From positions 2,470-66,469 of the forward strand of contig JAJYGQ010000003.1 in assembly GCA_021785065.1 (NCBI GenBank): a DNA stretch of 64,000 nt, in the 5' to 3' direction. Numbering within the stretch: position 1 is the stretch's first letter; every line of letters starts with the position of its first letter. This DNA is from a bacterium. GTDB taxonomy: Bacteria > Patescibacteriota > Minisyncoccia > Phycocordibacterales > JAKAEA01. Made by a program: the position numbers and the translations under genes. The notes beneath the pieces were generated by a model. That model made no database searches. It had not been told where the DNA came from and saw only the letters and a program-made list of their open reading frames with translations. Positions 1 through 64,000 of this stretch are shown in pieces.

Positions 1-199
1 TAGTCGGCCCAATGTGTGCGTTTCCGATATTGCCAAACGTCTCCATGTCCCCATTGCCACCGTGTCTCACCACCTTCGGGTGCTGGCCAGGGTGGGGATA
101 GTCAAAGCACAGCGAGAGGGAAAAGAGGTATGCTATATGTTCAACGTTACCAGTCGTACGCGTGACCTTAAAAAATTTATTTGTAAGTATAAAAAATAA
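1..199 (+). CDS. ArsR/SmtB-family HTH transcriptional regulator, C-terminal part (5' end outside window)
   Basis: ORF open to window edge; wHTH-like segment AKRLHVPIATVSHHLRVLARVGIV typical of ArsR recognition helix. Confidence 0.55.
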   Translation, partial: SRPNVCVSDIAKRLHVPIATVSHHLRVLARVGIVKAQREGKEVCYMFNVTSRTRDLKKFICKYKK

Positions 200-204
200 A
201 ATGT

Positions 205-540
205 ATGTCAAAAGTTATTAATGCAACACAAGAAGATTTTAAAAAAGTAGTCTTAGAATCAACCACGCCGGTACTTGTCGACTTTTGGGCGCCGTGGTGC
301 GGACCGTGTCGGATGATGGCGCCGGTTCTCGATGAACTTTCCGTTGACTTGGCGGATAAACTTAAGATTGTGAAGGTAAATATTGAGGAGGCGGAAAATC
401 GCGCCCTTGCCCAGCAGTATCAGATCATGAGCATTCCTAATATGAAATTATTTGAAAAGGGAAGTGCGGTGCACGATTTTGTAGGGTTTCGTCCTAAAGA
501 AACACTACAAACGGAACTCAAGCAGTTTATTGCTGCGTAA
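205..540 (+). CDS. trxA: thioredoxin
   Basis: 111 aa, WCGPC active-site motif, thioredoxin length and layout. Confidence 0.9.
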   Translation: MSKVINATQEDFKKVVLESTTPVLVDFWAPWCGPCRMMAPVLDELSVDLADKLKIVKVNIEEAENRALAQQYQIMSIPNMKLFEKGSAVHDFVGFRPKETLQTELKQFIAA

Positions 541-578
541 GCGCCTGCTGTTTCAAAAAGCTGTGTTAGAATAACAGA

Positions 579-1052
579 GTGAATACTCGTCGTTTTCAAG
601 TGGTAAGTTTATTTATTCTCCGTCTCGTTATCGGCGTCTATTTTCTAAATTTTGGTCTCTCGGCGATGTGGACGCGAGGTTGGTCGCTCGCCGCACTCAT
701 CTCAGGTGGGCAAACTTTTACGGCCTTCTATCAAGGACTGGTCGCGTCATCGCTCTTGCCGCTTGTGGCACTTGTCGTGAAGATTGGTTTTCTTATTATT
801 GGCATAGCTCTTTTGGCCGGTATTTTTGTGCGCATTTCGTCATTGGTTGGTATCGTGCTCATGCTTTTTCTTTATTTTCCTACGCTCGCTTTTCCGTATG
901 TATGTGGTACGGGATCAACGGGGGTTTTGTGTGGTGATCCATCTCTGTATTTAGTAAACAATTACCTACTCGTCGCGGCCGCCCTCTTCATTCTCTTTAC
1001 ATTTAAAGCAGGAAAACATTTTAGCTTGGGAAGCATGTTCCACTTCTTTTAA
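579..1052 (+). CDS. DoxX-family integral membrane protein
   Basis: 157 aa, 4 predicted TM helices, N-terminal LRLxxG pattern typical of DoxX. Confidence 0.5.
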   Translation: MNTRRFQVVSLFILRLVIGVYFLNFGLSAMWTRGWSLAALISGGQTFTAFYQGLVASSLLPLVALVVKIGFLIIGIALLAGIFVRISSLVGIVLMLFLYFPTLAFPYVCGTGSTGVLCGDPSLYLVNNYLLVAAALFILFTFKAGKHFSLGSMFHFF

Positions 1053-1127
1053 TATTTCCTATTTTTCTATATAGTATAGGCAAACTATGAGCGATTTCAC
1101 TCGTAGTATAGATGAGTAATATTTTTC

Positions 1128-2045
1128 ATGCATAAGGTTCGCATTACAATATACATGAGTGTGCTCGGGCTTCTGTTAGCGGGAGCAATTATGGCTCATT
1201 TTGAAGGTACGTCGATTGAAGACGTGCTCGCCTATGCTATTTTACTAAGTCATCCCGCCAGTTTTTCTTCGGCGCCACTTTCTACTTCGACGGTATCAAC
1301 TGAAGTGATGGCTACGAGTACTACAGCTACTACCAGCCCGTTTGTTTTTAGTAATACTACTGATAAGTCAAATATTATTTCTGCGACAGCAATTATTGAT
1401 CTCACTAATATGGAACGTGCAACGGTAGCAAACCTGCCGCCGCTCAAAGAAAATGTGTTACTTGATGCGGCGGCAGAAATGAAGTTAAACGATATGTTTA
1501 ACAACCAATACTTTGCTCACATATCGCCAAGTGGGGTGGGGCCGGGCGACTTGGCTTTGAAGGCTGGTTATAATTATGTGGTAGAGGGAGAAAATTTAGC
1601 AGAAGGAGATTTTACTAGTGCAACAAATCTTTTAAATGCGTGGATGGCGAGTCCGGGTCATCGGGCAAATATTCTTAATGTCCGCTACATAAATATCGGT
1701 GTGGCGGTGCGCCAGGGTATGTATCAGGGGCAGGAGGTGTGGATGGCGGTGCAGGAATTTGGTAAACCACTTTCTTCATGTCCAGTTATTAGTGCGGTCC
1801 TGCATCAGGAAATCATTACCAACCAAACCAAAGCAACAAGCCTTAGTCAACAGCTCAATACTATTAAACAAGAGCTCATGACTACGGCTACCGGCACTCC
1901 CGAAGAGAATAGTGTCTATAATCAAATTGCCCAGGATTATAATGGTGATGTGACTATTTATAATGCTGTGGTGGCCCGTCTTAAAGTAGAGATTCCCACG
2001 TATAATGACGAAGTGCAGGCATTTAATGCTTGCGTTAATAGTTAG
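1128..2045 (+). CDS. CAP/SCP/PR1-domain secreted protein with N-terminal TM anchor and Ser/Thr-rich linker
   Basis: Motif NAWMASPGHRANIL...IGVAV matches the CAP domain (YkwD-like). Confidence 0.7.
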   Translation: MHKVRITIYMSVLGLLLAGAIMAHFEGTSIEDVLAYAILLSHPASFSSAPLSTSTVSTEVMATSTTATTSPFVFSNTTDKSNIISATAIIDLTNMERATVANLPPLKENVLLDAAAEMKLNDMFNNQYFAHISPSGVGPGDLALKAGYNYVVEGENLAEGDFTSATNLLNAWMASPGHRANILNVRYINIGVAVRQGMYQGQEVWMAVQEFGKPLSSCPVISAVLHQEIITNQTKATSLSQQLNTIKQELMTTATGTPEENSVYNQIAQDYNGDVTIYNAVVARLKVEIPTYNDEVQAFNACVNS

Positions 2046-2066
2046 CTCGTGTAAGAATCTTATCGT

Positions 2067-2528
2067 ATGCAAAATAAAACTATTATTGTCTTTATTATTA
2101 TTTTGGTTGTTATTGTGGTGGGTATCGTAGCACTTACGAGTCTCAAACCAAGCGGGCCTAACTTAACTGCGTTCGCGCAGTGTATTGCAAAGAGTGGCGC
2201 TAAGTTTTACGGCGCGTTTTGGTGTCCGCATTGTGCAGCACAAAAGCAACTTTTTGGTGCCGCGGTTTCTTCGTTACCCTATGTCGAATGTTCAACGCCT
2301 GATGCTAACGGGCAAACAAAAGTATGTATTAATGAGGGAATAAAAGAGTACCCCACATGGATTTTTGCCGATGGAACTCGCGAGAGTGGCGTGCTGACGC
2401 TTGCTCAATTATCGGCAAAAACAGGCTGTGCGTTGCCGCAGGCGGCATCATCTACTGCTCCCGCGACGTCGCTCGGGATTGGACAGGCGACTATTGTTGG
2501 ATCTTCCACCTCGACCACAACTCCATAG
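2067..2528 (+). CDS. DsbA-like thiol:disulfide oxidoreductase (thioredoxin fold, CPHC), membrane anchored
   Basis: N-terminal TM, FWCPHC active site, S/T-rich tail. Confidence 0.7.
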   Translation: MQNKTIIVFIIILVVIVVGIVALTSLKPSGPNLTAFAQCIAKSGAKFYGAFWCPHCAAQKQLFGAAVSSLPYVECSTPDANGQTKVCINEGIKEYPTWIFADGTRESGVLTLAQLSAKTGCALPQAASSTAPATSLGIGQATIVGSSTSTTTP

Positions 2529-2554
2529 TGCCATTACTATAAAAATATCACGAC

Positions 2555-3154
2555 GTGATAAATTTCATTATAACTTTCTTTTCGCTCAGTACGCTCGTCG
2601 TCGATATAGCCATTGTGCTTTTTGTGGTGTGGTTGGGAGTGTGGTATCTAGGGTGGCGTTGGAATAGGGGAATGCAAGAATCTTCTCAAGCAGTTGATGC
2701 TCGAGTAGTTGAGCCGTTTCGTCCACTTGTGCGCTGGGTGAGCATTAATGCTGTGGGAATTGGTTTAATCGTCAGTGTACTTGCTGTTGTAGGCAGCCTC
2801 TTTTTCTCAAATGTTGTTGGTTTTGCTCCTTGTGAGCTTTGTTGGTGGCAACGAATTTGTATCTATCCGCAAGTAGTTATTTTTGCGTTGGCATTTTTCT
2901 ATGAATGTCGCGGTAAAGCTTTAGGGCCGGTATTTTCTATAAGCGGCGTGCTCTCATTGATTGCATTTGCCATTGGTGCCGTCCAATACTATAGCGCAAC
3001 ATTTAATACGAGTATTTTAGCAGCGTGCAGTGCGACGGGAGTTTCGTGTACAAAAACTTATTTTGTACAATTTGGGTATATCACTATTCCTATGATGTCA
3101 GTAACGTTGGCGGCTATACTACTTAGTATTGTTGCTGCACGTCGCTTCTCGTAA
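2555..3154 (+). CDS. disulfide bond formation protein B (DsbB/BdbC-like)
   Basis: Polytopic membrane protein with CELCWWQRICIYP (CxxC-QR-Y motif of DsbB) and a second Cys pair. Confidence 0.65.
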   Translation: MINFIITFFSLSTLVVDIAIVLFVVWLGVWYLGWRWNRGMQESSQAVDARVVEPFRPLVRWVSINAVGIGLIVSVLAVVGSLFFSNVVGFAPCELCWWQRICIYPQVVIFALAFFYECRGKALGPVFSISGVLSLIAFAIGAVQYYSATFNTSILAACSATGVSCTKTYFVQFGYITIPMMSVTLAAILLSIVAARRFS

Positions 3155-3776
3155 TGTAATGTCGTTACTGCTTTCTTTTATTTTGACCTTTGGTTACGTC
3201 GGTATTTTTATTGTCCTTTTTGCTGAGTCGGGATTTTTTTTAGGATTTTTCTTTCCGGGTGATTCATTACTTTTTACCGTTGGCTTGTTGGCGAGTGCCG
3301 GCCACCTCAGTCTCGCGGTCCTCCTGCCGGTGGCGGCGCTCGCCGCCATCTCTGGCGACTCATTTGGCTACTGGACCGGCGCGCGTCTCGGACGGTATTT
3401 TCTAGAACGTCATACTGGCCGGTTTCTCAAGCAGCGTTATCTCGACGACACCGAGAAATTCTTTGCTCGGTATGGTCGGGTGGCGGTGTTTCTTGCTCGT
3501 TTCATTCCCATTATCAGAACTTTTACCCCCATTTTCGCCGGTATTGGTGAAATGAACTACGGTATTTTTGTCATATATAATATTGTTGGTGGCTTATTTT
3601 GGACGGCTGGCTTACTGGTCCTTTCCTACTACCTTGGTCACATCTCGTTCGTACGGCACTACACATCATTTATTATTGCCGGTATCATAGTTGTATCACT
3701 CATTCCCGTTGCTCTCAGTTGGTTTCGAGTTTGGCGTCAGTACAAGCAAAAAAATCAATCACATGGACAACAATAA
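3129..3776 (+). CDS. DedA/TVP38-family membrane protein
   Basis: FFPGDSLLFTVGLLA ... typical DedA signature, multiple TM helices. Confidence 0.75.
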   Translation: MLLHVASRNVMSLLLSFILTFGYVGIFIVLFAESGFFLGFFFPGDSLLFTVGLLASAGHLSLAVLLPVAALAAISGDSFGYWTGARLGRYFLERHTGRFLKQRYLDDTEKFFARYGRVAVFLARFIPIIRTFTPIFAGIGEMNYGIFVIYNIVGGLFWTAGLLVLSYYLGHISFVRHYTSFIIAGIIVVSLIPVALSWFRVWRQYKQKNQSHGQQ

Positions 3777-4263
3777 CGCTCCTCAAAAATCGACCCGGGC
3801 TATTATATGGACAATAATTATTGTTCTTGTTGTAGTGGCGGCTATTTTTGCGGTACTGGTTAGTACGGGGGTACTTACTATTAACCATTCGTCGCCGGCC
3901 GCGCCAACAATCTCTCATTCTGTCTCAATGCCGAAGCAGGTTGCCACGCCATCTGCCCAAGCGAAACTTTCTCAGTGTCAAAGTGAGCTTGTAGCTCAGG
4001 CGAAAGCGAGTGCTGGCTCTATTGCTACAAATACTATTTTAGTAGTATTTACGCCAACGACGAGTTATAGTGCAGCGCAAAATATTTTAGCCTCTCTCGG
4101 CGCTTCGAGTACTGCCGTGGTAATGCCGAGCGTGTACGCGCGCAATCATCTCATTCAAGCGTCAGTGCTTTCTACCGATGAAATTTTAGATATTTGCACC
4201 CTTCGAGCAACTTCGACCGTACATTATGCAGGTTTCGACCAGCTTTTTTCATTACACCCATAA
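3763..4263 (+). CDS. hypothetical membrane-anchored protein
   Basis: ORF with internal start MDNNNAPQ followed by one TM helix; no recognisable domain. Confidence 0.4.
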   Translation: MDNNNAPQKSTRAIIWTIIIVLVVVAAIFAVLVSTGVLTINHSSPAAPTISHSVSMPKQVATPSAQAKLSQCQSELVAQAKASAGSIATNTILVVFTPTTSYSAAQNILASLGASSTAVVMPSVYARNHLIQASVLSTDEILDICTLRATSTVHYAGFDQLFSLHP

Positions 4264-4285
4264 TTTTTCTTAATCTATAAAAAAT

Positions 4286-5557
4286 ATGGACGAACAACAA
4301 AATATTCCCTCTCAAAATTTACCAACCAAACCACGTCAGCCTTTTTTCACACCTCGATTTTGGGCGATACTAGGTAGTAATGCCCTCGTAACGCTTATTA
4401 TTTTAGGCGCTATTGCCGGTATACTCTATGCTAAACGCGCCGCTATTGAAAACTATATTCATCCAGCTGCTACACCGCTTTCTCTAGCACAGGGCCATGA
4501 TCAAGCGGTGATAGCCGCTGTAAAAGAGGCTAATCCCGCGGTGGTTTCAATTATTATCACCAAGAATGTGCCGATAATGAAAGAGTATATACAAAATGAA
4601 CAAATTCCCAGTCCGTTTGGACTTTTTGGCAACGGCAGTTTCTCTATTCAGGTGCCGCAATACTATCAAGATGGCACACAACAACAACAAGTAGGTGGCG
4701 GATCAGGATTTTTTGTCTCATCTAATGGTCTTATCGTGACCAACGATCACGTGGTGTCCGATCCTAATGCCCAGTACACGGTCTATACCAATGATGGCCA
4801 GGAGCATACCGCTAAAGTAATAGCGCAAGACGCAACCGACGACATTGCATTTCTTAAAATTTCGGGTACTGGCTATCCGTATCTTACTTTCGATAATTCA
4901 AGCGCGTTGCAGCTTGGTCAGAGCGTGATCGCTATTGGTAATGCACTCGGTCAGTTTCGTAATACTGTTTCTGTGGGAGTTGTGTCCGGTCTCTCTCGTT
5001 CTATTGTGGCTGGTGATGTTGTTACTGGTGGCACGGAGTCATTGCCGCAAGTGATTCAAACTGATGCCGCTATCAACCCCGGTAATTCCGGCGGCCCACT
5101 TCTCGATCTTTTGGGTAAAGTGGTTGGTGTTAACGTCGCGGTAGCGCAGGGTTCGCAGGGTATTGGTTTTGCTCTTCCAGGAAATATGATCAAAGAAGCG
5201 GTGGCTTCGGTAGAAGCAAATGGTACGATAACCTTCCCGTTTCTTGGTGTGCGCTATATACCGATTACACCAACAGTGGCAAAAGATAAAAAACTTTCTG
5301 TAACCTATGGGGCCTTAATTGCCGCGGGAAGTGGTACGAGTCAACCGGCCGTTGTTGTTGGTTCGCCGGCGGCTAAAGCTGGTTTAGTAGCTGGTGATAT
5401 CATCTTAGATTTTAATGGTACGAAGTTGACTAATGACAATAATCTTACCGATCTCGTGCGGGCGCAAAAAGTTGGCGCTGTTGCGACCTTGACGGTGTTG
5501 CATAATGGCAAGCAAGAAACTGTTACAGTAACGCTCGGTAAAAAAGTAGAACACTAA
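4286..5557 (+). CDS. htrA: HtrA/DegP-family serine protease with PDZ domain
   Basis: Trypsin-like motifs (TNDHVV, GNSGGPL), C-terminal PDZ-like region, N-terminal TM. Confidence 0.85.
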   Translation: MDEQQNIPSQNLPTKPRQPFFTPRFWAILGSNALVTLIILGAIAGILYAKRAAIENYIHPAATPLSLAQGHDQAVIAAVKEANPAVVSIIITKNVPIMKEYIQNEQIPSPFGLFGNGSFSIQVPQYYQDGTQQQQVGGGSGFFVSSNGLIVTNDHVVSDPNAQYTVYTNDGQEHTAKVIAQDATDDIAFLKISGTGYPYLTFDNSSALQLGQSVIAIGNALGQFRNTVSVGVVSGLSRSIVAGDVVTGGTESLPQVIQTDAAINPGNSGGPLLDLLGKVVGVNVAVAQGSQGIGFALPGNMIKEAVASVEANGTITFPFLGVRYIPITPTVAKDKKLSVTYGALIAAGSGTSQPAVVVGSPAAKAGLVAGDIILDFNGTKLTNDNNLTDLVRAQKVGAVATLTVLHNGKQETVTVTLGKKVEH

Positions 5558-5593
5558 TTTTTGTGGTGAATTGTATATACTAGGTATATTGCT

Positions 5594-6457
5594 ATGGATA
5601 CACAGATAGTAAGTACATCAACTCAGGATGATTATGAACTCATCGATAGTGGGGAGGGAGAGAAGCTGGAACGGTTTGGAGAAATTGTGTTAGCTCGGCC
5701 AGATCCGCAGGCGCTCTGGCCGAAACGTTTGACTGCGGAGTGGGATCGTGCCACTGGTATTTTTAATGCCCACGAGCGTCAGTGGAAATTGAAAGCGGGT
5801 ATACCGCGGCAGTGGCCAATTACCTTTGCAGGTGCAAAATTTTTAATTCGGCCATCGGCCTTTAAGCACACAGGTCTCTTTCCTGAGCAGCGACCCAACT
5901 GGGAATGGATTTCGGAGAATATAAACGCGGCCGGTAAGCGCGATGTTTCCGTTTTGAATTTATTTGGCTATACCGGTGGAGCGACGCTCGCGGCGGCGCG
6001 AGCGGGTGCTGAGGTAACGCACCTTGATGGTTCGCGAGCGGCTATTGGGTGGGCGCGCGAGAATGCTGCCCTTTCCGATCTTGCTCGCGCCCCCATCCGC
6101 TGGATTCTTGATGATGCGCGAAGTTTTGTGCGGCGAGAAATTCGGCGTGGGCGACGCTACGACGGCATCATTCTCGACCCACCGGCATTTGGCCGCGGCC
6201 CGAAAGGGGAGGTTTGGAAAATTGAGGACGATTTTTTACAATTACTCGACTTGTGTCGCCAAGCTCTGTCTCCGCAGCCGCTATTCTTTTTGGTGAATGG
6301 CTATGCTGCCGGCTACTCGGCGATTTCTTATGCGAATGCTGTGGCTGGGTTGTTCCCGGATGGCACTATTACAGCGGGGGAGTTAGCCCTTACCGAATCG
6401 GGGCCAGCCGGCCGGCTCTTGCCGGCCGGCATCTTTAGTCGAGTATCGTGGCTATAA
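5594..6457 (+). CDS. class I SAM-dependent (rRNA) methyltransferase, RlmI/YwbD-like
   Basis: LNLFGYTGGATLAAARAGAEVTHLDGS Rossmann SAM-binding motif; DPPAF motif. Confidence 0.7.
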   Translation: MDTQIVSTSTQDDYELIDSGEGEKLERFGEIVLARPDPQALWPKRLTAEWDRATGIFNAHERQWKLKAGIPRQWPITFAGAKFLIRPSAFKHTGLFPEQRPNWEWISENINAAGKRDVSVLNLFGYTGGATLAAARAGAEVTHLDGSRAAIGWARENAALSDLARAPIRWILDDARSFVRREIRRGRRYDGIILDPPAFGRGPKGEVWKIEDDFLQLLDLCRQALSPQPLFFLVNGYAAGYSAISYANAVAGLFPDGTITAGELALTESGPAGRLLPAGIFSRVSWL

Positions 6458-6510
6458 GACCGGAGCATATTTTATGGTATACTACCTCCATACTAAGCTA
6501 AAGAATCATT

Positions 6511-7290
6511 ATGGAAATCTTTGCTAACAAAACTATTCGCACCGCACTCCTCATCCTGATGGTGTCTGCTTCACTTGCGCTTCTCGCTACGGCTGTCAAC
6601 TTGTTTTCTCAAGTGGGTGCACCATCTGATATTAACAAAATTCCTACCATTGCTGTTTCTGGTACTGGTAAGGCAACAGCTATTCCTGATGTCGCCGAAT
6701 TTTCTTTTACGGTAGATAAGACAGCGGCTACTGTCGCGGCAGCACAAAACGCGGCAAGCACCCTGACCAATAGAGCACTCACCACGCTTCAAAATGCTGG
6801 TGTTTCTAAAAATGATTTACAGACCACCAACTATTCTATCTCACCCCACTATACTTATAGTGCGCAACCGACAATTTGTCCTGTTGGTGGCTGCCCGCCA
6901 GTTCGCCAAGTGCTTGACGGCTATGAAGTATCCCAAACTATTAACGTAAAAGTAGAAACCGCCTCCACTACTGGCGCATTACTTCAAACGATTGGTCAGA
7001 TGGGTATTACTCAGGTGAGCGGCATTACCTTTACTGAAAATAATCCCCACACTGCCCAAGATGAGGCGCGAGCAAAAGCAATTGCTGATGCTGAGCAAAA
7101 AGCCCAAACACTAGCAAGTCAGCTCGGTGTACGTCTCGTGCGCATTGTCAGTTTCCAGGAATCAAATAATACTCCGCAGCCGATCTATCAGATGGCCACT
7201 TTTGCTACAGCCGCGTCAGCTGCCCCCTCTATTCCTACTGGTGAAAATACAGTGACTGAAAACGTTACTATTACCTACGAAATCGAGTAG
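6511..7290 (+). CDS. SIMPL-domain (DUF541) periplasmic protein
   Basis: Signal/TM then VSGTGKATAIPDVAEFSFTV pattern typical of SIMPL/26 kDa periplasmic immunogenic protein family. Confidence 0.6.
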   Translation: MEIFANKTIRTALLILMVSASLALLATAVNLFSQVGAPSDINKIPTIAVSGTGKATAIPDVAEFSFTVDKTAATVAAAQNAASTLTNRALTTLQNAGVSKNDLQTTNYSISPHYTYSAQPTICPVGGCPPVRQVLDGYEVSQTINVKVETASTTGALLQTIGQMGITQVSGITFTENNPHTAQDEARAKAIADAEQKAQTLASQLGVRLVRIVSFQESNNTPQPIYQMATFATAASAAPSIPTGENTVTENVTITYEIE

Positions 7291-7368
7291 TGATTGACAA
7301 TTTTTCTGAAGGTGCTACCATATTCGCAAGCGCCCGCGGGGCGGTTTTTAATAACAAAAATAACATCT

Positions 7369-7554
7369 ATGGGACTCGGAACATTTCTTAAGGAAACACA
7401 AGCTGAATTAAAACACGTCTCCTGGTTAACGCGCCGGCAAGCTATTATCTATACCACCATTGTGATTGCTATAACACTTGGTGTTGCTGCGTATCTCGGC
7501 GCGCTCGACTATATCTTTTCCAAAGCATTGCAATTTTTATTCGCCCATTTTTAA
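7369..7554 (+). CDS. secE: preprotein translocase subunit SecE
   Basis: 62 aa, FLKETQAELKHVSWLTRRQ + single TM helix, directly upstream of nusG. Confidence 0.8.
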   Translation: MGLGTFLKETQAELKHVSWLTRRQAIIYTTIVIAITLGVAAYLGALDYIFSKALQFLFAHF

Positions 7555-7563
7555 ACGTTCGTT

Positions 7564-8109
7564 ATGTCAAAACAAACTATCGGTGAAGGCCGAAACTGGT
7601 ACGTTATTCACACCTATGCTGGTTATGAAAATGCCGTAGCTCGCAACCTACGTCAACGCATTGAATCGCTCAACATGCAGGATAAGATTTTTAACGTTAT
7701 CGTGCCGACGGAAAAGAAAATTAAAGTAAAAGCGGGGAAGCGTACTGAAGAAGAAGAAAAAATATATCCTGGTTACATTATGGTGGAAATGGTTGTTACT
7801 GACGATAGTTGGTATGTGGTGCGCAACACCCCGCGTGTAACCGGTTTCGTTGGCTCTGGCGTCTATCCGGTACCTATTCCTAAATCAGAAGTGGAATCGC
7901 TCTTTGCTCGTATGAATGCTGATACACCGAAGCACGCTATCAATCTCGACATTGATGACCATGTCACTATCGTCGACGGTCCCTTCAAAGAGCTTGAAGG
8001 CCGGGTTAATGAAGTTGATGAAGAACGCGGTAAAATAAAAGTGCTGGTAAATATGTTTGGTCGCGAAACACCCGTGGAATTAGACTTCTTGCAAGTAAAG
8101 AAAATTTAA
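7564..8109 (+). CDS. nusG: transcription termination/antitermination factor NusG
   Basis: NWYVIHTYAGYEN NGN domain plus C-terminal KOW. Confidence 0.9.
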   Translation: MSKQTIGEGRNWYVIHTYAGYENAVARNLRQRIESLNMQDKIFNVIVPTEKKIKVKAGKRTEEEEKIYPGYIMVEMVVTDDSWYVVRNTPRVTGFVGSGVYPVPIPKSEVESLFARMNADTPKHAINLDIDDHVTIVDGPFKELEGRVNEVDEERGKIKVLVNMFGRETPVELDFLQVKKI

Positions 8110-8135
8110 GGTAGGCTGCTTGAGCAACAACTATT

Positions 8136-8558
8136 ATGGCTAAAAAAATCGTTAAACAATTAAAGCTTCAAATTCCAGGCGGTAAAGCTGTTCCTGGTCA
8201 ACAGCTCGGTCCGGCACTCGGCTCGGCGGGTATTAATATCGGTGAATTCGTAAAGCGTTTTAATGATGAAACGAAGGGACGTGTTGGCGAAACGGTGCCG
8301 ACAATCGTCTCTGTCTATGATGATCGCAGCTACTCACTCGCCTATAAAGTAGAACCCGCTTCAGCCCTTATCTTGAAAGCAATGGGCAAAGAAAAAGGTT
8401 CTGGTAAACCCAATACTGCTAAAATCGGCTCCATCACCAAAGCTCAGGCAAAAGAAATTGCTGAAAAGAAAATGCCTGATCTGAACGCCGCCTCAATCGA
8501 CGCCGCGGTACGTATCATCGAAGGCCAAGCCCGCTCTATGGGCGTGGAAGTAAAATAG
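8136..8558 (+). CDS. rplK: 50S ribosomal protein L11
   Basis: MAKKIVKQLKLQIPGGKAVPGQQLGPALG diagnostic of L11. Confidence 0.95.
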   Translation: MAKKIVKQLKLQIPGGKAVPGQQLGPALGSAGINIGEFVKRFNDETKGRVGETVPTIVSVYDDRSYSLAYKVEPASALILKAMGKEKGSGKPNTAKIGSITKAQAKEIAEKKMPDLNAASIDAAVRIIEGQARSMGVEVK

Positions 8559-8588
8559 TTTTTTCTAGGAAATTTTTCAAAAATAGTT

Positions 8589-8617
8589 TTGACACCAGCC
8601 GCTCGCGGGTGTACAAC
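8589..8617 (+). promoter_or_regulatory. sigma70-like promoter (TTGACA-17-TACAAC) for the downstream ORF
   Basis: Hexamers read directly; followed by AAAGGAG Shine-Dalgarno and ATG at 8660. Confidence 0.5.
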
Positions 8618-8659
8618 TACAACAGAAATCACAGTTCTTTTACAAGAAAGGAGTTTTGT

Positions 8660-9175
8660 ATGGCCGGTATTGATCCCAAAGAATTGTATGAGTGGTTTCA
8701 AAGAAAAGAATCACAACTTCTACATTACGAACATCTCACGAAGCGTTCTCAGACGTATCAACCTACAGAATCACGCCTTACCCGTGTAATGCATCGAATG
8801 TTCTGGGAATCGTTTTTTTCTACCTTTCAGGATCGGTTGCCTGGTATGTGTATAGAGTGGTACAAGGACGAAAAAAAATGTTTTGGTGAGAATAAGTTTC
8901 CTTGTGTTGTTACTACACGTTATTCTGGGATATGTGATCAGGTGCATTTTTGTTTGAGAGATGATCAAATCCAAATCAATTTTGATCAGGTTGCAATCTA
9001 CGGGTTATTTGGCGGCAATCAATGGTCTCTCTGTAAACCTGAGAGCATCACCCTCTCTTTTGCTCATTGTTTGTTTAATTGTGACGAAAGGAAAATTCAC
9101 TGCCTTGCGATTGGTGGAAATAGAAAATTTTTTACTATTTTCACTGATGGTTTGTGGCTTGGTGTTTTTAAGTAA
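8660..9175 (+). CDS. hypothetical Cys-rich protein (occupies the position normally held by rplA)
   Basis: Strong SD plus ATG; 171 aa with about 10 Cys; no recognisable family. Confidence 0.45.
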   Translation: MAGIDPKELYEWFQRKESQLLHYEHLTKRSQTYQPTESRLTRVMHRMFWESFFSTFQDRLPGMCIEWYKDEKKCFGENKFPCVVTTRYSGICDQVHFCLRDDQIQINFDQVAIYGLFGGNQWSLCKPESITLSFAHCLFNCDERKIHCLAIGGNRKFFTIFTDGLWLGVFK

Positions 9176-9192
9176 TGTCCAAATTTTTAAAA

Positions 9193-9225
9193 CCCCGCAT
9201 ATGGTGCGGGGTTTTACTTTTTTCG
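9193..9225 (+). terminator. rho-independent terminator
   Basis: CCCCGCA-tatgg-TGCGGGG hairpin followed by TTTTACTTTTTT. Confidence 0.75.
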
Positions 9226-9262
9226 ATTTATTTTTTATGATGGCGATATCGAAACATATCGT

Positions 9263-10387
9263 ATGAAAACAACATATTCAGCGGACGATAGAAAGGGGGC
9301 GTTACCGGCGGAAACACTTCACGAATTATGTGCTGCCGGGTTTATTAAAAGTGCTGATGTCGCCGCTCTGTCTAAAAATATTCGACCGTCGTCACTCGAT
9401 CTTTCAGTTTCTAATGAGGTGTATAAGGTAGAGGGAATTTTTCAGCCGAAAAGTCGTGAGACGGTGCGTCAAGTTCTAGACTGTATTCGTAAAACACGAC
9501 ACCCGATTTTACGACCATTGGAACGTAATCAAATGTACCTTATTCGTCTTAATGAAACGCTTGCGCTACCTGAAGTTGTCTATGGGCTTACCAATCCGAA
9601 ATCGACGAGCGGACGCATCGATGTGCATGTGCGTCTTTTGGCCGATGGCGTGTCTCGCTATGATTATTTGCCCGCCGGTTTTCGAGGGGAGCTCTGGATA
9701 TCTATTATGCCTAAATCATTTCCCGTCAAATTATACGAAGGGGTGACGCTAAATCAATTGCGACTCTTTAACGCCGATACGCGCCTTAATGACTTTGAGC
9801 TCGAGGTAGCTTTCAAGAAACATAAACTCCTGTGGCGTCGCACGGGGGAAGCCTATACCTACGAGGATATTTTAGTTCGTGATCACGACGGATCGGTGAT
9901 TCTCACGCTTGATCTTGAGGGAACAATATTAGGATGGGAAGGTGTACCCAATACGCATCTGGTGGATTTAGCAAAAATCTCTTTTTACGACGCCAAGAAA
10001 TTTTTTAAGCCGGTGAAGAAAAAAGGGGACTATGTGTATTTGAAAAAGGGCTCGTTTTATATTTTGTCGACGCACGAATATGTGCGTGTGCCGCCGGAGT
10101 TTGCCTGCGAAATGGTGCCGATGGATGAACGTTCTGGTGAGTTTCGCTCCCACTACGCCGGTTTTATTGACCCAGGCTGGGGTTGGGGTAAGGCCGGTGA
10201 AGGGAAGGGTCGGCCGCTGACGCTCGAGGTGCGACCATTTGAAGATTTGATTGTTCGTCAAGGTCAGCCTATTGCTAAAATTCGTTTTGAAAAAGTGACC
10301 GAGGCGCCGCGTGAGCCCTACGATACCCTCAATCCCAACTATGCTCGTCAAACCGGTCCCAAGCTCGCTAAACATTTTAAAAATTAG
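9263..10387 (+). CDS. dcd: 2'-deoxycytidine 5'-triphosphate deaminase, long (about 370 aa) form
   Basis: dCTP deaminase/dUTPase-fold motif GFIDPGWGWG (compare E. coli Dcd RIDPGW); length matches the long-form Dcd family; sits in a dTMP-pathway cluster. Confidence 0.6.
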   Translation: MKTTYSADDRKGALPAETLHELCAAGFIKSADVAALSKNIRPSSLDLSVSNEVYKVEGIFQPKSRETVRQVLDCIRKTRHPILRPLERNQMYLIRLNETLALPEVVYGLTNPKSTSGRIDVHVRLLADGVSRYDYLPAGFRGELWISIMPKSFPVKLYEGVTLNQLRLFNADTRLNDFELEVAFKKHKLLWRRTGEAYTYEDILVRDHDGSVILTLDLEGTILGWEGVPNTHLVDLAKISFYDAKKFFKPVKKKGDYVYLKKGSFYILSTHEYVRVPPEFACEMVPMDERSGEFRSHYAGFIDPGWGWGKAGEGKGRPLTLEVRPFEDLIVRQGQPIAKIRFEKVTEAPREPYDTLNPNYARQTGPKLAKHFKN

Positions 10388-10405
10388 AATTGCATTGTAA
10401 GAAAA

Positions 10406-10427
10406 AACCAACGCCGTCGCGTTGGTT
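10406..10427. terminator. bidirectional hairpin terminator between convergent dcd and folA
   Basis: AACCAACGC-cgtc-GCGTTGGTT 9-bp stem. Confidence 0.55.
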
Positions 10428-10430
10428 AGA

Positions 10431-10934
10431 TTACGAAATTCTCACGTAATCTTTAAAGACCATGCCATACTGATTCTTAGCGTCGGGTGGTTGTGCAGCT
10501 TCTCTTTCTAAAAGCCATTCATGCTTATTCCATGATGGAAAGAATGTGTCACCGGCGACGTGTGCGTCTACTTCTGTTAAATAGAGCCGAGAGGCAACAG
10601 GTAATGCTGCTTCGTACACTCTAGCACCACCAATAACAAAAACTTCTTCATCTGGACCAACATCACTGAGCGCTTCAAATAAAGAAGAGACAATAGTGCA
10701 TCCTGGCGCAGTGTAATCTGAACGACTGGTCAAAATAAAATTCTTACGATCCGGTAGAGGTTTACCCAAACGGGCTAGTATAGATTCGTAGGTCAGGCGT
10801 CCCATGAGCACCGCATTGCCGCGGGTGAGGTTTTTAAAGCGAGCCAGATCGGAAGGAAGGTGCCACGGCAAGTCGTTTTTGTTGCCAATGACACCATTTC
10901 GAGCGACGGCTGCAATAATCGACAAAGTCGCCAT
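10431..10934 (-). CDS. folA: dihydrofolate reductase
   Basis: IAAVARNGVIGNKNDLPWHLPSDLARFKNLT... classic DHFR N-terminus, 167 aa. Confidence 0.9.
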   Translation of the reverse strand: MATLSIIAAVARNGVIGNKNDLPWHLPSDLARFKNLTRGNAVLMGRLTYESILARLGKPLPDRKNFILTSRSDYTAPGCTIVSSLFEALSDVGPDEEVFVIGGARVYEAALPVASRLYLTEVDAHVAGDTFFPSWNKHEWLLEREAAQPPDAKNQYGMVFKDYVRIS

Positions 10935-10936
10935 AT

Positions 10937-11761
10937 TTACACGAGCATTTTTGCTTTTATGGCTGGCAGAGGATCGTAATTTTCGAGACGAATGTCATCC
11001 ATAGTGAAGCTGTCAATGTCTTTTATCTCCGGGTTGAGCCAGAGTTTTGGCAATGGACGCGGCTCCCGAGAAAGCTGCTCTTGTACAGCGTCGAAATGTT
11101 CATGGTAGATGTGTGCATCATTGAGAGTCAAGATACATTCATGCGGCTGCATGTCAACAACTTGCGCGACCATCGAAAGCAGAAGCGCATATGAGGATAT
11201 GTTGAAGGGTACACCTAAGAACATGTCGCAGCTGCGCTGGACCATGTGGAGAGAGAGTTTTCCATCAGCGGCGAAGAATTGAAAGAGCATATGGCACGGT
11301 GGCAAAGCCATCTGATCAAGCTCGCCAGGGTTCCAGGCGCTAACCACCAGTCTCCGATCGCTCGGATTTGTTTTGAGTTTTTCGATCACTTCTTTCAGTT
11401 GATCAACTTTGCCGTTAGGTCCTTGCCACGAGCGCCACTGGACACCGTAAATCCGGCCGAGGTCGCCGGGGAACTTCGCTTTCGGTTTCCAATAGGGCGC
11501 TTCGGCGTTGTCGGTCCAAATAGTTCGTTCGCTGCCATTTAGTTCCTTAAGGCGATTGTCGTCGCCGCTGCCTTCAATAAACCAGAGTAATTCGCTTGTT
11601 ACTGCTTTGAAAGCGAGCTTCTTCGTGGTCATGGCGGGAAAGCCGTCAGCCATGGGGAAGCGCATTTGCAAAGCAAAAAGCGCTCGTGTGTTACCGTTGC
11701 GACCCTCTCGGTCGATGCCAGAATCCATGATTTGACGAAGAACGTTTTGGTATGTTTTCAT
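10937..11761 (-). CDS. thyA: thymidylate synthase (ThyA)
   Basis: 274 aa from MKTYQNVLRQIMDSG; conserved ThyA blocks; abuts folA. Confidence 0.9.
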   Translation of the reverse strand: MKTYQNVLRQIMDSGIDREGRNGNTRALFALQMRFPMADGFPAMTTKKLAFKAVTSELLWFIEGSGDDNRLKELNGSERTIWTDNAEAPYWKPKAKFPGDLGRIYGVQWRSWQGPNGKVDQLKEVIEKLKTNPSDRRLVVSAWNPGELDQMALPPCHMLFQFFAADGKLSLHMVQRSCDMFLGVPFNISSYALLLSMVAQVVDMQPHECILTLNDAHIYHEHFDAVQEQLSREPRPLPKLWLNPEIKDIDSFTMDDIRLENYDPLPAIKAKMLV

Positions 11762-11860
11762 AACCTTTCCTTTTTTTAAGACCAGTATTATTGAGCACGC
11801 GCCCAATTCTCATGTAATACTACTTTTTACTTTCTCATTGTCAATGTTACTATAGTACCT

Positions 11861-13066
11861 ATGAAAGACAAACAGGTTGAAAAGCTGATCAAGGCGGAGC
11901 GGGGGCGACAGAAAAAAGTGGTGAATCTTATTGCTTCGGAAAATTATGTTTCTAATGATGTGCTGGCGGCGCTTGGCTCGGAGCTCACTAACAAGTACGC
12001 CGAGGGGTATTCTGGGCGGCGCTACTACGGTGGGCAGAAATTCATCGACAAAATTGAAGACTTGGCCAAAGTGCGCGCGCTCAAACTTTTCAAACTCTCG
12101 GCGGCGAAGTGGCATGTGAATGTGCAGCCCCTTTCCGGTTCGCCGGCCAACTTGGCGGTGTATTTGGCGCTCGTGCCGCCCGGCGGAAAAGTTATGGGCA
12201 TGTCGCTCGATAATGGCGGTCATCTCACGCACGGTCACAAAGTTTCAGCGACAGGAAAATTTTGGGTGCAGGTGCCCTATGGGGTGCGCGAGCAAACCGA
12301 GCAGCTCGATTACGACGACATTAAAAAAATTGCTATGGAGCAAAAGCCAGACGTGATTGTCGCCGGCTTCACTGCGTACCCGCGTCGCGTCGATTTCAAA
12401 AAGTTTCGTGCTATCGCCGACGCTGTGACGCCGCGCCCGATTTTGATGGTAGATATGTCGCACTTCGCTGGCTTGGTTGCTGGTGAGGCCTATCCATCAC
12501 CGTTTGAAGATGCCGATGTGGTGACCACGACAGTGCATAAAACCCTTCGCGGTCCGCGGTCCGCACTTATTTTTGCGCGTAACGACGAGCGCGAGCTTGG
12601 TAAAAAAATCGATAAAGCAGTATTTCCTGGTTTGCAGGGCGGGCCGCACATCAATCAAATTGCGGCGGTGGCGGTAACCCTGAAAGAGGCGGCGTCGCCG
12701 GCGTTTAAAAAATATGCTCACCAAGTTGTTAAGAATGCAAAAGTTTTAGCTGATGAACTCTCCAAGCGTGGCTGGCGCATTATCTCTGGCGGCACCGACA
12801 GCCACCTGGTCCTCGTGGATACCTGGCTCAATGGCCTTGGTCTTTCCGGTAAAGAGGCGAGTGAGGCGTTAGAAAAAGCTGATATTATTGTTAATAAAAA
12901 CACTATTCCAGGCGAAACGCGTTCGCCGATGGACCCGTCGGGTGTGCGCCTTGGCTCGGCTGCGGAAACGACACGCGGCCGCCGCGAATCTGATATGAAA
13001 AAAATTGCCGCGAAAATCGACGCAGTCTTACGCAAAGCACAAAAATCAAAAAAGAAAAATTCATGA
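11861..13066 (+). CDS. glyA: serine hydroxymethyltransferase
   Basis: 401 aa, PLP-binding block TTTVHKTLRGPRS, SHMT N-terminal NLIASENY. Confidence 0.95.
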   Translation: MKDKQVEKLIKAERGRQKKVVNLIASENYVSNDVLAALGSELTNKYAEGYSGRRYYGGQKFIDKIEDLAKVRALKLFKLSAAKWHVNVQPLSGSPANLAVYLALVPPGGKVMGMSLDNGGHLTHGHKVSATGKFWVQVPYGVREQTEQLDYDDIKKIAMEQKPDVIVAGFTAYPRRVDFKKFRAIADAVTPRPILMVDMSHFAGLVAGEAYPSPFEDADVVTTTVHKTLRGPRSALIFARNDERELGKKIDKAVFPGLQGGPHINQIAAVAVTLKEAASPAFKKYAHQVVKNAKVLADELSKRGWRIISGGTDSHLVLVDTWLNGLGLSGKEASEALEKADIIVNKNTIPGETRSPMDPSGVRLGSAAETTRGRRESDMKKIAAKIDAVLRKAQKSKKKNS

Positions 13067-13773
13067 AGCAGCGCGCCGCGAAAGGAAAATTTATAGTCAT
13101 CGATGGTATTGACGGCACGGGCAAAGCCACGCAAGCGGCGCTGCTCGTTGAACGGTTGCGAAAAGAAGGGAGAAAGGTTAAGGCCATCGATTTCCCTGGT
13201 TACTATCGCAATTTTTTCGGCAAACTCATTGGTGAATATCTTGCTGGAAAATATGGCGACTTCATCGAAGTCGATCCGCACATTGCTTCGGTGCTCTATG
13301 CCGCTGACCGCTTTGAGTCGGCGCCGATGATTCGAACGTGGCTCGATGAGGGGTATATTGTTGTTGCCGACCGCTATGTAAGCGCTAATCAAATTCACCA
13401 GGGTGCCAAAATCGATAGCCCCGCCGGCCGTAAAGAATTTCTCCATTGGCTCGATAAAATGGAATACGGCGTTTTCAAAATTCCCAAACCCGACCTCATT
13501 TTGTATCTCGATTTGCCGATTCGGCTCAGTCAAAAATTGCTGCGCACCAAACTTGCCTCATTTAAGAAACGTTACAACAAAGGCCGCAAAGTTGATGTTG
13601 CAGAAGATAATCTCGCCCATATGGACGCCTCGCGGCGCAGTGCGCTCGGCATGATTAAGAAAAGCAACAACTGGCAAAAAATAGATTGCGACGGTGACGG
13701 CGAAATCAAACCACGCCAGGTTATTCACGAGCGCATCTGGAGTATTGTTGCCCCTTTTCTCGCACGGCGATAA
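13063..13773 (+). CDS. tmk: thymidylate kinase
   Basis: P-loop VIDGIDGTGKATQ, DRY motif; 4-nt overlap with glyA. Confidence 0.9.
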   Translation: MKQRAAKGKFIVIDGIDGTGKATQAALLVERLRKEGRKVKAIDFPGYYRNFFGKLIGEYLAGKYGDFIEVDPHIASVLYAADRFESAPMIRTWLDEGYIVVADRYVSANQIHQGAKIDSPAGRKEFLHWLDKMEYGVFKIPKPDLILYLDLPIRLSQKLLRTKLASFKKRYNKGRKVDVAEDNLAHMDASRRSALGMIKKSNNWQKIDCDGDGEIKPRQVIHERIWSIVAPFLARR

Positions 13774-13825
13774 AAGTGAAAAAAAGCTCAAGAAATGATA
13801 AACTTTTTATAAAGTAAATTTTGCC

Positions 13826-14254
13826 ATGGCAATCACTATTAAAATTAAAAAATTGAGGCCTGATGCCAAGCTGCCAAGCTATGCGCATCCGGGTGATGTT
13901 GGTCTCGATCTCTACGCTATGGAGGAAAAAACCTTGGCGCCCGGCGAGCACTACCTTTTCAATATTGGTGTGGCTATCGAATTTCCGCACGGCTATGCGG
14001 GTATTGTGAAAGACAAAGGGAGCATCAGTAAAGCAAAACTACACACGATGGGCGGTGTCTATGATGCAGGCTATCGTGGCGAGTATAATGTGCATCTAGT
14101 GAATTTAGGTGATCAACCATACACTGTTGAAGTTGGTGACAAAATCGCTCAACTGGTAATCTTTCCCGTCGAAATTGCCAAAATAGAAGAAACTGATACG
14201 CTGTCCGAATCAGCCCGTGGCACTGGCCGCTTCGGCAGTACTGGCCGCAAATAA
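13826..14254 (+). CDS. dut: dUTP diphosphatase
   Basis: 142 aa, dUTPase motifs AHPGDVGLDLYA, GxIDxGYRG. Confidence 0.9.
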   Translation: MAITIKIKKLRPDAKLPSYAHPGDVGLDLYAMEEKTLAPGEHYLFNIGVAIEFPHGYAGIVKDKGSISKAKLHTMGGVYDAGYRGEYNVHLVNLGDQPYTVEVGDKIAQLVIFPVEIAKIEETDTLSESARGTGRFGSTGRK

Positions 14255-14255
14255 T

Positions 14256-16025
14256 ATGCAGATTCAAGAAACAATCACGACGCTCATCAAGCAAGCGCTA
14301 ATCGCTGTTGGTGCTGCTGCTGTTGACACAGAAATAACACTCGATCATCCGAGTGATTTAAAATTTGGTGACATTTCGACGAATGTGGCGCTCATGCTGG
14401 CAAAAAAACGCGGTGACAATCCCCAAGTGTTGGCAAAAAAAATCGCCGAAGCGATTGTGGCTGAGTTGGAAAGATCACCCAACGCATATTTAGAGAAGGT
14501 GAGCGTTGCCGGCGTCGGTTTTATAAATTTCTCTCTGTCGGAAAAATTTTTCCACGAATCGCTTGCGGAGATTTTGAAAAAAGGCGCCGACTTCGGCAAA
14601 AACGCCCAGCTCTTCAAGGAGAAAATTATCGTTGAATACACTGACCCCAATGCGTTTAAGCCCCTGCATATTGGCCACCTCATGAGCAATGCTATTGGCG
14701 AATCGCTCTCGCGCCTTACACAATTTGAAGGCGCCGAGGTGCGCCGCGCGACCTACGGTTCTGATGTGGGTCTCAATGTGGCTATGGCGGTGTGGGGTAT
14801 GCAAAAGCTCGCTGCGGAAAAATTTTCTGGCGCTCCCACCGCGCAAATATTGGCCGAGCTCCACAAACTGCCGCTCTCGGAAAAAATCGCCTTTGTCGGC
14901 GCGGCCTATGTGCACGGAGCGCAGACCTACGAGCAGGACGAATCGGCAAAAAAAGAAATCACCGAGCTTAATCATAAAATTTATACCCACGCCGACCCGG
15001 TCGCCAATGAATTTTACGTTTTCGGTAAGCGGGCCAGCGTCGATCATTTCAACGAAATGTTCGCGCTGCTCGGCTCAAAATTTGATCATCAAATCTGGGA
15101 GAGCGACATTGCCGCGTTTGGTGAAGAGATTGTCGCGCTTGGTTTGGAACGGGGCATTTTCGAGCGCAGCGACGGGGCAGTAATTTATCCCGGCGAGAAA
15201 AAACCTGACGCTAAAGCGCGCGGACTCCACAATCGTGTTTTCATCACCTCGCACAACATCCCGACCTACGAAGCCAAAGAGCTCGGTCTCACTAAGAAAA
15301 AATTCGAGCTACACGATTTCGACACGTCGGTAGTTATCACCGCCAACGAGCAAAATGATTATTTCAAAGTAGTGCTCGCGGCCCTTGCTGAAATATATCC
15401 GGAAATCGCGCGGCGCACGCGTCACCTCGGTCACGGCATGATGCGTTTTGCCGAAGGTAAGATGAGCTCGCGCACCGGCAACATTGTAACGGGCGAATCG
15501 CTCCTCGCCGAGCTCGCCGCGCGGGCCCTGGAAAAAATGGAAGCAAAAGATGAGAAGATTGCTAACCTTATAGCCGTTGCCGCGCTCAAGTATGCGGTGC
15601 TTAAGCAGTCTATCGGTCGCGATGTGGTTTTTGACAAAGAGCAATCCATTTCATTTGAAGGCGACTCAGGTCCCTATTTACAGTACACCTTCGTGCGCAC
15701 GCAAGCGTTGCTAGCTAAAGCTGAAGAGCAGGGGATTGAACCGGTACTTGGCGAGTTGCCGCAAAACGCAAGCACACTCACGCATCTTCTTTATCGTTTT
15801 CCGGAAATGGTGGAGCGCGCCGCCGCCGACTACGCGCCGCAGTATGTTGCGACATTTCTCACCACCATCGCCGGCGAATTCAACAGCTGGTACGCCGCTG
15901 AAAAGATTATCGACCCAAGCAACAAAAGTGCATCGCAAGCAAAACTCGCCCTCGCCGCCGCCGTCGGCCAGGTACTCCGCAACGGCCTCTGGCTCCTCGG
16001 CATCAGTGCGCCGGAGAGGATGTAA
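14256..16025 (+). CDS. argS: arginyl-tRNA synthetase
   Basis: Class I HIGH motif PLHIGHLMSNAIG, ArgRS-length, DALR anticodon-binding C-terminus. Confidence 0.9.
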   Translation: MQIQETITTLIKQALIAVGAAAVDTEITLDHPSDLKFGDISTNVALMLAKKRGDNPQVLAKKIAEAIVAELERSPNAYLEKVSVAGVGFINFSLSEKFFHESLAEILKKGADFGKNAQLFKEKIIVEYTDPNAFKPLHIGHLMSNAIGESLSRLTQFEGAEVRRATYGSDVGLNVAMAVWGMQKLAAEKFSGAPTAQILAELHKLPLSEKIAFVGAAYVHGAQTYEQDESAKKEITELNHKIYTHADPVANEFYVFGKRASVDHFNEMFALLGSKFDHQIWESDIAAFGEEIVALGLERGIFERSDGAVIYPGEKKPDAKARGLHNRVFITSHNIPTYEAKELGLTKKKFELHDFDTSVVITANEQNDYFKVVLAALAEIYPEIARRTRHLGHGMMRFAEGKMSSRTGNIVTGESLLAELAARALEKMEAKDEKIANLIAVAALKYAVLKQSIGRDVVFDKEQSISFEGDSGPYLQYTFVRTQALLAKAEEQGIEPVLGELPQNASTLTHLLYRFPEMVERAAADYAPQYVATFLTTIAGEFNSWYAAEKIIDPSNKSASQAKLALAAAVGQVLRNGLWLLGISAPERM

Positions 16026-16608
16026 AAAATTCTTGTTTAAGAAATTCGGTGAATTGGGTCATTTCAGCTTGAAACAATTTGAGGTCTCTCGATATTTTTT
16101 CAGGAGGTATTTTTTTGCGTATGTCATCTGGTTTACCACGTGGGGCCCGTTGAGGGAGAATACGTACACTACTCAAACCCTTCGCTTCCATACCTAATCG
16201 CACGTCTGATTTTCTCTGTTTGTAGAATTTTACCAATAACTCTTTTAATCTCCCGGTTTCTTTTCGGTTCTCTTTTTCGGCATCTAGTTCCTTTTGCCTA
16301 AGTTCTTTTTTCTCTGCGGCATTTAGGGTGTTTTCACCAGTTTCAAAATTAATTTTACGTTCTAATTCTTGATAGCGCGTGTCTTCATCTAACATCTCGC
16401 CTATATCTACCCACGGATATGGCAACCCCCAATCCTCGTGCCCTTCGCAAGAGGCATAGGTCTTAAAACCGTGTGCTTGTAAATATATAATAGTTTCGCG
16501 GATTCCGGGATCTATTTCCATACCTAAACCATCAGTAATTTGTTCTATTTTTTTACTAATAGTATCTAGCAGTTGCTGTTTGGGGTTTTTCCCTTGTGGA
16601 CCTTCCAT
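16003..16608 (-). CDS. hypothetical protein
   Basis: About 200 aa ORF starting MEGPQGK; Glu/Lys-rich coiled region; no family recognised. Confidence 0.4.
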   Translation of the reverse strand: MEGPQGKNPKQQLLDTISKKIEQITDGLGMEIDPGIRETIIYLQAHGFKTYASCEGHEDWGLPYPWVDIGEMLDEDTRYQELERKINFETGENTLNAAEKKELRQKELDAEKENRKETGRLKELLVKFYKQRKSDVRLGMEAKGLSSVRILPQRAPRGKPDDIRKKIPPEKISRDLKLFQAEMTQFTEFLKQEFFTSSPAH

Positions 16609-16640
16609 ACCTATAATTATACAGCAAAAATTCGTAAAAA

Positions 16641-19600
16641 ATGCTAGTATTTGAGCCACGTATGGCTCAGTCTGACGAACAGGATAAAAAAACAATAAAG
16701 AGCCCCATTGCCGAGCGCGAGGAGGCGACACTGGCGTTTTGGCGTGAGCGGGACATTTTTCAAAAGACGCTCGATAAAAAATCTCTCGTTAAAGACGGCA
16801 AAGAGTGGGAATTTATTTTTTACGATGGACCGCCGTTTGCTACGGGCGAGCCGCACTATGGGCACATTTTGGCGGGTACTATAAAGGACGTCATTCCGCG
16901 TTATAAAACGATGTGCGGCTTTCATGTGCCGCGCCGGTGGGGCTGGGATTGTCATGGTTTGCCAATTGAGAATTTGATTGAGAAAGAGCTCGGGCTTTCG
17001 ACGCGCAAAGACATTGAAATGTATGGCATAGAAAAATTTAATGCCGCGGCGCGGGCGAGCGTTCTGCGCTACGACACGCTCTGGAAAGAAATTATTCCGC
17101 GCACTGGCCGCTTCGTGGATATGGATCATTCCTACGTAACGATGGACTGGCGTTACACCGAAAGTATTTGGTGGTCGTTTAGCGAACTCAATAAAAAGGA
17201 ACTCGTCTATCAAGGTTTCAAGCCGATGCATTTGTGTCCGCGTTGCGAAACGACACTTTCTAATTTTGAAGTCGGTCTTAATTATAAAGAGGTGACGGAT
17301 ATTTCGGTGTATGTGAAGTTTGAGCTGGTTGATGAGCCCGGCACATTTTTGCTGGCCTGGACGACAACGCCGTGGACTTTGCCGGGCAACGTGGCGCTCG
17401 CGGTAAATCCGAAAATAAAATACGTGCGCGTAAAAATAGAAACAGAGAAGGGGACGACGCTGGCCATTGTAGCTAACGAGCGTCTAAGTGCAATAAAAGA
17501 AACGTACACAATCGAAGAAGAATTTTCCGGAAAAAAAATTGTCGGCAAAAAATACAAGCCAGTGTTTCCGTACTATGAGAACGCGGCAGAGATAGAGCAC
17601 AAGGAAAATTTTTATACGGTGCAGGCGGCCGACTTTGTAACGACTGAAGATGGGACGGGTGTTGTGCATATTGCGCCAGGGTTTGGCGAAGATGATTACA
17701 ACTTGTCGCAAACGGCTGGGCTGCCGTTTATTCAGCATGTTGGCGTGGATGGGCGCTTTAAAAAAGAGGTGACGGATTTTGCGGGCCAGCAGGTCAAGCC
17801 GCGGCCGACGGCCGAGGAGCCGAATGCCCACCAGCGAGCCGATGTTGAAATTATCAAATATTTGGCCGCACACGGAGCTCTTTTTGCGAAAGAAAAAATT
17901 ACTCACAGCTATCCGCACTGCTGGCGCTGCGACACGCCGCTTCTGAATTACGCGACGAGCTCATGGTTTGTGAAGGTGGCCGACATAAAAAAGAAGTTGG
18001 TGGCGGAGAATAAAAAGGTGCGCTGGGTGCCGGAGGAGATTGGCCAGGGCCGCTTCGGTATGTGGTTGGAAAACGCGCGCGACTGGGCGGTGTCGCGTTC
18101 GCGTTTTTGGGGCGCGCCGTTGCCGGTGTGGCGTTGCGAGGAGTGTGGCACGTTTGAATTTATCGACTCTGTTAAAACGCTTTCTGAAAAATTGAAGCGT
18201 AATGAGTATTTTTTAATGCGGCACGGTCAAGCAGAGAGTAATGTGGCGAACGTTATTGTTGCTGATGAAAAGGCGGAGGATCCGTTAACAGCTGAAGGAG
18301 AGCAGCAAGCGGCTGACGCGGCAAAAAAATTTTCCGAAACGCTCGCTGGCAAAAAAATTGATGCAATTTTCTCTTCGCCGTTTGAGCGGACACACCAAAC
18401 AGCGGAAATTGTGGCGCGTGAACTTGGCTTTGAGGGAAAAATTGAAATTGATGAGCGTCTACGGGAACTCGGGGCCTTCGCGTTTGAAGGGGAGAGTCGT
18501 GAGAAACGCAACGAAGCGTATCGCGAAGGACGCGTTCCATCTAACGACGAAACACAGACGCATGAAGAAAAACGCATCGCCGAATTTTTCCACGATATTG
18601 ACGCACGTTTCAAAGGTAAAACAATTTTAGTGGTGAGTCACGCCGCGCCGCTTGCGGCAGCATTGCGTCTCGTTGAACCGCTCGGTGAGAAGAGCGTGGG
18701 CTTTATGGACAATGCTGAAATTCGCCCACTCCCATTTGTTGCTCTGCCACACGATGCTCATTTTAATCTCGATTTGCATCGGCCCTACATCGACGCCGTG
18801 GAGTTTGCTTGCTCGAAAGAAAATTGCCGTGGCACGATGAAGCGCGTGCCGGATGTTTTCGACACCTGGTATGAATCCGGCTCGATGCCCTTTGCCTCGA
18901 TTCATTTTCCTTTTGAACAAAAGTCTTCGAAAAAACCACCGCGCTTTCCCGCTGACTTTATCGCCGAGGGTCAGGATCAAACGCGCGGTTGGTTTTACAC
19001 CCTGCTCATTTTAAATACGGCGCTGTTTGGCCACGCTCCGTACAAAAACGTGGTGGTTAACGGTATTATTCTCGCCGAAGACGGCCAAAAAATGTCGAAG
19101 CGTCTCAAAAATTATCCCGACATTCGTTTTGTGTTGGATAAGTATGGGGCCGACGCATTGCGCTATTATCTGCTATCGTCACCGGTTGTGGAGGCTGAAG
19201 ACTTGGCTTTTTCTGAAAAAGGTCTCGATGAAGTGGTCAAAAAAGTTATCAATCGGCTCGATAATGTGTACGCGTTCTATGCGCTCTATGCAGATAAAAA
19301 TATTGCGCCGAGCGCCAATTCGCCCCACGTTCTTGATCGTTGGATTTTGGCGGCTCTCTCTAATATGTTGGGTGAGGTGACAGGAGAATTAGATAATTAT
19401 CGCCTTGATGCCGCTGCACGACCATTTGCGCAGTTTGTTGACGATCTCTCAACTTGGTATATTCGCCGATCGCGCGATCGTTTCAAAAATACTGACACTG
19501 CTCGTGACGCTATCGCTACCACGCGTTTTGTGTTGCGCGAGCTTGCAAAAGGCCTTGCGCCTTTTATGCCCTTTCTCGCTGAGGATTTGTATCAGAAAGT

Positions 19601-20165
19601 AAAAATGGAAAATGATCAGGAGAGTGTGCACCTTGAACGGTGGTCAGATGTTTCGGGAGGCGATCAAAAACTACTAACAGCAATGAACGCAACCAGAACG
19701 CTCGTGTCGCTGGCGCTTGAAAAACGGGCGGCGGCAGGGATAAAAATTCGCCAGCCACTCGGCGAGCTTTCAGTGAACGATTCGTTTGCCGCGGTGGCCG
19801 ACGACGAGGGCCTGGCCGAATTGGTGCGCGATGAAGTGAATGTGAAGAAAATTTTCAAAAACACGGAGCAAGCGGAGCCGGTTGTGCTGAATACAGCCAT
19901 CACACCTGAGCTCAAAAATGAAGGGATCGCTCGCGAGTTTATCCGCTCGATTCAAGATCTGCGCAAAAACGCTGGCTTGCGACCCAATCAAGAAATTACA
20001 CTTATCGTTGAAACTGCATCAGCCGGCCGAAAAATTATCGAAACACATGCTGCGGATATTCGCCAGGTAATCCGCGCCAAGAAAATTCTCTTCAAAATCG
20101 CAGAATCCGCGACGAATGAATTTTCTATTGATGATTTTGTTTTTAAAGTACGTTGGGAATTGTAA
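16641..20165 (+). CDS. ileS: isoleucyl-tRNA synthetase (type 2) carrying an inserted histidine-phosphatase (PGAM-like) domain
   Basis: HYGHILAGTIKD (HIGH) and KMSKRLKN (KMSKS); CP1 editing domain; about 180-aa in-frame insert (about 18201..18740) with RHGQAESN and VSHAAPL motifs between WRCEECG and HRPYID. Confidence 0.9.
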   Translation: MLVFEPRMAQSDEQDKKTIKSPIAEREEATLAFWRERDIFQKTLDKKSLVKDGKEWEFIFYDGPPFATGEPHYGHILAGTIKDVIPRYKTMCGFHVPRRWGWDCHGLPIENLIEKELGLSTRKDIEMYGIEKFNAAARASVLRYDTLWKEIIPRTGRFVDMDHSYVTMDWRYTESIWWSFSELNKKELVYQGFKPMHLCPRCETTLSNFEVGLNYKEVTDISVYVKFELVDEPGTFLLAWTTTPWTLPGNVALAVNPKIKYVRVKIETEKGTTLAIVANERLSAIKETYTIEEEFSGKKIVGKKYKPVFPYYENAAEIEHKENFYTVQAADFVTTEDGTGVVHIAPGFGEDDYNLSQTAGLPFIQHVGVDGRFKKEVTDFAGQQVKPRPTAEEPNAHQRADVEIIKYLAAHGALFAKEKITHSYPHCWRCDTPLLNYATSSWFVKVADIKKKLVAENKKVRWVPEEIGQGRFGMWLENARDWAVSRSRFWGAPLPVWRCEECGTFEFIDSVKTLSEKLKRNEYFLMRHGQAESNVANVIVADEKAEDPLTAEGEQQAADAAKKFSETLAGKKIDAIFSSPFERTHQTAEIVARELGFEGKIEIDERLRELGAFAFEGESREKRNEAYREGRVPSNDETQTHEEKRIAEFFHDIDARFKGKTILVVSHAAPLAAALRLVEPLGEKSVGFMDNAEIRPLPFVALPHDAHFNLDLHRPYIDAVEFACSKENCRGTMKRVPDVFDTWYESGSMPFASIHFPFEQKSSKKPPRFPADFIAEGQDQTRGWFYTLLILNTALFGHAPYKNVVVNGIILAEDGQKMSKRLKNYPDIRFVLDKYGADALRYYLLSSPVVEAEDLAFSEKGLDEVVKKVINRLDNVYAFYALYADKNIAPSANSPHVLDRWILAALSNMLGEVTGELDNYRLDAAARPFAQFVDDLSTWYIRRSRDRFKNTDTARDAIATTRFVLRELAKGLAPFMPFLAEDLYQKVKMENDQESVHLERWSDVSGGDQKLLTAMNATRTLVSLALEKRAAAGIKIRQPLGELSVNDSFAAVADDEGLAELVRDEVNVKKIFKNTEQAEPVVLNTAITPELKNEGIAREFIRSIQDLRKNAGLRPNQEITLIVETASAGRKIIETHAADIRQVIRAKKILFKIAESATNEFSIDDFVFKVRWEL

Positions 20166-20755
20166 TGTCGCACCACATCTACACAACTCCGGCGGTGGTT
20201 CTCGCGAGCACACCTGCTCGCGAGGCGGATCGACGTTACACGCTCCTCACCGAACAATTCGGGATTATTTGGGCGAATGCACTTGGCGTTCGACGAAACA
20301 CTTCAAAATTGCGCTACGCGCTTCAAGATTTCTCGATGCTCTCGGTGTCGCTCGTACGGGGGAGAGAATACTGGCGTATCACCAATGCTCGTGCCGATCA
20401 AAATATATACTGGCGTCAACAAACCAATCAACAGCTTTTAGAAACGGTTGCTCGTATTTTTCGTCTGCTTACTCGCCTCGTACCAGGAGAAGAAAAAAAC
20501 GAGCAGCTCTACCAAGAGGTAGTAAATGCATTAGATTTTGTAAACAGCTGCAACCTTTCGGGTGACGATGTTGTCGCATTTGAACACATTATTGTTTTAA
20601 GAATTTTACGTGACCTCGGCTATAATTCAGCGTCCCATGAATTAATTCAATTTCTTAGTAGTCCCTGGAGCGCACATCTCATTACTGAAGCTTGTGATAA
20701 TCGAAAAAAAATTGTTACAGCAATTAATTTTTCCTTACAGCAATCACAACTGTAA
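20165..20755 (+). CDS. recO: DNA repair protein RecO
   Basis: RecO N-terminal OB-fold pattern (AVVLASTPAREADRRYTLLTEQFG...), start overlaps ileS stop. Confidence 0.75.
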   Translation: MSHHIYTTPAVVLASTPAREADRRYTLLTEQFGIIWANALGVRRNTSKLRYALQDFSMLSVSLVRGREYWRITNARADQNIYWRQQTNQQLLETVARIFRLLTRLVPGEEKNEQLYQEVVNALDFVNSCNLSGDDVVAFEHIIVLRILRDLGYNSASHELIQFLSSPWSAHLITEACDNRKKIVTAINFSLQQSQL

Positions 20756-20831
20756 ATTATACCCTTGATAAAAGTCTCTTATTGAAGTACACTACATCTA
20801 GATATAGAAATGATAGCTCCTTTTCTCTCCG

Positions 20832-20868
20832 TCCCCGACTACATACGTTGTGTAGTCGGGGATTTTTA
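20832..20868 (+). terminator. rho-independent terminator
   Basis: CCCCGACTACA-tacgttg-TGTAGTCGGGG followed by ATTTTTATT. Confidence 0.75.
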
Positions 20869-20920
20869 TTGTGTGTAATACCCCGTGCGTCCTTAGGGAA
20901 GAGCGTGTATACTTTTAACA

Positions 20921-22840
20921 ATGGCTGCATCAAAACCAGATTTTGACGGTTTAGAAAAACTTGGTCATAAGATTTATGATCGAGATTTTCCTGCTATTTC
21001 AAATTTTGCAAAACCTAAATTGCCGGATAATGCAAACAGCGCGCCAAAACGGTGGGACGATACAGAAAAACTCTTTGCCGATTCTACAAGCACCCAAGGC
21101 GGCCGTCGATTTCCCCTCAAGGCTGTTTTTATTGGGTCGATCATATTTTTTTTACTGTGTGTTGCCGTTGCGGGAGTAATTATCTATCGTGGTTTAAATA
21201 CAGTTTCAAATAGTAATGTTGACTTGTCATTTCTCGGTCCGGTGACTATTGCCGCCGGTACGCCACTTAATTTTTCAGTTGTTATAAAAAATAACAATCA
21301 AATTTCGCTCCAAAATACACAACTGTATTTAAGTTTTCCGAATGGTACGGTTGAGGCTTCACATACATCAGTACCGCTGCTCCACGAATCCGATGTCTTA
21401 GGAACGGTCGCATCGGGAACTTCGGTGACGCACGATGTACAGGCTGTAATTTATGGGGCTGAGCACGCTACCGAACAAATTACTGCAACGATTCAATACT
21501 CTCTTCCCAACAGTAATGCGCTTTATCAAAAAAAGGAAATATACACTATTGGCATTAGTTCCGCGCCACTTACGATGAGTGTTAATGCTCCCAACCAAAC
21601 ACCGCCGGGTGCCCCTGTTCATTTTGTACTGACGCTCGGTGCCAACTCAAGCAATCCGCCTGCTAATGTGTTAGTAACGGCGCGATATCCCTTTGGCTTT
21701 CAATTTGCAAGTTCTACACCAGCGCCAATATACGATAATTCAGAATGGTTGTTTCCCAGTATTTCAGCTAGCAGTACGCGAACCATTATTATTACGGGCT
21801 ACTTGCAAGGTCAAGAAAATGACCAAGAAACAACGCAATTTCTTGTTGGCACGCAAAGTCAAACTGACCCTAAGAAGCTCGACGTAATTTATCTTGCTCA
21901 AAATCAAACGCTCACGATTCAACAGTCGCCCATTGCACTTAACCTCGCTGTGGGTATTACGAGCGGTCAAAATATTGTCGTTCAACCTGGTATTTCAAAC
22001 GGCACGCTTACGATTACTAATAATTTACCTGTTGATTTGTTGAATGCTGAAACCACGCTAACGTTGAACGGTAATGCTCTCGATCCCACAAGTGTGAGCG
22101 CTGGTCAGAATGGTATCTATCGAGAACCCACGCAAGCTATTACCTGGGATCGTCTCTCGGATCCTGGCCTCGGCACCTTGAGCCCTGGACAATCAGTAAC
22201 GCTCAACTTTAATTTTTCAACGTTGCCAGCAAATGTTCTTGCTAACTTAGCAAATGGTGCAATTACTTTGAATGCCAATGTAACTGGTCAAGAATTTGGT
22301 GCCGCGCCGAATGCTGCTCCTATTTCTTCAACGTCTACTGTTACTGCGCGATTAGTATCAGCGGTCAATATACTGGCGCATGCTGTCTACTCTACTGGAC
22401 CGTTTTCTAATACTGGACCCGTACCACCTCGTGCTGATATGCCAACCACCTACACGATTCTCTGGACATTAACCAATAGTTCAAATACAGTGTTGGGGGA
22501 CACGGTTACTGCCACTTTGCCGCCGTACGTAAAATGGCTCAATAACATAAATCCCAGCACTGCCGCGGTAACATTCGATACTAATTCAAATACCATTACC
22601 TGGAATCCGGGGACGCTGCCGGCGGGTGGCGCGGCTCCTGTTGCCTCGGTGGCGTTTCAAGTTGAAGTCGATCCGACTATTGATCAGATAGGATCGGCGG
22701 CGCCCATCGTCAACAATATTTCATTTAGTGGCACAGACGGATTCGTTAATGTTCCAGTCTCGGCATCTGCCGGATCATTGACGACCGATATCTCTACCGA
22801 TCCGACGTACGGTTCGCAGAATGGTTTTGTCACCCAATAA
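20921..22840 (+). CDS. hypothetical membrane-anchored surface protein (N-in, single TM, large S/T/N-rich ectodomain)
   Basis: TM helix near residue 70, about 560-aa low-complexity beta-rich ectodomain. Confidence 0.5.
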   Translation: MAASKPDFDGLEKLGHKIYDRDFPAISNFAKPKLPDNANSAPKRWDDTEKLFADSTSTQGGRRFPLKAVFIGSIIFFLLCVAVAGVIIYRGLNTVSNSNVDLSFLGPVTIAAGTPLNFSVVIKNNNQISLQNTQLYLSFPNGTVEASHTSVPLLHESDVLGTVASGTSVTHDVQAVIYGAEHATEQITATIQYSLPNSNALYQKKEIYTIGISSAPLTMSVNAPNQTPPGAPVHFVLTLGANSSNPPANVLVTARYPFGFQFASSTPAPIYDNSEWLFPSISASSTRTIIITGYLQGQENDQETTQFLVGTQSQTDPKKLDVIYLAQNQTLTIQQSPIALNLAVGITSGQNIVVQPGISNGTLTITNNLPVDLLNAETTLTLNGNALDPTSVSAGQNGIYREPTQAITWDRLSDPGLGTLSPGQSVTLNFNFSTLPANVLANLANGAITLNANVTGQEFGAAPNAAPISSTSTVTARLVSAVNILAHAVYSTGPFSNTGPVPPRADMPTTYTILWTLTNSSNTVLGDTVTATLPPYVKWLNNINPSTAAVTFDTNSNTITWNPGTLPAGGAAPVASVAFQVEVDPTIDQIGSAAPIVNNISFSGTDGFVNVPVSASAGSLTTDISTDPTYGSQNGFVTQ

Positions 22841-22852
22841 TCACAATATTTT

Positions 22853-24172
22853 ATGGCACAAGAAAACAATATGGAAAAAGTTATTTCGCTGGCCAAGCGG
22901 CGCGGCTTCATCTATCAGGGGTCGGAAATTTATGGCGGCCTAGCCGGTACCTGGGATTACGGCCCACTTGGTGTAGCGTTGAAAAATAACTTAAAGACGC
23001 TCTGGTGGCAGATGTTTGTGGAAGAGCGCGAAGATATGTACGGCGTCGACGCGGCGATTTTGATGAATCAAAATGTGTGGAAGGCGAGCGGTCACGTTGG
23101 TGGTTTTTCCGATCCGCTGGTGGAGTGTTCTAAATGTCACCATCGTTTTCGGGCTGACCATTTGACCGATTTGAAAAAGTGTCCCGATTGCGGTGGGGCG
23201 CTTGGTGATGTTCGCCAATTTAATATGATGTTCAAGACGCACGTGGGGGCGGCCGAAGATGAAGGGGCGGTTTCGTATCTGCGACCGGAAACGGCGCAGG
23301 GTATGTTTGTGAATTTTAAAAATATCATCGATTCATTTCATCCCACCCTGCCGTTTGGTTTGGCGCAAATTGGCAAAGCGTTTCGTAATGAAATTGCGCC
23401 GCGCGATTTTCTGTTCCGGGCGCGCGAATTTGAGCAAATGGAAATTGAATATTTTGTGCGGCCGAATGATTGGGAGCGGTTTTTTGAGGAATTTCGCCAG
23501 CTTATGTGGCAGTGGGTGGAGCGTATTGGCCTACGGCGCGATCGTGTGTATGAGCTTGAGGTGTCGGCTGAAGATCGGGCTCACTATTCGAAGCGCACGA
23601 TTGATTTTGAATTTGAGTATCCGTTTGGGCGCAAGGAGCTCTATGGTTTGGCGTATCGCACCGACTACGACTTAGGCGCGCATCAAAAGGGGAGCGGTGC
23701 TTCGCTTGAATATTTTGATGAAGCGACGAAGGAAAAATTCGTGCCGCATGTTATCGAGCCATCGCTTGGCGTGGATCGCACAGTGCTCGCGATTTTAACT
23801 GATGCCTATACGGAAGACGAGCTCGGCGGCGAGCCGCGCAGTTTTTTGAAACTTTCGCCCGCCATCGCGCCGGTGACCGTTGCGGTATTTCCGCTTTTGA
23901 AAAATAAACCGCCGTTGGTAGAGAAGGCGAGGGAAGTATACGCGCTCTTGCGCGAAGCAAAAAAAACTGCCGGCGGCCGCGCTCGCATTGCTTTCGATGA
24001 TAACGGCAATATCGGCAAGCGTTACCGCCGCCAAGACGAAATTGGCACGCCGTGGTGCGTCACAATTGATTTTCAAACGCTTGAGGATGAAACGGTCACG
24101 CTACGCGACCGCGACAGTGGTAATCAAGAACGCCTGAAAATTTCCGAACTTTCTGGTAGACTCTTGGGATGA
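22853..24172 (+). CDS. glyQS: glycyl-tRNA synthetase (dimeric class II form)
   Basis: RRGFIYQGSEIYGGLAGTWDYGPLG diagnostic N-terminus; class II motifs. Confidence 0.9.
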   Translation: MAQENNMEKVISLAKRRGFIYQGSEIYGGLAGTWDYGPLGVALKNNLKTLWWQMFVEEREDMYGVDAAILMNQNVWKASGHVGGFSDPLVECSKCHHRFRADHLTDLKKCPDCGGALGDVRQFNMMFKTHVGAAEDEGAVSYLRPETAQGMFVNFKNIIDSFHPTLPFGLAQIGKAFRNEIAPRDFLFRAREFEQMEIEYFVRPNDWERFFEEFRQLMWQWVERIGLRRDRVYELEVSAEDRAHYSKRTIDFEFEYPFGRKELYGLAYRTDYDLGAHQKGSGASLEYFDEATKEKFVPHVIEPSLGVDRTVLAILTDAYTEDELGGEPRSFLKLSPAIAPVTVAVFPLLKNKPPLVEKAREVYALLREAKKTAGGRARIAFDDNGNIGKRYRRQDEIGTPWCVTIDFQTLEDETVTLRDRDSGNQERLKISELSGRLLG

Positions 24173-25437
24173 CATTCAAACGAACAATTTTGCCAAGTGG
24201 CTTGCGGATTATTACCGTGCCGATTGCCGATGCTCCAACGGTAACGGTGTTAACAATGGTTGAGACTGGCTCGAAATACGAAAATAAAAAAACGAGCGGT
24301 CTCTCGCATTTTCTGGAGCATATGTGTTTCAAAGGGACTACGAAGCGACCGACGGCCAAAGATATTTCGCTCGAGCTCGACGCGCTCGGGGCTCAGTACA
24401 ATGCCTTTACTTCTGATGAGTACACGGGCTACTGGGCAAAAGCGGCGCGTGATCACGTGGCGACGCTCGTTGATGTGGTGAGCGACATTTATCTTAATTC
24501 AACATTTCCCGCCGCTGAGATTGAAAAAGAAAAAGGGGTGATCGTGGAAGAGCTCAATATGTACCGCGACATTCCGCAGCGACACGTCCAGGAGCTCTTT
24601 ATGAAAGTGCTCTATGGTGATCAGCCGGCGGGTTGGAGTATTGTGGGCACGAAAGAAACAGTGCGGTCCTTTACCCAGAATGATTTTGTGCGTTACCACG
24701 GCGAACATTATGTAGCAAAGGCGACCACAGTTATTGTGGCGGGTGGTTTTTCGGAGCGGCAGGTGCTCGGGCAGCTCAAAAAAGTATTTAGTGGAATGAG
24801 TCGGGCGAAGAAGAGCACTAAACTGCCGGTTAAAGAAATGCAGAAAGCGCCGGCCGTGCTTGTTGAGCGGCGCCCAACTGATCAAAGTCATATTGTTATT
24901 GGTGTTCGCGCCTACAAAGCGGGGCACAAACATCAAATTGCCACTGAAATGCTCGCGGCAATTTTAGGCAGTGGTATGAGTTCGCGACTTTTTCAGCGGC
25001 TGCGTGAGGAGATGGGGATTGGCTATTACGTTCGAGCGGGCTACGACGCTATGACTGACCACGGTATTCTTGCGGTGTCGCTTGGCTGTGATGTGAAGCG
25101 GGTGGATGAAGCAATTGGGGCAATTTTAGCTGAATTTACTCGGCTCAAAGATGAGCTGGTGAGTGCTGAAGAATTAGCCAAGACCAAACAGCATGTTGCT
25201 GGAGGGATGCTTCTAGATTTAGAAACGTCCGATCGCATTGCCGAGTTTTACGCCCATCAGGAAATTCTGCGCCGGCCGTTGCTCAAACCTCAGCAGATTA
25301 TCGAGAAGGTACATAAAGTGACTGCGGCCGAAATCCGCCGTGTGGCTAATGACCTTTTTGTTGATGCTAAACTTAATTTTGCTGGCGTCGGGCCGCTCGC
25401 TGAAGACCGCGTGCTTAAGGATCGCTTTCATTTTTAA
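24169..25437 (+). CDS. M16-family zinc peptidase (pitrilysin-like)
   Basis: Inverted zinc motif HFLEH, M16 length. Confidence 0.8.
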   Translation: MTFKRTILPSGLRIITVPIADAPTVTVLTMVETGSKYENKKTSGLSHFLEHMCFKGTTKRPTAKDISLELDALGAQYNAFTSDEYTGYWAKAARDHVATLVDVVSDIYLNSTFPAAEIEKEKGVIVEELNMYRDIPQRHVQELFMKVLYGDQPAGWSIVGTKETVRSFTQNDFVRYHGEHYVAKATTVIVAGGFSERQVLGQLKKVFSGMSRAKKSTKLPVKEMQKAPAVLVERRPTDQSHIVIGVRAYKAGHKHQIATEMLAAILGSGMSSRLFQRLREEMGIGYYVRAGYDAMTDHGILAVSLGCDVKRVDEAIGAILAEFTRLKDELVSAEELAKTKQHVAGGMLLDLETSDRIAEFYAHQEILRRPLLKPQQIIEKVHKVTAAEIRRVANDLFVDAKLNFAGVGPLAEDRVLKDRFHF

Positions 25438-25441
25438 TTTG

Positions 25442-26950
25442 ATGACTGTCGCTCAATCTAAAAAAAAGTTTTATATCACCACGACGTTGCCCTACGTCAA
25501 CGCCGAGCCGCACATTGGTCATGCCGTAGAGCTGGTTCGCGCTGACACCGTGGCGCGTTTTCGAAAAGCCTGCGGCGATGAAGTGTTTTTTAACACCGGC
25601 ACCGATGAGCACGGCCTTAAAATTTATCAAGGGGCCGAAAAAGCAGGGCAGACGCCGGAAGAATACATCAAGCCGCATGTGCAGAAATTCAGAGATCTGA
25701 TTGCGGCGCTTGGTATCGATTCGGAAATAGTACATTTTACACGAACTACTGATCCGCATCACGTTGCCGCGGCGCAAGAATTTTGGCGACGATGTAAAGC
25801 CAATGGCGACATTTCTTTGAAGCAGCACAAAATAAAATATTGCGTCGGCTGTGAGCTCGAGAAAACAGATTCAGAACTTGTCGACGGTCACTGTCCACTC
25901 CATCCGAATCTAAAAATAGAAATCATAGATGAAGAAAATTACTTTTTTAATTTCAAAAAATATAAAGAGCGGCTGCTCGAACTCTATAGTCGATCGGAAC
26001 AGTTTGTAATTCCCGCGACGCGTCTCGTCGAGATCAAAACGTTCATCGAGCGCGGGCCGGAAGATTTCAGCATTTCTCGTTTGGCGGCGAAAATGCCGTG
26101 GGGCGTGCCGGTGCCCGATGATCCGCGGCATGTCATGTATGTCTGGTTTGAGGCTCTGGTAAGCTATATTTCTGCGCTTGGCTGGCCAGAAGATGAAAAA
26201 AAATTTGCCGAATTTTGGCAAGAGGGCACGCCAGTGCAATACTGCGGCAAGGATAATTTGCGCCAACAGGCGGCGATTTGGCAGGCCATGCTTATGTCGG
26301 CAGGTTTGCCGACGAGTCACCGTATTGTTATTGATGGATTCGTCACTGCCGCCGGTGGTGTCAAAATGTCAAAATCGCTTGGCAATACGGTGAGTCCGTT
26401 CGATATCGTTGCTGAATATGGCACCGATGCATTGCGCTATTTTGTTTTGGCCGAGCTTAGTCCCTTTGAAGACAGCCCGTTTACGCCGGAGCTTTTTAAA
26501 ACTGTGTACAATGCCAAACTTGCCAATGGTCTCGGCAATTTAGTAAATCGAGTGATGAAGATGGCAACGACGAATGATGTCGCGCTGTCACAAGAAGAAC
26601 TTGCCAATAATGAATTTTCTCACAGCGATACTGCGCTCATTGATGCTGTAGTACACGCCGGCCTCCATAATTATGCGTCAGATTTTGAAAAGTTTTCTCT
26701 ACAAGATGTTTGCTCAGCTATATGGGAACTGATACGTATGGATGATGAAATGATCCAGAATAAAAAACCTTTCGCGCTTATTAAGACTGATCCAGAGCAA
26801 GCTAGGAGTGTTATTGTGATACTTCTGCGACATCTTTTAAGAATTGGCAAAATACTCGAGCCGATTATGCCGGAGACGGCGGCGAAAATTCAGGGGCTGG
26901 TGCGCGAAAACAGGATGCCGGTGACCCCGCTTTTCCTGCGCAAAGAATAA
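25442..26950 (+). CDS. metG: methionyl-tRNA synthetase
   Basis: YITTTLPYVNAEPHIGH (HIGH) and KMSKSLGN. Confidence 0.9.
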   Translation: MTVAQSKKKFYITTTLPYVNAEPHIGHAVELVRADTVARFRKACGDEVFFNTGTDEHGLKIYQGAEKAGQTPEEYIKPHVQKFRDLIAALGIDSEIVHFTRTTDPHHVAAAQEFWRRCKANGDISLKQHKIKYCVGCELEKTDSELVDGHCPLHPNLKIEIIDEENYFFNFKKYKERLLELYSRSEQFVIPATRLVEIKTFIERGPEDFSISRLAAKMPWGVPVPDDPRHVMYVWFEALVSYISALGWPEDEKKFAEFWQEGTPVQYCGKDNLRQQAAIWQAMLMSAGLPTSHRIVIDGFVTAAGGVKMSKSLGNTVSPFDIVAEYGTDALRYFVLAELSPFEDSPFTPELFKTVYNAKLANGLGNLVNRVMKMATTNDVALSQEELANNEFSHSDTALIDAVVHAGLHNYASDFEKFSLQDVCSAIWELIRMDDEMIQNKKPFALIKTDPEQARSVIVILLRHLLRIGKILEPIMPETAAKIQGLVRENRMPVTPLFLRKE

Positions 26951-27751
26951 TTGTGTATGAAGCCCGACGACATTCGTTACTTTGACGTTCATTCGCATTT
27001 AAATTTTCCGCAGTTTGAGGCGGATAGGGAAGCGATTATTACCGAGATGGCCGCCGAGAAAATCGCTACGATTACGGTGGGAACGGGGTTAGCAACGTCG
27101 CGAGAAGCTGTTGTGTTGGCCGAGCGACACGAACATTTGTTTGCAGCAGTGGGCATTCATCCTCTCGAGGCGAAGCACTGGGCCGAAGAGCTCACGGGAC
27201 TCGCTGGGCACGAAAGGGTAGTAGCTATTGGTGAGTGCGGTTTGGATTATAGTCGAACGCTTACGAAAGATGACCAAAAGCTACAACGCAACATTTTCGA
27301 ACAGCATATCGATTTAGCTAGTGCGCTTGATAAACCACTTATTATTCATTGTCGTGATGCGTACGACGATGCTTTGGATATTCTACGTACGAAGCAGCAG
27401 GAGGTAGGCGAGCGGATGCGTGGCGACTTTCATTTTTTTACTTCACCGGTGGATACTGCAAAAAAGTGTTTAGATATAGGATTCAATCTTTCTTTTACCG
27501 GACCGATTACATTTACGAGCCAATATGATGAAGTGGTCAGGTATGTACCGCTTGAGCGAATGATGATAGAAACTGATGCGCCGTATGCGGCGCCGCGTAG
27601 TCATCGCGGCCAACGCAATAGTCCGCTCTATGTTGGTGAAGTCGCGGCAAAAATTTCCGCCCTAAAAGGAGTTGACCTTGACATTGTCGAAAAAACTCTG
27701 GTCAAAAATGCTTTTGAACTTTTTTTGAGAAAAAATGTGGCAAAATTTTAA
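26951..27751 (+). CDS. tatD: TatD-family metal-dependent hydrolase/DNase
   Basis: FDVHSHLNF start motif and conserved His/Glu/Asp positions. Confidence 0.8.
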   Translation: MCMKPDDIRYFDVHSHLNFPQFEADREAIITEMAAEKIATITVGTGLATSREAVVLAERHEHLFAAVGIHPLEAKHWAEELTGLAGHERVVAIGECGLDYSRTLTKDDQKLQRNIFEQHIDLASALDKPLIIHCRDAYDDALDILRTKQQEVGERMRGDFHFFTSPVDTAKKCLDIGFNLSFTGPITFTSQYDEVVRYVPLERMMIETDAPYAAPRSHRGQRNSPLYVGEVAAKISALKGVDLDIVEKTLVKNAFELFLRKNVAKF

Positions 27752-27828
27752 CCCTAGTCTGCTATATTCGAGGCTTGGTACGGAGGTATATTTTCCTGTT
27801 GCACTTGTAAGCCGCTTGTGGTACCCTG

Positions 27829-28335
27829 GTGGCTACTATGGCAACAGAACAAATGTCTGATACCAATAATAAAAAAATCTACGAACTCGGCTATCTTTTA
27901 GTCCCTACACTTACTGAAGAGCAAGTTCCTGCAGAAGTAGAGACAATAAAGGCAATACTTAAAAAGGCCGAAGTAGAGGTCATCTCTGAGGATTCTCCTA
28001 AGCTTATTCCTTTGGCATACCAGATGGTGCATGGCACGTCAGGTCAAAAGAAGAAGTTCGATAAGGCTTATTTTGGCTGGATTAAATTCCAAGGCCAAGC
28101 CGCTGCCGCTGAATTTATCAAGCAGAAATGCGATATATATGAGCATTTTCTACGTTTTATGATTATTAAAACGGTTAAAGATGAGCCGCAATCTTCGCCG
28201 CGTGTAAGCTTAAAAACCGTTGTAGCTAGCAGCCCTGTTGCTCGACCGGAATCAACCGAAACTTCTCCTGAAGCCTCTAAACAATCTGTTGATGAAGCTG
28301 AACTTGAAAAAACTCTTGAAAGCATTGTTGCCTAA
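27829..28335 (+). CDS. rpsF: 30S ribosomal protein S6 (with acidic C-terminal extension)
   Basis: YELGYLLVP...EE pattern; upstream of ssb-rpsR as in the canonical operon. Confidence 0.8.
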   Translation: MATMATEQMSDTNNKKIYELGYLLVPTLTEEQVPAEVETIKAILKKAEVEVISEDSPKLIPLAYQMVHGTSGQKKKFDKAYFGWIKFQGQAAAAEFIKQKCDIYEHFLRFMIIKTVKDEPQSSPRVSLKTVVASSPVARPESTETSPEASKQSVDEAELEKTLESIVA

Positions 28336-28396
28336 ATACCGATTTGCTGTCGCTTTTTTTCTCTCAAAATTATATTATTCATAACTTTGTTCGCCT

Positions 28397-28867
28397 ATGT
28401 ATCTCAATAAAGCATTTCTCATCGGTAACTTGACGCGGGATCCAGAATTACGCTCACTTCCTTCTGGAGTTCAAGTTGCGAGTTTTAGTGTTGCTACCAA
28501 CCGTGTTTTTAAGGATAAAAACGGTGCTCGCCAAGAGGCGACTGACTTTCATAACGTGGTAGTCTTTGGTCGCCAGGCTGAAACGGTCGCTCAGTATCTT
28601 AAAAAAGGCTCGTCGGTACTTGTTGAGGGTCGTATTCAAACTCGTTCCTGGGATGCTCAGGATGGTCAGAAAAAATACCGCACCGAGATTGTTGCTGATC
28701 GAGTGCAATTTGGTCCACGCTCGGGTGCCGCGAGTGGTAATCGGGGTGGGGAAGCAAATACCACATCATCAGATGCCGCCAACGCTGCTCCTGTTGACAA
28801 AGCGGCCGGAGTTGATACTATTGAGTACCCATCAGAAGAAATTAATCCCGACGATATTCCATTTTAA
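28397..28867 (+). CDS. ssb: single-stranded DNA-binding protein
   Basis: OB-fold N-terminus (NKAFLIGNLTRDPELR), Gly-rich linker, C-terminal DDIPF tail. Confidence 0.9.
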   Translation: MYLNKAFLIGNLTRDPELRSLPSGVQVASFSVATNRVFKDKNGARQEATDFHNVVVFGRQAETVAQYLKKGSSVLVEGRIQTRSWDAQDGQKKYRTEIVADRVQFGPRSGAASGNRGGEANTTSSDAANAAPVDKAAGVDTIEYPSEEINPDDIPF

Positions 28868-28870
28868 ATT

Positions 28871-29077
28871 ATGTCAAAAAAACAATCTTATTTTTCGCAA
28901 AATAATATTAAACACGTCGATTATAAAGACATTGAGCTTCTTAAGAAGTTTTTAAATCCGCATGCCCGTATCCTCAGCGGCGACCGCACTGGTGTGAGCG
29001 CAAAAGATCAGCGAAAATTAAGATCTGCCGTTAAACAAGCCCGTTTCCTCGGTCTGTTGCCCTACGTTTCTCGTTAA
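28871..29077 (+). CDS. rpsR: 30S ribosomal protein S18
   Basis: 68 aa, YKDIELLKKFL...RILS...LGLLPY typical S18. Confidence 0.9.
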   Translation: MSKKQSYFSQNNIKHVDYKDIELLKKFLNPHARILSGDRTGVSAKDQRKLRSAVKQARFLGLLPYVSR

Positions 29078-29113
29078 ATTCTAGCGGCGTATCCGGCGCC
29101 GATATATGTTGGA

Positions 29114-29692
29114 TTAAAACGCTTTACCGTTGGCGGCGCGTTCTACATATTCTCCAGTTTCTGTATTGATTCGAATAACCTCTCCTGCTTCAATAAAAAG
29201 AGGGGCATTTAAAACCGTACCATTTTCAAGTTTGATTTGTTTCGAGCCGCCTTTAGCGGTGTCGCCTTTAACTGCCGGCGGTGCTTCAACAACTTTAAGT
29301 TCAACTTTAATGGGAATCTCTACACCGAGCATTTTTTCGCCAAACATAAGAGCGGTAACCAGCGTGTTCGGCTTCAAGAAGCGAACTTTATTGCCCACAA
29401 GCGCTTCGGCAATGGGGAAGCGCTTCGAAGGGTCTTTAGCATCACAAAACCAGTGTTCACCACGGTGGGAGTAGAGATACTTTATCTCCTTTTTTTCAAT
29501 TTCTGCCTCATCGACTTTTTCCGATTGATGGAAAGAAATTTCTTTTATGTTGCCGGTAATAAGGTTGCGGAGTTTCGTAGCATTAACAGGTTTACGCTGT
29601 TGTTTACGGAACACGTGCGAATCAATAACCTCATACGGATCATTTTCATAAATGATAAATTTGCGAACGGTGATTTCGTTATATTCAAGCAT
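29114..29692 (-). CDS. efp: elongation factor P
   Basis: 192 aa, EF-P N-terminal KOW-like and two OB domains, KPGKG-equivalent region. Confidence 0.85.
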   Translation of the reverse strand: MLEYNEITVRKFIIYENDPYEVIDSHVFRKQQRKPVNATKLRNLITGNIKEISFHQSEKVDEAEIEKKEIKYLYSHRGEHWFCDAKDPSKRFPIAEALVGNKVRFLKPNTLVTALMFGEKMLGVEIPIKVELKVVEAPPAVKGDTAKGGSKQIKLENGTVLNAPLFIEAGEVIRINTETGEYVERAANGKAF

Positions 29693-29749
29693 AGTAGAAA
29701 GAGTCTACGGGAATTTTGCCAAAAAGGCAACCACTACGATGTCCGCGCG

Positions 29750-30829
29750 CTACTCGTCACTACCACTTTTAACCGCTGCTGCCGCTTGATCTGCTTTGAG
29801 ATTCTCGCGAATTTTTAACAAAATTTCTTCTTCTAGAGATGCGTTTTCTCGTAAGAATGTTCGGCTTGCATCATAGCCGCGGCCGAGTTTTACGTCGTTA
29901 TATTCATACGAAGAACCACTTTTCTTAATAAGCCCCATTTTTTCGCCGAGTGCTAAAATTTCGCCCTCTTTAGAAATACCTTCATTATAAATGAGGTCAA
30001 ATTCAGTCTGCCGGAAAGGCGCCGCAACTTTATTTTTCACTACTTTTACTCGGACGCGGCCGCCGACCACCTCGTCACCTTTTTTAATCTGAGCGATACG
30101 TCGAATATCCATTCGCACCGAAGAGTAGAACTTGAGCGCCTTGCCGCCCGGCGTTGTTTCAGGATTTCCAAACATCACACCGATCTGCATGCGAATCTGG
30201 TTTATAAAAATAACAATGGTTTTCGAGCGAGCGACGATACCGGTGAGTTTGCGTAGCGCTTGCGACATGAGCCGCGCTTGCTTACCTACGTGAATTGCTC
30301 CCATTTCGCCCTCAATCTCATCTTTGGGGGTTAGGGCGGCGACAGAGTCAATAACCACAACATCGAGCTTGCCCGTGCGGACCAGGCTTTCAGCGATTTC
30401 TAACCCTTGCTCGCCGGTATCTGGTTGCGAGATGAGTAGATCGCCGGTTTTAACCCCAAGTTTTGCGGCGTATTCAGGGTCCATAGCGTGTTCAGCGTCG
30501 ATATATGCGCAAACGCCACCTTTTTTTTGAGCTTCTGCGATAACGTGCAACGCCAGGGTCGTCTTACCCGATGATTCCGGTCCAAAAATCTCAACGATTC
30601 TGCCGCGGGGCAAACCTCCAATACCAAGCGCCGCATCAAGCCCAATAGAGCCGGTAGAAATAGCGTCGATATTGACCTTAGGCTTTGCCCCCAAGGTCAT
30701 AATGGCCTCATCGCCAAATTTTGTTTTTATTTGGTCAATGGCTTGGCTAATGGCGGCCGTTGCGTTTTTTGCGTTACTACCACTTTTGACTTCAGATTCG
30801 CGAACTTCTTTTTTACTGGTTTTGGGCAT
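29750..30829 (-). CDS. recA: recombinase RecA
   Basis: Walker [10 protein letters not shown], RecA L1/L2 loop region, 359 aa. Confidence 0.95.
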
Positions 30830-30901
30830 AATAGTGATTGCTATTTTATAATGTTTTCTGAACCATACTACAGAGCTGATAAAATACTCATTAATTTTTT
30901 C

Positions 30902-31261
30902 TTATGTTTTGTTAAAAATTAAATTAAAATGTTTTGAAACTGTTCGGCCAAATTTATCCTGGGCCGTAAGCGTCCAAGCATTATACCCGGGAGAGAGCAG
31001 GAGTTGCTCGTTAAAATTTCCTTGCTGATCGATAAAAATCGGTCTGTCGTTGAGGCTGATAAAAGACACGTTATTAGTTTTACCGGCAATAGTGACGAGG
31101 GGGGAGCCGGTGATGGTCGCGCCATTTTGGGGCGTTACCAAGGAAATTTGTGGCCCCATTAGGATATTTCTTGCTTGGAAGAAACCGTAGCCAACAATAG
31201 CGATGAGAAAAACAATTACAATGCCGGCAACAATTTTCTTTTTATGCAAAAAGATAGCCAT
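30902..31261 (-). CDS. hypothetical small membrane-anchored protein
   Basis: 119 aa, one N-terminal TM helix. Confidence 0.4.
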   Translation of the reverse strand: MAIFLHKKKIVAGIVIVFLIAIVGYGFFQARNILMGPQISLVTPQNGATITGSPLVTIAGKTNNVSFISLNDRPIFIDQQGNFNEQLLLSPGYNAWTLTAQDKFGRTVSKHFNLIFNKT

Positions 31262-31275
31262 AAAAATCTTCGAGA

Positions 31276-33561
31276 CTACGTTGCCATAGTAGCACGATTT
31301 TCACTTGCCGAGTCATTATCTTCAGGGTCTGCTGCTGCAGTTTCTGTGGCGCTGCTTGCTCCGAGGATTTCTCGTGGTTTGGCACCTTCGCCAGGGCCGA
31401 TAACGCCATGCTCTTCGAGGAGGTCAATGAGACGGGCCGCTCGGGCGTAGCCAATTCGCAGTTTTCGCTGGAGGTATGAAGTTGAGGCTTTTCCGGCCTG
31501 AACAACGGCTTCGCGCGCCTCTTCGTACAATGGATCGCTGTTTTCTTCATCATCGTTGCCGAATGTGGTATCGAAAATAGCGTTCTTATCGGCAGCTGTT
31601 TCGGTAAAGTTGATTTCGGACGGCGGCACGTCGCTATAGGTTTCGACAAAATAATTTACCACGTCCTTCAATTCTGTTTCGGAAATGAATGCTGATTGAA
31701 TACGCTGTGGCTTCGCCATTTCGCCAGACATAAAGAGCATATCTCCAGCGCCCAGCAGTTTTTCGGCGCCGCCAGTATCTAGAATAGTTCTTGAATCTAT
31801 TTGTGATGTAACCTGTAAAGCGACACGTGATGGAATGTTCGCTTTAATAAGACCAGTAATAACATTCACTGATGGTCGCTGCGTTGAAATAACAAGATGA
31901 ATACCCACCGCGCGACTCATTTGGGCTAGACGCACGATGGCTGCTTCTAGTTCACGCGGGTATGCCTGCATCAAATCCGCTAACTCATCAACGACAATAA
32001 CAAGATAGGGCATTGTTTCAGGCAGCTGCTGCTCGTCTTGGTCGTCGGCTTTACCGCTCAATTTTTTGAGCGCCGGGCCAAGGATGTTTTTGTGGTAGGA
32101 CTCAATATCGCGGACTTTTTCTGATTCCAAAACGTCATAACGGCGATCCATTTCTTTAGCGGCCCACTTGAGAGCTAAAATGGCTTTTTTGGGATCAGTA
32201 ATTACTGGCGTGAGGAGATGGGGGATATTGTTGTAGAGTGTTAATTCGACGCGTTTAGGGTCAATCATGATGAATTTCAGATTCTCAGGAGAATTTCGGT
32301 AAAGCAGGGAGGTGAGAATGGCATGAATGGTAACTGACTTTCCGGAACCAGTCGCGCCTGCTATCAAAAGGTGGGGCATCTTCGCCAGGTTTGCGAAGTG
32401 ACTTTTGCCGGATATACCCCGGCCAAGGGCCACCAGGAGGGGTTTGTCAGACGTTTGGAATTCCTCGCCCAATAGAAGGGTGCCGAGGCCAACGGTAGTT
32501 TTTGAACTATTAGGAATTTCGATACCTACCAGCGACTTGCCGGGAATAGGAGCTTCGATGCGCAGCGGGTGTGCGGCCAGAGCCAGGGCAAGATCGTTTT
32601 GTAGACCAACTATGCGCGACAGCTTCACGCCCTCAGCTGGTTTCAAGGCATAGCGAGTCACTGATGGTCCAATAGATATTTCATCCATTTCTACGTTAAT
32701 GCCAAAGTTCTGCAAGGTTCGCTTAATAATATTGGCATTCGCTTTAATATCTCCAACGCCTGGCTTGCCTTTATCTTCCTCAAGAAGGGAAAGAGGCGGG
32801 GGAGTAAAAGTCTTCCCGAGAAATTTTCTGGAACTAACAGCAAATTCATTCGTGTCGTTTTTGGCCATGCCAATAATCTTTTGCCCCTCTGACGGAGTTT
32901 TAGTTTTGGAAGTTTCTTTGGTGGAAATTGTTTCCTCTACCTCAGGCTTTTTCTTTTCAAGAAGGGGATCGGGGATTGCCTCGGCGACCAGTGAATCCAT
33001 CTGGTCTCCATCGTCGGTCATTTCTTTTTCCTCAGAGGTTTTTTTCCAAAAAATAAATTGTCGCCAACCGAGTTGGTTATCGGCGGTAATGATGAGGGCA
33101 ATAAAGGCAATGCCAAAAAGAAAAATGAGGGACGCCCACACGTCAAAAAGTTGAACAAGAGGGTGGGCAATAAGCGAACCGATATAGCCACCCGCTCCCA
33201 TCCCCACCCGATCGTTTTTAAAGATAATGCCGATAATGCCTAAAAAGGCGAGAAGGCTTATCGAGAATGAAACAAGACGAAGCCAGCCAATTCGCTGACG
33301 CCGCAGCGAACTTGCAAACACAATGCCAGTAAAAAAAAGGAATACTGGTACAAAAAAGTATCCAATGCCAAGGAGAAAGGTTAGGGCTATATAGGTTCTA
33401 TCGCCGACAACTCCAGCTTTACCTATAGCTGAAAGAATAAAGAAAAATCCAATAATAAAGCTGGCGATAGCGTAGATGATGCGTAATGTTTCTTGTTGAA
33501 GACCAATGGGTTGTTCTTTCGCGGTCTCGCGAGGAGAGCGTGTTTTTTTCTGTTTTTTCAT
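31276..33561 (-). CDS. ftsK: DNA translocase FtsK/SpoIIIE
   Basis: N-terminal 4-5 TM helices, motor domain with Walker A LLIAGATGSGKSV and FtsK gamma-like C-terminus. Confidence 0.9.
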   Translation of the reverse strand: MKKQKKTRSPRETAKEQPIGLQQETLRIIYAIASFIIGFFFILSAIGKAGVVGDRTYIALTFLLGIGYFFVPVFLFFTGIVFASSLRRQRIGWLRLVSFSISLLAFLGIIGIIFKNDRVGMGAGGYIGSLIAHPLVQLFDVWASLIFLFGIAFIALIITADNQLGWRQFIFWKKTSEEKEMTDDGDQMDSLVAEAIPDPLLEKKKPEVEETISTKETSKTKTPSEGQKIIGMAKNDTNEFAVSSRKFLGKTFTPPPLSLLEEDKGKPGVGDIKANANIIKRTLQNFGINVEMDEISIGPSVTRYALKPAEGVKLSRIVGLQNDLALALAAHPLRIEAPIPGKSLVGIEIPNSSKTTVGLGTLLLGEEFQTSDKPLLVALGRGISGKSHFANLAKMPHLLIAGATGSGKSVTIHAILTSLLYRNSPENLKFIMIDPKRVELTLYNNIPHLLTPVITDPKKAILALKWAAKEMDRRYDVLESEKVRDIESYHKNILGPALKKLSGKADDQDEQQLPETMPYLVIVVDELADLMQAYPRELEAAIVRLAQMSRAVGIHLVISTQRPSVNVITGLIKANIPSRVALQVTSQIDSRTILDTGGAEKLLGAGDMLFMSGEMAKPQRIQSAFISETELKDVVNYFVETYSDVPPSEINFTETAADKNAIFDTTFGNDDEENSDPLYEEAREAVVQAGKASTSYLQRKLRIGYARAARLIDLLEEHGVIGPGEGAKPREILGASSATETAAADPEDNDSASENRATMAT

Positions 33562-33617
33562 TCGGTTGCTTTAAATAACGTTTATTAAATTATAGCACAC
33601 TAATTTCATAAAGATTT

Positions 33618-34496
33618 TTGACAAAGAATATAGTAGGTATACTATGTAAAAGTCATAAAAGACACAGTGTCATTGGTTATAAAAGACACAAAAATATGAC
33701 TCACGACAAAAACATAGTTATAAGAGACAGTGTCTTTTATAACTCATCTTTTTTCCACAACGACCAAGATTTAATAGAACTTTATAAAAAAATAGAGAGA
33801 ATTTGCGGTGCCGTTTTTTTAGTAACAAGTTTTACGGGAGATACAAATATAATCAAAAAGACAATACAAGAGGCAGCATTGTTGACTTTTAAATCCTGCT
33901 CAAATCTAGTTTTGGGTACGAACATTAACTCTCAAAGGCTCAAGGAGGTGTACGTTAATCTCACCATTCTTTATGCACACCTAGATAGCGCCTTTTGGTC
34001 GGGAGTTTTATCTCAGATGAATACCTCAATTATTCAAAAAGAAATTCAAAATATTATTGCCCTAGTATCAAAATTAGATTCTAAATATAAAGATCAAAGT
34101 AATCCAAAAAATTCATTTCTTACCTTAGTTGAAAAAACAATTCCGAGCGCTACTGGGGAAAATGCCTTTTCTCAAAATATACCCAAAACAGAAGACCATA
34201 TAAAGGACAACATAAAGGACAATATAAAAGACACAACAAAAGACACAAAGGACACTATAAAAGACAAAAATAAAGGACATACTATAAAAAGTCCTTTAAG
34301 TATTAATCATAAGGATAGAACAGATAAGATTAAGTTTATTCTAAGGGATTTTAAGCAAAGAACTATAAAGGACATATCATCACTTTTTCCTGATGTGAGC
34401 GAAAAAACCATCCAACGAGAAATAAATCGCCTTATCGATGAAGGTATTGTTAAGAGGATCGGCGATAGGCGCTGGAGTAGCTATACTCTCGCTTAA
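33618..34496 (+). CDS. hypothetical DNA-binding protein with C-terminal DeoR-like winged HTH and a Lys/Asp (KDxIKD) repeat tract
   Basis: C-terminus TIKDISSLFPDVSEKTIQREINRLIDEGIVKRIG resembles a wHTH; internal KDNIKDNIKDTTKDTKDTIKDKNKG repeat; true start may be the internal Met at 33696. Confidence 0.4.
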   Translation: MTKNIVGILCKSHKRHSVIGYKRHKNMTHDKNIVIRDSVFYNSSFFHNDQDLIELYKKIERICGAVFLVTSFTGDTNIIKKTIQEAALLTFKSCSNLVLGTNINSQRLKEVYVNLTILYAHLDSAFWSGVLSQMNTSIIQKEIQNIIALVSKLDSKYKDQSNPKNSFLTLVEKTIPSATGENAFSQNIPKTEDHIKDNIKDNIKDTTKDTKDTIKDKNKGHTIKSPLSINHKDRTDKIKFILRDFKQRTIKDISSLFPDVSEKTIQREINRLIDEGIVKRIGDRRWSSYTLA

Positions 34497-35031
34497 TATT
34501 TTGCTTTAAATTCTGTTACTTTTGCATAGGTAAAACGTATTAATTTGTAGAGCAGCCTTCAAGGGAGAATGATTGACTTTTCCATATAAATATGGAAATA
34601 TGATGAGGTAACGGAGTTATCCCCAGAAATGCTGTTTTTTAAGGGTTTCCGTTGCGATATACTGCCGACAGTCGGAAAGATCTGGCGGCTTTTGTCTCAC
34701 CTACGCAGAACGATTGGCCATTGAAAATTTCATAGCGTTGCGTAAGTAAAATCAATTTCTGAATTCAGTAATTGTTCCGTCGGCGCTTCAGGCGCCCTTC
34801 TGTATTTTCTGAAACGCAGACCTACTCTTATTAACTATTTTTCATCTTGTGTCGATAAACAAAAGATGGAATATAGTGCAAAGAAAACCGACCACTCTTT
34901 TTCGACTTTTAGGAATGGTTGGTTAACGTCAATAGACTTTTAATGTCGATTAGAGTCTGTTGATGTAAACAAAGTCGAAATTATTAGTCGCATTTTGCGG
35001 TTATTAAAATAATATTATTTATTAAATTCTT

Positions 35032-37023
35032 ATGACTTCACGAAAAATTCTCGTTGGAGCTTTAGGTGTTGCGACAGTTTTGTCGCTCGTTGGCGTTGCT
35101 GCTATCACAGCTTCTGCTGCTACGACTTCCACCTACAACTTCACGCGAAACTTAACTGTTGGTTCAACCGGTGCTGATGTCACCGCGCTCCAGCAGTTTC
35201 TTGCTCAGGAGGGATTCCTCACAGTGACTCCGACCGGTTACTTCGGTCCTATCACTAAGAAGGCTGTTGCCGCTTGGCAAGCTAGCATTGGTTTACCATC
35301 ATATGGTTTCTTCGGTGCTATGTCTCGCGCTGCGATCGCCTCATCGGCTTCCGTAAGCACGACCTCAACACCTGGTTGCCCGGCCGGCGCTCTGTATAAC
35401 ACACAGACTGGCGCTCCGTGCACCGCCCCTGTTACCACTTCGACCCCTGGTTGCCCAGCTGGCGCTGTGTTCAATTACATGACTGGCGCTCGATGTGCTA
35501 CTACCACGACTTCTACAACTGGTTCTGGCTCTAACGTTGTTTGCCCAGTTGGCTGGACGTGTACAGGTCCTACTGGCGGCACAACCACCAGCATTAGCAC
35601 CCCAGGTCAAATTGGTAGCATTGCTATCACTGCTCAGTCTTCACCGAACAACACCACGGTCTACCAAGGCCAATCATATGATGTTGCTCGCTACAAGCTC
35701 CAAGCAATTGGCGCTTCAGACATGGGTGTCCAGGATCTTGTTCTCTACTTCAACAATCGACCTTGGCTCTATGCTAATTCGATCACCATTCACGATGATT
35801 CCGGTAATACTATCGCCCAAGTTAATAACTTGAGCGCCAGCAACTTTACTGAGATCACTGTCGGTAGCGATTACAGCATCGACATTCCTCTCAATAACTT
35901 TGTTGTACCGGCCGCTCAGACCAAGTACCTCACCGTTAATATGAGCTTCTCGCCTGTTTCTAACCAAACAAGCAATCTCGTAATCTCGGAAGCTCAAGTT
36001 CGTGCCGTTGATGGTACTGGCGTAGCTACTACAGTAGCTGACAATACAAATATTACGATTGACTATAGTACCAACAACGCTGGTTCAGTTATTGTGACCA
36101 CAGATAGCTCATCGCCACAAACTGGTAACGTTCAGATTTCTACGAGCAATACCACTACTGGTGTTCCTCTAGCTGTCTACGACATCAAGTCGCAGTCTGT
36201 TTCTTCAACGCTTAACGCGTTGACCATTGGTTTGCAGACGAGCAACAGTGCTCACACTGTCTCGCCATCAACTCTGTTTAACAACGTGAAGATGACAGTC
36301 AATGGTACGACATACAGTGCCAATGACTTCACAGCTAGTACGACTGGTACTAACGGTGTTTACAACGGTACTGCTGTATTCAACAACATATCAGTTCCGT
36401 TGCCTGCTGACACTTATGTACCAATTGTTATCTCGGGTGATGTTGCTGCTGACACCAACTCTACGCTTGATGGCACTCTCGCTTCCACGACCTTCGCCGT
36501 TGCTAGTGAATCTAACCCGTATGTTGTAAACTCAGCGTATAGCAAGCTCACATCCAACAACGCGGTGTTTACCAGCAATCCCCAGTTCTTCACAGCTTCA
36601 AGCGTGACAGCTGGTGGTTTGGCAACAGCGTACGGTACTAAGTCTGCTATCAATAGCAACTCTAGCACCTCTACACAGCAGTACACCTTTACCTTCAACC
36701 TTACTGCTGGTAACAATCCGATCTACATCTCGAAGACTGTCGGCACAGCTTTGACACTTTCGTCAATTCCGTCCGGCTTTACCAATTCGAGCGTTGTGTT
36801 CTCGGATAACAACACCAACGGTGATGGTTCGAGTTACTTCTACCTCTCACCAGGTCAAACAAAGACCTTCACCGCTACGTATCAGGCTACTGCTCTGACT
36901 ACGGACTCAGGTGTAATCCAGGTAAACGCTATCAACTACGGTACAGAGTCCACAGCTCTCAGCAGCGCTTCTCTATCCTCATCGGCTATCTCGAACGCTC
37001 TGCAAGCTGTTCTGTTCCACTAG
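35032..37023 (+). CDS. secreted/surface protein with peptidoglycan-binding (PG_binding_1-like) N-terminal domain, two Cys-containing tandem repeats and a long S/T/N-rich beta-rich region
   Basis: Signal peptide; LTVGSTGADVTALQQFLAQEGFL...GYFGPITKKAV motif; repeated STPGCPAGA(L/V)(Y/F)N..TGA.C. Confidence 0.6.
   Translation: MTSRKILVGALGVATVLSLVGVAAITASAATTSTYNFTRNLTVGSTGADVTALQQFLAQEGFLTVTPTGYFGPITKKAVAAWQASIGLPSYGFFGAMSRAAIASSASVSTTSTPGCPAGALYNTQTGAPCTAPVTTSTPGCPAGAVFNYMTGARCATTTTSTTGSGSNVVCPVGWTCTGPTGGTTTSISTPGQIGSIAITAQSSPNNTTVYQGQSYDVARYKLQAIGASDMGVQDLVLYFNNRPWLYANSITIHDDSGNTIAQVNNLSASNFTEITVGSDYSIDIPLNNFVVPAAQTKYLTVNMSFSPVSNQTSNLVISEAQVRAVDGTGVATTVADNTNITIDYSTNNAGSVIVTTDSSSPQTGNVQISTSNTTTGVPLAVYDIKSQSVSSTLNALTIGLQTSNSAHTVSPSTLFNNVKMTVNGTTYSANDFTASTTGTNGVYNGTAVFNNISVPLPADTYVPIVISGDVAADTNSTLDGTLASTTFAVASESNPYVVNSAYSKLTSNNAVFTSNPQFFTASSVTAGGLATAYGTKSAINSNSSTSTQQYTFTFNLTAGNNPIYISKTVGTALTLSSIPSGFTNSSVVFSDNNTNGDGSSYFYLSPGQTKTFTATYQATALTTDSGVIQVNAINYGTESTALSSASLSSSAISNALQAVLFH
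35368..35505 (+). repeat. about 75-bp tandem direct repeat (2 copies) inside the 35032 CDS
   Basis: cctggttgccc(g/a)gc(c/t)ggcgct...actggcgct repeated. Confidence 0.7.
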
Positions 37024-37088
37024 TTTGATCTAAGCCACTTGTGAACCTTGTTTAATTAGCTTCGGTTAGTTAAAGAGGTTGGCTAAAC

Positions 37089-37120
37089 AAAAGCCCGATC
37101 CAAAAGGTCGGGCTTTTGTG
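37089..37120. terminator. bidirectional hairpin terminator between convergent genes
   Basis: AAAAGCCCGA-tccaaaagg-TCGGGCTTTT with A-run upstream and T-run downstream. Confidence 0.7.
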
Positions 37121-37163
37121 TTGGTTGGATTTTGTTGGGGTAATCGGTTTTTACTTTTGCCGT

Positions 37164-37820
37164 CTATTTTTTTGCAGAGAAAATATAGCCGAGAGGATAG
37201 CGGGCGGCGGCGGCTGGGCGGAGTTTGAGAAATACTTTATCGAGGAGAGCGTAAAAGGGGAAAAGGATAACGCGGCAGAGGCGGGGCATAGAGAGAATAA
37301 TGTTATTGAAATTTACAAAAAAGGGTCCGCCGCCAACGCCCGCAACAGAAATATCACTAAAACCAGCCTCGGAGAGGATGAGCGGCAGAGATTCTTTGGT
37401 GTAGCGGAAGTAGTCGTGCGGGTCGGGGTGATAATTAACGAGAAATGGCACGAAGCCATATAGCTGTCCGCCTGGTTTTAGGATGCGACACATTTCACTG
37501 GTTAGAAAGTCGTGGTGATAGATATGCTCTAAGACATTGGCGCAGATAACTGTGTCAGCAGTGCCATCGGGGAAGGGTAGAGCGTCTTTTTCAAAATTAA
37601 TATTCGAAATTGAGCCGTCGATGGGTTTTATGGAAACCGCGCCCAGAGACTCGTCTTTTTTAAAGTAATTAAAATAGTCTGGCCGCCGGCCGCCGCCAAC
37701 GTCTACCACAGTGCCTCGTAAGGTGTAGTGCGAAAAAGCTTTGTCCATCAAAATGCGGGCGAGCGTTTGGCCGCGCCATATTCGTTTCAAGAAATAAGGA
37801 GCCATCATACGGTGCATCAT
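37164..37820 (-). CDS. class I SAM-dependent methyltransferase (Methyltransf_11-like)
   Basis: VVDVGGGRRPDY (motif I), ADTVICANVLEHI (motif II/III region). Confidence 0.7.
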   Translation of the reverse strand: MMHRMMAPYFLKRIWRGQTLARILMDKAFSHYTLRGTVVDVGGGRRPDYFNYFKKDESLGAVSIKPIDGSISNINFEKDALPFPDGTADTVICANVLEHIYHHDFLTSEMCRILKPGGQLYGFVPFLVNYHPDPHDYFRYTKESLPLILSEAGFSDISVAGVGGGPFFVNFNNIILSMPRLCRVILFPFYALLDKVFLKLRPAAAARYPLGYIFSAKK

Positions 37821-37964
37821 TTATACCAAATTGAGCGAGGTTTTTCTAGCGGCTTGTGCACCGGCGCTTGTGTTCTGAACAATCTTGTATTCTCGTGCTG
37901 GATTTTAAAGAAATTTTAATTTTACATAATGAGAATTTTAACAACGAGAGCGTAGACTGCGAGT

Positions 37965-40900
37965 ATGAAATTTTTGCAGCAGTGTGTGTTACTTGGTGTT
38001 GTGGCGGTGTGCGCTAGCGTGCTTGGTTGGTCACCGGCGTATGCGGCTGGCACGGTACCGGTTACGGGCGATATGGCTACTGACACCGTATGGACGGCCG
38101 ATGATGGCGTCTATGTGGTTTCCAGTGTCGTCACTATCGACCCGGGGGCGACGCTTTATATTGAACCAGGTACGATAGTAAAATTTTCTCAAGGCGCAAG
38201 TCTCAATGTCCTCGGGGCATTAAATGCCGCGGGCAATCCAGTAAATCCGGTGTACTTTACTTCGTTTGCCGACGACGCTGTTGGCGGTGACACAAATGCT
38301 GACGGTTCGAATTCGTTGCCATCAGCTTCCGATACTTGGGACATTAACTTTCTCCACGCTTCGTATTCAACGATTTCTGGCGCGGTACTCCGCTATAGTA
38401 GCGGCGGAATATTTAATCTGGATTCTCGTTTGTCGCTCGCCAGTACCAGCGTAGCCTTTATGGATAATCCAATTTCAGTTTCGCAGGGAAAACTCAATCT
38501 CAGCAATGTTCTCTTTTCTCATATGTCTCAGGGCGCGCTATGGATATATGCCACCAGTAGTGCGACGCTTGCTTCAACCACGGTTACCAACAGTACAACA
38601 GGGGCGGTGATGGTATACAACAATAGCAATCTTTCGGCGCGTCAGCTTTCTGTGGTAGGCGAGCAAAATGGTCCGGCCCTTTCGGTATACAATCTCTCGA
38701 CCGCTACCTGCGAGCGGTGCGCACTTTCCGATAACGCTACTTCGGTGGTGGTGTATTCGGGAAGTAATCTCGCGCTCAATCATTCGTCCATTGAAAATGC
38801 TACCGGCACCGCCGCTACCGATTTCGAGCTGTATGACCCGGCGTGGAATACGTCGCTACCCAGACATTCGCAGGCTACGTTGTCCGCGACAACGCTGCGC
38901 GGCGGCAAGGACGGCATCATTGTTTTTGGACCGGTAACGTTGCGCCTAGCCACTACAACTATAGAAAATTTTTCCGACGACGGTATTCAAGCTTACGATG
39001 GAGCAACGCTTGTGGGATCTTCGCTACGGGTGAGCAAAAATAAAAATGCTGGTTTAGAAATGTGGTCGACGGTTAACGGGTCGGTGCGCTACAGTGATAT
39101 TTCTGATAATGGTCAATTTGGCATATTGAGTCGGACGGCCACGCCTTTTGCCGCTGTGCAAAATTGGTGGGGAAGTGCTAGCGGGCCCCATCACGCCACG
39201 CTCAATACTAACGGTTCCGGTGACACTGTTTCGGATAACGTCACCTTTTCTCCGTGGCTTCAGGATAAAACGCCTCCGGACCCCGTGGACCCGCCGCCCT
39301 GTTGCTCAAGCGTTCTCTTTATTCCTGGTATTGAAGCGAGCCGATTGTATGCAACCTCAAGCACGCTACTTGGTCGCCTAACCAAAAGAGCGGGTACGAA
39401 AGAAATTCAACTTTGGGAACCAGGATTTACGACGCCCATTAATAAACTTATGCTCGATGAATCCGGTGCCAGTCTCAATTCGGTGTATACCAAAGATATT
39501 ATTACGACCACCAACGAACTGTTGCCAATGTCTAACATAGACATATATAAAACTTTTTCTGGCGTGCTCACCACTCTTGCTACTGAAGGGGCGATTGCGT
39601 CGTGGCAAGCTTACCCTTATGATTGGCGACTTGATCCGCAGTCGCTTGTCGAAAATGGCACACAACTCGCCGCAACGCTGTCTCGGTTAGAGCCGATGGT
39701 TGAGTCGCTGGCCGCGAGTTCAAAAACCGGGAAGGTGACTATTGTTGCCCATAGTAACGGTGGCATACTCGCAAAACTTTTATTGAGTAAGTTGCAAGCC
39801 GAGGGAAAAAGTCAGCTCGTGGATACATTAGTGTTCGTTGCGGTGCCGCAATTAGGGACACCGATAGCTATACCCGCTCTTCTTTCAGGGTATGGTCAGC
39901 AAATTGGCATGGGTTTTATTTTAAACGCCACCACCGCTCAGCATCTTGCTCAAAATATGCCTGCCGCATACAGCTTTATTCCTTCAGCGGCATATTTTCA
40001 TACCACGACATCACCTGTCATTTTTGATCCTTCGCTCAAGACGATTTCTGATTTGTATCAAAATTACGGTCCCGTTATTTCTGATGCTACGTCTCTCGCA
40101 AAATTTTTAACAGCAACAACAAACACAAAACGTTCCTCACCAATAGTGACCCCGGCAAATAGTACACTGCTGGCCGCGGCGACTAGGTTGCACGTCTCGC
40201 TTGATAGTTGGCAGGCACCATCTGGTGTCAATGTTATTACGGTGGCCGGTGTGGGTATTGATACACTTTCTGCTACACGTTATTACGCGCGCCCACCGTC
40301 GTTTTGGGGTAACTTATGGGGAGCTTCGGCTACTATAGACATGTCTCCCCAAATGACATCACTCGGCGACAATACCGTGGTAACACCAAGCGCCGCGGCT
40401 ACCATCCCCAAGTCGTTTACGTACTACATTGATTTAGCCGCGTACAACAATAAGAGCGGAAAAAATCGCGGGCATGCTGATATTTTAGAAGCCGAACCAA
40501 CCGACGAGCTTCTCATAGATATCATACGGGGTTCGGTGGGCACAGCGGCGTCACTCTCGCCAGTATTACCTCATTTTGTTTCCACAACTATTCCCGCCAA
40601 CTACCTTACCAATGCTAGTAATACAAAAACAGAAGAACAAATAAGCGTCCATTCACCGGTGGTGTTAAATGTATACGATGATCAAGGGCGACACACTGGT
40701 CCTGTTAAAAATATTACTGCGATAGATTCAGCGCTTATTCCCACCGAAAGCAAAATTCCCAATAGCTACTATCTACCCTTCGGGGAAGGGCAATACGTAG
40801 GGGTGCCTTTAGGAACGAAAGGAAAAATTGTCCTTTCGGGAACAGCGGCAGGATCAGCCACGCTTGATATTACAGCGTATGGTACGACCACGCAGTTTTC

Positions 40901-41207
40901 CGATATTCCCGTGATGAAAACATCTATTGCTACGGTAGATCTTGGCAGCACTACGCCATCACTTGATCTTGACTACGACGGCGACGGTACTATTGATGTC
41001 GTCTTTCCTCCAACGCCCGCCGGCGCTACAGCATATCCAGCCGCAGTTCAAAAACTTATCAGTGCGTTTTCTCGAAACCGAGCACATCATAAAAATATGC
41101 TAGGAAAATTAGAAAGCATCATTGAGACCATTAAAGAAAAATTTGACGATCATGTTGTTTCGTCTGACCATCCTGACCGCGCTGTTCCCACTACCTTGGA
41201 CCATTGA
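37965..41207 (+). CDS. large secreted protein: right-handed beta-helix (pectate-lyase-like) N-terminal region fused to an alpha/beta-hydrolase (lipase/esterase, GHSxG) domain
   Basis: Signal peptide; repeated NxxxS/Gxxx beta-helix-like repeats over about 450 aa; nucleophile elbow VTIVAHSNGGILAKLLL. Confidence 0.6.
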   Translation: MKFLQQCVLLGVVAVCASVLGWSPAYAAGTVPVTGDMATDTVWTADDGVYVVSSVVTIDPGATLYIEPGTIVKFSQGASLNVLGALNAAGNPVNPVYFTSFADDAVGGDTNADGSNSLPSASDTWDINFLHASYSTISGAVLRYSSGGIFNLDSRLSLASTSVAFMDNPISVSQGKLNLSNVLFSHMSQGALWIYATSSATLASTTVTNSTTGAVMVYNNSNLSARQLSVVGEQNGPALSVYNLSTATCERCALSDNATSVVVYSGSNLALNHSSIENATGTAATDFELYDPAWNTSLPRHSQATLSATTLRGGKDGIIVFGPVTLRLATTTIENFSDDGIQAYDGATLVGSSLRVSKNKNAGLEMWSTVNGSVRYSDISDNGQFGILSRTATPFAAVQNWWGSASGPHHATLNTNGSGDTVSDNVTFSPWLQDKTPPDPVDPPPCCSSVLFIPGIEASRLYATSSTLLGRLTKRAGTKEIQLWEPGFTTPINKLMLDESGASLNSVYTKDIITTTNELLPMSNIDIYKTFSGVLTTLATEGAIASWQAYPYDWRLDPQSLVENGTQLAATLSRLEPMVESLAASSKTGKVTIVAHSNGGILAKLLLSKLQAEGKSQLVDTLVFVAVPQLGTPIAIPALLSGYGQQIGMGFILNATTAQHLAQNMPAAYSFIPSAAYFHTTTSPVIFDPSLKTISDLYQNYGPVISDATSLAKFLTATTNTKRSSPIVTPANSTLLAAATRLHVSLDSWQAPSGVNVITVAGVGIDTLSATRYYARPPSFWGNLWGASATIDMSPQMTSLGDNTVVTPSAAATIPKSFTYYIDLAAYNNKSGKNRGHADILEAEPTDELLIDIIRGSVGTAASLSPVLPHFVSTTIPANYLTNASNTKTEEQISVHSPVVLNVYDDQGRHTGPVKNITAIDSALIPTESKIPNSYYLPFGEGQYVGVPLGTKGKIVLSGTAAGSATLDITAYGTTTQFSDIPVMKTSIATVDLGSTTPSLDLDYDGDGTIDVVFPPTPAGATAYPAAVQKLISAFSRNRAHHKNMLGKLESIIETIKEKFDDHVVSSDHPDRAVPTTLDH

Positions 41208-41339
41208 CATATCTTAAAAACGAGATAGTATAGGGCGACGTGTGCCAAAGACAAGAGGCATCCCATAAGCCCTCTCGAGGTTCTATTCTCACCACTTTGC
41301 CACGGGTCGATTAAGAATTTTACTCGTAGATTCGTATCT

Positions 41340-41843
41340 ATGGCTCTATCAAAAAGTAAGAAAAAGGAAGTTTTAGACAAGGTTTCGCAGATTGCTGCAA
41401 AATCAGCGTCTATGGTGTTTGTGAACTTTCATGGTTTGCCGGTAGCGGAAACCACCGAGCTGCGCCGCGATCTTCGCGCCCAGGGTGTTAGCTACACGGT
41501 TGCGAAGAAGACCCTAATGCGTCGAGCCCTCGCTAGTGATATTGGTAAAACAATAGCGGGCGAGATGCCCGAGCTCGGCGGTGAAGTGGCTATTGCCTAC
41601 AGCACCGACGACGCATTAGCGCCAGCTCGAGAAGTGTATGCTTTTGAAAAAAAGCATGAAGGAAAAATTTCCATTCTCGGTGCCGTCTTCGATAACGCCT
41701 ACATTGATCGCGATGCCACTATGGCAATTGCGAGCATCCCACCACGCCAAACGCTCTTGGGTATGCTGGTAAATGTTATCAATAGTCCTATTCAGCGAAC
41801 AGCGATAGCACTGAGTGAAATCGCAAAAACCAAAACAGCGTAA
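41340..41843 (+). CDS. rplJ: 50S ribosomal protein L10
   Basis: [15 protein letters not shown]... L10 N-terminus, followed by rplL. Confidence 0.9.
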
Positions 41844-41889
41844 GTTTCAGTCGTCGTCCGCAATATTATTATTTCAATCATTAATTATT

Positions 41890-42303
41890 ATGGCAGAAGA
41901 AACAACAGCCGCTCCCGCCGCCGAAAAGGTGGAGGTACCGGCTCAATTCAAAACAATTGTCGAAAGTATTGAAAAAATGTCAGTGTTAGAACTGAACGAA
42001 TTAGTAAAAGTGTTCGAGAAGCGCTTCGGTGTTTCAGCCGCTGCTGTCGCCGCCGCTCCCGCCGCTGGGGCCGCTCCCGCTGCCGAAGAGAAGAGCACCT
42101 ACAATGTGCACCTGGCCGATGCCGGTGCTGGCAAGATTGCTGTTATCAAGGCAGTGAAGGAGGTGCTCGGTCTCGGTCTTAAAGAAGCAAAAGATTTAGT
42201 AGATGCCGCTCCATCAGTGCTTAAGGAAGGCATGAAGAAAGAAGACGCAGAAGCTCTCAAAAAGAAAGTTGAAGAGGCCGGCGGAAAAGTTGAGCTCAAA
42301 TAA
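41890..42303 (+). CDS. rplL: 50S ribosomal protein L7/L12
   Basis: Ala-rich hinge, C-terminal domain [19 protein letters not shown]...KVELK. Confidence 0.9.
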
Positions 42304-42314
42304 TAGCAAAAATA

Positions 42315-42342
42315 TGCCCGCTCCAAGCGGGTATATTTTTAC
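42315..42342 (+). terminator. rho-independent terminator after rplL
   Basis: CCCGC-tccaa-GCGGG then TATATTTTTA. Confidence 0.6.
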
Positions 42343-42357
42343 GATATACTACATCCC

Positions 42358-42987
42358 ATGATTGAAATTCTAGAAAAATTATTTGGTTCGGGGGCCAAAG
42401 TAAAAATAATGCGATTATTTTTGTTTAATCCGCATGCCTCGTTTTCTCTGATAGATATTGCTGAACGTTCACAAGTTGCACCGGTTGAAGCAAAGCGCAC
42501 ACTTACACTCTTTGAAGATATTGGTCTCGTTAAACAGCGTCATAGTGTACGAAGCAGTAAAAAACATTCAGCTAAAAAAAGTCATAAAAAGGAAATCAAA
42601 TTTAATAACACTAGCAGTTGGAGTATCAATAAAGATTTCAGTTACCTTAGACAATTACGTGAATTATTGCTCTATCCGAGTCCGGTTCGCGATAAGGAAA
42701 TTCTCACTCGTCTTGCTCGATCAGTAAAATTGCGATTAGTAATTTTATCGGGTGTATTTCTACAAAATCTCGACGCTCGTATAGATATGCTTATTGTTGG
42801 TGATAATGTTAAAAAGACCACACTTAGTACGACGATTAAAAAAATAGAGTCTGAATTGGGTCGCGAAATAAAATATGCCGCTTTTGAGACGGCTGATTTC
42901 AAGTACCGAATGAATATGTACGACAAGCTTGTGCGCGATGTGCTTGATTATCCCCACGAGAAAATTCTTGACAAAATAGGCCTCTAG
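42358..42987 (+). CDS. hypothetical protein (N-terminal wHTH-like, C-terminal possible nucleotidyltransferase-like region)
   Basis: 209 aa; IMRLFLFNPHASFSLIDIAERSQV helix-turn-helix-like; weak similarity only. Confidence 0.35.
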   Translation: MIEILEKLFGSGAKVKIMRLFLFNPHASFSLIDIAERSQVAPVEAKRTLTLFEDIGLVKQRHSVRSSKKHSAKKSHKKEIKFNNTSSWSINKDFSYLRQLRELLLYPSPVRDKEILTRLARSVKLRLVILSGVFLQNLDARIDMLIVGDNVKKTTLSTTIKKIESELGREIKYAAFETADFKYRMNMYDKLVRDVLDYPHEKILDKIGL

Positions 42988-43019
42988 TTTCGCGTTTTGT
43001 AATCAGGCCCCCTATCTGC

Positions 43020-43047
43020 TTGACGCAAAAACCATTTCGAGTATAAT
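43020..43047 (+). promoter_or_regulatory. strong sigma70-like promoter (TTGACG-16-TATAAT) upstream of 23S rRNA
   Basis: Hexamers read directly about 270 nt upstream of the 23S 5' end. Confidence 0.6.
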
Positions 43048-43857
43048 AGCTCCTACCTGAATATGTTGATCAAAAAATTCCACTGCCGCTCGTAAAGGCC
43101 CTTAACAACGGCTTTTATGTCCGCGGCAACGCGGATTTTTTGTTTTCCGAACGATTGTTGCTTGAAAAATACATTCCGTCGCGGCACGACTTTCTAGCAT
43201 CGGCAACGATGTTAGAGGGGTCTTTATAGTGTCGTAGACGGGCAGGTAAAACAATACTGTTATTGAGAATCTTTGATTCCAGATAACAGAGTATATTAAT
43301 TGTGGTTCTTACATTTCCTGACGGGAATGTAAGGGCATATGGTGGATGCCTTGGCTTCAAAAGGCGATGAAGGACGTAGCATAACTGCGATAAGCTTCGG
43401 GGAGGTGTCGAGCAACCGTCAATCCGAAGATTTCCGAATGAGGAAACTCCCGCGTTTTAACGCGGACGTTTGCGCTTGACGCAAACGAGTATACCCAGGG
43501 AAGTAAAACATTTCAGTACCTGGAGGAATAGAGACCAATCGCGCAAGCGAATGGAATTTCCTAAGTAGCGGCGAGCGAAAAGGAATGAGCCCAAACCCGA
43601 TTCCACCTTTGCTGTTTGACGAGAGTCGAATAGCGGAGGTGCGATCGGGGGTTGTAAGGCGGTAACGTCACTTTTATAGTGAGAAGAGTTACAAAATGAG
43701 ATAGTAGCGGAACGTGCTGGAAAGCGCGGCCCCAGAGGGTAATGGCCCCGTACGCGAAACTAACTCATCTCTTTTGTTACCGTTCTTGAGTACCTCGAGA
43801 CACGAATGGCTCGGGGGAATCCAGCGGAACTAACCGCTAAGGCTAAATACTTTTGAA

Positions 43858-43897
<40 letters not shown>

Positions 43898-43967
43898 CAG
43901 CCCGGTGAGGGCGGTGAAATAGACCTGAAACCATATGCCTACAAGGAGTCAGAGCGGGGTACCACTT

Positions 43968-44385
43968 TGCGTGGTATGACGTTCTCAAAATAAAATTAAG
44001 AAAATTTATCTTTCATTCATCAAAATTTTATTGCTGAATATATACACTTTTATTGTGTACTATGTTTATGTAATACAAAGTTTGATGGATACAACCTTCT
44101 ACATAGGTTATACGAATTCAATTGATCGAAGATTGAAAGAACATAACTATAGTAAGGGTCGCTTTACCAGGAAACATATTCCCTGGAAACTTGTTTACTA
44201 TGAAGCATTTAACGACAAATTTCTAGCGAAACGTCGAGAAAAGATGCTCAAAGAAACCAGTAGGGCTTGGCAAGAATTACGAAAACGTCTCGGTGTTAAT
44301 TATCGAGAAAAAAAATCGCAAACAAATCCAGCCCAAGATATATTATTTTCTAAGTAAGTTTATAATTGAGGATGTCATAGTGCCT
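43968..44385 (+). mobile_element. about 415-nt AT-rich insertion in 23S helix-25 region (IVS-like or intron) carrying a GIY-YIG ORF
   Basis: Flanked by a perfect 13-bp helix GGGGTACCACTTT / AAAGTGGTACCCC; E. coli-equivalent position about 540-550, the classic IVS site. Confidence 0.6.
44031..44357 (+). CDS. GIY-YIG family nuclease (small stand-alone type) encoded inside the 23S insertion
   Basis: YVYVIQS...FYIGYTNSIDRRLKEHN plus downstream Arg/Glu catalytic residues. Confidence 0.75.
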   Translation: MLNIYTFIVYYVYVIQSLMDTTFYIGYTNSIDRRLKEHNYSKGRFTRKHIPWKLVYYEAFNDKFLAKRREKMLKETSRAWQELRKRLGVNYREKKSQTNPAQDILFSK

Positions 44386-46099
44386 AAAGTGGTACCCCGT
44401 CATGGCGTGCCTATTGAAGAATGAGCCAACGAGTTCTAGCATCCTGCGGGCTAAAGGCGCGAGCCTGGAGCCGCAGGGAAACCGAGTGTGAATAGCGCGT
44501 TTGTAGGATGCTAGAGACCCGAAGCCAGAGCGATCTACCCATGTGCAGGGTGAATGGTGCCGAAAGGCACCAGGAGGCCCGAACCGATAAGCCGTTCAAC
44601 ACTTTCGGATGACATGTGGGTCGAAGTGAAAAGCTAATCGAGCCTGGTAATAGCTGGTTCTCTCCGAAATAGCTTTTGGGTTAGCGTCGAATGTTCCCAG
44701 GGGGGGTAGAGCACTGGAAGGTCTCGACAGGGCGAAAGCTCGCGAGACCTATCAAACTCCGAATACTCTTGGTTAAAAGTTCGGCAGTTAGACTGTGGGG
44801 GCTAAGCTCCATTGGTCAAAAGGGAAACAGCCCAGATCTCCAGTTAAGGTCCCTAAATTTATGCTAAGTGCACTTAAGGTGGTAGAAATTCTCTAACAAT
44901 GAGGAGGTTGGCTTAGAAGCAGCCATCCTTTAAAGAAAGCGTAACAGCTCACTCATCGAGAGTTTCCGCGCCGAAGATAATCGGGGCTAAGCATAGTACC
45001 GAAACTGAGGACATTATTTTTCTTCGGAAAAATAGCGTGGTAGGAGAGTTTTCGTGTTGCGATGAAGGCGAAGGGGTGACCCACGCTGGAGCGTCACGAA
45101 GTAAGAATGTTGGCACAAGTAACCGCAATCAGTGTGAAAACCACTGACGCCGAAAGATCAAGGTTTCCTTGGCAATGACAATCAGCCAAGGGTTAGTCGG
45201 TCCTAAGGGGATGGCGAACGCCGCACCCGATGGATACATGGTTAATATTCCATGACTTTTGTGTTAGGCGATGAGAGGACGGAGTGCAGTATCCCGAGCA
45301 CCTTATTGGATTGGTGTTCGTGTCGTGAGAGTGGCGTGTAGGAAAATCCGCACGCGGCCGTAAGGCACATTCAAGCGAAGCGAAGCTGTTGAGGGCGACC
45401 TCGACCAATTCGGGAAAGCGCGCTTCCAAGAAAAGTCTCTAAGCTTACTAACACAGAAACCGTACCGCAAACCGACACAGGTGATCAGCTCGAGTAGAGC
45501 AAGGCGAACGAATGAGAAGTCCCCAAGGAACTCGGCAAAAAAGCGGCCGTAACTTCGGAATAAGGCCTGCCTATCGCAAGATAGGCCGCAGCTAAAGTAT
45601 GCTTGGCAACTGTTTACCAAAAACACAGCTCCCTGCGAACTCGAAAGAGGATGTATAGGGGGTGACACTTGACCAATGCCAGAAGGTCAACTATCGGCGG
45701 TGCGATTATATCAAGCTGACTGGTACAAGCCCTGGTGAATGTCGGTCGTAACTATAACGATCCTAAGGTAGCGAAATTCCTTGTCAGGTAAGTTCTGACG
45801 CGCACGAATAGTGTCATGACTGAGCAACTGTCTCGGGGACCCGTTCGGTGAAAATACAATACCGGTGAAGATGCCGGTTACCTGCAGCTAGACGAAAAGA
45901 CCCCGGAAGCTTTACTGCAACTTGGTATTGAGCGTACGTTGTTGATGCGTAGCATAGGTGGGAGAGGTTGAGGGCATGATCTCGGTTGTGCCGGACTCGT
46001 CAGTGAAATACCACTCTTCATAGGTGTACGTTCTAACCCGCGCGGCAAAAACGCGCGGAAACAGTACTAGGCGGGCAGTTTTAGTGGGGCGCTATCCTC

Positions 46100-47059
46100 A
46101 ACTTTGGGCGCCTCAGATTTGGTAAATGGTTCAAACGACCCTCCACCAAGTCAAATTATAAAATCAGGGGGACTTTAGTCCGTAAGGGCTATCGAAAAGT
46201 TAGCTATATGCTGGAACATCCGAGTATCTTTATGTACTCGCTCAAGTTTTTTGAGCAGTGAAAATCGTAAAGTGCGGACAATCAGCAGGAAATGCTCCTA
46301 TTCTAATATTTTTATTCAGCATAGAAGCAAATCCTCAGAGACTACACGCTAACCTCCGCGAAAGCGGATGATGATATAGTCCGATCTTTGTGGCGACACA
46401 AAGCTTACTACATATAGTAAGACCATTAATGAACACTAAGGAAATTCGGGAGTACAAAAACACTCTCAAACTTACTGACATTCAAAAATCTATTCTCGTC
46501 GGAACATTGTTGGGCGATGGACATTTAGAGACGCAAGATAACGGTAAAACGTATCGTCTCAAAATTGAACATCAGTTAGCCCAGCAAGACTACACGGAAT
46601 GGCTTCACAGCCACTTCAAAGAGTGGGTTAGAAATGGAATGTATAGAAAAGTAAAATCACAAGGTAAAGAATATGTCGGATTTACCACATATTCGCACGG
46701 CGCCTTCAGATTTTACGCTCAGCAATTTTACACTGAGAAAAAGAAACATATTCCCAGAATGATCAGTAAATTGCTAAATCCATTAGTTGTTGCGATCTGG
46801 TTTATGGATGATGGTTCGTGGAAATCAGAAAAACACGAAACCTTCATAATACATACGCTCGGATTCACAAAAGAAGATCTTACGTTGATACAAGATTCGT
46901 TTAGAAAATTGTTCAATATAGAAACTTCACTTCATCGACAAAAAGAAAGATATTGGAGGTTGTATATACGATCAAGTTCCGCAAAAGAATTTGAAAAACT
47001 AATACAACCTTACACATCACTCGTTGATTCTATGAAGAAAAAGATGGGTAACAATAAGC
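46100..47059 (+). mobile_element. group I intron in 23S rRNA (domain V, before CTAAAGAGTAACGGAGG) encoding a LAGLIDADG endonuclease
   Basis: Exon sequence resumes exactly at CTAAAGAGTAACGGAGGAG; intron contains AGAGACTACACG (P7/J8-7-like); ORF stop codon lies in the downstream exon. Confidence 0.7.
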
Positions 47060-47070
47060 CTAAAGAGTAA
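46390..47070 (+). CDS. double-motif LAGLIDADG homing endonuclease
   Basis: ILVGTLLGDGHL and VVAIWFMDDGS motifs about 100 aa apart. Confidence 0.85.
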   Translation: MATQSLLHIVRPLMNTKEIREYKNTLKLTDIQKSILVGTLLGDGHLETQDNGKTYRLKIEHQLAQQDYTEWLHSHFKEWVRNGMYRKVKSQGKEYVGFTTYSHGAFRFYAQQFYTEKKKHIPRMISKLLNPLVVAIWFMDDGSWKSEKHETFIIHTLGFTKEDLTLIQDSFRKLFNIETSLHRQKERYWRLYIRSSSAKEFEKLIQPYTSLVDSMKKKMGNNKPKE

Positions 47071-47392
47071 CGGAGGAGTCTATTAAGGTCGGCTAGGCGC
47101 GAATGGAAACCGTGCCGATAGGGCATTGCCACAAGCCGGCTTGACTGCAAGAGGTAAGTCTCGAGCAGGTGCGAAAGCAGAGCAAAGTGAACCGACCATC
47201 CGCATTAGATGCGGTGGAAGATTATCTGACAAAAGCTACTCCGGGGATAACAGGCTGGTACTGCCTAAGCGTCCATAGCGACGGCAGTGTTCGGCACCTC
47301 GATGTCGGCTCAAGATATCCTCCTGGTGGAGAAGCTAGGAAGGGTTTGGCTGTTCGCCAATTAAAATCTTACGCGAGCTGGGTTCAGACCGT

Positions 47393-47714
47393 TCAGCGCT
47401 CAAATCGGAATTTTGGAATTTTCTGAAATTTTTGACATTGAGCATTGAACCGTCTGAATCCCGAGGTTTAGTTTCAGTTCCACAACTATCTGTAACTTGT
47501 TCACGGCGGTCCCGTCGAGTAATCGGCGGTGACACAGTCAACTTATATCGGTGAAGCCCATATCGTGGGAACACGAGTGCTGGTGACACCTAGGGAATTT
47601 TGTAAATTTTTACAAATGCCCGTAGAGACTACACGTTGACTATCTTTCTCGGAGTTTATAGACCGAGTGAGATAAAAATATAGTCCATTGCACGGAGTGA
47701 TCCGTGGAAACAAG
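47393..47714 (+). mobile_element. ORF-less group I intron in 23S at the L2593-equivalent site (between GACCGT and CGTGAGACAG)
   Basis: Exon context GCGAGCTGGGTTCAGACCGT | ... | CGTGAGACAGGTTGGTC matches the I-CreI/L2593 homing site; contains AGAGACTACACG core-like element. Confidence 0.65.
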
Positions 47715-47856
47715 CGTGAGACAGGTTGGTCTCCTATCTGCTGCAGGCGTTGATTCTTGAAGAGATTTGACTCTAGTACGAGAGGACCGAGTTGAACTGA
47801 CCTCTGGTGTGGCAGCTCTGGCGCCAGCTGGACCGCTGCGTAGCTATGTCGGGAAC

Positions 47857-47889
<33 letters not shown>

Positions 47890-48072
47890 GACTCTAAGAT
47901 TAGGAATCGTTAAGACCCGTGGGAGATGACCACGTTGATAGGCACCAGGTGTACGCACAGTAATGTGTTGAGCCGAGGTGTACTAATTGGTCGATCTTGT
48001 CAGGAAATGTACGAAGCACAAAATATACTCTGTTACCTGGAATTACAAAGAAATTAAAACATTGAATGTTGT

Positions 48073-48186
48073 GTTCTGGTGGTTCGTCGCGGAGGTCACA
48101 CCTGATCTCATTCCGAACTCAGAAGTTAAGCTCCGTTGAGGCGATGGTACCGTCTATGGATGGGAGAGTAGCTCGCCGCCGGAACA
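48073..48186 (+). rRNA. rrf: 5S ribosomal RNA
   Basis: CCTGATCTCATTCCGAACTCAGAAGTTAAGC and GGGAGAGTAGCTCGCCGCC blocks. Confidence 0.9.
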
Positions 48187-48222
48187 GAGTATTCAATTTT
48201 TATATGATAGAATAGTAGTATT

Positions 48223-49056
48223 GTGTCGTGGTCAACGAAACGTAAGATTATTTACTTGGCTATTTTCATCGCCCTCGTTGCGGTGTTTTTAGGTTTTTTC
48301 CTATATTCTATAACCCGCCACACCGCGACTTGTTTCGATGGTATACAAGATGGCAACGAAACAGGTGTTGACTGTGGTGGGTCGTGTGTTCGACTTTGTT
48401 CTGATCAAGAGCAGCAGCCTATTGTGCTCTGGTCACGAATTTTTGCAATTGCTCCGGGGGTGTATTCGGCGGCGGCGTATGTTCAAAATCTTAATGCCAC
48501 CGCCCAAGCATTTTCTGTCCCGTACACGTTTACTTTTTGGAGCGCTACTGGGCAGTTACTCGGTAGCCGGTCGGGAACAACGTTTATCCCTGCTGGTCAA
48601 AATTTTACTGTCATTGAAAGTGATATTAGCGCCAGTCAACTTACCGCATCATCAACTCTTTCAGTTAACACGTCAGTAAAGGTGGGGCAGCAACTTCCCG
48701 CGAGAACCGATTTTCAGTTTGGGCCTATCCTCTGGGAGGTGGCACCAACAGCTACTCGCGATTTTAACGCTCTGCAAATAAGCAACCTGCAAACCTCGTT
48801 TTCTACGACGTCTACGCCGCGTGTTGAGGCCGATATCGCTAACGTTTCGTATACTGATTTGCCTCGCGTGGATATCTCCGCTATTCTGTACGATGCTTCT
48901 GGTAATGCTTTGGGCGTTTCTAAAACATATATTAGTAGCTTACCGCAGCAAGTTAGTAAACACATTGTCTTTACCTGGATTACACCGTTTGCAACGCCGC
49001 CAACACGCGTAGAATTGTTGCCTGTCGTTAATGAACCTCAACCTACCCCAAATTAA
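48223..49056 (+). CDS. hypothetical membrane-anchored protein
   Basis: 277 aa, N-terminal TM, Cys-rich juxtamembrane region; no family recognised. Confidence 0.45.
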   Translation: MSWSTKRKIIYLAIFIALVAVFLGFFLYSITRHTATCFDGIQDGNETGVDCGGSCVRLCSDQEQQPIVLWSRIFAIAPGVYSAAAYVQNLNATAQAFSVPYTFTFWSATGQLLGSRSGTTFIPAGQNFTVIESDISASQLTASSTLSVNTSVKVGQQLPARTDFQFGPILWEVAPTATRDFNALQISNLQTSFSTTSTPRVEADIANVSYTDLPRVDISAILYDASGNALGVSKTYISSLPQQVSKHIVFTWITPFATPPTRVELLPVVNEPQPTPN

Positions 49057-50185
49057 TTCTTTTTTTAGCCGTCTTTTTCAAGCCGTTGATCCTCTTTTGC
49101 TAGCTGCCATTATTCCTATTATGGCGGCTGGATTGGTGACCATGAACGCCTTTTCTGGTTCCAATCCGTTTTTTTTGCATCAAATCATTTGGATTTTTAT
49201 TGCTCTCGCTATATTTTTTGGTATTAGTTTTGTCGATGTTCGCTTTTTACGACGTCCGGCGGTAGTAACGACGCTTTTTATCGCGGTGGCAGCGCTGCTC
49301 GCTATGCTTTTTGTGATGGGACACATTTCTCGCGGGGCGGTGAGTTGGTTTCGACTCGGGCTCTTTTCCATCGAGCCGTCAGATCCCGCGCAAATTATTC
49401 TCGTGATTGTGTTGGCAAAATATTTTTCTCGGCGGCATGTTGAAATTGCCAATATCCGACACGTGATTGTGTCCGGGGTCTACGCCCTTATTATTGCGCT
49501 GCTTATTCTCGTCCAGCCGGATTTTGGCGTGTCTATTATCGTATTGTGCATATGGTTTGGTATGATACTTGTCTCGGGTATTTCTAAAAAACACCTCGCG
49601 ACGGTAATTATGATTGGCCTCGTTGCTTTCGCGGGGCTCTGGTTTTTTGGTTTTAAGGAGTACCAGCGTCAGCGCATTGAGATATTTCTTCATCCACTCA
49701 CCGATATTCAGGGGGCGGGATATAACGCGTATCAGTCTGCTATTGCGGTCGGTTCGGGCGGTCTCTTGGGAGAGGGAATTGGCTACGGTACACAGTCTCG
49801 TTTAAATTTTTTACCCGAGTATCAGACCGACTTTATCTTTGCTGCCTTTGCTGAAGAGTGGGGACTAATCGGTGTTGTTATTCTATTTGCTCTCTATGCA
49901 ATTATTATTACAAGAATATTACAAGCGGCCGTATCGGGCGTCTCTAATTTTGAAGTACTTTTTGGTCTTGGTTTAGCAATTTTCTTTCTTAGTCACATTA
50001 TTATTAATGTGGGTATGAATATTGGTCTACTGCCTGTAACTGGTGTCACCTTATCGTTTATGAGCTATGGCGGTTCACATCTTGTTACCGAATTTGCCGG
50101 CCTCGGCATTCTTATGAGTATGCGTCGCTACCGATTATTGGTTGGTCGGGAGGCGGCGAAGCAGGAAATTGTTGGCCTCTCCTAG
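49031..50185 (+). CDS. SEDS-family peptidoglycan glycosyltransferase (FtsW/RodA)
   Basis: 10-TM layout, conserved SEDS blocks (PDFGVSIIVL, LPEYQTDFIFAAFAEEWGLIGVV). Confidence 0.85.
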   Translation: MNLNLPQINSFFSRLFQAVDPLLLAAIIPIMAAGLVTMNAFSGSNPFFLHQIIWIFIALAIFFGISFVDVRFLRRPAVVTTLFIAVAALLAMLFVMGHISRGAVSWFRLGLFSIEPSDPAQIILVIVLAKYFSRRHVEIANIRHVIVSGVYALIIALLILVQPDFGVSIIVLCIWFGMILVSGISKKHLATVIMIGLVAFAGLWFFGFKEYQRQRIEIFLHPLTDIQGAGYNAYQSAIAVGSGGLLGEGIGYGTQSRLNFLPEYQTDFIFAAFAEEWGLIGVVILFALYAIIITRILQAAVSGVSNFEVLFGLGLAIFFLSHIIINVGMNIGLLPVTGVTLSFMSYGGSHLVTEFAGLGILMSMRRYRLLVGREAAKQEIVGLS

Positions 50186-50196
50186 CTTGTTTTTAG

Positions 50197-51573
50197 GTGG
50201 TTTTGTGCTACATTGGGCAACGTATGGCTTTTCGACGCGGTTATTTTTTTACTCTTTTTTTGGGCGATATTTTCGTTTTTTATATTTCGCTGTGGATGAC
50301 TCTTGTGGCGCGGTATGGTCAATGGCCCAATGCCGCTCTCCTCGAGTTGCACCTGGTGCCATTTTCGCTCGTGTTTATTGTGTGGTTTATTGTGTTTTAT
50401 ATTGGTGGTTTGTACGAAAAACGAACCTTAATTTTGCGCGATCGATTGCCGTGGGCCATTGTTCGCGTGCACCTTGTGAATAGTGCGTTGGCGGTGGCGT
50501 TCTTTTACCTTATTCCATACTTTATTATCACTCCCAAAACAAATTTATTTATTGATCTTGTTATCTCGCTCATTCTCCTTTTGGTGTGGCGTCTCTACGG
50601 TATTTCTGTGCTCGCTCCTCGCCAGCGCCAAAACGCGCTTTTAATTGCTAGTGGCGACGAAATGCGAGAATTGCGTGACGAAATTAATAATCATCCCCAT
50701 TACGCTATAACTTTTTTTTCTTCTGTTGATCTCGATCGATTAGCGGATATTGATTTTACGGAGGAAGTGGTGCAGCGGGTTTACAGTGAGCATATCTCTG
50801 TTATTGTGGCAGATTTTAAAGCTAATGAAGCCGAGCCGATTCTTGCTGCACTCTACAACCTCATTTTTTCAAAAGTGATTTTCATTGATATGCACAAGCT
50901 CTACGAGAGTGTTTTTGATCGTATCCCACTATCGCTTATTGAATACAGTTGGTTTTTGGAAAATATCTCGCTACGGCCCAAGGTAAGCTATGACTTATTC
51001 AAGCGGATTATGGATATTTTGCTTGCGGTGCCAACGGCGATACTGTCACTAGTACTCTACCCATTCATTATTGCCGCTATTAAACTCGATGATGGTGGCC
51101 CCGTATTTATTGTGCAGCAACGTATTGGTCGCGACGGCCGGCCTATTTCTATTTATAAATTTCGCTCAATGGATCGCAATGAAGTAGATGTGGCGGCGAC
51201 TGAAAAAAGTGATAATCATATTACCCGGGTCGGGGCTTTTTTACGACGTAGCCGTTTAGATGAACTGCCACAACTTTGGAATGTTATTCGTGGTGATCTC
51301 TCGCTTATTGGTCCGCGACCAGAGCTGCCTTCTGCGGTGGCGCACTACGAGCAAGAGATTCCTTACTACGGCACTCGGCACCTGATTAAGCCGGGCTTAT
51401 CTGGTTGGGCGCAGCTGTATCATGATGGTCACGCTCACCACACACTCGGCATTCAGTCGACCAAGCAAAAACTCTCCTATGATCTCTATTACATTAAGAA
51501 CCGCTCGTTTATGCTTGATATTCGCATCGCCCTCAAAACTATCAAGAAATTGTTAACCTTTGCTGGCGCCTGA
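50197..51573 (+). CDS. polyprenyl-phosphate glycosyl-1-phosphate transferase (bacterial sugar transferase, WbaP/EpsL-like)
   Basis: C-terminal catalytic domain KRIMDILLA...GGPVFIVQQRIG...KFRSM...DELPQLWNVIRGDLSLIGPRPE. Confidence 0.85.
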   Translation: MVLCYIGQRMAFRRGYFFTLFLGDIFVFYISLWMTLVARYGQWPNAALLELHLVPFSLVFIVWFIVFYIGGLYEKRTLILRDRLPWAIVRVHLVNSALAVAFFYLIPYFIITPKTNLFIDLVISLILLLVWRLYGISVLAPRQRQNALLIASGDEMRELRDEINNHPHYAITFFSSVDLDRLADIDFTEEVVQRVYSEHISVIVADFKANEAEPILAALYNLIFSKVIFIDMHKLYESVFDRIPLSLIEYSWFLENISLRPKVSYDLFKRIMDILLAVPTAILSLVLYPFIIAAIKLDDGGPVFIVQQRIGRDGRPISIYKFRSMDRNEVDVAATEKSDNHITRVGAFLRRSRLDELPQLWNVIRGDLSLIGPRPELPSAVAHYEQEIPYYGTRHLIKPGLSGWAQLYHDGHAHHTLGIQSTKQKLSYDLYYIKNRSFMLDIRIALKTIKKLLTFAGA

Positions 51574-51637
51574 TTGATTTTCTTGGCTATTTGGGGTAGG
51601 ATAGCCACGTTACCACTTCCATTATTTCTACACCCTC

Positions 51638-52987
51638 ATGTCGTTCTACCGTCTCTGGACTGTTATTATTCTTATCTGCGCGGCCCTGCTTGGGTGGTTT
51701 GTGGTTGCTTCACAGAGCACTGGTAATGGTCTTGTCTCTGATTTTCCTTTTAAATTAGGCCTTGATTTGGCTGGTGGGACTGAGCTTACCTATAGCGCCG
51801 ATGTTTCTCAAGTTCCGCCGTCACAAATTCCGGGAGCAATGGAGGCGCTCAAAGGTGTTATCGAGCGTCGCGTCAATCTTTTTGGTGTTTCGGAGCCAGT
51901 CGTGCAAACTGAAATTGCCGGCGGTCTCAACACCCAAAATCGTCTCATTGTTGATTTACCCGGTGTCACCAACGTTCAAGATGCTATTGCTCAAATTGGC
52001 AAGACACCAACGCTTGATTTTCGCTTGGCGACGAGCACAAAAATCGGCACCACCACGATTACTGGATTTATACCAACTGGTTTAACTGGACGCTTTCTTA
52101 CCAGTGCTATTCTAGAATTTGATAATACTACGGGGCAGCCCTACGTGGGTTTGCAATTCAATAGTCAGGGAGCAACGCTTTTTGATCAAATTACTAAAGA
52201 TAATGTTGGAAAAGTGCTCGGCATTTTCCTCGATAATAGCCCGATTTCTGAGCCGGTCATTGATCAAGAAATCAGTGGCGGCCAAGCCCAAATCACCGGC
52301 AGCTTTACTGTTAGCCAAGCCCAATCGCTCGTGCAGAATCTCAACTACGGCGCTCTGCCAATGCCTATTACGCTAGAAAATACCCAAACGATTGGTCCAT
52401 CGCTCGGCGCTTCGGCTATGGCAGCAGGGGTGAAGGCCGGTATTATTGGTTTCTTTGCTATCGTCATCTTCCTCGTTTTGTGGTACCGCTTACCAGGCCT
52501 CATCGCCTCTATCGCGCTCACCATTTACGTTGCATTATCGCTCGCTATTTTTAAACTTATTCCGGTAACGTTGACGGCTGCTGGTTTAGCTGGTTTCGTC
52601 TTGTCTATTGGTATGGCTGTTGATGCAAATATTCTTATTTTCGAACGAATGAAAGAAGAATTGCGTTGGGGCAAGCCGTTGGTGCAGGCAATTCATGAAG
52701 GCTTCCATCGCGCTTGGCTCTCTATTCGCGACTCAAATATTTCCAGCATCATCACCTCACTCGTGCTCTTTTGGATGGGTACCTCATCGGTGAAAGGATT
52801 CGCGCTAACCTTAGGTATTGGTGTGGTGGTGAGTATGCTTACGGCTATCACTATTTCTCGCACGTTTTTGTTTGCTCTCTCACTGGTCGATAAAAATCCA
52901 TTTATTAAATTCCTTTTTGGCTGTGGGTTTCGTAAAAATAACTCGCCACGACCGGCACCGGTGGTGAATCAGCCAAATAAATCATAA
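51638..52987 (+). CDS. secD: protein translocase subunit SecD
   Basis: LGLDLAGGTELTY motif, periplasmic domain then 6 TM helices. Confidence 0.9.
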   Translation: MSFYRLWTVIILICAALLGWFVVASQSTGNGLVSDFPFKLGLDLAGGTELTYSADVSQVPPSQIPGAMEALKGVIERRVNLFGVSEPVVQTEIAGGLNTQNRLIVDLPGVTNVQDAIAQIGKTPTLDFRLATSTKIGTTTITGFIPTGLTGRFLTSAILEFDNTTGQPYVGLQFNSQGATLFDQITKDNVGKVLGIFLDNSPISEPVIDQEISGGQAQITGSFTVSQAQSLVQNLNYGALPMPITLENTQTIGPSLGASAMAAGVKAGIIGFFAIVIFLVLWYRLPGLIASIALTIYVALSLAIFKLIPVTLTAAGLAGFVLSIGMAVDANILIFERMKEELRWGKPLVQAIHEGFHRAWLSIRDSNISSIITSLVLFWMGTSSVKGFALTLGIGVVVSMLTAITISRTFLFALSLVDKNPFIKFLFGCGFRKNNSPRPAPVVNQPNKS

Positions 52988-52997
52988 ATTTACTACT

Positions 52998-54014
52998 ATG
53001 TTTGTTGTCACTTACAGAAAACTTTTCTTTACTCTCTCCGCCGCGCTCGTCGCTCTTGCCGTAGTGGCAATGATCGTCTTTGGTTTCAATTTCGGCATTG
53101 ACTTTTTGGGGGGCACCTTGACGCAAGTAGAGTACACGGGGGCAACTGCGACATCTACGGCAAATGTGAGACCAGCAAGCATTGCGGGACCGTTGGTGTC
53201 AGTGAGCCACGCGGTGGCGACATCGTCGGCAGCAACGGTCACTCGTCCTTCTGTCGCCACGCTACAAGCTGCGCTGACCGCTTTACACTTTGCAAATTTC
53301 AGCGATACCCAGATTCAGCCGTCTGGTACGGCAAGTTACATAATTCGTTCTCGTCAGCTCTCCAATACCGAGAAAACTGAGTTTTTGAACGCGCTATCGC
53401 TCAATGGTAAAGCGCCCTATACATTACAGCAGTATGATTCGGTCGGTCCGGTTATTGGTGCTGAGTTGATTCAAAAATCATATATTGCTCTTTCAGTTGT
53501 GATTATTTGTATCGTGCTTTTTATCACGTTTGCGTTCCGCAAAGTTTCTGAGCCTGTCCCGAGCTGGAAGTATGGTCTCGCGACTATCATCGCGCTGGTG
53601 CACGACGTGGTGATTCCAACTGGTCTCTTTATTATCTATCTCCACTTTACCGGTGGGCAGCTCGACATCTTATTTGTCTCTGCCGTGCTAACGATTCTTG
53701 GTTATTCGGTGCATGATACTATCGTTGTTTTCGATCGTGTTCGCGAGCACCTTCGTGTTAATAAAGAGCAGCGTATTAAAGAAACATTTGAAACGACCGT
53801 GGGTAAAAGCGTTCGCGAGACCTTTGGCCGTTCCATCAATACCTCCTTCACCATTTTCCTTGTATTGCTCGTGCTCTATCTTATCGGCGGTTCTACGACT
53901 CGCGATTTTACCCTAATGTTGCTTATCGGTATTATTGTTGGTACCTACTCCTCGATTTTCGTCGCCTCGCCCCTCCTCGTTGTTTTTGAAAAGTGGCAGA
54001 AAAAGAAAGAATAA
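52998..54014 (+). CDS. secF: protein translocase subunit SecF (with about 80-aa S/T/A-rich insert)
   Basis: NFGIDFLGGT motif, C-terminal 5 TM helices. Confidence 0.85.
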   Translation: MFVVTYRKLFFTLSAALVALAVVAMIVFGFNFGIDFLGGTLTQVEYTGATATSTANVRPASIAGPLVSVSHAVATSSAATVTRPSVATLQAALTALHFANFSDTQIQPSGTASYIIRSRQLSNTEKTEFLNALSLNGKAPYTLQQYDSVGPVIGAELIQKSYIALSVVIICIVLFITFAFRKVSEPVPSWKYGLATIIALVHDVVIPTGLFIIYLHFTGGQLDILFVSAVLTILGYSVHDTIVVFDRVREHLRVNKEQRIKETFETTVGKSVRETFGRSINTSFTIFLVLLVLYLIGGSTTRDFTLMLLIGIIVGTYSSIFVASPLLVVFEKWQKKKE

Positions 54015-54643
54015 TATACCAGAGTATGCATGATCAGCCGACAAAAAAAGAAGTCGCGCAAAAACAAACAATATTTGTATTGTCGGCCGTTATTGTCGCT
54101 CTCGTCATTGTAATTATCGTATTGATCGTCTGGCTTCCTTTTCGATCGTCTGTAACACACACAAGTCAAACTCAGCCGACAGCGCCTGTAATTAACAATC
54201 AAGCTACCACGACATCCGCAGGATCCAATCAACTGCAATCGTTTATTAATACTGCTTATGGCTACGAATTACTCTATCCGTCGCCGATGTCGGTAACTGC
54301 CCCGCAAGGCGGTAGTAACCCCACTACAAGTGGTCTGGTTAGTTTTAATGGTGCTGCTGTCGGTATTCCTTCTTTTACCGTGAGCGCGAGCACAGACACG
54401 ACGCAGAGTAATAACAATGGCTCACTTGTTTGTGAGAAGTTTGTCGGAGGTAATTACACAGCGTTTCCGGTTGGGCCGAGCATTTTCTACTACGGTACCG
54501 TGGCAACACAGCAGGGATCATTTACTTCATACTGCACTATCCATCAAGGAATAAAATACTTGATATACAGCTCTAGTCCCGCCACACAAAATGGCAACGA
54601 ACTGCTCCGTAGCGCGGTAAGTACCTTTAAGTTCTTAAAATAA
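53993..54643 (+). CDS. hypothetical membrane-anchored protein
   Basis: 216 aa, one TM, T/S-rich; no family recognised. Confidence 0.4.
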   Translation: MAEKERIIYQSMHDQPTKKEVAQKQTIFVLSAVIVALVIVIIVLIVWLPFRSSVTHTSQTQPTAPVINNQATTTSAGSNQLQSFINTAYGYELLYPSPMSVTAPQGGSNPTTSGLVSFNGAAVGIPSFTVSASTDTTQSNNNGSLVCEKFVGGNYTAFPVGPSIFYYGTVATQQGSFTSYCTIHQGIKYLIYSSSPATQNGNELLRSAVSTFKFLK

Positions 54644-54650
54644 TAAAGAG

Positions 54651-54679
54651 TTGACATATACTGGCTCCCCGTATATACT
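54651..54679 (+). promoter_or_regulatory. sigma70-like promoter (TTGACA-17-TATACT) upstream of 16S rRNA
   Basis: Hexamers read directly about 280 nt upstream of the 16S 5' end. Confidence 0.55.
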
Positions 54680-54957
54680 GTCTCCTACTCTCTATAGGGG
54701 AGTTGGTTCTTTGAAACTTGAAATACTTGAGATGGGTGGAGCCGGTAAAAACGGCTGCATCCAGCAAGTACCCAAATTATTCTTACAAAAATAATTCCAA
54801 ATAAAATAAGTCAGTTTTATTCGAGCAATCAAACTCTACGAATCTAAATTATTGTTAGGCATAAGAACATATTAAAGCGATAGTTTTCACTAGCGTCTTT
54901 TATTTTGTTCCGTTTGACTCGTCAAGAATCTTATTCGATTCTTCGCGAGGATAATTT

Positions 54958-56555
<1,598 letters not shown>

Positions 56556-56783
56556 TTCAAGGTGAATTTCGTCAATCATCACTTGATGATTAGACTGACG
56601 GAGTCGATATTGTGGATCTCGTACGAGTCCATAATGGAACGCGAATTCCTAAAGCGCTGACCGCAGGGAAAGACCGCAAATAAACGGAACAAAATAAAGG
56701 ACGTCGCTTCTTTATTCGGAAAAATCGCCTTAATAGGGCGGTTTTTCTTTTATTAGGTCATATTTTTAGGGTACAGAAAAGTA

Positions 56784-56811
56784 TTGACAAATATTTTATA
56801 TATGCTATTAT
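56784..56811 (+). promoter_or_regulatory. sigma70-like promoter (TTGACA-16-TATTAT) for the lytic transglycosylase gene
   Basis: Hexamers read directly about 80 nt upstream of ATG 56893. Confidence 0.5.
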
Positions 56812-56892
56812 ACACCATGGCGCATACGGGATAGAGAGACAACGAACTTATTGTTTTGTTTTGTTGTTTTTCTTTTTTAGTGGGGTATTCTT

Positions 56893-57345
56893 ATGCGTCA
56901 GTTCTTTCTCATTTCGGGGATGGTGTTTCTCATTTCTCATGCAGCTGCTTTTGGTAGCTACAGTAGGAATCGATGGGAGATCATCCACAGGCTTATTCCT
57001 GCTTTGATACAAGTGGAATCGAGCGGGAATAATTGGAAGGTTGGAGACAAAAAACGCTTCTATAAGGCGTATGGTTGTCTCCAAATAAGGGAGCTGATGT
57101 GTATCGACGTTGACAAACGTTGGCACACACATTACAGGGCCTCTGATTGCTTAGGCAATCGGAAGCTCTCGATTCTCATCTGCCTGCGGTACTACCGTTT
57201 GTACGATACCGCCCGGGTGGTCGGTCACCGACCAACTCTTGAGGACTTGGCCCGCATGTGGAATGGCGGACCGTACGGTTTCAAAAAACGGAGTACTGTA
57301 GGCTACTGGAGGAAGGTCCGCAAAGTCCTTCACTCTCAGGGATGA
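56893..57345 (+). CDS. small secreted lysozyme-like/lytic transglycosylase (SLT-domain) protein
   Basis: Signal peptide; IQVESSGNNW...AYGCLQIRE matches the SLT catalytic Glu-Ser and GLMQ(I) motifs. Confidence 0.6.
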   Translation: MRQFFLISGMVFLISHAAAFGSYSRNRWEIIHRLIPALIQVESSGNNWKVGDKKRFYKAYGCLQIRELMCIDVDKRWHTHYRASDCLGNRKLSILICLRYYRLYDTARVVGHRPTLEDLARMWNGGPYGFKKRSTVGYWRKVRKVLHSQG

Positions 57346-57358
57346 GTTCTTGATATAG

Positions 57359-57392
57359 GCCGTGACTAGACCACACTAGTCACGGCTTTTTT
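57359..57392 (+). terminator. rho-independent terminator
   Basis: GCCGTGACTAG-accaca-CTAGTCACGGC followed by TTTTTT. Confidence 0.8.
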
Positions 57393-57458
57393 CTTGGTTG
57401 GTTTTTGAAAATCTTTTGCCAAGTGGCGTTTTTTCTGCTATATTTCTCCAGCGTAGAT

Positions 57459-57532
57459 GGGCGTATAGCTCAGGTGGTTAGAGCGCGTCACTGATAATGA
57501 CGAGGTCCCACGTTCGAGTCGTGGTACGCCCA
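57459..57532 (+). tRNA. tRNA-Ile (anticodon GAT)
   Basis: GGGCGTATAGCTCAGGTGGTTAGAGCGCGTCACTGATAATGACGAGGTCCCACGTTCGAGTCGTGGTACGCCCA; cloverleaf with anticodon loop cTGATAa. Confidence 0.9.
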
Positions 57533-58987
57533 CATTCCTCGGAAATCGATGTTTTTAGGCGCAGTGGCGAGTACTTGATAGACGCTTTTAAATTGAGCTG
57601 AAGCCACCGTTTGGTTTTTGATAGAAGCGTTCGAGAGTACTTTTCCGAGCATATTTCGCTTTTCTTCCTCGGTGTAGTTCAAATACGTTTCCGCGGCCTT
57701 GTTGCCCTCTAAAAGAACTTCTTTAATCTGTTCGAGAGTAAAAGGCGACACACCACCCCTAGCTTGGATTTCGGCGATTTGCTTCTTGATAATAACCCGC
57801 TTGTTTTCAATCTCCTGAAGCTTGATTTTGTAGACTTCTTCCCGGATTAATTGAGAACTGTAGCCATCGGCCAGAGTTAATTCTTTCTTGAGCAGATCGT
57901 CCAACTCCGCAGTCAGAGTTCCCGTTGAATTTTCAACATACGTGATTTTGCCTTTATTTTCTTCCTTATACATATCATAGGAGAATTCGATCAATTCTTC
58001 TCTGAATTTTAATTTGAGAAAAAGGTTGGATAGAAGAGCGTGAACATCATCGGATTTCAGATACTTTTTGTGTTCTTCGCAGTTACCCCTGCCATTGGTG
58101 CAGTAGTAATATTGGTGGCCCCGTTGGGTGTCCACGGTTAACGCGCAGCCGCAGGAGGCGCATTTCAGGAATCCCTGAGCGGCGTAGAAGTACTTTTTCG
58201 GGCGAGGGTGATTCCGGCCGGCGAGAACGTCTTGCACGGTGTCAAACAGTTTTTGAGATATGATCGGTGTATGTTTGCCGGGGTAAATTTTGCCGTCACG
58301 AGGCATGAGGCCGGTGTAGAAGCGGTTGAGGAGCAAGCGCTGTAACTGACCTTTTTCGATTTTGTTGCCGGTTTTGGTTCGTAAACCTTCTTTGTAGAGA
58401 ATGTCGCTGGTTTGCTTCAGCGTGTGAGTGCCTGTGGCGTAGAGCTCAAATGCGCGGGTGATAAACGGAGCATACTTTTTGTCCACGACGACGGTTTTGG
58501 TAGTCTTGTCGTTAAGATATCCCAGAGGCGCTTGATTGGGCCATTCACCACGTTCCAGTTTTGCTCGGTTGCCTCGTTTGACGTTGACGCTAAGGTCACG
58601 AATGTATTGATTGGCCATGGCCTGCTCAATGCTCATGACGATGACGTTGTCGTTAGGGTAGTAGCTTTTATCAAACGTCCGAATGCACTTAATCTGATTG
58701 TTTTGGAGGAGCCATTGAATCTGACCGCCATCCACTGGATTTCTCGTTAAACGGTCAATTTTCCAGCAGAGAATGGCATCGGCTTTGCCGGCGGTGATCA
58801 TTTTGATCATGTCATTGAAGATGGGCCGGCCGGGCTCTTTAGCCGATTTGCTTTCCTTGAGAATGGCAATTACGTCTAAGCCATTAGCTTTGACGATTTT
58901 CTGGAGCTCGTCTTCTTGCGATGCCAGCGACAAAACCTGTTTATCTTCAGTATCAGTGGATTTTCTACAATAGAGAATAAATTTCAT
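57488..58987 (-). CDS. large serine recombinase (integrase), C-terminus encoded on the complement of tRNA-Ile
   Basis: Catalytic YCRKSTDTEDKQ...SLASQ...DRLTRN resolvase domain, recombinase domain, zinc ribbon CASCGC...YYYC; last 15 codons and TGA stop overlap the tRNA anticodon and T arms. Confidence 0.85.
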   Translation of the reverse strand: MKFILYCRKSTDTEDKQVLSLASQEDELQKIVKANGLDVIAILKESKSAKEPGRPIFNDMIKMITAGKADAILCWKIDRLTRNPVDGGQIQWLLQNNQIKCIRTFDKSYYPNDNVIVMSIEQAMANQYIRDLSVNVKRGNRAKLERGEWPNQAPLGYLNDKTTKTVVVDKKYAPFITRAFELYATGTHTLKQTSDILYKEGLRTKTGNKIEKGQLQRLLLNRFYTGLMPRDGKIYPGKHTPIISQKLFDTVQDVLAGRNHPRPKKYFYAAQGFLKCASCGCALTVDTQRGHQYYYCTNGRGNCEEHKKYLKSDDVHALLSNLFLKLKFREELIEFSYDMYKEENKGKITYVENSTGTLTAELDDLLKKELTLADGYSSQLIREEVYKIKLQEIENKRVIIKKQIAEIQARGGVSPFTLEQIKEVLLEGNKAAETYLNYTEEEKRNMLGKVLSNASIKNQTVASAQFKSVYQVLATAPKNIDFRGMWAYHDSNVGPRHYQ

Positions 58988-59023
58988 AGGAGAATTTTAG
59001 AACAATATGGGAAAATGACTAGT

Positions 59024-59782
59024 TCAAATTTTGTAAATTCTGTGTCGTCCTGTGCCCAGGCGCATAGTGTCGTAGGATTTATCTATTTCCGGCTCACCGG
59101 CACCCAATTCTTGAAGCGCAGCATCTACAGCGGTGGCACTGATACCACCAACTATTTCCGGTCGTAGCAGATTTCTTGAGCAGGTATACGATTTTTGACC
59201 CATTAAGCGGTAATCGGTAAAAGATTTAGTCATATACTTAGCTAGATAGGAAGATAATCTTGGGCCACCATCACTTTGGATTACGTCAATGAAGCCGTGT
59301 CCCCAGAGTCCTTTAACCAATCGGGTATGTCGCTCTGTTTTAGCGAGGGTCTCGGGAAGACCCCAGAGCATAGCATGGAAATGAATGGCTCCACGGTCTT
59401 GAAATTCTGGGACTGCGATGTACCGAAATTGTTTGCCGAATTGATGGCGGAGAGTCTGGATAAAAGCATGGAAATCTTTGTATCCATGACTGAGAGACGT
59501 TTGGTTGTCTTGGTAGGTAAGAGTAAGCAGTAGAGGGTGGTCAACTCCTCCAAGGTTAGCAGAAACAAGCCGTCTAAAAGCCATTGCAGCGCGCCGTGCG
59601 TTATCTTGGCGTTTGCCCTCGTATTCGTGTCGCTGTAATGGATTTTCTCCACCAGGAGCCACACCCACGCCGCCATTTTTAACCGAAAAGCGTCTCTGTC
59701 TTGGGGGTCTATCTGGAAGGTCTCGTGAGTATTCATATGTTTCAATTGTGTGAGCGTATTTAATAATTTTGTTGTATCCCAT
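59024..59782 (-). CDS. rep: rolling-circle replication initiator, Rep_1 (pC194/pUB110-like) HUH endonuclease family
   Basis: Motif I LLLTLTY, motif II HFHAMLW (HUH), motif III YLAKYMTK (catalytic Tyr). Confidence 0.75.
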   Translation of the reverse strand: MGYNKIIKYAHTIETYEYSRDLPDRPPRQRRFSVKNGGVGVAPGGENPLQRHEYEGKRQDNARRAAMAFRRLVSANLGGVDHPLLLTLTYQDNQTSLSHGYKDFHAFIQTLRHQFGKQFRYIAVPEFQDRGAIHFHAMLWGLPETLAKTERHTRLVKGLWGHGFIDVIQSDGGPRLSSYLAKYMTKSFTDYRLMGQKSYTCSRNLLRPEIVGGISATAVDAALQELGAGEPEIDKSYDTMRLGTGRHRIYKI

Positions 59783-59814
59783 TTCTTTTTCTCTAGTTAC
59801 TTATGTGAGGTACT

Positions 59815-59844
59815 TATCAAGTCAGACAGCGGGGTCGTCCCCGC
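59815..59844 (-). promoter_or_regulatory. candidate double-strand origin: CTTGATA nick heptamer (minus strand) adjacent to GC-rich hairpins, 33 nt upstream of rep
   Basis: Minus-strand CTTGATA at 59815..59821 equals the pC194-family nick core; hairpin GCGGGG-tcgt-CCCCGC at 59829..59844 and a second GC palindrome to about 59870. Confidence 0.45.
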
Positions 59845-60013
59845 CGCCACTAAAGTGGCGCGGCGGCGACTGCCCGCTCTCGGCAATAACAGCAATTAAT
59901 CCAGCCAATGATTCTAAATATTCTTGGGCAGTCTCATCCGAAAGCTCCAAGCCGTAATACTTTTTGAAGTAGGCTTTGCACCTCTCTATGAGCAGTTGAT
60001 TTACAGTCCGCAT
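59822..60013 (-). CDS. small hypothetical protein (63 aa) upstream of rep; 3' end overlaps the GC hairpins
   Basis: ORF only; could instead be non-coding origin/leader. Confidence 0.25.
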   Translation of the reverse strand: MRTVNQLLIERCKAYFKKYYGLELSDETAQEYLESLAGLIAVIAESGQSPPRHFSGGGDDPAV

Positions 60014-60107
60014 TTCGCTAGAATAAACGGACTGTTTGGCAGAATTTCTCGCTCTCGGTACCCAACTGGCTAACTGAAGCCAAAAATTTCATAGAATTTT
60101 TAATAAA

Positions 60108-61052
60108 ATGCCCACTATTAAGCGGGAGTATGGAAAACTCAAAGCAAAACCAACCTTTTTCAAGAAAGGAACTGTCGTCTATTCAAATTCCGGCCACGCA
60201 TTACACCTTTCCAATGGCTACTATCGTTGCAGTCTAAATTGCAGAAAAGAGCTTGGCAGCAAAGAAAGCCAAGTTGAACAGGAGCGTCTGCACCGAGATT
60301 TTTCTCGAATAGCTAAACGTTTCGCGATTGGTGAGGACGATGTCAACGCTGTCTTGCGCCAATTGATGCAGAGGTATTTTGTGAATACGTTGTTTGATAT
60401 TGACGAAAAGACCGATAGCAAAGGAAGAATAATTAACGCCAATATCGTCAAAATGAAGGCTGATATTAAACGGGGTGAATTTGTCAAAAGAGACGTGACT
60501 GATTCTTTTGATCGATTCATGGAAATCAGTAAAGACGAATATCCATTTATCATGTTCTGTTACGCTTTTGGTGTTATTGGATCATTGTCGGCATTGCATG
60601 GGGAGCGTGAGATTGGGCAAGTCTTGGCCGCGATTACCAAACACGTCTATATATCAGATATTGGAATTGTAGAGAAAATTGAATTTGAACCATGGGGCTG
60701 GTACATCTTGAATTTCATGGAAAAACAGGTGCCGAACTATTTATGGAGTCTTAAAAAACATGGGGTAGATATCACCAATGACCACACCGATCAATTTTTG
60801 AAAAAAGATTTTTCGGCGGCAATCGCGTATTTTGAATCCGAAGGTTTTGAAGAAGCACTCCACAATGATATGACCCAAGTTCTCTACAAACTTTTTTCGT
60901 TGATGAGAGATTCAATACGAGTACTTTTAAAAGGCGATACAGCATCAATGCAAAAAGCCTACACGGATTTGGTTGAACGATTTAAGAAAGATCCAGTATT
61001 CAAAATGGCAATGATGTTGCCGGCATTAGGAAGTGGAAAGATCAAACTTTAA
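60108..61052 (+). CDS. hypothetical protein (314 aa) of the element
   Basis: Clean ORF, no recognisable motif. Confidence 0.45.
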   Translation: MPTIKREYGKLKAKPTFFKKGTVVYSNSGHALHLSNGYYRCSLNCRKELGSKESQVEQERLHRDFSRIAKRFAIGEDDVNAVLRQLMQRYFVNTLFDIDEKTDSKGRIINANIVKMKADIKRGEFVKRDVTDSFDRFMEISKDEYPFIMFCYAFGVIGSLSALHGEREIGQVLAAITKHVYISDIGIVEKIEFEPWGWYILNFMEKQVPNYLWSLKKHGVDITNDHTDQFLKKDFSAAIAYFESEGFEEALHNDMTQVLYKLFSLMRDSIRVLLKGDTASMQKAYTDLVERFKKDPVFKMAMMLPALGSGKIKL

Positions 61053-61053
61053 C

Positions 61054-61429
61054 AGAAATACCGTTCCGGCCGCTTAAGCCGGGCAGGTTCTCACACCGCC
61101 CGTGGGGTTTGCGGCTTCTTATTTTCGGGCACAATGGCGCGTCCTTGGCGCAGCATCGTAGTGAAGCACAAACGCTTACACCATAGAGCTTTCTAGCGCT
61201 ATGGAGATTTCCTCTCTTTTGGGAAAGGAAATAGTAGAAGCCAGAAAGTCCTATGGGCTGGCTTCACTACCATACTGCGCCGGTCGCGACAAACATTAAA
61301 GGAAATAGTAGAAGCCAGAAAGTCCTATGGGCTGGCTTCACTACCATACTGCGCCGGTCGCGACAAACATTAGTGGCTTGAAGCCCGAAACCTCCACGGG
61401 CTTACGAGAGCGGCCGGAACCGTATTTCT
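61054..61429. repeat. 376-bp structured non-coding block: 20-bp terminal inverted repeats (1 mismatch) enclosing a 74-bp direct repeat x2, each unit with an 8-bp-stem hairpin
   Basis: Left arm GAAATACCGTTCCGGCCGC (61055..61073) versus right arm GCGGCCGGAACCGTATTTC (61410..61428); repeat units 61225..61298 and 61299..61372; hairpin GAAGCCAG...CTGGCTTC. Confidence 0.8.
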
Positions 61430-61466
61430 TGAGAGAATATTTTGTGATATTCTATTAAAAATAAAC

Positions 61467-62009
61467 ATGGATTTTTATATCATTTTTGCCGGTATTATTG
61501 AACAGGGTTTTGCCAATAAACTTGTTGTAGCAATAAATAGGGCAGCCACTCTTAAAGTAAGAAAAATATTTATTTTTTTCTCATCTTTAGGCGGGAACAT
61601 TCAAGAAGGATTCACTATCGCGTCAGTTATCCAAAATTCCACAATTCCAATATCAATCCACGCTAATAACAATATTGATTCAATCGCTAATGTAATATAC
61701 TTATCAGCAAAAGAAAGGACCGCGGAATCTTACGCAAAATTTTATCTTCATGGCGCAACAGGTCCTCAAGTTGCATACGATGAAAAAGGTTTGAAAGAAC
61801 AACTTTTGGCAGTTAAAACAGAAAATACACGCATAGCACAGTTTGTATCTGAAAATTCGAATCTAAATTTCAAAAAAGTCCAAGCCATGATGCGGGCAGG
61901 AACAACGATGACTACCCAACAGGCGTTGCAGTATGGGATAGTTAAAGAAATCATCCACAAAGAAGTACCGATTGACGCGGTCAAGGAAGAGATTTTAATT
62001 GTTAATTAA
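61467..62009 (+). CDS. ClpP-like (S14 family) serine protease, short form (phage prohead-protease-like)
   Basis: ClpP-like blocks IFFSSLGGNIQEGFTIASVI (compare INSPGGVITAGMSIYDTM), Ser in DSIAN, His in YLHGATG. Confidence 0.55.
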   Translation: MDFYIIFAGIIEQGFANKLVVAINRAATLKVRKIFIFFSSLGGNIQEGFTIASVIQNSTIPISIHANNNIDSIANVIYLSAKERTAESYAKFYLHGATGPQVAYDEKGLKEQLLAVKTENTRIAQFVSENSNLNFKKVQAMMRAGTTMTTQQALQYGIVKEIIHKEVPIDAVKEEILIVN

Positions 62010-62011
62010 TT

Positions 62012-62245
62012 ATGAAAAATACAACAATGGAATATGTAAAAAAAATAGTTGAGGAATCATTAAAAAATATGGGTTGTACTGACGTGGCATTCCCTGACCC
62101 TAAAGAAGATCTTGTTATAGCCGTTTTTAACTGCAAAGAAATTACAAGTTTTGTTACTGAAATACCAGGATGGACACATTCGGGTATTCATTTAGATCCA
62201 ACTCACGAACATCAATACAAAATTGACTTTAAAAGATTAAGCTAA
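62012..62245 (+). CDS. hypothetical protein (77 aa)
   Basis: ORF immediately after the ClpP-like gene stop (ATG 3 nt downstream); no motif. Confidence 0.35.
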   Translation: MKNTTMEYVKKIVEESLKNMGCTDVAFPDPKEDLVIAVFNCKEITSFVTEIPGWTHSGIHLDPTHEHQYKIDFKRLS

Positions 62246-62337
62246 TATTGTTTAGGTATATTATTCGCAAAATGGGAATAATGAAAATGACGCAACAAAT
62301 TAAAAATTAAATCAGATTAATCTTCTAAAAACTTTTT

Positions 62338-62766
62338 ATGGAAAACGATCGAGAAATTATATATGGTATGGAAGGTAAAAAAGTGAAGGGATTGCCTCTG
62401 GATGACTTGGAAAAATTAATGCGCGAATGGCAGAAGAAACTTCTCATGGACAACTGGAAGCTCGATTTAAAGATTGTCGATTTTAAAAGGAAAAATAATT
62501 ACCGTCAAAGTGGCGATTTCATAGCCGATCCTGACAAGAAAAACGCTTCTATCTTGATGACTTGGGATCCGTGGCGCGGCGATGAAGAGTACACGCTTGT
62601 TCACGAAATGTTGCACGTCTTGGTATATGACTATGATAAATACAGCGAGGGTTTAATTCTTGGTCATTATAAAAAATTCGAAGGTGAACACGATGTGTAC
62701 ATGGATAAATTAGAAAATCTAGTTCATCATTTGACCAGGATGTTGCTCGGGCGGTCAGACAGGTAG
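62338..62766 (+). CDS. putative zinc metallopeptidase (HExxH; ImmA/IrrE-like size)
   Basis: TLVHEMLHVL HExxH motif in a 142-aa protein. Confidence 0.45.
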   Translation: MENDREIIYGMEGKKVKGLPLDDLEKLMREWQKKLLMDNWKLDLKIVDFKRKNNYRQSGDFIADPDKKNASILMTWDPWRGDEEYTLVHEMLHVLVYDYDKYSEGLILGHYKKFEGEHDVYMDKLENLVHHLTRMLLGRSDR

Positions 62767-62867
62767 TTTCTTAATTTTGTTAATCAAAAATAAAAATAAC
62801 AAATAAAAAAGCCCAGGATTCATGACGAGTCCGGGGCTTTGGCGCTGATAGCTTATACCTACCGGCA

Positions 62868-62948
62868 TTAGCTACCTCGACAGCATGGCGAGAACGCTGA
62901 TCGGGGCGTGCTGGCTTTTGTTGCCTGCGCCGTTTTGATGCGCTTCAT
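62868..62948 (-). CDS. candidate 26-aa peptide MKRIKTAQATKASTPRSAFSPCCRGS (possible RiPP precursor) downstream of the rSAM/SPASM gene
   Basis: Perfect SD AAAGGAGG 5 nt before ATG on the minus strand; C-terminal Cys-Cys; below the ORF-track length cutoff. Confidence 0.3.
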   Translation of the reverse strand: MKRIKTAQATKASTPRSAFSPCCRGS

Positions 62949-63008
62949 GGCTACCTCCTTTCTACGCTGATAAGCGCAAATCAATTGTAACGAACTAATG
63001 AGACTATG

Positions 63009-64000
63009 TCAATGGCTGCTAGCCGAACGAATGTTTTCTTCGTTTAAGACGAGAACCTCCAAAAATTCCGGCAAGTCGTGTTTCCAATCCAAGCAATAGT
63101 CGCAACCAGGCTTGTGATAGCGCTTCATGTTGCATCCGCCCATACATATTGGGAGCATGGGGCAGTCACGACATTCCGAGAATTGGAGAGGGTCTTTTTT
63201 GACCCACAAATCATTCGGCACAGTGTCGAGGTGGATTGTCCCATCGCTGCCCAAACGGCCAACTGACCCAGTCTCAAACATCTGACCGCAACGATACAGA
63301 TTGCCGTTAAGGTCGGTGATGAAGCGATTGGGATATTCTCCAACACAAAACCCAAGTGCTCTCATCTTTTCAGTCGGAGGAAGAACTACCCAACCGTCTT
63401 TCGCCGCCCTCTTGTAGATTGCTAACGCTCTGTGAGCAAAATCATATCCTGACAGGCAGTGTGATTCGCAAGGATTAGCTGGCGAAGACACTACTGCCTG
63501 AACATTGACCTCGATCTTGTTCTTGAGACCATGCTCAGCAAGTAGTGTATAGAGTTCTGGAATCTGATCCACATTTCTGGTTGTCGTGTTTACCCGGATT
63601 GAGACCTTGAGTCCCGAGGCCACGGCGTTCTTGATGTTTTTTAATATGGTCCAGAAGGTCGGGCCGCCTCCTTTAAGTGGCCGGCATGCGTCATGAATAT
63701 CTGGAGGGCCATCAAGGGTGATGGTGAGAACAGATAAGGGTGTTGTAGCAAGGTAGGTCACCACCTCTTCACTCAGGTGATAACCATTAGTAGTGATGGA
63801 ATGACAATATTCCACCTCCGACTGTTTTGCTAAGATCGTGAATTTGTCATTCATGGCGCACAGAGCGTCGAATGAAAGAAGCGGCTCACCACCAAACCAG
63901 TCCACCTCGACCCTTTTTGCCTTCTCGCAAATCTTGCGAAACATTGCCAGAACCTTATCCGACTCTTGCGGCGATAAATACTCGTTTCTGTGCTCCTCAA
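63009..64000 (-). CDS. radical SAM enzyme with C-terminal SPASM domain (peptide-modifying or anSME-like), N-terminus beyond window
   Basis: WFGGEPLL radical-SAM block; SPASM Cys cluster CRDCPMLPICMGGC plus CDYC; reading frame stays open upstream of the annotated Met to the window edge. Confidence 0.8.
   Translation of the reverse strand, partial: EEHRNEYLSPQESDKVLAMFRKICEKAKRVEVDWFGGEPLLSFDALCAMNDKFTILAKQSEVEYCHSITTNGYHLSEEVVTYLATTPLSVLTITLDGPPDIHDACRPLKGGGPTFWTILKNIKNAVASGLKVSIRVNTTTRNVDQIPELYTLLAEHGLKNKIEVNVQAVVSSPANPCESHCLSGYDFAHRALAIYKRAAKDGWVVLPPTEKMRALGFCVGEYPNRFITDLNGNLYRCGQMFETGSVGRLGSDGTIHLDTVPNDLWVKKDPLQFSECRDCPMLPICMGGCNMKRYHKPGCDYCLDWKHDLPEFLEVLVLNEENIRSASSH

Follow-up and report, generated by a model that had tools for sequence, protein, structure and literature searches.

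[quoted passage not shown] A later survey of inserted sequences in the rRNA genes of the CPR (Tsurumaki et al. 2024, PMC11270868) gives insertions in 82% of CPR 23S genes, and 45% of these insertions are group I introns. The sites of these introns are concentrated around the peptidyl transferase centre, and a number of them (23IS9-11, 13 and 14) were unknown from other bacteria. Within the CPR 23S insertions are 62 ORFs of the LAGLIDADG_2 type, about 210 aa in length, 44 of which lie in group I introns that are recognised by Rfam (PMC11270868). Two descriptions of intron ORFs elsewhere are relevant to what follows. In the td intron of phage T4, the start region of the I-TevI gene is held in RNA structure and translation competes with splicing (Gibb & Edgell 2010, via PMC3984707). 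The term core creep denotes the extension of an endonuclease ORF into sequence needed by the ribozyme (Edgell et al. 2011, PMC3073962).

The window examined here is a stretch of 64,000 nt, all features of which are given on the + strand. The Rfam bacterial 23S model (2925 positions) places a 23S rRNA gene at 43319–48004. With a length of 4686 nt, the gene carries about 1.7 kb of inserted sequence, and three large insertions stand out in a BLAST alignment to 23S of E. coli. One of these is found at the place where an earlier note on this DNA, made from the letters alone, had seen an interrupted exon. Both the sequence and BLAST to E. coli 23S show that the exon ending in GGGGCGCTATCCT breaks off at 46098, and that exon sequence starts again at 47059 with CCTAAAGAGTAACGGAGGAG. 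The insertion is 960 nt long, and one C can be assigned to either of its ends. Under the rules for group I introns (U at the end of the 5′ exon, G at the end of the intron) the intron is 46099–47058, so that the ends proposed previously, 46100–47059, have to be shifted by one base. This register is preferred because the relatives obey it: the 5′ exon has a final U in 73 of 75, and the intron a final G in all 75. The two relatives without the exon U are loci whose 5′ boundary was misplaced by the motif search. The last nucleotide of the window intron (omega-G) is at 47058. Its first base is C46099, and a pyrimidine occupies this position in 72 of 75 relatives.

The insertion point lies after E. 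coli U2262 in domain V of 23S rRNA, the domain already named in the earlier note, and adjoins the P-loop. The helix interrupted, in its 5′ strand, is UCCUCC/GGAGGA, which comes after the P-loop hairpin; the two are helices 81 and 80. The E. coli reference copy used for numbering has 2898 nt and departs from the standard numbers by an offset that goes from +7 to +6 and then to +5 along domain V, as set by the landmarks U1923, U1931, A2058, the P-loop, U2449, A2451, U2500, G2553, U2585 and A2602. From 1923 through the P-loop the offset is +7, with GGGG set to 2250–2253 so that G2251–G2253 are all G, and it is this calibration that fixes the end of the 5′ exon as U2262. The last 12 nt of the 5′ exon (46087–46098), assigned by landmark numbering and by pairing, correspond to G2251–U2262, i.e., the P-loop plus the beginning of the helix that follows. 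These 12 nt make up the left half of the homing site, and two separate segments of the intron pair with them. The right half (47059–47076), at the start of the 3′ exon from C2263 onward, holds the P10 partner CCU and the stop codon of the intron ORF (TAA, 47068–47070). No report of an LSU intron at site 2262 or 2263 was found in the literature searched, the scope of which lay outside the older papers on organelle LSU introns.

Comparison with the Rfam group I model (RF00028) gave a match to 46133–46403 with a score of 77.9 bits (gathering score 50; E = 4.5e-18), which spanned model positions 1–253 of 253. Group I structure is present, and the assignment made from the letters alone is upheld by this score and by covariation. 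A model built by hand comprises P1, P2, P3, P4, P5, P5a/b, P6, P7, P8, P9 and P9.1, and its covariation was tested in 54 homologous introns aligned with MAFFT. Standard pairs fill 81.6% of the cells, compared to 70.4% in shuffled versions, none of 500 reaching the observed value. Pairing falls to 34–45% when the partners are slid by 1–3 columns. The covariation score of the hand-built model in the same introns is 0.326 vs. 0.142. Of the 58 pairs, 43 show double-sided changes, and the slid versions all stay below the observed values. Helices P3, P4, P5, P7 and P9 are 91–100% paired across the alignment, with many double-sided changes. The lower scores of P2, P8 and P9.1 are due solely to misalignment by MAFFT of hairpins that vary in length; their co-varying stems can be seen in the alignment. 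Independently, the MFE fold of 46173–46428 recovers P2–P9.1 (z = −4.5), and none of 200 shuffled sequences is as stable.

P2 is a hairpin with a GUAA tetraloop (46176–46191) that is present in the MFE fold and has co-varying stems (54% paired, in poor MAFFT register). The 5′ strand of P3 (GUUAGC, 46199–46204) pairs with GCUAAC at 46348–46353, an assignment based on covariation (91% paired, double-sided changes in six of six pairs). The P4-P5-P5a/b-P6 domain occupies 46209–46334. It consists of P4 (46210–46214 with 46282–46286; 99% paired), P5 (46219–46222 with 46275–46278; 98% paired), P5a (46223–46226 with 46235–46238), P5b (46240–46245 with 46251–46256) and P6 (46288–46290 with 46332–46334; 91% paired), and is indicated by covariation and MFE folding. 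The 5′ strand of P7 (46338–46344), in which G46338 is paired and A46339 bulged, has its partner at 46377–46382 (99% paired). This 3′ strand, UAGUCC, is identified by the Rfam match and by covariation, and J8/7 (UGAUGAUA) lies 5′ of it. The element AGAGACTACACG (46337–46348), described earlier as P7-like, turns out to be the 5′ strand of P7 together with J7/3. The P7 pair G46338-C46382 is exchanged for A-U in some relatives (41:12), and U-A for C-G. Comparison with the Tetrahymena intron suggests G46340-C46381 as the guanosine-binding pair. P8 is a hairpin with a GAAA loop (46355–46368; Rfam match, MFE). P9 (46386–46392 with 46397–46403, GCGA loop) and P9.1 (46404–46410 with 46415–46421) together cover 46386–46421 and are indicated by covariation and MFE folding; P9 is 100% paired, with compensatory changes in five of seven pairs.

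Examined by eye, the core is without P7.1/P7.2, its L2 and L9 are GNRA loops, and P5 carries an A-rich extension. The sequences of P7 and J8/7 look like those of Tetrahymena. Taken together, these features suggest an IC-like core; Rfam has a single model for all group I introns and does not separate subgroups IA to IE. The first stem of the Rfam match (CCCUCC with GGGGG) is probably mis-assigned, since the GGGGG is the guide sequence. Judged by alignment and folding, the first ~330 nt of the intron form a complete group I ribozyme, and the element is a real group I intron of the self-splicing type, for which splicing itself is predicted.

[quoted passage not shown] P1 is formed by exon UCCU (46095–46098) and GGGA (46169–46172), and includes a U46098-G46169 wobble. 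In the intron family this splice-site pair is U-G in 46 of 51 cases and U-A in four. The pair at exon position −4 is U-A (30 cases), C-G (three) or G-C (three), the guide sequence co-varying with that position. Next to P1, G46168 pairs with the first base of the intron (C46099). P10 has three possible pairs, between A46166/G46167/G46168 and C47059/C47060/U47061 of the 3′ exon; the exon is invariant here, so covariation is uninformative. A different P1, a local hairpin of exon CCU with UUUGGG at 46104–46108, was considered and rejected, as the relatives do not have the GGG, and it is GGGGGA that co-varies with the exon.

A second exon-binding segment (GGCGCCU, 46107–46113) pairs with exon nucleotides 46087–46093. 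Its target, GGGCGCU at exon positions −12 to −6, is the P-loop sequence G2251–U2257. In the window this second helix has 7 bp, for which shuffling of the single sequence gives p = 0.055. Among the relatives, it is a perfect 8 bp helix in 29 of 71 and shows compensatory variants (GGGCGGUA:UGCCGCCU, GGGCUGUA:UGCAGCCU and GGGCGCUC:GAGCGCCU). Together with P1 it makes a pseudoknot, and the exon strand would pass unbroken through both helices, the simultaneous existence of which is putative. Simpler relatives (e.g., L029 and L073) are without the second helix and have one long continuous P1 instead. By binding the P-loop sequence, the second intron segment would probably hold the 5′ exon and block its refolding into native rRNA hairpins. 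The enlarged P1 loop also contains a putative peripheral hairpin (46115–46152; GAUUUGGU at 46115–46122 with ACCAAGUC at 46145–46152), which can be read from the sequence; a hairpin is found at the same place in relatives. An A-rich linker (AAAUUAUAAAAUCA, 46153–46166) lies directly 5′ of the guide sequence and is conserved in relatives in a AAAACAAAUAAAA-like form.

The homing endonuclease ORF (46429–47070) specifies 213 aa, starting with ATG at 46429 and stopping with TAA at 47068–47070; the proteins of the relatives all start with MNTKEI. Pfam LAGLIDADG_2 (PF03161) matches the protein at profile positions 2–168 of 168 (E = 1.4e-43), and I-SceI is matched over residues 2–208 (E = 8.9e-21). 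The E-values of the Rfam and Pfam matches make chance resemblance untenable. The ORF was correctly recognised in the earlier note as a double-motif LAGLIDADG gene, and the protein is of the I-SceI type. Motif 1 is ILVGTLLGDGH (residues 22–32, 46492–46524), with D30, and motif 2 is LVVAIWFMDDGSW (residues 119–131, 46783–46821), with D127/D128. All three aspartates are invariant across 29 family sequences, and D30 and D128 align with D44 and D145 of I-SceI; we take these last two, and their aligned counterparts, to be the catalytic residues. The AF2 model (pLDDT 92.3, pTM 0.89) has I-SceI (1r7m) as its closest Foldseek match (TM 0.86, rmsd 2.2, 30% identity), followed by I-WcaI. The sole disordered part of the model is residues 209–213, the codons of which span the splice site and continue into the exon. 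From profile, alignment and predicted structure, the product is a full-length, two-motif LAGLIDADG endonuclease of the I-SceI type, with cleavage predicted. It would act as a monomer and cut intron-less 23S genes at GGGGCGCTATCCT/CCTAAAGAGTAACGG, and its predicted uninterrupted target is the 35-bp site GTGGGGCGCTATCCTCCTAAAGAGTAACGGAGGAG. Repair after cleavage would then copy the intron into the cut 23S gene (homing). The enzyme is a candidate new nuclease of the I-SceI type for which a 35-bp target can already be named by prediction.

Within the intron, the ORF comes after P9.1 and extends to the 3′ end, so that the remaining ~630 nt of the intron are endonuclease coding region. It terminates in the downstream exon, as had been proposed, with the TAA ending 12 nt past the 3′ splice site; the last 4 codons with the stop (CCU AAA GAG UAA) are exon sequence. 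A stop at +12 is found in 42 of 75 relatives (protein tails ...PKK or ...PKE) and a stop at +5 in 12 (tail ...NA), while 16 stop 3–15 nt 5′ of the splice site and five further downstream. A stop in the exon is common without being a requirement, and it may result incidentally from extension of the ORF. In 54 of the 75 relatives there is no in-frame stop 5′ of the 3′ splice site, and the excised intron would therefore be a message without a stop codon.

The ORF is closed off by a long-range helix, for which the name P9.2 is coined here. Its 5′ strand (CCAUU, 46423–46427) ends 1 nt before the start codon, and its 3′ strand (GAUGG, 47043–47047) is within the K-M-G codons near the end of the ORF, 11–16 nt before the 3′ splice site. 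In the family, the helix is formed by the 5–8 nt immediately upstream of the ATG and the K-L/M-G codons, which are 9–10 nt before the splice site, and occurs in about 25 co-varying sequence versions. The mean best helix with a sequence's own partner is 5.6 bp, compared to 4.3 bp with the partners of other sequences (0/2000 permutations). This best-helix permutation test was used instead of a gap-free register test, which gave only 55% pairing because of small indels between relatives. The helix in the window is short, at 5 bp including one G-U. On the comparative evidence, a peripheral, co-varying, long-range helix has the ORF as its loop, as in many mobile introns; what is unusual is that the last ORF codons double as the 3′ strand of the closing helix, a short P9.0 partner and omega-G. 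The closing helix would return the 3′ splice site to the ribozyme core.

A promoter scan upstream of the ORF found no promoter-like site above chance. The genes of the window are without Shine-Dalgarno sequences, and the 3′ end of the 16S rRNA is without CCUCC. With no stop codon inside the intron and a start codon hidden against the closing helix, the simplest expectation is that the protein would be made, and terminate normally, only from the precursor. We infer that the endonuclease is translated from unspliced or half-spliced precursor with an unfolded 3′ region, and that translation and splicing-competent folding would be mutually exclusive in any one molecule.

Searches of a large protein collection gave 1543 homologues of the endonuclease. 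The relatives are encoded in 339 species-level genomes, with record titles that are almost all from Patescibacteria or CPR lineages, and it is through these titles that the analysis places the host of the window intron in the Patescibacteria. These titles and the published survey (PMC11270868) agree with the statement of the earlier note that such introns are typical of CPR genomes. Among 81 sources (80 fetched loci and the window), the ORF is located between the same two 23S flanks in 75, the remaining six being cut by contig ends or missed by the motif search. The homing site had also been called identifiable, and exact 35-nt uninterrupted copies of it occur in at least 120 metagenome contigs. 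One locus (L099) is 95.5% identical to the window over 331 nt of upstream exon, and its site 2262 is empty; it carries an intron-sized insertion of ~350 nt at L1931 that is absent from the window. Such a mosaic of occupied and empty sites is what homing with gain and loss predicts. One site shared by diverse hosts, with both occupied and empty copies among relatives, indicates on sequence comparison that the element is mobile. In practice, this insert of 0.9–1.3 kb has to be removed in rRNA gene calling and in phylogenies of these bacteria that are based on 23S.

Very probably, 46099–47058 is a mobile group I intron in the 23S rRNA gene of a member of the Patescibacteria (CPR), with predicted splicing, homing and translation from the precursor only. 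The intron would leave the pre-rRNA by two guanosine-initiated transesterifications, restoring the helix beside the P-loop, and the predicted ligated exons are ...GCUAUCCU joined to CCUAAAGAG (UAUCCU-CCUAAAG). Intervening sequences, which are excised by RNases without ligation and leave the 23S rRNA fragmented, are common in bacterial 23S genes and have been proposed for some CPR insertions (PMC11270868), and the GIY-YIG insertion in the same 23S gene of the window looks like one. Against this reading, the group I core of the 960-nt insertion is complete, its 5′ splice site is marked by a U-G wobble, the introns of all 75 relatives end in G, and guide and exon co-vary; the insertion also interrupts a strictly conserved helix by the P-loop and not a variable hairpin tip. 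That it is an intervening sequence is highly improbable. The ribozyme might depend on a protein for splicing, be it the intron's own LAGLIDADG protein in the role of a maturase or a factor from the host, and such dependence would be compatible with its identity as a group I intron. [quoted passage not shown] The completeness of the ribozyme core and the clear structural selection on it argue the other way, as does the fact that the closest structural relatives of the protein are I-SceI and I-WcaI, and dependence on a helper is considered unlikely. Both of these relatives are endonucleases, and we know of no maturase role reported for either.

If two-segment recognition of the exon, the stop codon in the exon and the docking helix that covers the start are parts of one coupled design at L2262, then they might constitute a switch between splicing and translation, with the short P1 and the 8-bp P-loop helix stacking into one long pseudoknotted helix. 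With its stop codon in the exon, the gene would be complete as a message only in unspliced precursor, and this in an organism without Shine-Dalgarno pairing. Two-part recognition of the exon would recall the paired exon-binding sites of group II introns, and a coupled design of this kind may be new among group I introns. The proposal, taken as a whole, is tentative. The opposing explanation is that the exon stop and the start beside the closing helix have no regulatory meaning and are by-products of compaction (core creep), the enzyme being made from any RNA that is at hand. The stop does shift from one relative to the next (+12, +5, −3 to −15, with read-through in a few), the conserved exon offers UAA in two of its three frames, and the exon-encoded tail (residues 209–213) is predicted to be disordered; variable extensions of this kind are exactly what the concept of core creep predicts (PMC3073962). 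Such by-products would, however, leave the excised introns of 54 of 75 relatives as non-stop messages, and compensatory changes, in ~25 versions, keep a helix beside the start codon. Compaction without regulation is a serious contender, to which we give slightly less than an even chance.

Read as a mobile group I intron, the window element agrees with the CPR 23S introns of the published survey (PMC11270868) in host lineage, gene, ribozyme class and possession of a LAGLIDADG_2 protein of ~210 aa. The genes described there also resemble that of the window in carrying ORF-less introns and non-intron insertions with GIY-YIG genes. The window protein differs from I-ShaI, the enzyme characterised in that study, which is a single-motif LAGLIDADG_1 homodimer encoded by an ORF in the middle of an insertion at site 23IS7. 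The term "single-domain" is used there for one Pfam domain; the window protein has two LAGLIDADG motifs within this domain, like I-SceI. Position 2262 is not among the sites named in the text of the survey (1917, 1931, 1952, 2593, 2604 and 2657), and the window intron presumably represents one of its unnamed sites 23IS9-11. The sections of the survey covered here make no mention of an ORF-closing helix, an exon stop or two-part exon binding. Three details that are family-wide, i.e., the ORF-closing helix with the exon stop, the start codon abutting that helix and the two-segment binding of the exon, may be previously undescribed.

The yeast mitochondrial omega intron, with I-SceI, is likewise a group I intron in LSU domain V with a monomeric, two-motif LAGLIDADG enzyme, but it is located at L2449 in mitochondria, whereas the window intron is at L2262 in a bacterium. 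The ORF of the omega intron lies in an internal loop of the ribozyme. In the window protein, the C-terminal tail is much shorter than that of I-SceI and ends at the splice site. To our knowledge, the 23S introns of bacteria outside the CPR are at L1917, L1931 or L1951 and have genes of the LAGLIDADG_1 type. These introns (Thermotoga, Coxiella, Simkania and cyanobacteria; PMC3984707) are likewise found in conserved parts of domains IV/V, and in many cases they carry LAGLIDADG genes.

As large numbers of group I introns with endonuclease genes have already been recorded from the rRNA genes of the CPR, the window copy alone adds little. The gains are at the level of the family: a precise site (after U2262), homologues from 339 species genomes, and a structure backed by covariation that includes the splice-site helices. 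The td intron with I-TevI is similar to that of the window in that the ORF overlaps ribozyme sequence and the start region is structured; the window ORF may be under a comparable control of expression. The td host gene is protein-coding, its enzyme is of the GIY-YIG type and its ORF ends inside the intron, whereas the window intron has an untranslated host RNA, no Shine-Dalgarno pairing and an ORF that crosses the 3′ splice site. The placement of the window ORF is an extreme form of core creep (PMC3073962), and the L2262 family provides a testable example of an intron ORF that crosses its own 3′ splice site.

The 23S rRNA gene that carries the LAGLIDADG-encoding intron at L2262 (after U2262 of domain V, E. 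coli numbering) also holds a second group I intron, of 322 nt and without an ORF, inserted after U2593 (47393-47714, + strand), the I-CreI site. The 3′ end of this intron reads ...AACAAG, followed by CGUGAGACAG. Its Rfam score is 31.9 bits (E 1.5e-6), below the gathering score of 50, and it has the P7 signature GUAGAGACUACACG ... AUAUAGUCC in common with the L2262 intron.

A related 23S gene, on metagenome contig Ga0265336_10000015, has an insertion of about 350 nt (6585-6937) at the counterpart of window position 45769, site L1931, where the window has none, and is empty at L2262. Intron content thus varies between close relatives. In five other related loci (L016, L031, L057, L064 and L073), the endonuclease frame of the L2262 intron extends 25-74 nt into the exon, using the sole frame that lacks an early stop in the conserved exon; possible explanations are that these five copies are decaying or that the assemblies contain errors.

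The rRNA genes of the window are not linked to one another, and their order is unusual, with 23S-5S (43319-48184, +) preceding 16S (54956-56562, +) by about 6.8 kb on the same strand; the protein-coding genes between them include RodA/FtsW-like and SecD-like ORFs. The 16S rRNA ends in ...GGAACAUUUC (56535-56565, +) in place of the E. coli GGAUCACCUCCUUA, so that the anti-Shine-Dalgarno CCUCC is absent, and no Shine-Dalgarno sequence was found upstream of the four genes inspected (starts 41340, 42358, 49031 and 51638). Directly upstream of the L10-L7/L12 genes, Pfam annotation of the contig places beta-helix and LCAT-like lipase domains in a secreted-looking protein of 1080 aa (37965-41207, +).

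Another insertion in the window 23S gene, of about 440 nt (43956-44398, +), sits in the variable hairpin near E. coli positions 540-610 and contains a GIY-YIG ORF of 108 aa (44031-44357; Pfam E 1.2e-15). A long inverted repeat, with its arms at 43956-43981 and 44374-44398, flanks the insertion, and no intron-like RNA match was found within it. With these flanks it resembles an intervening sequence processed by RNase III. A GIY-YIG ORF without an intron-like RNA agrees with a remark, in the survey of CPR rRNA genes, that such ORFs are found in non-intron insertions (Tsurumaki et al. 2024, PMC11270868).

Follow-up and report, generated by a model that had tools for sequence, protein, structure and literature searches.

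A serine integrase and an HUH replication initiator at a tRNA-Ile gene point to a family of small integrative rolling-circle elements in Patescibacteria

What kind of element is it whose integrase gene ends inside a tRNA gene, and is it a plasmid, a virus or a relic? The question is raised by two adjacent minus-strand genes in a 64,000-nt stretch of DNA (the window, below), which a first-pass annotation had taken for an integrative rolling-circle plasmid or an ssDNA-phage-like element. We propose, with a probability of roughly 0.72, that the region belongs to a Patescibacteria family of small integrative rolling-circle elements (~5-7 kb), of which it is one copy. The integrative part of the earlier proposal is upheld by the serine integrase and HUH Rep found at a tRNA, by the many tRNAs that are used and by the variable cargo; the ssDNA-phage-like part is not. 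Since it contains neither virion nor transfer genes, the element looks like an integrating mini-plasmid rather than a virus. Its features are listed in Table 1.

Table 1. Features of the element and of its tRNA target (window coordinates)
Feature	Position	Strand	Basis
tRNA-Ile(GAT)	57459-57533	+	ARAGORN; Rfam tRNA, 68.7 bits
Inferred tRNA-proximal junction/crossover region: last ~8 nt of the tRNA and a few flanking bases	57526-57536	.	Analogy with relatives
Large serine recombinase (integrase, Int), 499 aa	57488-58987	-	Pfam; phrog_95
HUH rolling-circle replication initiator (Rep), 252 aa	59024-59782	-	PF23343; phrog_3419
o63, conserved 63-aa protein directly upstream of Rep	59822-60013	-	tblastn
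o314, conserved 314-aa protein, divergent from Rep	60108-61052	+	hhalign; structure comparison
GC-rich non-coding region with long imperfect hairpin	61054-61429	.	Repeats; folding z-score
ClpP-like serine protease, 180 aa	61467-62009	+	PF00574, 6.8e-15
o77, 77 aa	62012-62245	+	ORF; no library match
o142, 142 aa, HEMLH (HExxH) motif	62338-62766	+	Motif in translation

The integrase assignment made from the letters of the sequence was confirmed by profile searches. The protein matched Resolvase (4.6e-21), Recombinase (2.3e-13) and Zn_ribbon_recom (2.6e-06) in Pfam, as well as phrog_95 (integrase; 4e-78), and the YCRKST, SLASQ and DRLTRN motifs were all found in its translation. More than 3500 homologues exist, the best of which (53-76% identity) come from Patescibacteria. 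The last 15 codons and the TGA stop had been described as antisense to the tRNA, and a 46-nt overlap (antisense to tRNA nt 30-75) was indeed seen, the stop lying opposite tRNA nt 30-32 of the anticodon stem. The tRNA is an intact attachment target that belongs to host DNA, because both flanks recur in other genomes: the arrangement of a 16S rRNA gene upstream of tRNA-Ile (897 nt apart in the window) is common to the window and locus L023, and pyruvate kinase-RadC, beyond the far side, is common to the window contig and L013.

Rep matched PF23343 (REP_ORF2-G2P) with 79.5 bits (2.4e-22; cut-off 27.8) and phrog_3419, "rolling circle DNA replication initiation" (2.4e-28); a weak match to RepSA (PF20199) was also observed. 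The Rep_1 family named in the first-pass annotation has to be replaced, since PF01446 was not listed even at E<=10 and PF23343 matched instead. The three HUH motifs reported there (LTLTY, HFHAML and YLAKYMTK) are all contained in the ORF; residues H134, H136, Y179 and Y183 are invariant in an alignment of 36 homologues, and motif III has two tyrosines (Y179 and Y183, Y-x-x-x-Y). The AF2 model (pLDDT 85.5) gave weak Foldseek matches that included circovirus, AAV and geminivirus Rep domains.

The pair is not peculiar to the window but widespread in the Patescibacteria (CPR), bacteria of ultra-small size. Rep followed by Int, adjacent and on the same strand, was found at over 70 loci in MAGs of Patescibacteria and in metagenomes, with individual MAGs containing 3-5 copies each, and the conserved core of the family is o314, o63, Rep and Int. 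Of 72 non-redundant complete copies, at least 57 have an integrase ORF whose end lies within a convergent tRNA gene; the tRNAs used comprise 15 isoacceptors of 11 amino-acid types (Gln, Glu, Ile, Tyr, Leu, Trp, Ser, Gly, Lys, Arg and Asn). Window-type integrases always enter the tRNA in one frame, register 2 (for the sole register-0 entry, L008, the frame was taken relative to the next downstream tRNA). Overlaps between integrase and tRNA range from 13 to 100 nt across the family, a spread that is expected if the stop codon is the first one met on the antisense strand of the tRNA. A circular contig with both Rep and Int was absent from the 221 loci, and the search for an empty tRNA-Ile site also failed, so it is from distribution alone that we infer activity of the family. 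A circular junction for the window copy was likewise not found.

The attachment sites of relatives allowed the crossover to be placed by analogy. In relatives, identity between the proximal and distal junctions is confined to the final 7-11 nt of the tRNA. At the distal junction lies a conserved site, GTGCGCGC-TGTGGGA-CGATA-TTAGAAC, which resembles the tRNA 3' end (GTGCGCGC-ACTAGGA-TTCGAAC) but with 5 additional bp; it was recognisable in 9 of 41 loci, and in none on the control strand. The span from tRNA to distal site was 4.6-8.5 kb (mostly 5.1-7.2 kb; 8.5 kb in L158), and relatives with a recognisable far junction have element lengths of 5.2-7.2 kb. An outward shift of the ZD motif by 5 bp in attP compared with attB is a signature of large serine integrases (Rutherford et al. 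2013, PMC3783163), and in relatives the shifted ZD-like motif puts the crossover centre 3-5 nt inside the tRNA 3' end. Given these extra 5 bp in the tRNA-like distal arm, the crossover of the window copy would, by analogy, fall in roughly the final 8 nt of the tRNA.

The far end of the window copy is less sharply placed. Neither a tRNA 3'-end repeat, nor a P-arm-like site, nor an inverted partner was found within 12 kb, and relatives bracket this end between 61053 and ~65050 (in window-extended coordinates; the window ends at 64000). The extent of 57459-62800 given by the first-pass annotation is no more than plausible: its right end at ~62800 coincides with no att site, repeat or other sequence support.

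Between Rep and the cargo lie the two remaining core genes and a structured region. Homologues of o63 (40-67% identity; tblastn) occupy the same position in ~20 Rep-Int loci; no family match was obtained for it in any library searched, and it could be a regulator or directionality factor. o314 looks like a free-standing version of the zinc-ribbon and coiled-coil module of a large serine recombinase, an assignment with moderate scores (hhalign probability 58%, TM ~0.3), and together with o63 it is a candidate for directionality control. The origin-like DNA noticed earlier is present as a strongly structured stretch (folding z = -10.2, both strands) with a 21-nt inverted repeat at its edges (61054-61074 and 61409-61429) and a perfect 74-nt tandem duplication inside (61224-61371). 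It has no Rfam match and may serve as a single-strand origin, a packaging signal or some other cis element. L017 and L021 have equally structured GC-rich spacers in the same place, downstream of their o314 homologues, and L043 has a sequence closely similar to theirs at that position; no convincing sequence homologue of the window region was found among the 221 loci, these three spacers and the inovirus-like circles included.

The ClpP-like and HExxH proteins that completed the earlier description are both encoded in the window. No family match at significance and no phage match was obtained for o142, and o77 matched nothing in any profile library searched. The three genes lie within a low-GC block (0.30-0.39), are present only in the window copy and absent from the other 220 loci, and are probably copy-specific cargo. 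The cargo of relatives differs from copy to copy (restriction-modification genes, a beta-lactamase-like protein, TPR proteins), and in L017 a cargo ORF lies between the structured spacer and the distal site, which is the layout of the window.

We envisage the following cycle. The serine integrase would insert a circular double-stranded form of the element at the very 3' end of a tRNA gene (tRNA-Ile(GAT) in the window), and the inner arm of the element would restore the last few tRNA bases after the crossover, so that the tRNA would stay intact. The integrase gene would sit at the very edge of the element with no stop codon of its own; once integrated, its frame would run on antisense through the host tRNA to the first in-frame stop. 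Once excised, the circle would be nicked by the HUH Rep at a double-strand origin and copied by rolling-circle replication, with the GC-rich hairpin region as a candidate single-strand origin.

Only one junction is visible in the window copy, which may therefore no longer be able to excise, and the region could be a decayed, immobilised remnant, that is, a formerly mobile integrase-Rep block that lost its far att site and is now a fixed genomic island. The failure to find a distal att-like site favours such decay, as do the remnants and tandem arrays known from relatives (Rep is truncated in L060, and L007, L018, L023 and L060 have several P-arm sites). However, none of Int, Rep, o63 and o314 is shortened and all their catalytic or invariant residues are preserved, and the distal site was unrecognisable in 32 of the 41 relatives too, so in the window the arm may simply have diverged beyond detection; we treat decay as a tentative possibility, on the unlikely side. 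The element might instead be a satellite of a filamentous inovirus-like phage of Patescibacteria, keeping replication, integration and a packaging signal and being spread by a helper with a related Rep, much as a helper phage packages and disseminates the RS1 and TLC satellites of Vibrio CTX phage. The closest free relatives of Rep (45-52% identity) are on circular 4.9-6.3 kb contigs that encode a Zot/pI-like P-loop ATPase, a large Ser/Thr-rich membrane protein and small hydrophobic proteins, and no integrase; one of these inovirus-like circles, L040, is binned in a Patescibacteria MAG, and the report of inoviruses in CPR (PMC6813254) counts for the same reading. The long hairpin also recalls inovirus intergenic regions, and an element with no transfer genes of its own could use a helper. 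Yet no sequence similarity to the hairpin region was found in those circles or elsewhere in the 221 loci, no helper was found in the same contig or window, and small rolling-circle plasmids with related Reps exist free of any phage; we consider a satellite unlikely.

An integrated ssDNA prophage of the inovirus or microvirus type is largely refuted. PF23343 does include inovirus gpII and microvirus-type Reps, tblastn with Rep reaches inoviruses and a Microviridae VP4-like protein (24-33% identity), and the Ralstonia phiRSM inoviruses, with a serine recombinase and a tRNA-Ser target, provide a precedent (PMC4471427). The window element, however, lacks a pI/Zot ATPase, a coat-like small hydrophobic protein and a capsid protein, with no capsid or morphogenesis match among Pfam and PHROG profiles, and Zot/pI-like and associated virion-type genes occur in integrase-less loci only and in none of the Rep-Int loci. 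The weak resemblance of the ClpP-like protein to head-maturation proteases (1e-8 to 1e-13 against ClpP-related models) stays below all curated prohead protease cut-offs, and the gene is unique to the window copy. We also regard as very improbable an integrative mobilisable element whose HUH protein would be a transfer relaxase, using the conjugation or pilus machinery of another element, and not a replication initiator. Some streptococcal integrative mobilisable elements do use HUH Rep-like proteins as relaxases, which counts for this view together with the lack of transfer genes, but no conjugation genes were found in any locus inspected, and Rep is closest to initiators of phages and of tiny autonomous rolling-circle plasmids (1.5 kb, Rep only), where it must act in replication.

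The integrating mini-plasmid that we favour can be compared with several known systems. AICEs are small elements integrated at the 3' end of a tRNA that stays functional; the gene of their RepSA initiator adjoins those for excision and integration, and one tRNA may harbour tandem insertions and remnants (PMC2440964). The window element resembles them in its tRNA 3'-end integration and its rolling-circle Rep, including the weak RepSA match. AICEs, however, carry an FtsK-like transfer gene and regulators, a tyrosine integrase and, in described examples, an att identity of ~43-44 bp (PMC2440964), whereas the window element uses a large serine integrase, shows hardly any repeat, lacks a transfer gene, is half as large and lives in Patescibacteria. 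Ralstonia phiRSM1 and phiRSM3 are, like the window element, rolling-circle replicons that use their own serine recombinase at a tRNA gene (tRNA-Ser, with a 13-bp attP; PMC4471427). They are complete inoviruses with morphogenesis genes and a small resolvase/invertase-type recombinase, whereas the window element has no virion genes and its large serine recombinase, of 499 aa, includes zinc-ribbon and coiled-coil domains. The Rep family and motif set are held in common with PF23343 plasmid and phage Reps (25-38% identity to Reps of 1.5-8 kb Firmicutes plasmids, e.g. the 1540-bp Geobacillus NC_022994), but those plasmids and the inovirus and microvirus replicons are autonomous and without an integrase.

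The three-domain architecture of the integrase is that of phage integrases (Listeria A118/LI, SPbeta SprA, phiC31, Bxb1), and relatives show the 5-bp ZD-motif shift of the LI integrase between attP and attB (PMC3783163). Known phage integrases are only 22-29% identical to the window integrase, and SPbeta SprA structures are matched directly but weakly. The window-type integrases differ from them in targeting tRNA 3' ends, with many tRNA specificities among close relatives, and in that the int ORF reads across the junction and takes its stop codon from the host tRNA, which to our knowledge is undescribed for large serine integrases. Archaeal integrases of the SSV1 type also have attP within the int gene and a tRNA target, and there too integration alters the integrase coding sequence. 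The SSV1 enzyme is a tyrosine recombinase whose gene is split by integration into two non-functional parts, whereas in window-type elements only the last few codons would be exchanged, and the integrated int gene is full-length.

The only tRNA gene in the 64-kb window is tRNA-Ile(GAT), identified by ARAGORN and, with 68.7 bits, by Rfam. The gene for the large serine recombinase, Int, runs into it from the opposite strand and overlaps it by 46 nt; W486 to Q499 and the TGA stop codon are read from the antisense of the acceptor 3' strand, the T arm, the variable loop, and the anticodon arm. The tRNA and the ending of Int inside it, both proposed in the first-pass annotation, were thus confirmed. 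The three Pfam models named there as checks on Int were all matched. The catalytic domain (PF00239, 4.6e-21, aa 4-149) contains YCRKST at aa 6-11, in a Y-x-R-x-S context, with R8 and S10 invariant in 30 homologues; matches to PF07508 (2.3e-13) and PF13408 (2.6e-06; 28.2 bits versus a cut-off of 25.3) follow, and cysteines C276, C279, C281, C296, and C303 of the zinc ribbon are invariant. The protein therefore has what defines a large serine recombinase, i.e., a catalytic domain with a nucleophilic serine and Recombinase and zinc-ribbon domains with cysteine ligands. It also matches a PHROG integrase family (4e-78).

Coordinates of the element and neighbouring features (window positions unless another locus is named)
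Feature	Position	Strand	Remarks
23S rRNA gene (area)	43319-48184		4686 nt versus 2925-nt model
Group I intron in 23S	46133-46403
16S to tRNA-Ile (area)	54956-57533
150-aa ORF	56893-57345	plus	between 16S and tRNA-Ile
tRNA-Ile(GAT)	57459-57533	plus
Int, large serine recombinase	57488-58987	minus	499 aa; Resolvase + Recombinase + Zn_ribbon_recom
Rep, HUH initiator	59024-59782		252 aa; PF23343, three HUH motifs; start of Int 36 bases downstream
o63	59822-60013	minus	63 aa
o314	60108-61052	plus	314 aa; divergent
Non-coding stretch	between o314 and ClpP-like ORF		414 nt; one long imperfect hairpin
Tandem duplication	61224-61371		74 nt
ClpP-like, o77, and o142 ORFs	61467-62766	plus	o77, 77 aa; o142, 142 aa, HEMLH
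ClpP-like ORF alone	61467-62009	plus
Radical-SAM/SPASM maturase gene and 97-aa ORF (area)	63009-64000, onward L001 4869-6774	minus	convergent, beyond o142; L001, longer contig carrying the element

The first-pass annotation had also placed Rep in the Rep_1 family of HUH initiators. All three HUH motifs are indeed present (LTLTY, motif I; HFHAML, motif II; YLAKYMTK, motif III, with Y-x-x-x-Y), and H134, H136, Y179, and Y183 are invariant in 36 homologues, but the family label did not survive: Rep_1 (PF01446; pUB110/pC194-type) was absent at E<=0.01 as well as at E<=10, and Rep belongs instead to PF23343 (REP_ORF2-G2P; 79.5 bits versus a cut-off of 27.8). In reference collections, Rep is related to Reps of inoviruses and microviruses (24-33% identity) and of tiny Firmicutes rolling-circle plasmids (25-38% identity); the likeness to a VP4-like microvirus protein is distant (26% identity). 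Foldseek matches of the Rep AlphaFold model (pLDDT 85.5) were weak (E >= 0.01), and repeatedly included Rep nuclease domains of circoviruses, vientoviruses, geminiviruses, and AAV, and a Helitron transposase. A Rep-type protein with 29-34% identity is also encoded by circular contigs of 1.5-2.0 kb, which have space for little else (L175, L176, L180, L182, L187, L195, L198, L201, L207, L208, and L214). These look like minimal rolling-circle replicons similar to Geobacillus plasmid NC_022994 (1540 bp).

Homologue searches returned 165 relatives of Rep and more than 3500 relatives of Int, the closest of which came from Patescibacteria assemblies. From species-representative genomes, IMG/VR, and metagenomes, 221 loci were fetched and annotated with tblastn and ARAGORN. 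Rep is followed directly by Int on the same strand in more than 70 of them. The hosts are Paceibacterota, Taylor-, Nomura-, Zambryski-, Campbell-, and Magasanikbacteria, and MAGs labelled Saccharibacteria; multiple copies per MAG occur (five in one, contigs CAIMKX01, and four in another, CAIPHR01). No description of such elements in Patescibacteria was found in open-access text.

Each Int ORF was walked to its true stop codon, and 72 non-redundant complete ORFs were counted. Fifty-seven stop inside a convergent tRNA gene or, in three of these cases, within ca. 40 nt of one. The tRNAs targeted are Gln-CTG (14 ORFs), Gln-TTG (11), Glu (11), Leu (6), Ile (4), Tyr (4), Trp (2), and Ser, Gly, Lys, Arg, and Asn (one each). 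Of the other 15 ORFs, most either are truncated where the contig stops or continue through the tRNA. Int proteins 37-64% identical to that of the window enter the overlapped tRNA in one reading frame (register 2); the single register-0 case, locus L008, was measured against the next tRNA downstream. A second, distant class of Int (23-28% identity), likewise paired with Rep, uses another frame, on tRNA-Glu, Arg, and Asn. The overlaps are 13, 28, 31, 37, 46, 58, 61, 76, or 91-100 nt long, a spread that is expected if the stop is whichever one the ORF first meets in the antisense tRNA. Since relatives behave in the same way, we conclude that ending inside a tRNA, with no stop codon of its own, is a family-wide hallmark of Int. 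At the family level, the patterns across loci support the rolling-circle element integrated at a tRNA that the first-pass annotation had proposed.

A direct repeat of the tRNA 3' end was observed in five of 41 loci (with up to 3 mismatches in 19 nt), a scarcity more in keeping with a serine than with a tyrosine integrase. In the nearest relatives of Int (60-64% identity; loci L013, L015, L016, L017, L018, L019, L023, L060, and others), a conserved site is located 5.2-7.2 kb from the tRNA, on the far side of the element. It reads GTGCGCGC TGTGGGA CGATA TTAGAAC GGAATTA, and the antisense 3' end of the tRNA reads GTGCGCGC ACTAGGA TTCGAAC; that is, the distal site equals the tRNA 3' end with five extra bases ahead of the T-loop motif. 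It is often present in several copies, indicating tandem arrays or remnants. A generic search, with the first 9 nt of a locus's own tRNA followed by a spacer and a T-loop-like motif, revealed distal sites in nine of the 41 loci, among them an element at tRNA-Gly and distant-class elements at tRNA-Glu, and none on the opposite strand of the 41 loci, which served as a control. In a Listeria integrase, the motif bound by the zinc-ribbon domain lies at positions 16-24 of the half-site in attP but at 11-19 in attB, so that it is shifted by 5 bp (Rutherford et al. 2013, PMC3783163). The sites of the relatives match this rule, with the T-loop region of the tRNA as the outer motif of attB and the distal site as the P arm, the far attachment arm borne by the element.

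Both junctions are recognisable in nine relatives. The identity common to the two is limited to the last 7-11 nt of the tRNA and up to 3 flanking bases, and the motif spacing places the centre 3-5 nt inside the tRNA 3' end. From this shared identity and spacing, we infer that the element contributes only the last few bases of the tRNA, and that nearly all of the Int tail over the tRNA (ca. 57488-57529 in the window) is host DNA. In a free circle, the Int ORF would continue into the P arm instead of the tRNA; for L013, another tRNA-Ile insertion, translation of the site sequences indicates that the reconstructed attP would add ca. 12 different residues to Int. Several P-arm copies are present in L018 (6834-7060 and 12318-12574), L007 (5480-6575), L023 (437-5761), and L060 (5949-9383), which suggests that elements have repeatedly integrated and decayed at one and the same tRNA. 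L018 also carries a ca. 170-nt unit, made up of 19 nt of the tRNA-Leu 3' end and a GC-rich spacer, at both ends of the element.

The window copy has one clear junction, at the tRNA. The same locus is found in a 13.9-kb NCBI contig that reaches 5.8 kb past the window. In the stretch reaching 12 kb downstream, no repeat of the 3' part of tRNA-Ile was found, whether by exact words of 8-11 nt, 17-19-mers with <=3 mismatches, or local alignment. An HMM of the distal arm, made from 11 relatives, gave nothing significant when scanned over the window, and looser motif and tRNA-mimic searches of the window copy scored no better than the opposite-strand control. From 57533 to ca. 65050 (a window-extended coordinate, past the window end at 64000), no repeat, P-arm-like site, or tRNA mimic rises over background. 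The tRNA is host DNA and the insert can be bracketed between these two positions because its flanks are common to L013 and L023. The far side of the longer contig carries a radical-SAM gene (440 aa), a 97-aa ORF, and genes for pyruvate kinase, RadC, and a Mur ligase; in L013, the order is RadC, pyruvate kinase, a membrane protein, the P-arm site, and the element, and in L023 the 16S end lies upstream of tRNA-Ile, as in the window.

Indirect arguments favour a far end just past o142, at ca. 62.8-63.0 kb. The block of ClpP-like, o77, and o142 ORFs is AT-rich (GC 0.30-0.39 versus ca. 0.47 on either side) and absent in all other loci, and in L017 a cargo ORF lies between a structured spacer and the P arm, in the same order as in the window. 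The extent to ca. 62800 put forward in the first-pass annotation is thus made plausible by a copy-specific block and by gene order, but not by a repeat, P arm, or mimic, and the window copy may have lost its far site. The radical-SAM/SPASM maturase gene and the 97-aa ORF lie between the cargo and pyruvate kinase, where L013 has the membrane protein; they could be a host accessory, part of the insertion, or a separate island. An empty tRNA-Ile site and a circular form with Rep and Int, which the first-pass annotation suggested looking for, were both absent from the relatives searched: terminal overlap revealed circular contigs only among those lacking the integrase, and exact-protein look-ups for an empty site or junction variants with the flanking 150-aa ORF and o314 returned the same locus and two short Logan unitigs. 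A Logan unitig with the 150-aa ORF (L223, SRR13178631) ends at 57504, inside the tRNA past the anticodon stem, which could reflect either a variant junction or a k-mer that also occurs in a different tRNA-Ile of the sample.

Unlinked rRNA genes are typical of these genomes, and those of the window are unlinked and in an unusual order, with 23S (interrupted by a group I intron) and 5S ca. 6.8 kb upstream of 16S. The 16S gene is followed by the 150-aa ORF and tRNA-Ile, with no 23S after; the element occupies the place normally taken by the rest of an rRNA operon, and the layout of 16S, tRNA-Ile, and element recurs in L023. Repeated insertion at tRNA-Ile might contribute to the splitting of rRNA operons. 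The 150-aa ORF has no family match; by eye, a resemblance to a lytic-transglycosylase motif can be seen in its 'VESSGNNWKVGD' stretch, and a 39%-identical homologue is located beside tRNA-Thr in locus L184.

The non-coding stretch between o314 and the ClpP-like ORF is strongly structured (z = -10 on both strands), with a 21-nt inverted repeat at its borders and a perfect 74-nt tandem duplication inside. It had no match in Rfam or in BLAST against all loci. A GC-rich spacer of very high stability is located just downstream of the o314 homologue, ca. 1.3 kb from Rep, in both L017 (z about -24) and L021, and L043 has a closely similar sequence at the same position; the three spacers are alike, and not convincingly similar to that of the window. 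Since position is kept and sequence is not, the region may serve as a structural cis element, for example a single-strand origin or a packaging hairpin. Two independent assemblies contain the 74-nt duplication, and one Logan unitig stops exactly 30 nt inside it, as would be expected of a genuine repeat.

The conserved core of the elements consists of o63, Rep, and Int, plus one of two alternative upstream genes: o314, divergent, in ca. 15 loci, or an unrelated 297-aa gene, at the o314 position on the Rep strand, in 17 loci (L013 8738-9631 and 16 others). Accessory genes beside the core differ among loci and include an N6/N4 DNA methylase with an MvaI/BcnI-type restriction enzyme, other methylases, a beta-lactamase-fold protein, and TPR and membrane proteins. 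The ClpP-like ORF of the window matches PF00574 (55.8 bits versus a cut-off of 20.2) and misses every NCBIfam equivalog cut-off; by eye, it has residues matching the catalytic Ser and His motifs (IDSIAN, YLHGATG), with the Asp not evident. PADLOC found no defence-system match for any element gene.

A word-indexed homologue search with o314 returned only itself, and exhaustive HMMER only 79 representatives in 1.84 billion clusters. The AlphaFold model, made from 56 of the 79, is confident (pLDDT 87, pTM 0.83). It combines a small sheet of three strands, a long helical hairpin, and a second beta hairpin with a C-terminal domain that is helical. Three independent, weak-to-moderate signals suggest that o314 may be a free-standing relative of the zinc-ribbon/coiled-coil module of Int. 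In Foldseek against viral models, the two significant matches and four of the top six were serine recombinases, integrases, or recombinase-sized unnamed proteins; hhalign placed o314 residues 17-78 on residues 268-332 of the Int zinc ribbon (E 1e-4, probability 58%); and PF13408 was the only Pfam family to match more than one o314 member (7 of 56). Directionality in large serine integrases is attributed to coiled-coil interactions and to factors binding near them (PMC5499577, PMC11722253). From this coiled-coil control, a role of o314 in directionality or att-site occupancy would be a reasonable hypothesis. The 297-aa protein was rejected as an o314 homologue (hhalign probability 0.1%). It has no PDB relative and no Pfam match, and its C-terminus, judged by eye, may contain a helix-turn-helix.

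The first-pass annotation left open whether the element is plasmid-like or ssDNA-phage-like. Inoviruses and plectroviruses were rejected since the element encodes neither a pI/Zot-like ATPase nor any other P-loop protein and has no structural match in PHROGs or Pfam. Microviridae were rejected because only Rep is distantly VP4-like, and no ORF at 57.4-63.9 kb matched a capsid (F/VP1) family in Pfam or PHROGs. In tblastn with Zot-like and partner proteins of related circles, nothing was found in the window or in any integrase-bearing locus, and all matches were in integrase-less loci, including a few genomic ones. The phage-like option was therefore dropped. The circles themselves (L040, L085, L086, L088, L092, and L156) are inovirus-like, 4.9-6.3 kb long, and integrase-less; their Rep is 45-52% identical to that of the window (36% in L092), several are in IMG/VR, and L040 was assigned to a Patescibacteria MAG by binning. 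Their genes code for a Zot-like P-loop ATPase, a Ser/Thr-rich membrane protein of 490-578 aa, hydrophobic proteins of small size, and a small protein of the size of a putative ssDNA-binding protein. This is the gene set of filamentous phages, which have been reported in CPR (Roux et al. 2019, PMC6813254), and the circles are candidate helper phages for the integrase-bearing elements. The window element is best described as an integrating rolling-circle mini-plasmid, not a prophage, and is possibly a phage satellite.

We give a probability of roughly 0.35 to a broader reading, in which the mini-plasmid represents a phylum-wide, undescribed group of integrative rolling-circle replicons of Patescibacteria. 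Their stopless Int would be completed by the antisense of the targeted tRNA, close relatives would have switched among at least 11 tRNA types by means of a matching tRNA-mimic arm, and o314, as a stand-alone copy of the zinc-ribbon/coiled-coil module, would be a possible directionality factor engaging the Int coiled coil or an att half-site; the replicons would perhaps be satellites of CPR inovirus-like phages that share their Rep. On the same tentative reading, free and integrated forms would make Int with different C-terminal tails, because the stop is supplied by the tRNA antisense.

Mobile elements of CPR bacteria are poorly known and genetic tools for them are scarce; genome engineering makes wide use of large serine integrases. 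For vectors, a compact replicon that integrates naturally and has defined tRNA targets is an obvious starting point, and related Int proteins (37-76% identical) aimed at different tRNA 3' ends, with target-mimic arms at a 5-bp shift, provide a dataset on how sites are read. New ideas are an Int C-terminus supplied by the target and a free-standing zinc-ribbon/coiled-coil paralogue that perhaps controls directionality. The accessory cargo, including restriction-modification, and the site downstream of 16S-tRNA-Ile may bear on genome plasticity, and perhaps on unlinked rRNA genes.

Two known systems resemble the element in part. Like it, pSAM2-type AICEs combine a rolling-circle initiator, RepSA, with an integrase acting at a tRNA 3' end, and leave tandem copies and remnants (PMC2440964). 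An assignment to AICEs, which have a tyrosine integrase with an excisionase, an FtsK-like transfer protein, and RepSA or RepAM, was rejected: a rolling-circle Rep and integration at a tRNA 3' end are present, but the recombinase is a serine recombinase, no FtsK/Tra-like gene is found, and Rep scores 30.3 bits against RepSA, under the cut-off of 34. The Ralstonia inoviruses phiRSM1/3 likewise use a serine recombinase, a small one, and a 13-bp attP in tRNA-Ser (PMC4471427). Unlike both AICEs and phiRSM, the element has a large serine integrase with essentially no repeat at its ends, is without transfer and virion genes, carries o314, and has an int ORF that crosses the junction.

Follow-up and report, generated by a model that had tools for sequence, protein, structure and literature searches.

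Does the short motif in front of the rep gene of a Patescibacterial chromosome represent a rolling-circle replication origin and, if so, to which kind of initiator does it belong? The window, i.e. the whole stretch of 64,000 nt analysed here, is part of a chromosome, as seen from its genes for 16S, 5S and 23S rRNA, the last of these with a group I intron. A sequence-only reading had described the heptamer CTTGATA on the minus strand, 33 nt before the start of rep, as the conserved nick core of a pC194/pUB110-type origin flanked by GC-rich palindromes, and had taken this arrangement, typical of a Rep_1-type origin, as support for a functional rolling-circle replicon. The heptamer is indeed present at 59815..59821 of the minus strand (59821-59815 in the sense of rep). 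Between it and the rep ATG (59782) lie 32 nt, or 33 if counted base to base.

Direct reading of the minus strand yields ...GCGGGG-ACGA-CCCCGC-TGTCTGA-CTTGATA-AGTACCTCACATAAGTAACTAGAGAAAAAGAA-ATG and, over a longer stretch, ...GAGAGCGGGCAGTCGCCGCCGCGCCAC-TTTA-GTGGCGGCGGGGACGACCCCGCTGTC-TGA-CTTGATA-AGTACCTCACATAAGTAACTAGAGAAAAAGAA-ATGGGATAC. Both palindromes are found as described on this strand, namely GCGGGG/CCCCGC (59844-59839 / 59834-59829) and GCCAC-TTTA-GTGGC (59859-59846), the latter with arms that extend further. They overlap by four bases (the common GCGG) and hence cannot both form in full. Upstream, the motif is abutted by the TGA stop codon (59824-59822) of a conserved small ORF of 63 aa (orf63, 59822..60013, minus strand), whose variable 3’ end encodes the hairpin. 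An anchored alignment of 35 loci together with their information content extends the heptamer to a conserved block GACTTGATA-AGTA-CCTCACATAAG (59800..59823, minus strand), consisting of a nick region, a spacer and a downstream block linked to Rep. In full, the block of the window (59823-59800) reads GACTTGATAAGTACCTCACATAAG.

With 19 copies in the window, where 7.75 +/- 2.6 are expected, the heptamer by itself is common, thus one copy proves nothing. The extended pattern GACTTGMTAN5CTMAC has one occurrence with zero mismatches in the window. To judge conservation we gathered Rep homologues (165 matches, nearly all from metagenome bins of Patescibacteria/CPR), aligned 33 of them (alignment A1) and retrieved 148 loci out of collections of genomes and viral sequences. 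Of the 40 distinct loci in the close clade, 35 have ACTTG[AC]T on the strand of rep and no more than 100 nt ahead of the gene; judged by how often the pattern occurs in the rest of these loci, 0.56 would be expected. The remaining five have a one-base variant (ACTCGAT), a degenerate ATCTCGCT (L033) or the motif further upstream. The consensus of the 35 loci is tGACTTG[c/a]TA-n3-acCTaACatAA. Therein GACTTG and the T following the variable base are essentially invariant, while at base 5 of the heptamer, the first one on the 3’ side of the presumed nick, 22 loci have C and 13 have A. The sequence-only reading was thus right about a motif that is kept in homologues at the place and in the orientation expected for an origin; what is conserved, however, is the extended motif rather than CTTGATA as such.

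Conservation is not limited to close relatives. In distant Rep loci (Bacillota and IMG/VR contigs) ACTTGAT is found between -250 and +30 of rep in 43 of 95 cases, with 2.0 expected, typically in the form TTAACTTGATTATAG...CACACAT. The inovirus Rs551, which encodes a related Rep, shows no such motif upstream of its rep. A weak repeat of the window (61687-61706, family D10) was checked as a second origin-like copy; ACTTG is absent from it.

The closest counterpart among characterised origins is the one of phiX174. Its rep_origin is annotated at nt 4306, which is the A in CCCCCAACTTG^ATATTAATAACACTATAGACCAC, and the origin reads CAACTTG^ATATTAATAACAC. Split into its parts it is AACTTGATA-TTAAT-AACAC, as compared to GACTTGATA-AGTAC-CTCAC in the window, and CAC follows the ACTTGATA core of the window at the offset known from phiX174. 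Core (ACTTG^AT), spacer and a CAC-containing block at equal offset are hence common to the family and phiX174. One Patescibacterial locus (L043) reads ACTTGATAATAATAACAC, with 17 of 18 positions as in phiX174. By analogy to phiX174 the nick is predicted between G59818 and A59817. There are differences as well: the phiX174 origin resides inside gene A while that of the window is located upstream of rep, and the family of the window shows a variable +1 base and a GC-rich hairpin 5’ of the nick. Moreover the window element is integrated and has no capsid genes.

The suggested alignment to the pC194 origin also recovers the CTTGATA core on the rep strand, where the double-strand origin of this plasmid reads TCTTGATAATAAGG (in a longer version TTCTTTCTTATCTTGATAATAAGGGTAACTATTGCC). 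The heptamer of pC194 (999-993) is situated about 190 nt upstream of rep. In the window, phiX174 and pC194 alike the motif is thus on the rep-coding strand, and the core is common to both reference origins. The base 3’ of the nick is A in phiX174 and pC194 but C or A in the family studied here. Two small plasmids of Bacillota, pGTG5 (Geobacillus, 1540 bp) and pHT926 (Brevibacillus, 1786 bp), encode Reps that are 31-32% identical to the Rep of the window and yield the same set of Pfam matches (PF23343, weak RepSA and Helitron_like_N). pGTG5 has a single copy of ACTTGATTATAG, ACTTGAT(TATAG), 45 nt upstream of rep; pHT926 has ACTTGATTATAG 86 nt upstream of rep, preceded by a strong GC hairpin, and two weaker matches to the core motif elsewhere in the plasmid. 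In contrast to the window element both are free plasmids of 1.5-1.8 kb with neither an integrase nor orf63. A literature search for the origins of pGTG5 and pHT926 returned nothing specific.

Evidence of an independent kind, which marks the motif as a site of DNA breakage and rejoining, comes from the comparison of homologous elements (alignment A3), which are mosaics with joints at GACTTG. Loci L002 and L010 are nearly identical over the ~100 nt upstream (93/99) but share only 24/40 positions in the 40 nt after GACTTG. L010 and L011 behave the opposite way with 32/99 identical positions upstream and 40/40 downstream, their rep products being 90% identical at the protein level. For L011 and L009 the values are 74/79 upstream and 20/40 downstream. 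In these mosaics the variable base after the G as well as the downstream block go along with the rep module. We read the joints as traces of Rep-mediated or nick-stimulated recombination with a break at or directly after GACTTG. As the hexamer is invariant, the breakpoints do not resolve the exact bond. An exchange of modules bounded by the origin nick has been reported for qac plasmids of the pC194 family (PMC5037232).

Several other explanations have to be weighed. The motif could merely be the promoter/operator of rep, in which TTG[A/C]TA...TAACATAA represents a -35-like box and a site for Rep autoregulation, with the nick elsewhere or nonexistent. TTGATA is similar to TTGACA, the -35 consensus, most loci have the block 26-64 nt ahead of the ATG, and origins of rolling-circle plasmids often overlap with rep promoters (PMC5703833, on RepU). 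A sigma-70 scan, however, finds no promoter at the block, and the distance from TTGNTA to the downstream block is just 6-9 nt, which is too short for a -35/-10 pair. Moreover the same sequence is the origin within gene A of phiX174, where there is no promoter, and breakpoints at the motif indicate breakage of DNA rather than transcription. We thus consider a mere promoter function improbable.

The region 5’ of the motif was evaluated by ssDNA folding. It is predicted to form one imperfect, GC-rich stem-loop of 23 bp (59825..59881, minus strand) with a TTTA loop (59851-59854), a folding energy of -23.3 kcal/mol and a z-score of -4.25. It includes both palindromes and ends 2 nt before ACTTG (3 nt before CTTGATA). 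The alternative with two separate hairpins reaches only -19.6 kcal/mol, and the small hairpin has a pair probability of 0.003. Hence the perfect hairpin and second palindrome proposed earlier exist as sequences, but as a structure they are better described by the single long stem-loop.

Folding each sequence separately with shuffled controls, we find an equivalent strong hairpin (at least 10 bp, dG <= -15 kcal/mol; z mostly between -4 and -6) in 30 of 39 close loci. It ends 1-23 nt 5’ of ACTTG, with a gap of at most 12 nt in 28 of the 30, and 19 share TTTA as their loop. At least ten unrelated sequence classes can be told apart among the stems, whose lengths and sequences are too diverse to be aligned consistently: MAFFT plus RNAalifold, applied to 32 upstream regions, predicted merely 4 pairs, and formal covariation was not obtained. 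Beyond the close clade the hairpin is seen in pHT926 and several distant integrative loci, but not in pGTG5 and other small plasmids. It co-occurs with orf63. No T-run follows it, a terminator scan was negative at this site, and an Rfam scan of the origin region and of the structured region at 61.05-61.43 kb gave no match. The class of hairpin is uncoupled from the Rep phylogeny, such that Reps of 90% identity are found beside unrelated hairpins whereas one hairpin is common to Reps only 58-68% identical. Hence the hairpin is not the determinant of Rep specificity. We suppose that it has an accessory, Rep-independent role, either as a minimal lagging-strand signal similar to a single-strand origin (sso) or as an aid to melting or termination, both being about equally likely. 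According to Khan, as quoted in PMC5037232, single-strand origins are usually located directly upstream of the nick.

The hairpin offers another explanation as well, namely that the nick resides in its TTTA loop, as in pT181, pMV158 or circoviruses, and that the ACTTG block serves as binding site for Rep. Although the stems are unrelated, 19 of 30 hairpins indeed have this loop, and nicks located in loops are common in other rolling-circle families (PMC5703833, PMC5037232). On the other hand, ACTTGAT is retained where a strong hairpin is missing, namely in 9 of 39 loci as well as in several plasmids with related Reps, and the uncoupling of hairpin class and Rep phylogeny likewise speaks against the loop as cleavage site. 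The breakpoints are found at GACTTG, not in the loop, and the homologous protein A of phiX174 cuts within CTTG^ATA. A nick in the loop is therefore unlikely to a similar degree as the promoter.

The initiator itself, an HUH endonuclease of 252 aa, is encoded by rep (59024..59782, minus strand) and contains H134-F-H136 as well as Y179-LAK-Y183. Its best-supported Pfam match is REP_ORF2-G2P (PF23343, a core model of 99 positions) with 79.5 bits at a cut-off of 27.8, covering residues 84-187. The other two matches at E <= 0.01, PF20199 and PF14214 (RepSA and Helitron_like_N), are both below cut-off. PHROGs labels the protein as “rolling circle DNA replication initiation”. Within Pfam there is neither a match to Rep_1 (PF01446) at E <= 0.01 nor one to Phage_GPA (PF05840), and searching PDB sequences with the Rep profile returned no match. 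The arrangement of an HUH fold is present, with a beta-sheet, the HUH motif on its central strand and the catalytic tyrosine on a helix. Both tyrosines and both histidines are invariant among the 33 homologues of A1.

Motif 3 is particularly informative. It reads Y179-LAK-Y183-MTK in the window and Y343-VAK-Y347-VNK in phiX174 protein A, but E210-MAK-Y214-SGK in the Rep of pC194. Two tyrosines are the arrangement known from phiX174 (PMC5714925, PMC3218068). In pC194, Glu210 is proposed to act in hydrolysis at termination and Tyr214 in the initiating attack (PMC5703833), thus Y-x3-Y in place of E-x3-Y implies a different chemistry of termination. Comparing A1 as a profile with protein A recovers the segment YxxVPE[FY]..G..HFHA around the HUH motif, a weak profile-sequence match (E 6e-4, probability 28%). 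Protein A thereby shares with the family an HFH preceded by VPE[FY]...G and a motif 3 of the type Y-x-A-K-Y-x-x-K. It differs in its length (513 aa) and in matching Phage_GPA. Based on motif 3 and the profile results, Rep is a two-tyrosine HUH initiator which is nearer to phiX174 protein A than to the Rep of pC194.

This leaves little room for the assumption of the sequence-only reading that the element belongs to the pC194/pUB110 (Rep_1) family and carries its plasmid origin in the literal sense. In favour of it, the element and pC194 have the same CTTGATA core ahead of rep, in both cases on the rep-sense strand, and PF23343 also scores the Rep of pC194 above cut-off (29.4 bits). This profile is not selective, as it scores phiX174 protein A, too (33.5 bits); the match of Rep to it therefore does not point to a family with a different nick sequence. 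While the Rep of pC194 additionally matches Rep_1 with 198.7 bits, no such match exists for the Rep of the window, and hhalign of A1 against pC194 Rep gives a probability of 1%. The E-x3-Y that defines the family (PMC5703833) is replaced by Y-x3-Y. In addition, pC194 is a free plasmid with no integrase, whereas the window element is integrated in the chromosome and encodes one. Judged by its sequence, Rep lies outside the Rep_1 family, and membership of the element therein is very unlikely. That the heptamer occurs by chance beside GC-rich palindromes which merely terminate the upstream ORF is hardly conceivable: despite its abundance in the window and the position of the hairpin at the 3’ end of orf63, the pattern recurs far above expectation at the same place in homologous loci, and terminator features are missing behind the hairpin.

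Taken together, our data make it very probable that the GACTTGATAAGTACCTCACATAAG block is the double-strand origin of the Rep whose gene starts 32 nt further down, an HUH protein with two tyrosines of the phiX174 type. In phiX174 the key sequence is the specificity block of the origin. Following this model, the element would be excised as a supercoiled circle, and Rep would then bind the origin, with specificity probably residing in the Rep-linked block 3’ of the nick, comparable to the key sequence. On the rep-sense strand Rep would make its cut, most likely behind the G of ACTTG (59818/59817), and become joined to the 5’ end via Tyr179 or Tyr183, while the 3’-OH would serve as primer for the leading strand. 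Once the origin is regenerated, it could be cleaved and re-ligated with the help of the other tyrosine, as in phiX174.

The genomic context shows why excision is part of this model. Directly downstream of rep a large serine recombinase of 499 aa is encoded (57488..58987, minus strand; Pfam Resolvase, Recombinase and Zn_ribbon_recom), and the synteny of both genes is seen in about 40 loci. With its final 15 codons the recombinase gene overlaps, in antisense, the 3’ half of tRNA-Ile(GAT) (57459..57533, plus strand; ARAGORN, Rfam 68.7 bits), hence tRNA-Ile marks one junction of integration. The replicon of the window is dormant, integrated at tRNA-Ile by its large serine recombinase, and the expression “functional rolling-circle replicon” could refer only to an excised form, i.e. 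to a potential for replication. Divergent from orf63, the accessory gene orf314 (60108..61052, plus strand) is part of the conserved module, with tblastn matches in 11 loci at 24-33% identity and no match in Pfam, PHROG or NCBIfam. Matches to orf63 were obtained by tblastn in 26 loci and cover the N-terminal ~45 residues alone.

About 30 loci show the same module of orf63, origin, rep, recombinase and tRNA, and the tRNA targeted in homologous loci is Gln, Leu, Tyr, Ile, Ser, Trp or Asn. The element of L012 is delimited by exact direct repeats of 174 nt, 5488 bp apart, which contain 19 nt of the tRNA-Leu 3’ end; in L011 three copies of the repeat are present. For the window element, a second copy of the tRNA-Ile 3’ end or a far junction was found neither in the window, including a repeat search at 56.5-64 kb, nor, with short-word blastn, in the upstream 10 kb of contig L151, which represents this locus in a second assembly and adds 5.8 kb. 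Since its far end was not located, the element could be a decaying remnant. Rep, integrase and origin are all intact. Logan contigs P0010, P0018, P0029 and P0032, considered as excised circles of close relatives, have no terminal overlaps; a circular contig that combines rep and integrase was thus not obtained from a close relative.

Elements of comparable composition are already known. Integrative elements of the pSAM2 type (AICEs) combine a rolling-circle Rep related to phiX174 protein A and a pC194-like nick site with an integrase (PMC3218068). Inoviruses of the phiRSM type use a serine recombinase with an attP corresponding to the end of tRNA-Ser (PMC4471427), and inoviruses in CPR as well as serine recombinases in inoviruses were described by Roux et al. 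(PMC6813254). The likeness consists in a rolling-circle Rep beside a site-specific recombinase and in integration into the 3’ part of a tRNA gene; in line with it, the Rep of the window shows weak RepSA matches and 33% identity with the Rep of Rs551. In contrast, the recombinase of the window is of the large serine type, its own 3’ end overlaps the tRNA, and the host belongs to Patescibacteria. No Zot/pI gene was found among the window ORFs scanned at 56.9-63.9 kb or the gene calls of L151, thus by that criterion the element is not an inovirus prophage. Free circular contigs of 4.9-5.2 kb with Reps of 45-47% identity carry Zot (e.g. L082) and other inovirus-like genes. A literature search for this type of element in Patescibacteria returned nothing specific.

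A joint reading of these observations is possible, if tentative. The window element may belong to an undescribed but widespread family of tRNA-targeting integrative rolling-circle elements of Patescibacteria, ~5.5 kb in size, with the order orf63 - hairpin - phiX-like origin - two-tyrosine Rep - large serine integrase, the latter rebuilding the tRNA with its own 3’ end. Such a family might be related to the inovirus-like circles of the same environments. Breakage by Rep at the nick might shuffle orf63 and the hairpin against the rep-integrase module, and the hairpin with its TTTA loop might represent a new kind of minimal lagging-strand origin read by the host.

To our knowledge, very few autonomous replicons or genetic tools are available for Patescibacteria (CPR). 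The compact module of origin, initiator and tRNA-specific serine integrase is hence a candidate vector backbone, and it gives a handle on gene flow in this group. The origin sequence of the phiX174 type (ACTTG^AT, spacer, CAC block) is shared by distant phyla, where it occurs in plasmids, in integrated elements and in inovirus-like genomes, and natural mosaics break at its site. The most useful by-product of this analysis is the family-wide picture: an origin that is conserved beyond the single phylum, breakpoints that coincide with the nick and, in CPR, a serine integrase module directed at tRNA genes.

Free relatives of the integrated element are found among the circular IMG/VR contigs L082, L083 and L085, which are 4.9-5.2 kb in size and whose Rep proteins share 45-52% identity with the window Rep. 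L082 and L083, the two with ORFs listed, both encode a secreted protein of 490-535 aa, small membrane proteins and a Zot-like ATPase, the last confirmed by Pfam for L082, and both carry the motif ACT[T/C]GATA. These three contigs are inovirus-like genomes, relatives of the integrated elements. As a separate observation, the heptamer CTTGATA is over-represented across the whole window, with 19 copies vs 7.75 expected, a number reached in none of 100 shuffles.

A further group of Rep relatives is encoded on five whole contigs of 1796 bp each (L066, L067, L069, L070 and L071). L066 is circular, as a 95-nt terminal overlap shows, and has TTAACTTGATTATAGCGATTAATAAG upstream of rep. The assemblies of origin belong to the unrelated genera Streptomyces, Herminiimonas and Microbacterium, all of them 'NPDC' strains. 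Seemingly these contigs represent a shared contaminant or a small replicon spread between laboratories.

Within the window the rep module is adjoined (61467-63944; 5452-8316 in L151, a second assembly of the same locus) by genes for a ClpP-like protease of 180 aa, two small ORFs, a 142-aa ORF with an HExxH motif and a radical SAM protein, the latter 440 aa long in the full contig L151. These neighbours may belong either to the element, as cargo, or to the host. A non-coding stretch of 377 nt (61054-61430) is located between the accessory gene orf314 and the Clp-protease-like gene. It consists in part of a 74-nt exact tandem duplication (61224-61297 / 61298-61371), contains long inverted repeats and was predicted to fold as ssDNA with -96 kcal/mol (z -10.7). 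No Rfam match to this stretch was obtained, and no similarity to it was found in the 148 related loci. It may represent a single-strand origin or an ncRNA.

The rRNA genes of the window (43319-48184 and 54956-56562) are unlinked and show an unusual order, 23S-5S followed by 16S ~7 kb downstream. With a span of 4686 nt, vs 2925 nt in the model, the 23S gene harbours a group I intron at 46133-46403; insertions of this kind are already known from CPR genomes.

The homologous elements of L011 and L012 adjoin tRNA-Leu/Tyr and are flanked by direct repeats of 172-174 nt, identical or nearly so, in which the tRNA 3' end is present a second time. L012 has two such repeats (2834-3007 / 8322-8495). In L011 there are three (240-411 / 2693-2864 / 7919-8090), which suggests tandem insertions or remnants. 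In the window (57459-58987) the large serine recombinase gene overlaps the 3' half of tRNA-Ile(GAT) in antisense, its own 3' end lying within the tRNA gene, and in about 30 homologous loci (range L003-L080) the tRNA targets are Gln, Leu, Tyr, Ile, Ser, Trp or Asn. This arrangement points to large serine integrases of Patescibacteria that form a tRNA-targeting family.

Follow-up and report, generated by a model that had tools for sequence, protein, structure and literature searches.

A block of 376 nt at positions 61054–61429 of the window (the whole 64-kb stretch of DNA that was analysed) lies inside an integrative rolling-circle element of approximately 5.3 kb in a Patescibacteria (CPR) genome. 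At one side of the element is a tRNA-Ile gene (57459–57533, plus strand), the probable integration site, overlapped on the opposite strand by the 3’-end of a gene for a large serine recombinase, the integrase (57488–58987, minus strand), which has Resolvase, Recombinase and Zn_ribbon_recom domains. The next gene (59024–59782, minus strand) encodes Rep, an HUH rolling-circle replication initiator that matches REP_ORF2-G2P (PF23343; E = 2.4e-22) and PHROG 3419 (2.4e-28). A putative double-strand origin (59809–59880, minus strand) is found just upstream of the Rep start, and its hairpin is overlapped by the 3’-end of a conserved small ORF of 63 aa (59822–60013, minus strand), which was recovered by tblastn at 40–58% identity in many relatives. 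The plus strand carries a 314-aa ORF (60108–61052) with no match in Pfam or PHROG, whose stop codon is 1 nt before the block. Past the block are a ClpP-like protease, a 77-aa ORF and a 142-aa HExxH ORF (61467–62766, plus strand), a variable cargo that differs between relatives and for which PADLOC and PHROGs scans were uninformative. No morphogenesis genes occur in the element.

The window is of the Patescibacteria/CPR type, as its 23S rRNA gene contains a group I intron, its 16S rRNA gene is unlinked from the 23S gene, and all close relatives of its Rep come from Patescibacteria MAGs. The 23S gene (43319–48004) is 4686 nt long, against 2925 nt in the model, and includes further insertions in addition to the intron (46133–46403); the 16S gene (54956–56562) does not precede the 23S gene but is located ~7 kb downstream of the 5S gene. 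The most AT-rich kilobase of the window includes a degenerate, A-rich tandem array (34184–34279) with periods of 12, 21 and 24 nt.

In three related elements (L014, L019 and L037) the recombinase is likewise found beside a tRNA gene, which points to tRNA genes as the integration targets. Direct repeats that would mark attL and attR were searched for and none were found, the outcome to be expected with a serine recombinase. A terminal-overlap test for circular forms disclosed circles only among unrelated small plasmids and none of the integrative elements. A set of circular contigs (L070–L075), all of 1796 nt with a 95-nt terminal overlap, carries a Rep fragment 38% identical to the window Rep; the Streptomyces, Microbacterium and Herminiimonas assemblies in which these contigs occur belong to a single sequencing series, and the contigs may represent a common contaminant or a very small rolling-circle replicon.

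Immediately ahead of the Rep start codon, every close relative carries on its Rep-sense strand a GC-rich hairpin followed by the sequence TGACTTG(A/C)TAA...ACCTAACATAAGGA. In the window this sequence is TGACTTGATAAGTACC (59809–59824, minus strand), and it includes CTTGATA, which is present in the phiX174 origin too. CTTGATA is also the site at which the pC194-type (Rep_1) Reps nick (PMC10378824). The segment 59809–59880 thus has the look of a putative double-strand origin of the pC194/phiX174 type. As the nick motif is on the Rep-sense strand, the strand that is nicked and displaced should be the Rep-sense one, namely the minus strand of the window. Zot-encoding contigs of ~5 kb, in which all genes are on the Rep strand, have the same origin motif at a distance of ~50 nt upstream of Rep. 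Five such contigs (L108–L112, ~5.0–5.7 kb) carry Rep homologues 43–51% identical to the window Rep together with a Zot-like ATPase, and three of them (L108–L110) are one genome in different circular permutations. The permutations, the presence of Zot and the single-strand gene layout identify these as inovirus-like circular genomes, and L108–L112 are probably tiny inoviruses of Patescibacteria.

The block itself was described in the earlier note as bounded by near-perfect terminal inverted repeats, with imperfect inner arms, two exact 74-bp direct repeats each containing a hairpin with an 8-bp stem, and no ORF. All of these features were recovered. The terminal arms (61054–61074 and 61409–61429) form a 21-nt inverted repeat that is 95% complementary, constitutes the closing helix and is unique in the window; a 19-mer from the arm has only two sites in the 64 kb, both at the block ends, where shuffled sequences predict 0. 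An inner arm at 61147–61167 can pair with 61261–61281 or with 61335–61355, at 90% in either case. The two tandem copies (61224–61297 and 61298–61371; TRF score 298) are 100% identical, and each includes the hairpin GAAGCCAG/CTGGCTTC with a 13-nt loop, at 61237–61265 in copy 1 and at 61311–61339 in copy 2. The block lacks ORFs of 60 aa or more; it has only two, of 42 and 43 aa, both derived from the repeats. The G+C content of the block is 53%, compared with 36–40% in the flanking genes.

Folding of both strands, which the earlier note had called for, gave structures far beyond chance. As RNA, the plus strand folds with −173.4 kcal/mol (z −9.6) and the minus strand with −187.8 kcal/mol (z −12.2), and with DNA parameters the energies are −92.1 and −95.4 kcal/mol (z −9.1 and −9.7), respectively. 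Either strand forms a single long imperfect hairpin, with z from about −9 to −12.7 for the full or the de-duplicated sequence. Removal of one 74-nt copy leaves a nearly continuous rod of 302 nt, for which the minus strand has −157.9 kcal/mol (z −12.65). Copy 1 starts 1–2 nt from the apex of this rod and represents one arm of its apical part, and the second copy produces an extra side branch.

In order to place the block in a wider context, 80 genomic loci were fetched via Rep, which has 165 detectable homologues, and 18 metagenomic loci via a profile of the 314-aa ORF. Homologues of this ORF were found neither by a viral-contig search nor by a single-sequence protein search; a further profile search gave 10 proteins, and the two closest loci are without a rod. 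The close relatives keep a core of recombinase, Rep and 63-aa ORF, in most cases together with the 314-aa ORF; a tRNA gene is usually adjacent, and the cargo past the rod varies from element to element. A GC-rich rod of 299–317 nt, GTGGCGCC...GGCGAA, was identified in at least 24 loci and is here designated family A. These rods start 0–7 nt past the stop codon of the homologue of the 314-aa ORF and 1.25–1.6 kb upstream of Rep, and their orientation is constant. In two elements (L006 and L014) an unrelated ORF of 280–296 aa on the Rep strand replaces the 314-aa ORF, and both the orientation of the rod and its distance from Rep are unchanged; the rod therefore belongs with the replication module and not with the 314-aa ORF. 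One locus has a second, partial copy of the 3’ part of the family A rod (L090:3863–3970), ~1 kb upstream of the full rod. Further strong palindromes of 70–170 nt occur downstream of related elements, outside this slot (L032:12858–12981, 13962–14033 and 14749–14860; L007:12728–13045).

The slot is not always occupied by a rod. Six elements with a homologue of the 314-aa ORF (L031, L089, L092, L096, L103 and L104) have none, and in two others (L037 and L095) the slot holds a LOOT RNA (Rfam RF03000) on the strand opposite to that of the rods. The LOOT matches, at L037:2300–2409 (minus strand) and L095:4039–4150 (plus strand), score 78 and 71 bits against a gathering score of 46, and both are directly after the homologue of the 314-aa ORF and on its strand. 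LOOT may be a component of these Patescibacteria integrative elements.

Covariation was analysed in an alignment of 19 family A sequences, with controls in which the pairing partners were slid by 1–3 columns and with shuffled alignments. Standard pairs are formed in 95% of the alignment cells, compared with 31–43% in the slid and 82.9% in the shuffled controls. Compensatory changes affect 31 of the 63 pairs (at most 10 when slid, 21.7 when shuffled), and the covariation score is 0.372 (0.06–0.08 and 0.166, respectively). None of 500 shuffles reached the observed value of pairing, compensatory change or covariation. The covariation that the earlier note proposed to look for in related elements is thus present in the family A rods, the positional equivalents of the window rod.

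The question of which strand is structured was addressed by folding the 19 family A rods without G·U pairs, which makes the helices identical on both strands, and by tallying the oppositions in symmetric internal loops. The Rep-sense strand had 57 G·G, 50 G·T, 70 G·A and 44 T·T oppositions, and the strand of the 314-aa ORF 11, 11, 8 and 10, respectively. In DNA and RNA alike, the mismatches that destabilise least are G·T, G·G and G·A, and the counts indicate that the tolerated kinds are ~5 times commoner on the Rep-sense strand. On the complementary strand these oppositions become C·C, A·C, C·T and A·A, kinds that are disruptive. In all 19 rods, moreover, the Rep-sense strand gave the more stable fold, whether RNA or DNA parameters were used. 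Thus, the structure of the family A rods is selected on the Rep-sense strand, the same strand that is predicted to be displaced during replication. In the window rod the Rep-sense strand folds better as well, in the full and in the de-duplicated form and with both sets of parameters; its bias is weak, with five mismatches that speak for the minus strand against three for the plus strand and an energy advantage of the minus strand of 10–14 kcal/mol as RNA and 3 kcal/mol as DNA.

The 74-nt duplication is probably real. The block is identical in a second NCBI contig (DAHWSO010000015.1, GCA_027328845.1), and the Logan assembly of SRR13178631, made independently, is interrupted 30 nt inside copy 1 and 29–30 nt before the end of copy 2, with break points at 61253 and 61343. 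Such breaks fit a k=31 graph if the junction between the copies is present in the reads, and a duplication created by the assembly, the chimera against which the earlier note had warned, is therefore unlikely. The repeat is absent from all 19 family A rods, and the duplication, specific to this lineage, is a recent slippage product with a side branch and not a functional repeat array. Iterons, which the earlier note had considered, are several short Rep-binding repeats (about 17–22 bp). The block resembles the iterons of theta plasmids in having direct repeats near a replication gene. It differs from them in that there are only two copies, exact and 74 nt long, where three or more short repeats are expected; these copies are a duplicated hairpin arm that no relative carries, they lie on a rolling-circle replicon, and the Rep is an HUH nickase and not an iteron-binding initiator. 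The iteron assignment was accordingly dropped.

The relation of the window rod to family A was examined by blastn and by nhmmer with a family A profile against the window, and no sequence similarity was detected. The longest common substring is a 10-mer, CCGGGCAGGT, at offsets 26 and 29, which is not significant, since matches of at least 10 nt occur in ~30% of shuffles. Shared with family A are the slot, the orientation, the size (302 nt without the duplication), the G+C enrichment and the rod shape. As the window rod was found nowhere else and does not resemble family A in sequence, its assignment rests on position and architecture; homology is unproven, and the covariation is a property of the family A sequences and not of the window's own. 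With this reservation, the block represents in the window a structured element that recurs among relatives and is supported there by covariation, and it may be expected to do the same job as the family A rods.

Rolling-circle replicons depend on a lagging-strand origin, which works only in single-stranded form. The position of the rods, their size, conservation and strand specificity, their independence of the neighbouring genes and the absence of a conserved promoter outside them all fit such a role, and a single-strand origin (sso), functional on the minus (Rep-sense) strand, is therefore ranked first among the readings considered; on balance it seemed somewhat probable. Of the sso suggested in the earlier note, what stands is a non-coding region with extensive intrastrand pairing on an HUH Rep replicon with a recognisable double-strand origin, with covarying rods in the same slot of related elements whose structure, in family A, is selected on the predicted displaced strand. 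The role itself is not proven, and an assignment to the ssoA-type families was not supported. Neither strand of the block has the CS-6 motif TAGCG(A/T), nor do 18 of the 19 family A rods, the window having only the near match TAGCGC, and no pair of sigma-70-like −35/−10 hexamers is conserved in either arm or strand of the rods, although the promoter consensus of Patescibacteria is not known.

According to the sso reading, the serine recombinase would excise the element as a circle, and Rep would nick the minus strand within CTTG/ATA, at ~59815. Leading-strand synthesis would then displace the minus strand in the order Rep, recombinase gene and cargo. Once ~70% of the circle had been copied, the block would be exposed as single-stranded DNA and could snap into the imperfect hairpin of ~300 nt, at which host primase or RNA polymerase might prime the complementary strand. 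Both types of enzyme are used for priming at known sso’s (PMC5714925). Excision and replication of the element, and priming of DNA synthesis by the rod, are predictions of this reading.

Other explanations of the rod were weighed against the same data. One is a structured non-coding RNA of ~300 nt, transcribed from the minus strand in the Rep direction. Folded into a long, imperfectly double-stranded rod, it might serve, for instance, as an antisense or copy-control RNA or sequester a protein. Such an RNA would account equally well for the covariation and for the G·U-rich mismatch signature on the Rep-sense strand. The z of −12 in RNA folding is also in its favour, as is LOOT, a bona fide candidate sRNA whose occurrence in the slot of related elements indicates that this slot can host RNA genes. 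However, LOOT is on the opposite strand. It measures ~110 nt and ends with a terminator-like helix and a U-tract, and no LOOT match was found in the window. A promoter/terminator scan of the minus strand disclosed no promoter-like site before the rod and no conserved terminator after it. The upstream (cargo-side) flank differs between elements, and the gene context varies, the rod being antisense to the 3’-end of a gene in most loci and upstream of a co-directional ORF in L006 and L014. No Rfam family was matched either: the window, scanned at the gathering threshold, and the block, scanned with E allowed up to 10, produced nothing but noise (best E 0.24–9, far below threshold), the outcome was the same for one family A rod, and the families left unmatched by the block include GEBRO, LOOT, GOLLD, ROOL, HEARO, 6S, RNase P and tmRNA. 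A minus-strand RNA is accordingly regarded as possible but doubtful. The more specific idea that the minus strand encodes RNase P RNA or tmRNA, prompted by GAAAGTCC and CCCGGCTTA, was dropped, since the Rfam scans were negative and ARAGORN detected no tmRNA. Still less support attaches to the idea that the rod belongs to the plus-strand mRNA of the 314-aa ORF, either as a 3’-UTR stabiliser or as a terminator insulating the core from the cargo genes. The close spacing between the stop codon and the rod, in the window and in most relatives, and a promoter-like site after the block, upstream of the cargo gene, would suit such a feature, but the mismatch signature and the fold energies favour the opposite strand, the rod orientation is kept in L006 and L014, where a gene on the other strand replaces the 314-aa ORF, and no U-tract follows the rod on the plus strand. 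This explanation is considered very improbable.

The filamentous phages offer a further possibility, that of a packaging or morphogenesis signal on the displaced strand, with or without a minus-strand origin, in a capsid-less element exported by a helper phage as a satellite. Packaging signals of the Ff phages are imperfect hairpins of about 78 nt on the plus strand. Like the Ff intergenic hairpins (packaging signal and minus-strand origin), the rods are imperfect hairpins, predicted to be plus-strand-specific, in a replicon with a Rep of the G2P/ORF2 type. They differ from the Ff hairpins in their much greater length and in being 1.3 kb from the nick site instead of beside it, and the element has no coat or assembly genes. 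The Rep family and the origin motif common to the ~5-kb Zot-encoding circular genomes provide a link to filamentous phages, and the lack of morphogenesis genes is what a satellite would have. Against this, the rod is four times longer than the Ff packaging signal, the inovirus-like relatives contain no sequence related to the rods, and no helper/satellite pairing is documented; packaging is hence judged unlikely. A combined form, in which the rods are an undescribed class of GC-rich, nearly continuous ssDNA hairpins of ~300 nt that serve both as minus-strand origin and as helper-phage packaging signal, the elements being inovirus satellites in CPR bacteria, is held to be rather unlikely too. 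Last, the terminal inverted repeats that bound the block could indicate a palindrome of double-stranded DNA, be it a site for protein binding or recombination, a selfish insert of the MITE type or an artefact of assembly, and covariation alone does not distinguish between duplex DNA and a fold of one strand. The asymmetry of the mismatch types between the strands favours a single-stranded fold. A MITE or dispersed palindromic repeat would be present in multiple dispersed copies, whereas the block is in single copy in the 64 kb, has no second copy in any fetched locus, gave no blastn match to phages and plasmids, and had 0 hits in exact-pattern scans of viral contigs with two of its motifs. Serine recombinase attachment sites are about 50 bp, far from the size of the block, and an artefact is at odds with the agreement of the two assemblies and with the break points described above. 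All of these readings therefore have very little to recommend them.

The mobile elements of Patescibacteria (CPR) are almost uncharacterised, and the present analysis delineates one recurrent type, an integrative rolling-circle element composed of a tRNA-adjacent serine recombinase, an HUH Rep with an origin of the CTTGATA type, a small ORF, a variable ORF, a rod and cargo. If the rod is the lagging-strand origin, it would be a marker for finding such elements and a candidate cis-element for replicating vectors in CPR bacteria or their hosts, and one functional slot would be filled by unrelated sequences, namely family A, the window rod and LOOT RNA.

Among known systems, the closest are the sso’s of rolling-circle plasmids and ICEs (ssoA, ssoT, ssoU and ssoW; sso1 of ICEBs1). 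Like these, the block is non-coding, has a length of a few hundred nt and belongs to a replicon with an HUH Rep, where it is separate from and upstream of the double-strand origin. Extensive imperfect intrastrand pairing is a further common feature, and in the family A rods the structure is selected on one strand only. Known sso’s are 168–340 nt long, a range that includes the rod, are orientation-specific, and are defined by structure more than by sequence (PMC4595007). Unlike them, the rod is one nearly continuous GC-rich helix and not two or three separate stem-loops, it has no sequence similarity to any of them and lacks CS-6 and promoter-like hexamers, and it is carried by an integrative element of Patescibacteria that encodes a serine recombinase. 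The GEBRO, ARRPOF and PAGEV motifs (Weinberg et al. 2017, PMC5737381) do not match the block through their Rfam models even at E up to 10 and occur in other hosts and replicons, but they resemble the rod in being structured plasmid motifs of 223–349 nt for which action as single-stranded DNA has been proposed, GEBRO being a G+C-enriched region on a rolling-circle plasmid (PMC5737381). An sso on a rolling-circle element is expected biology, and if the rod is one, it is the sequence and the structural form that are new here.
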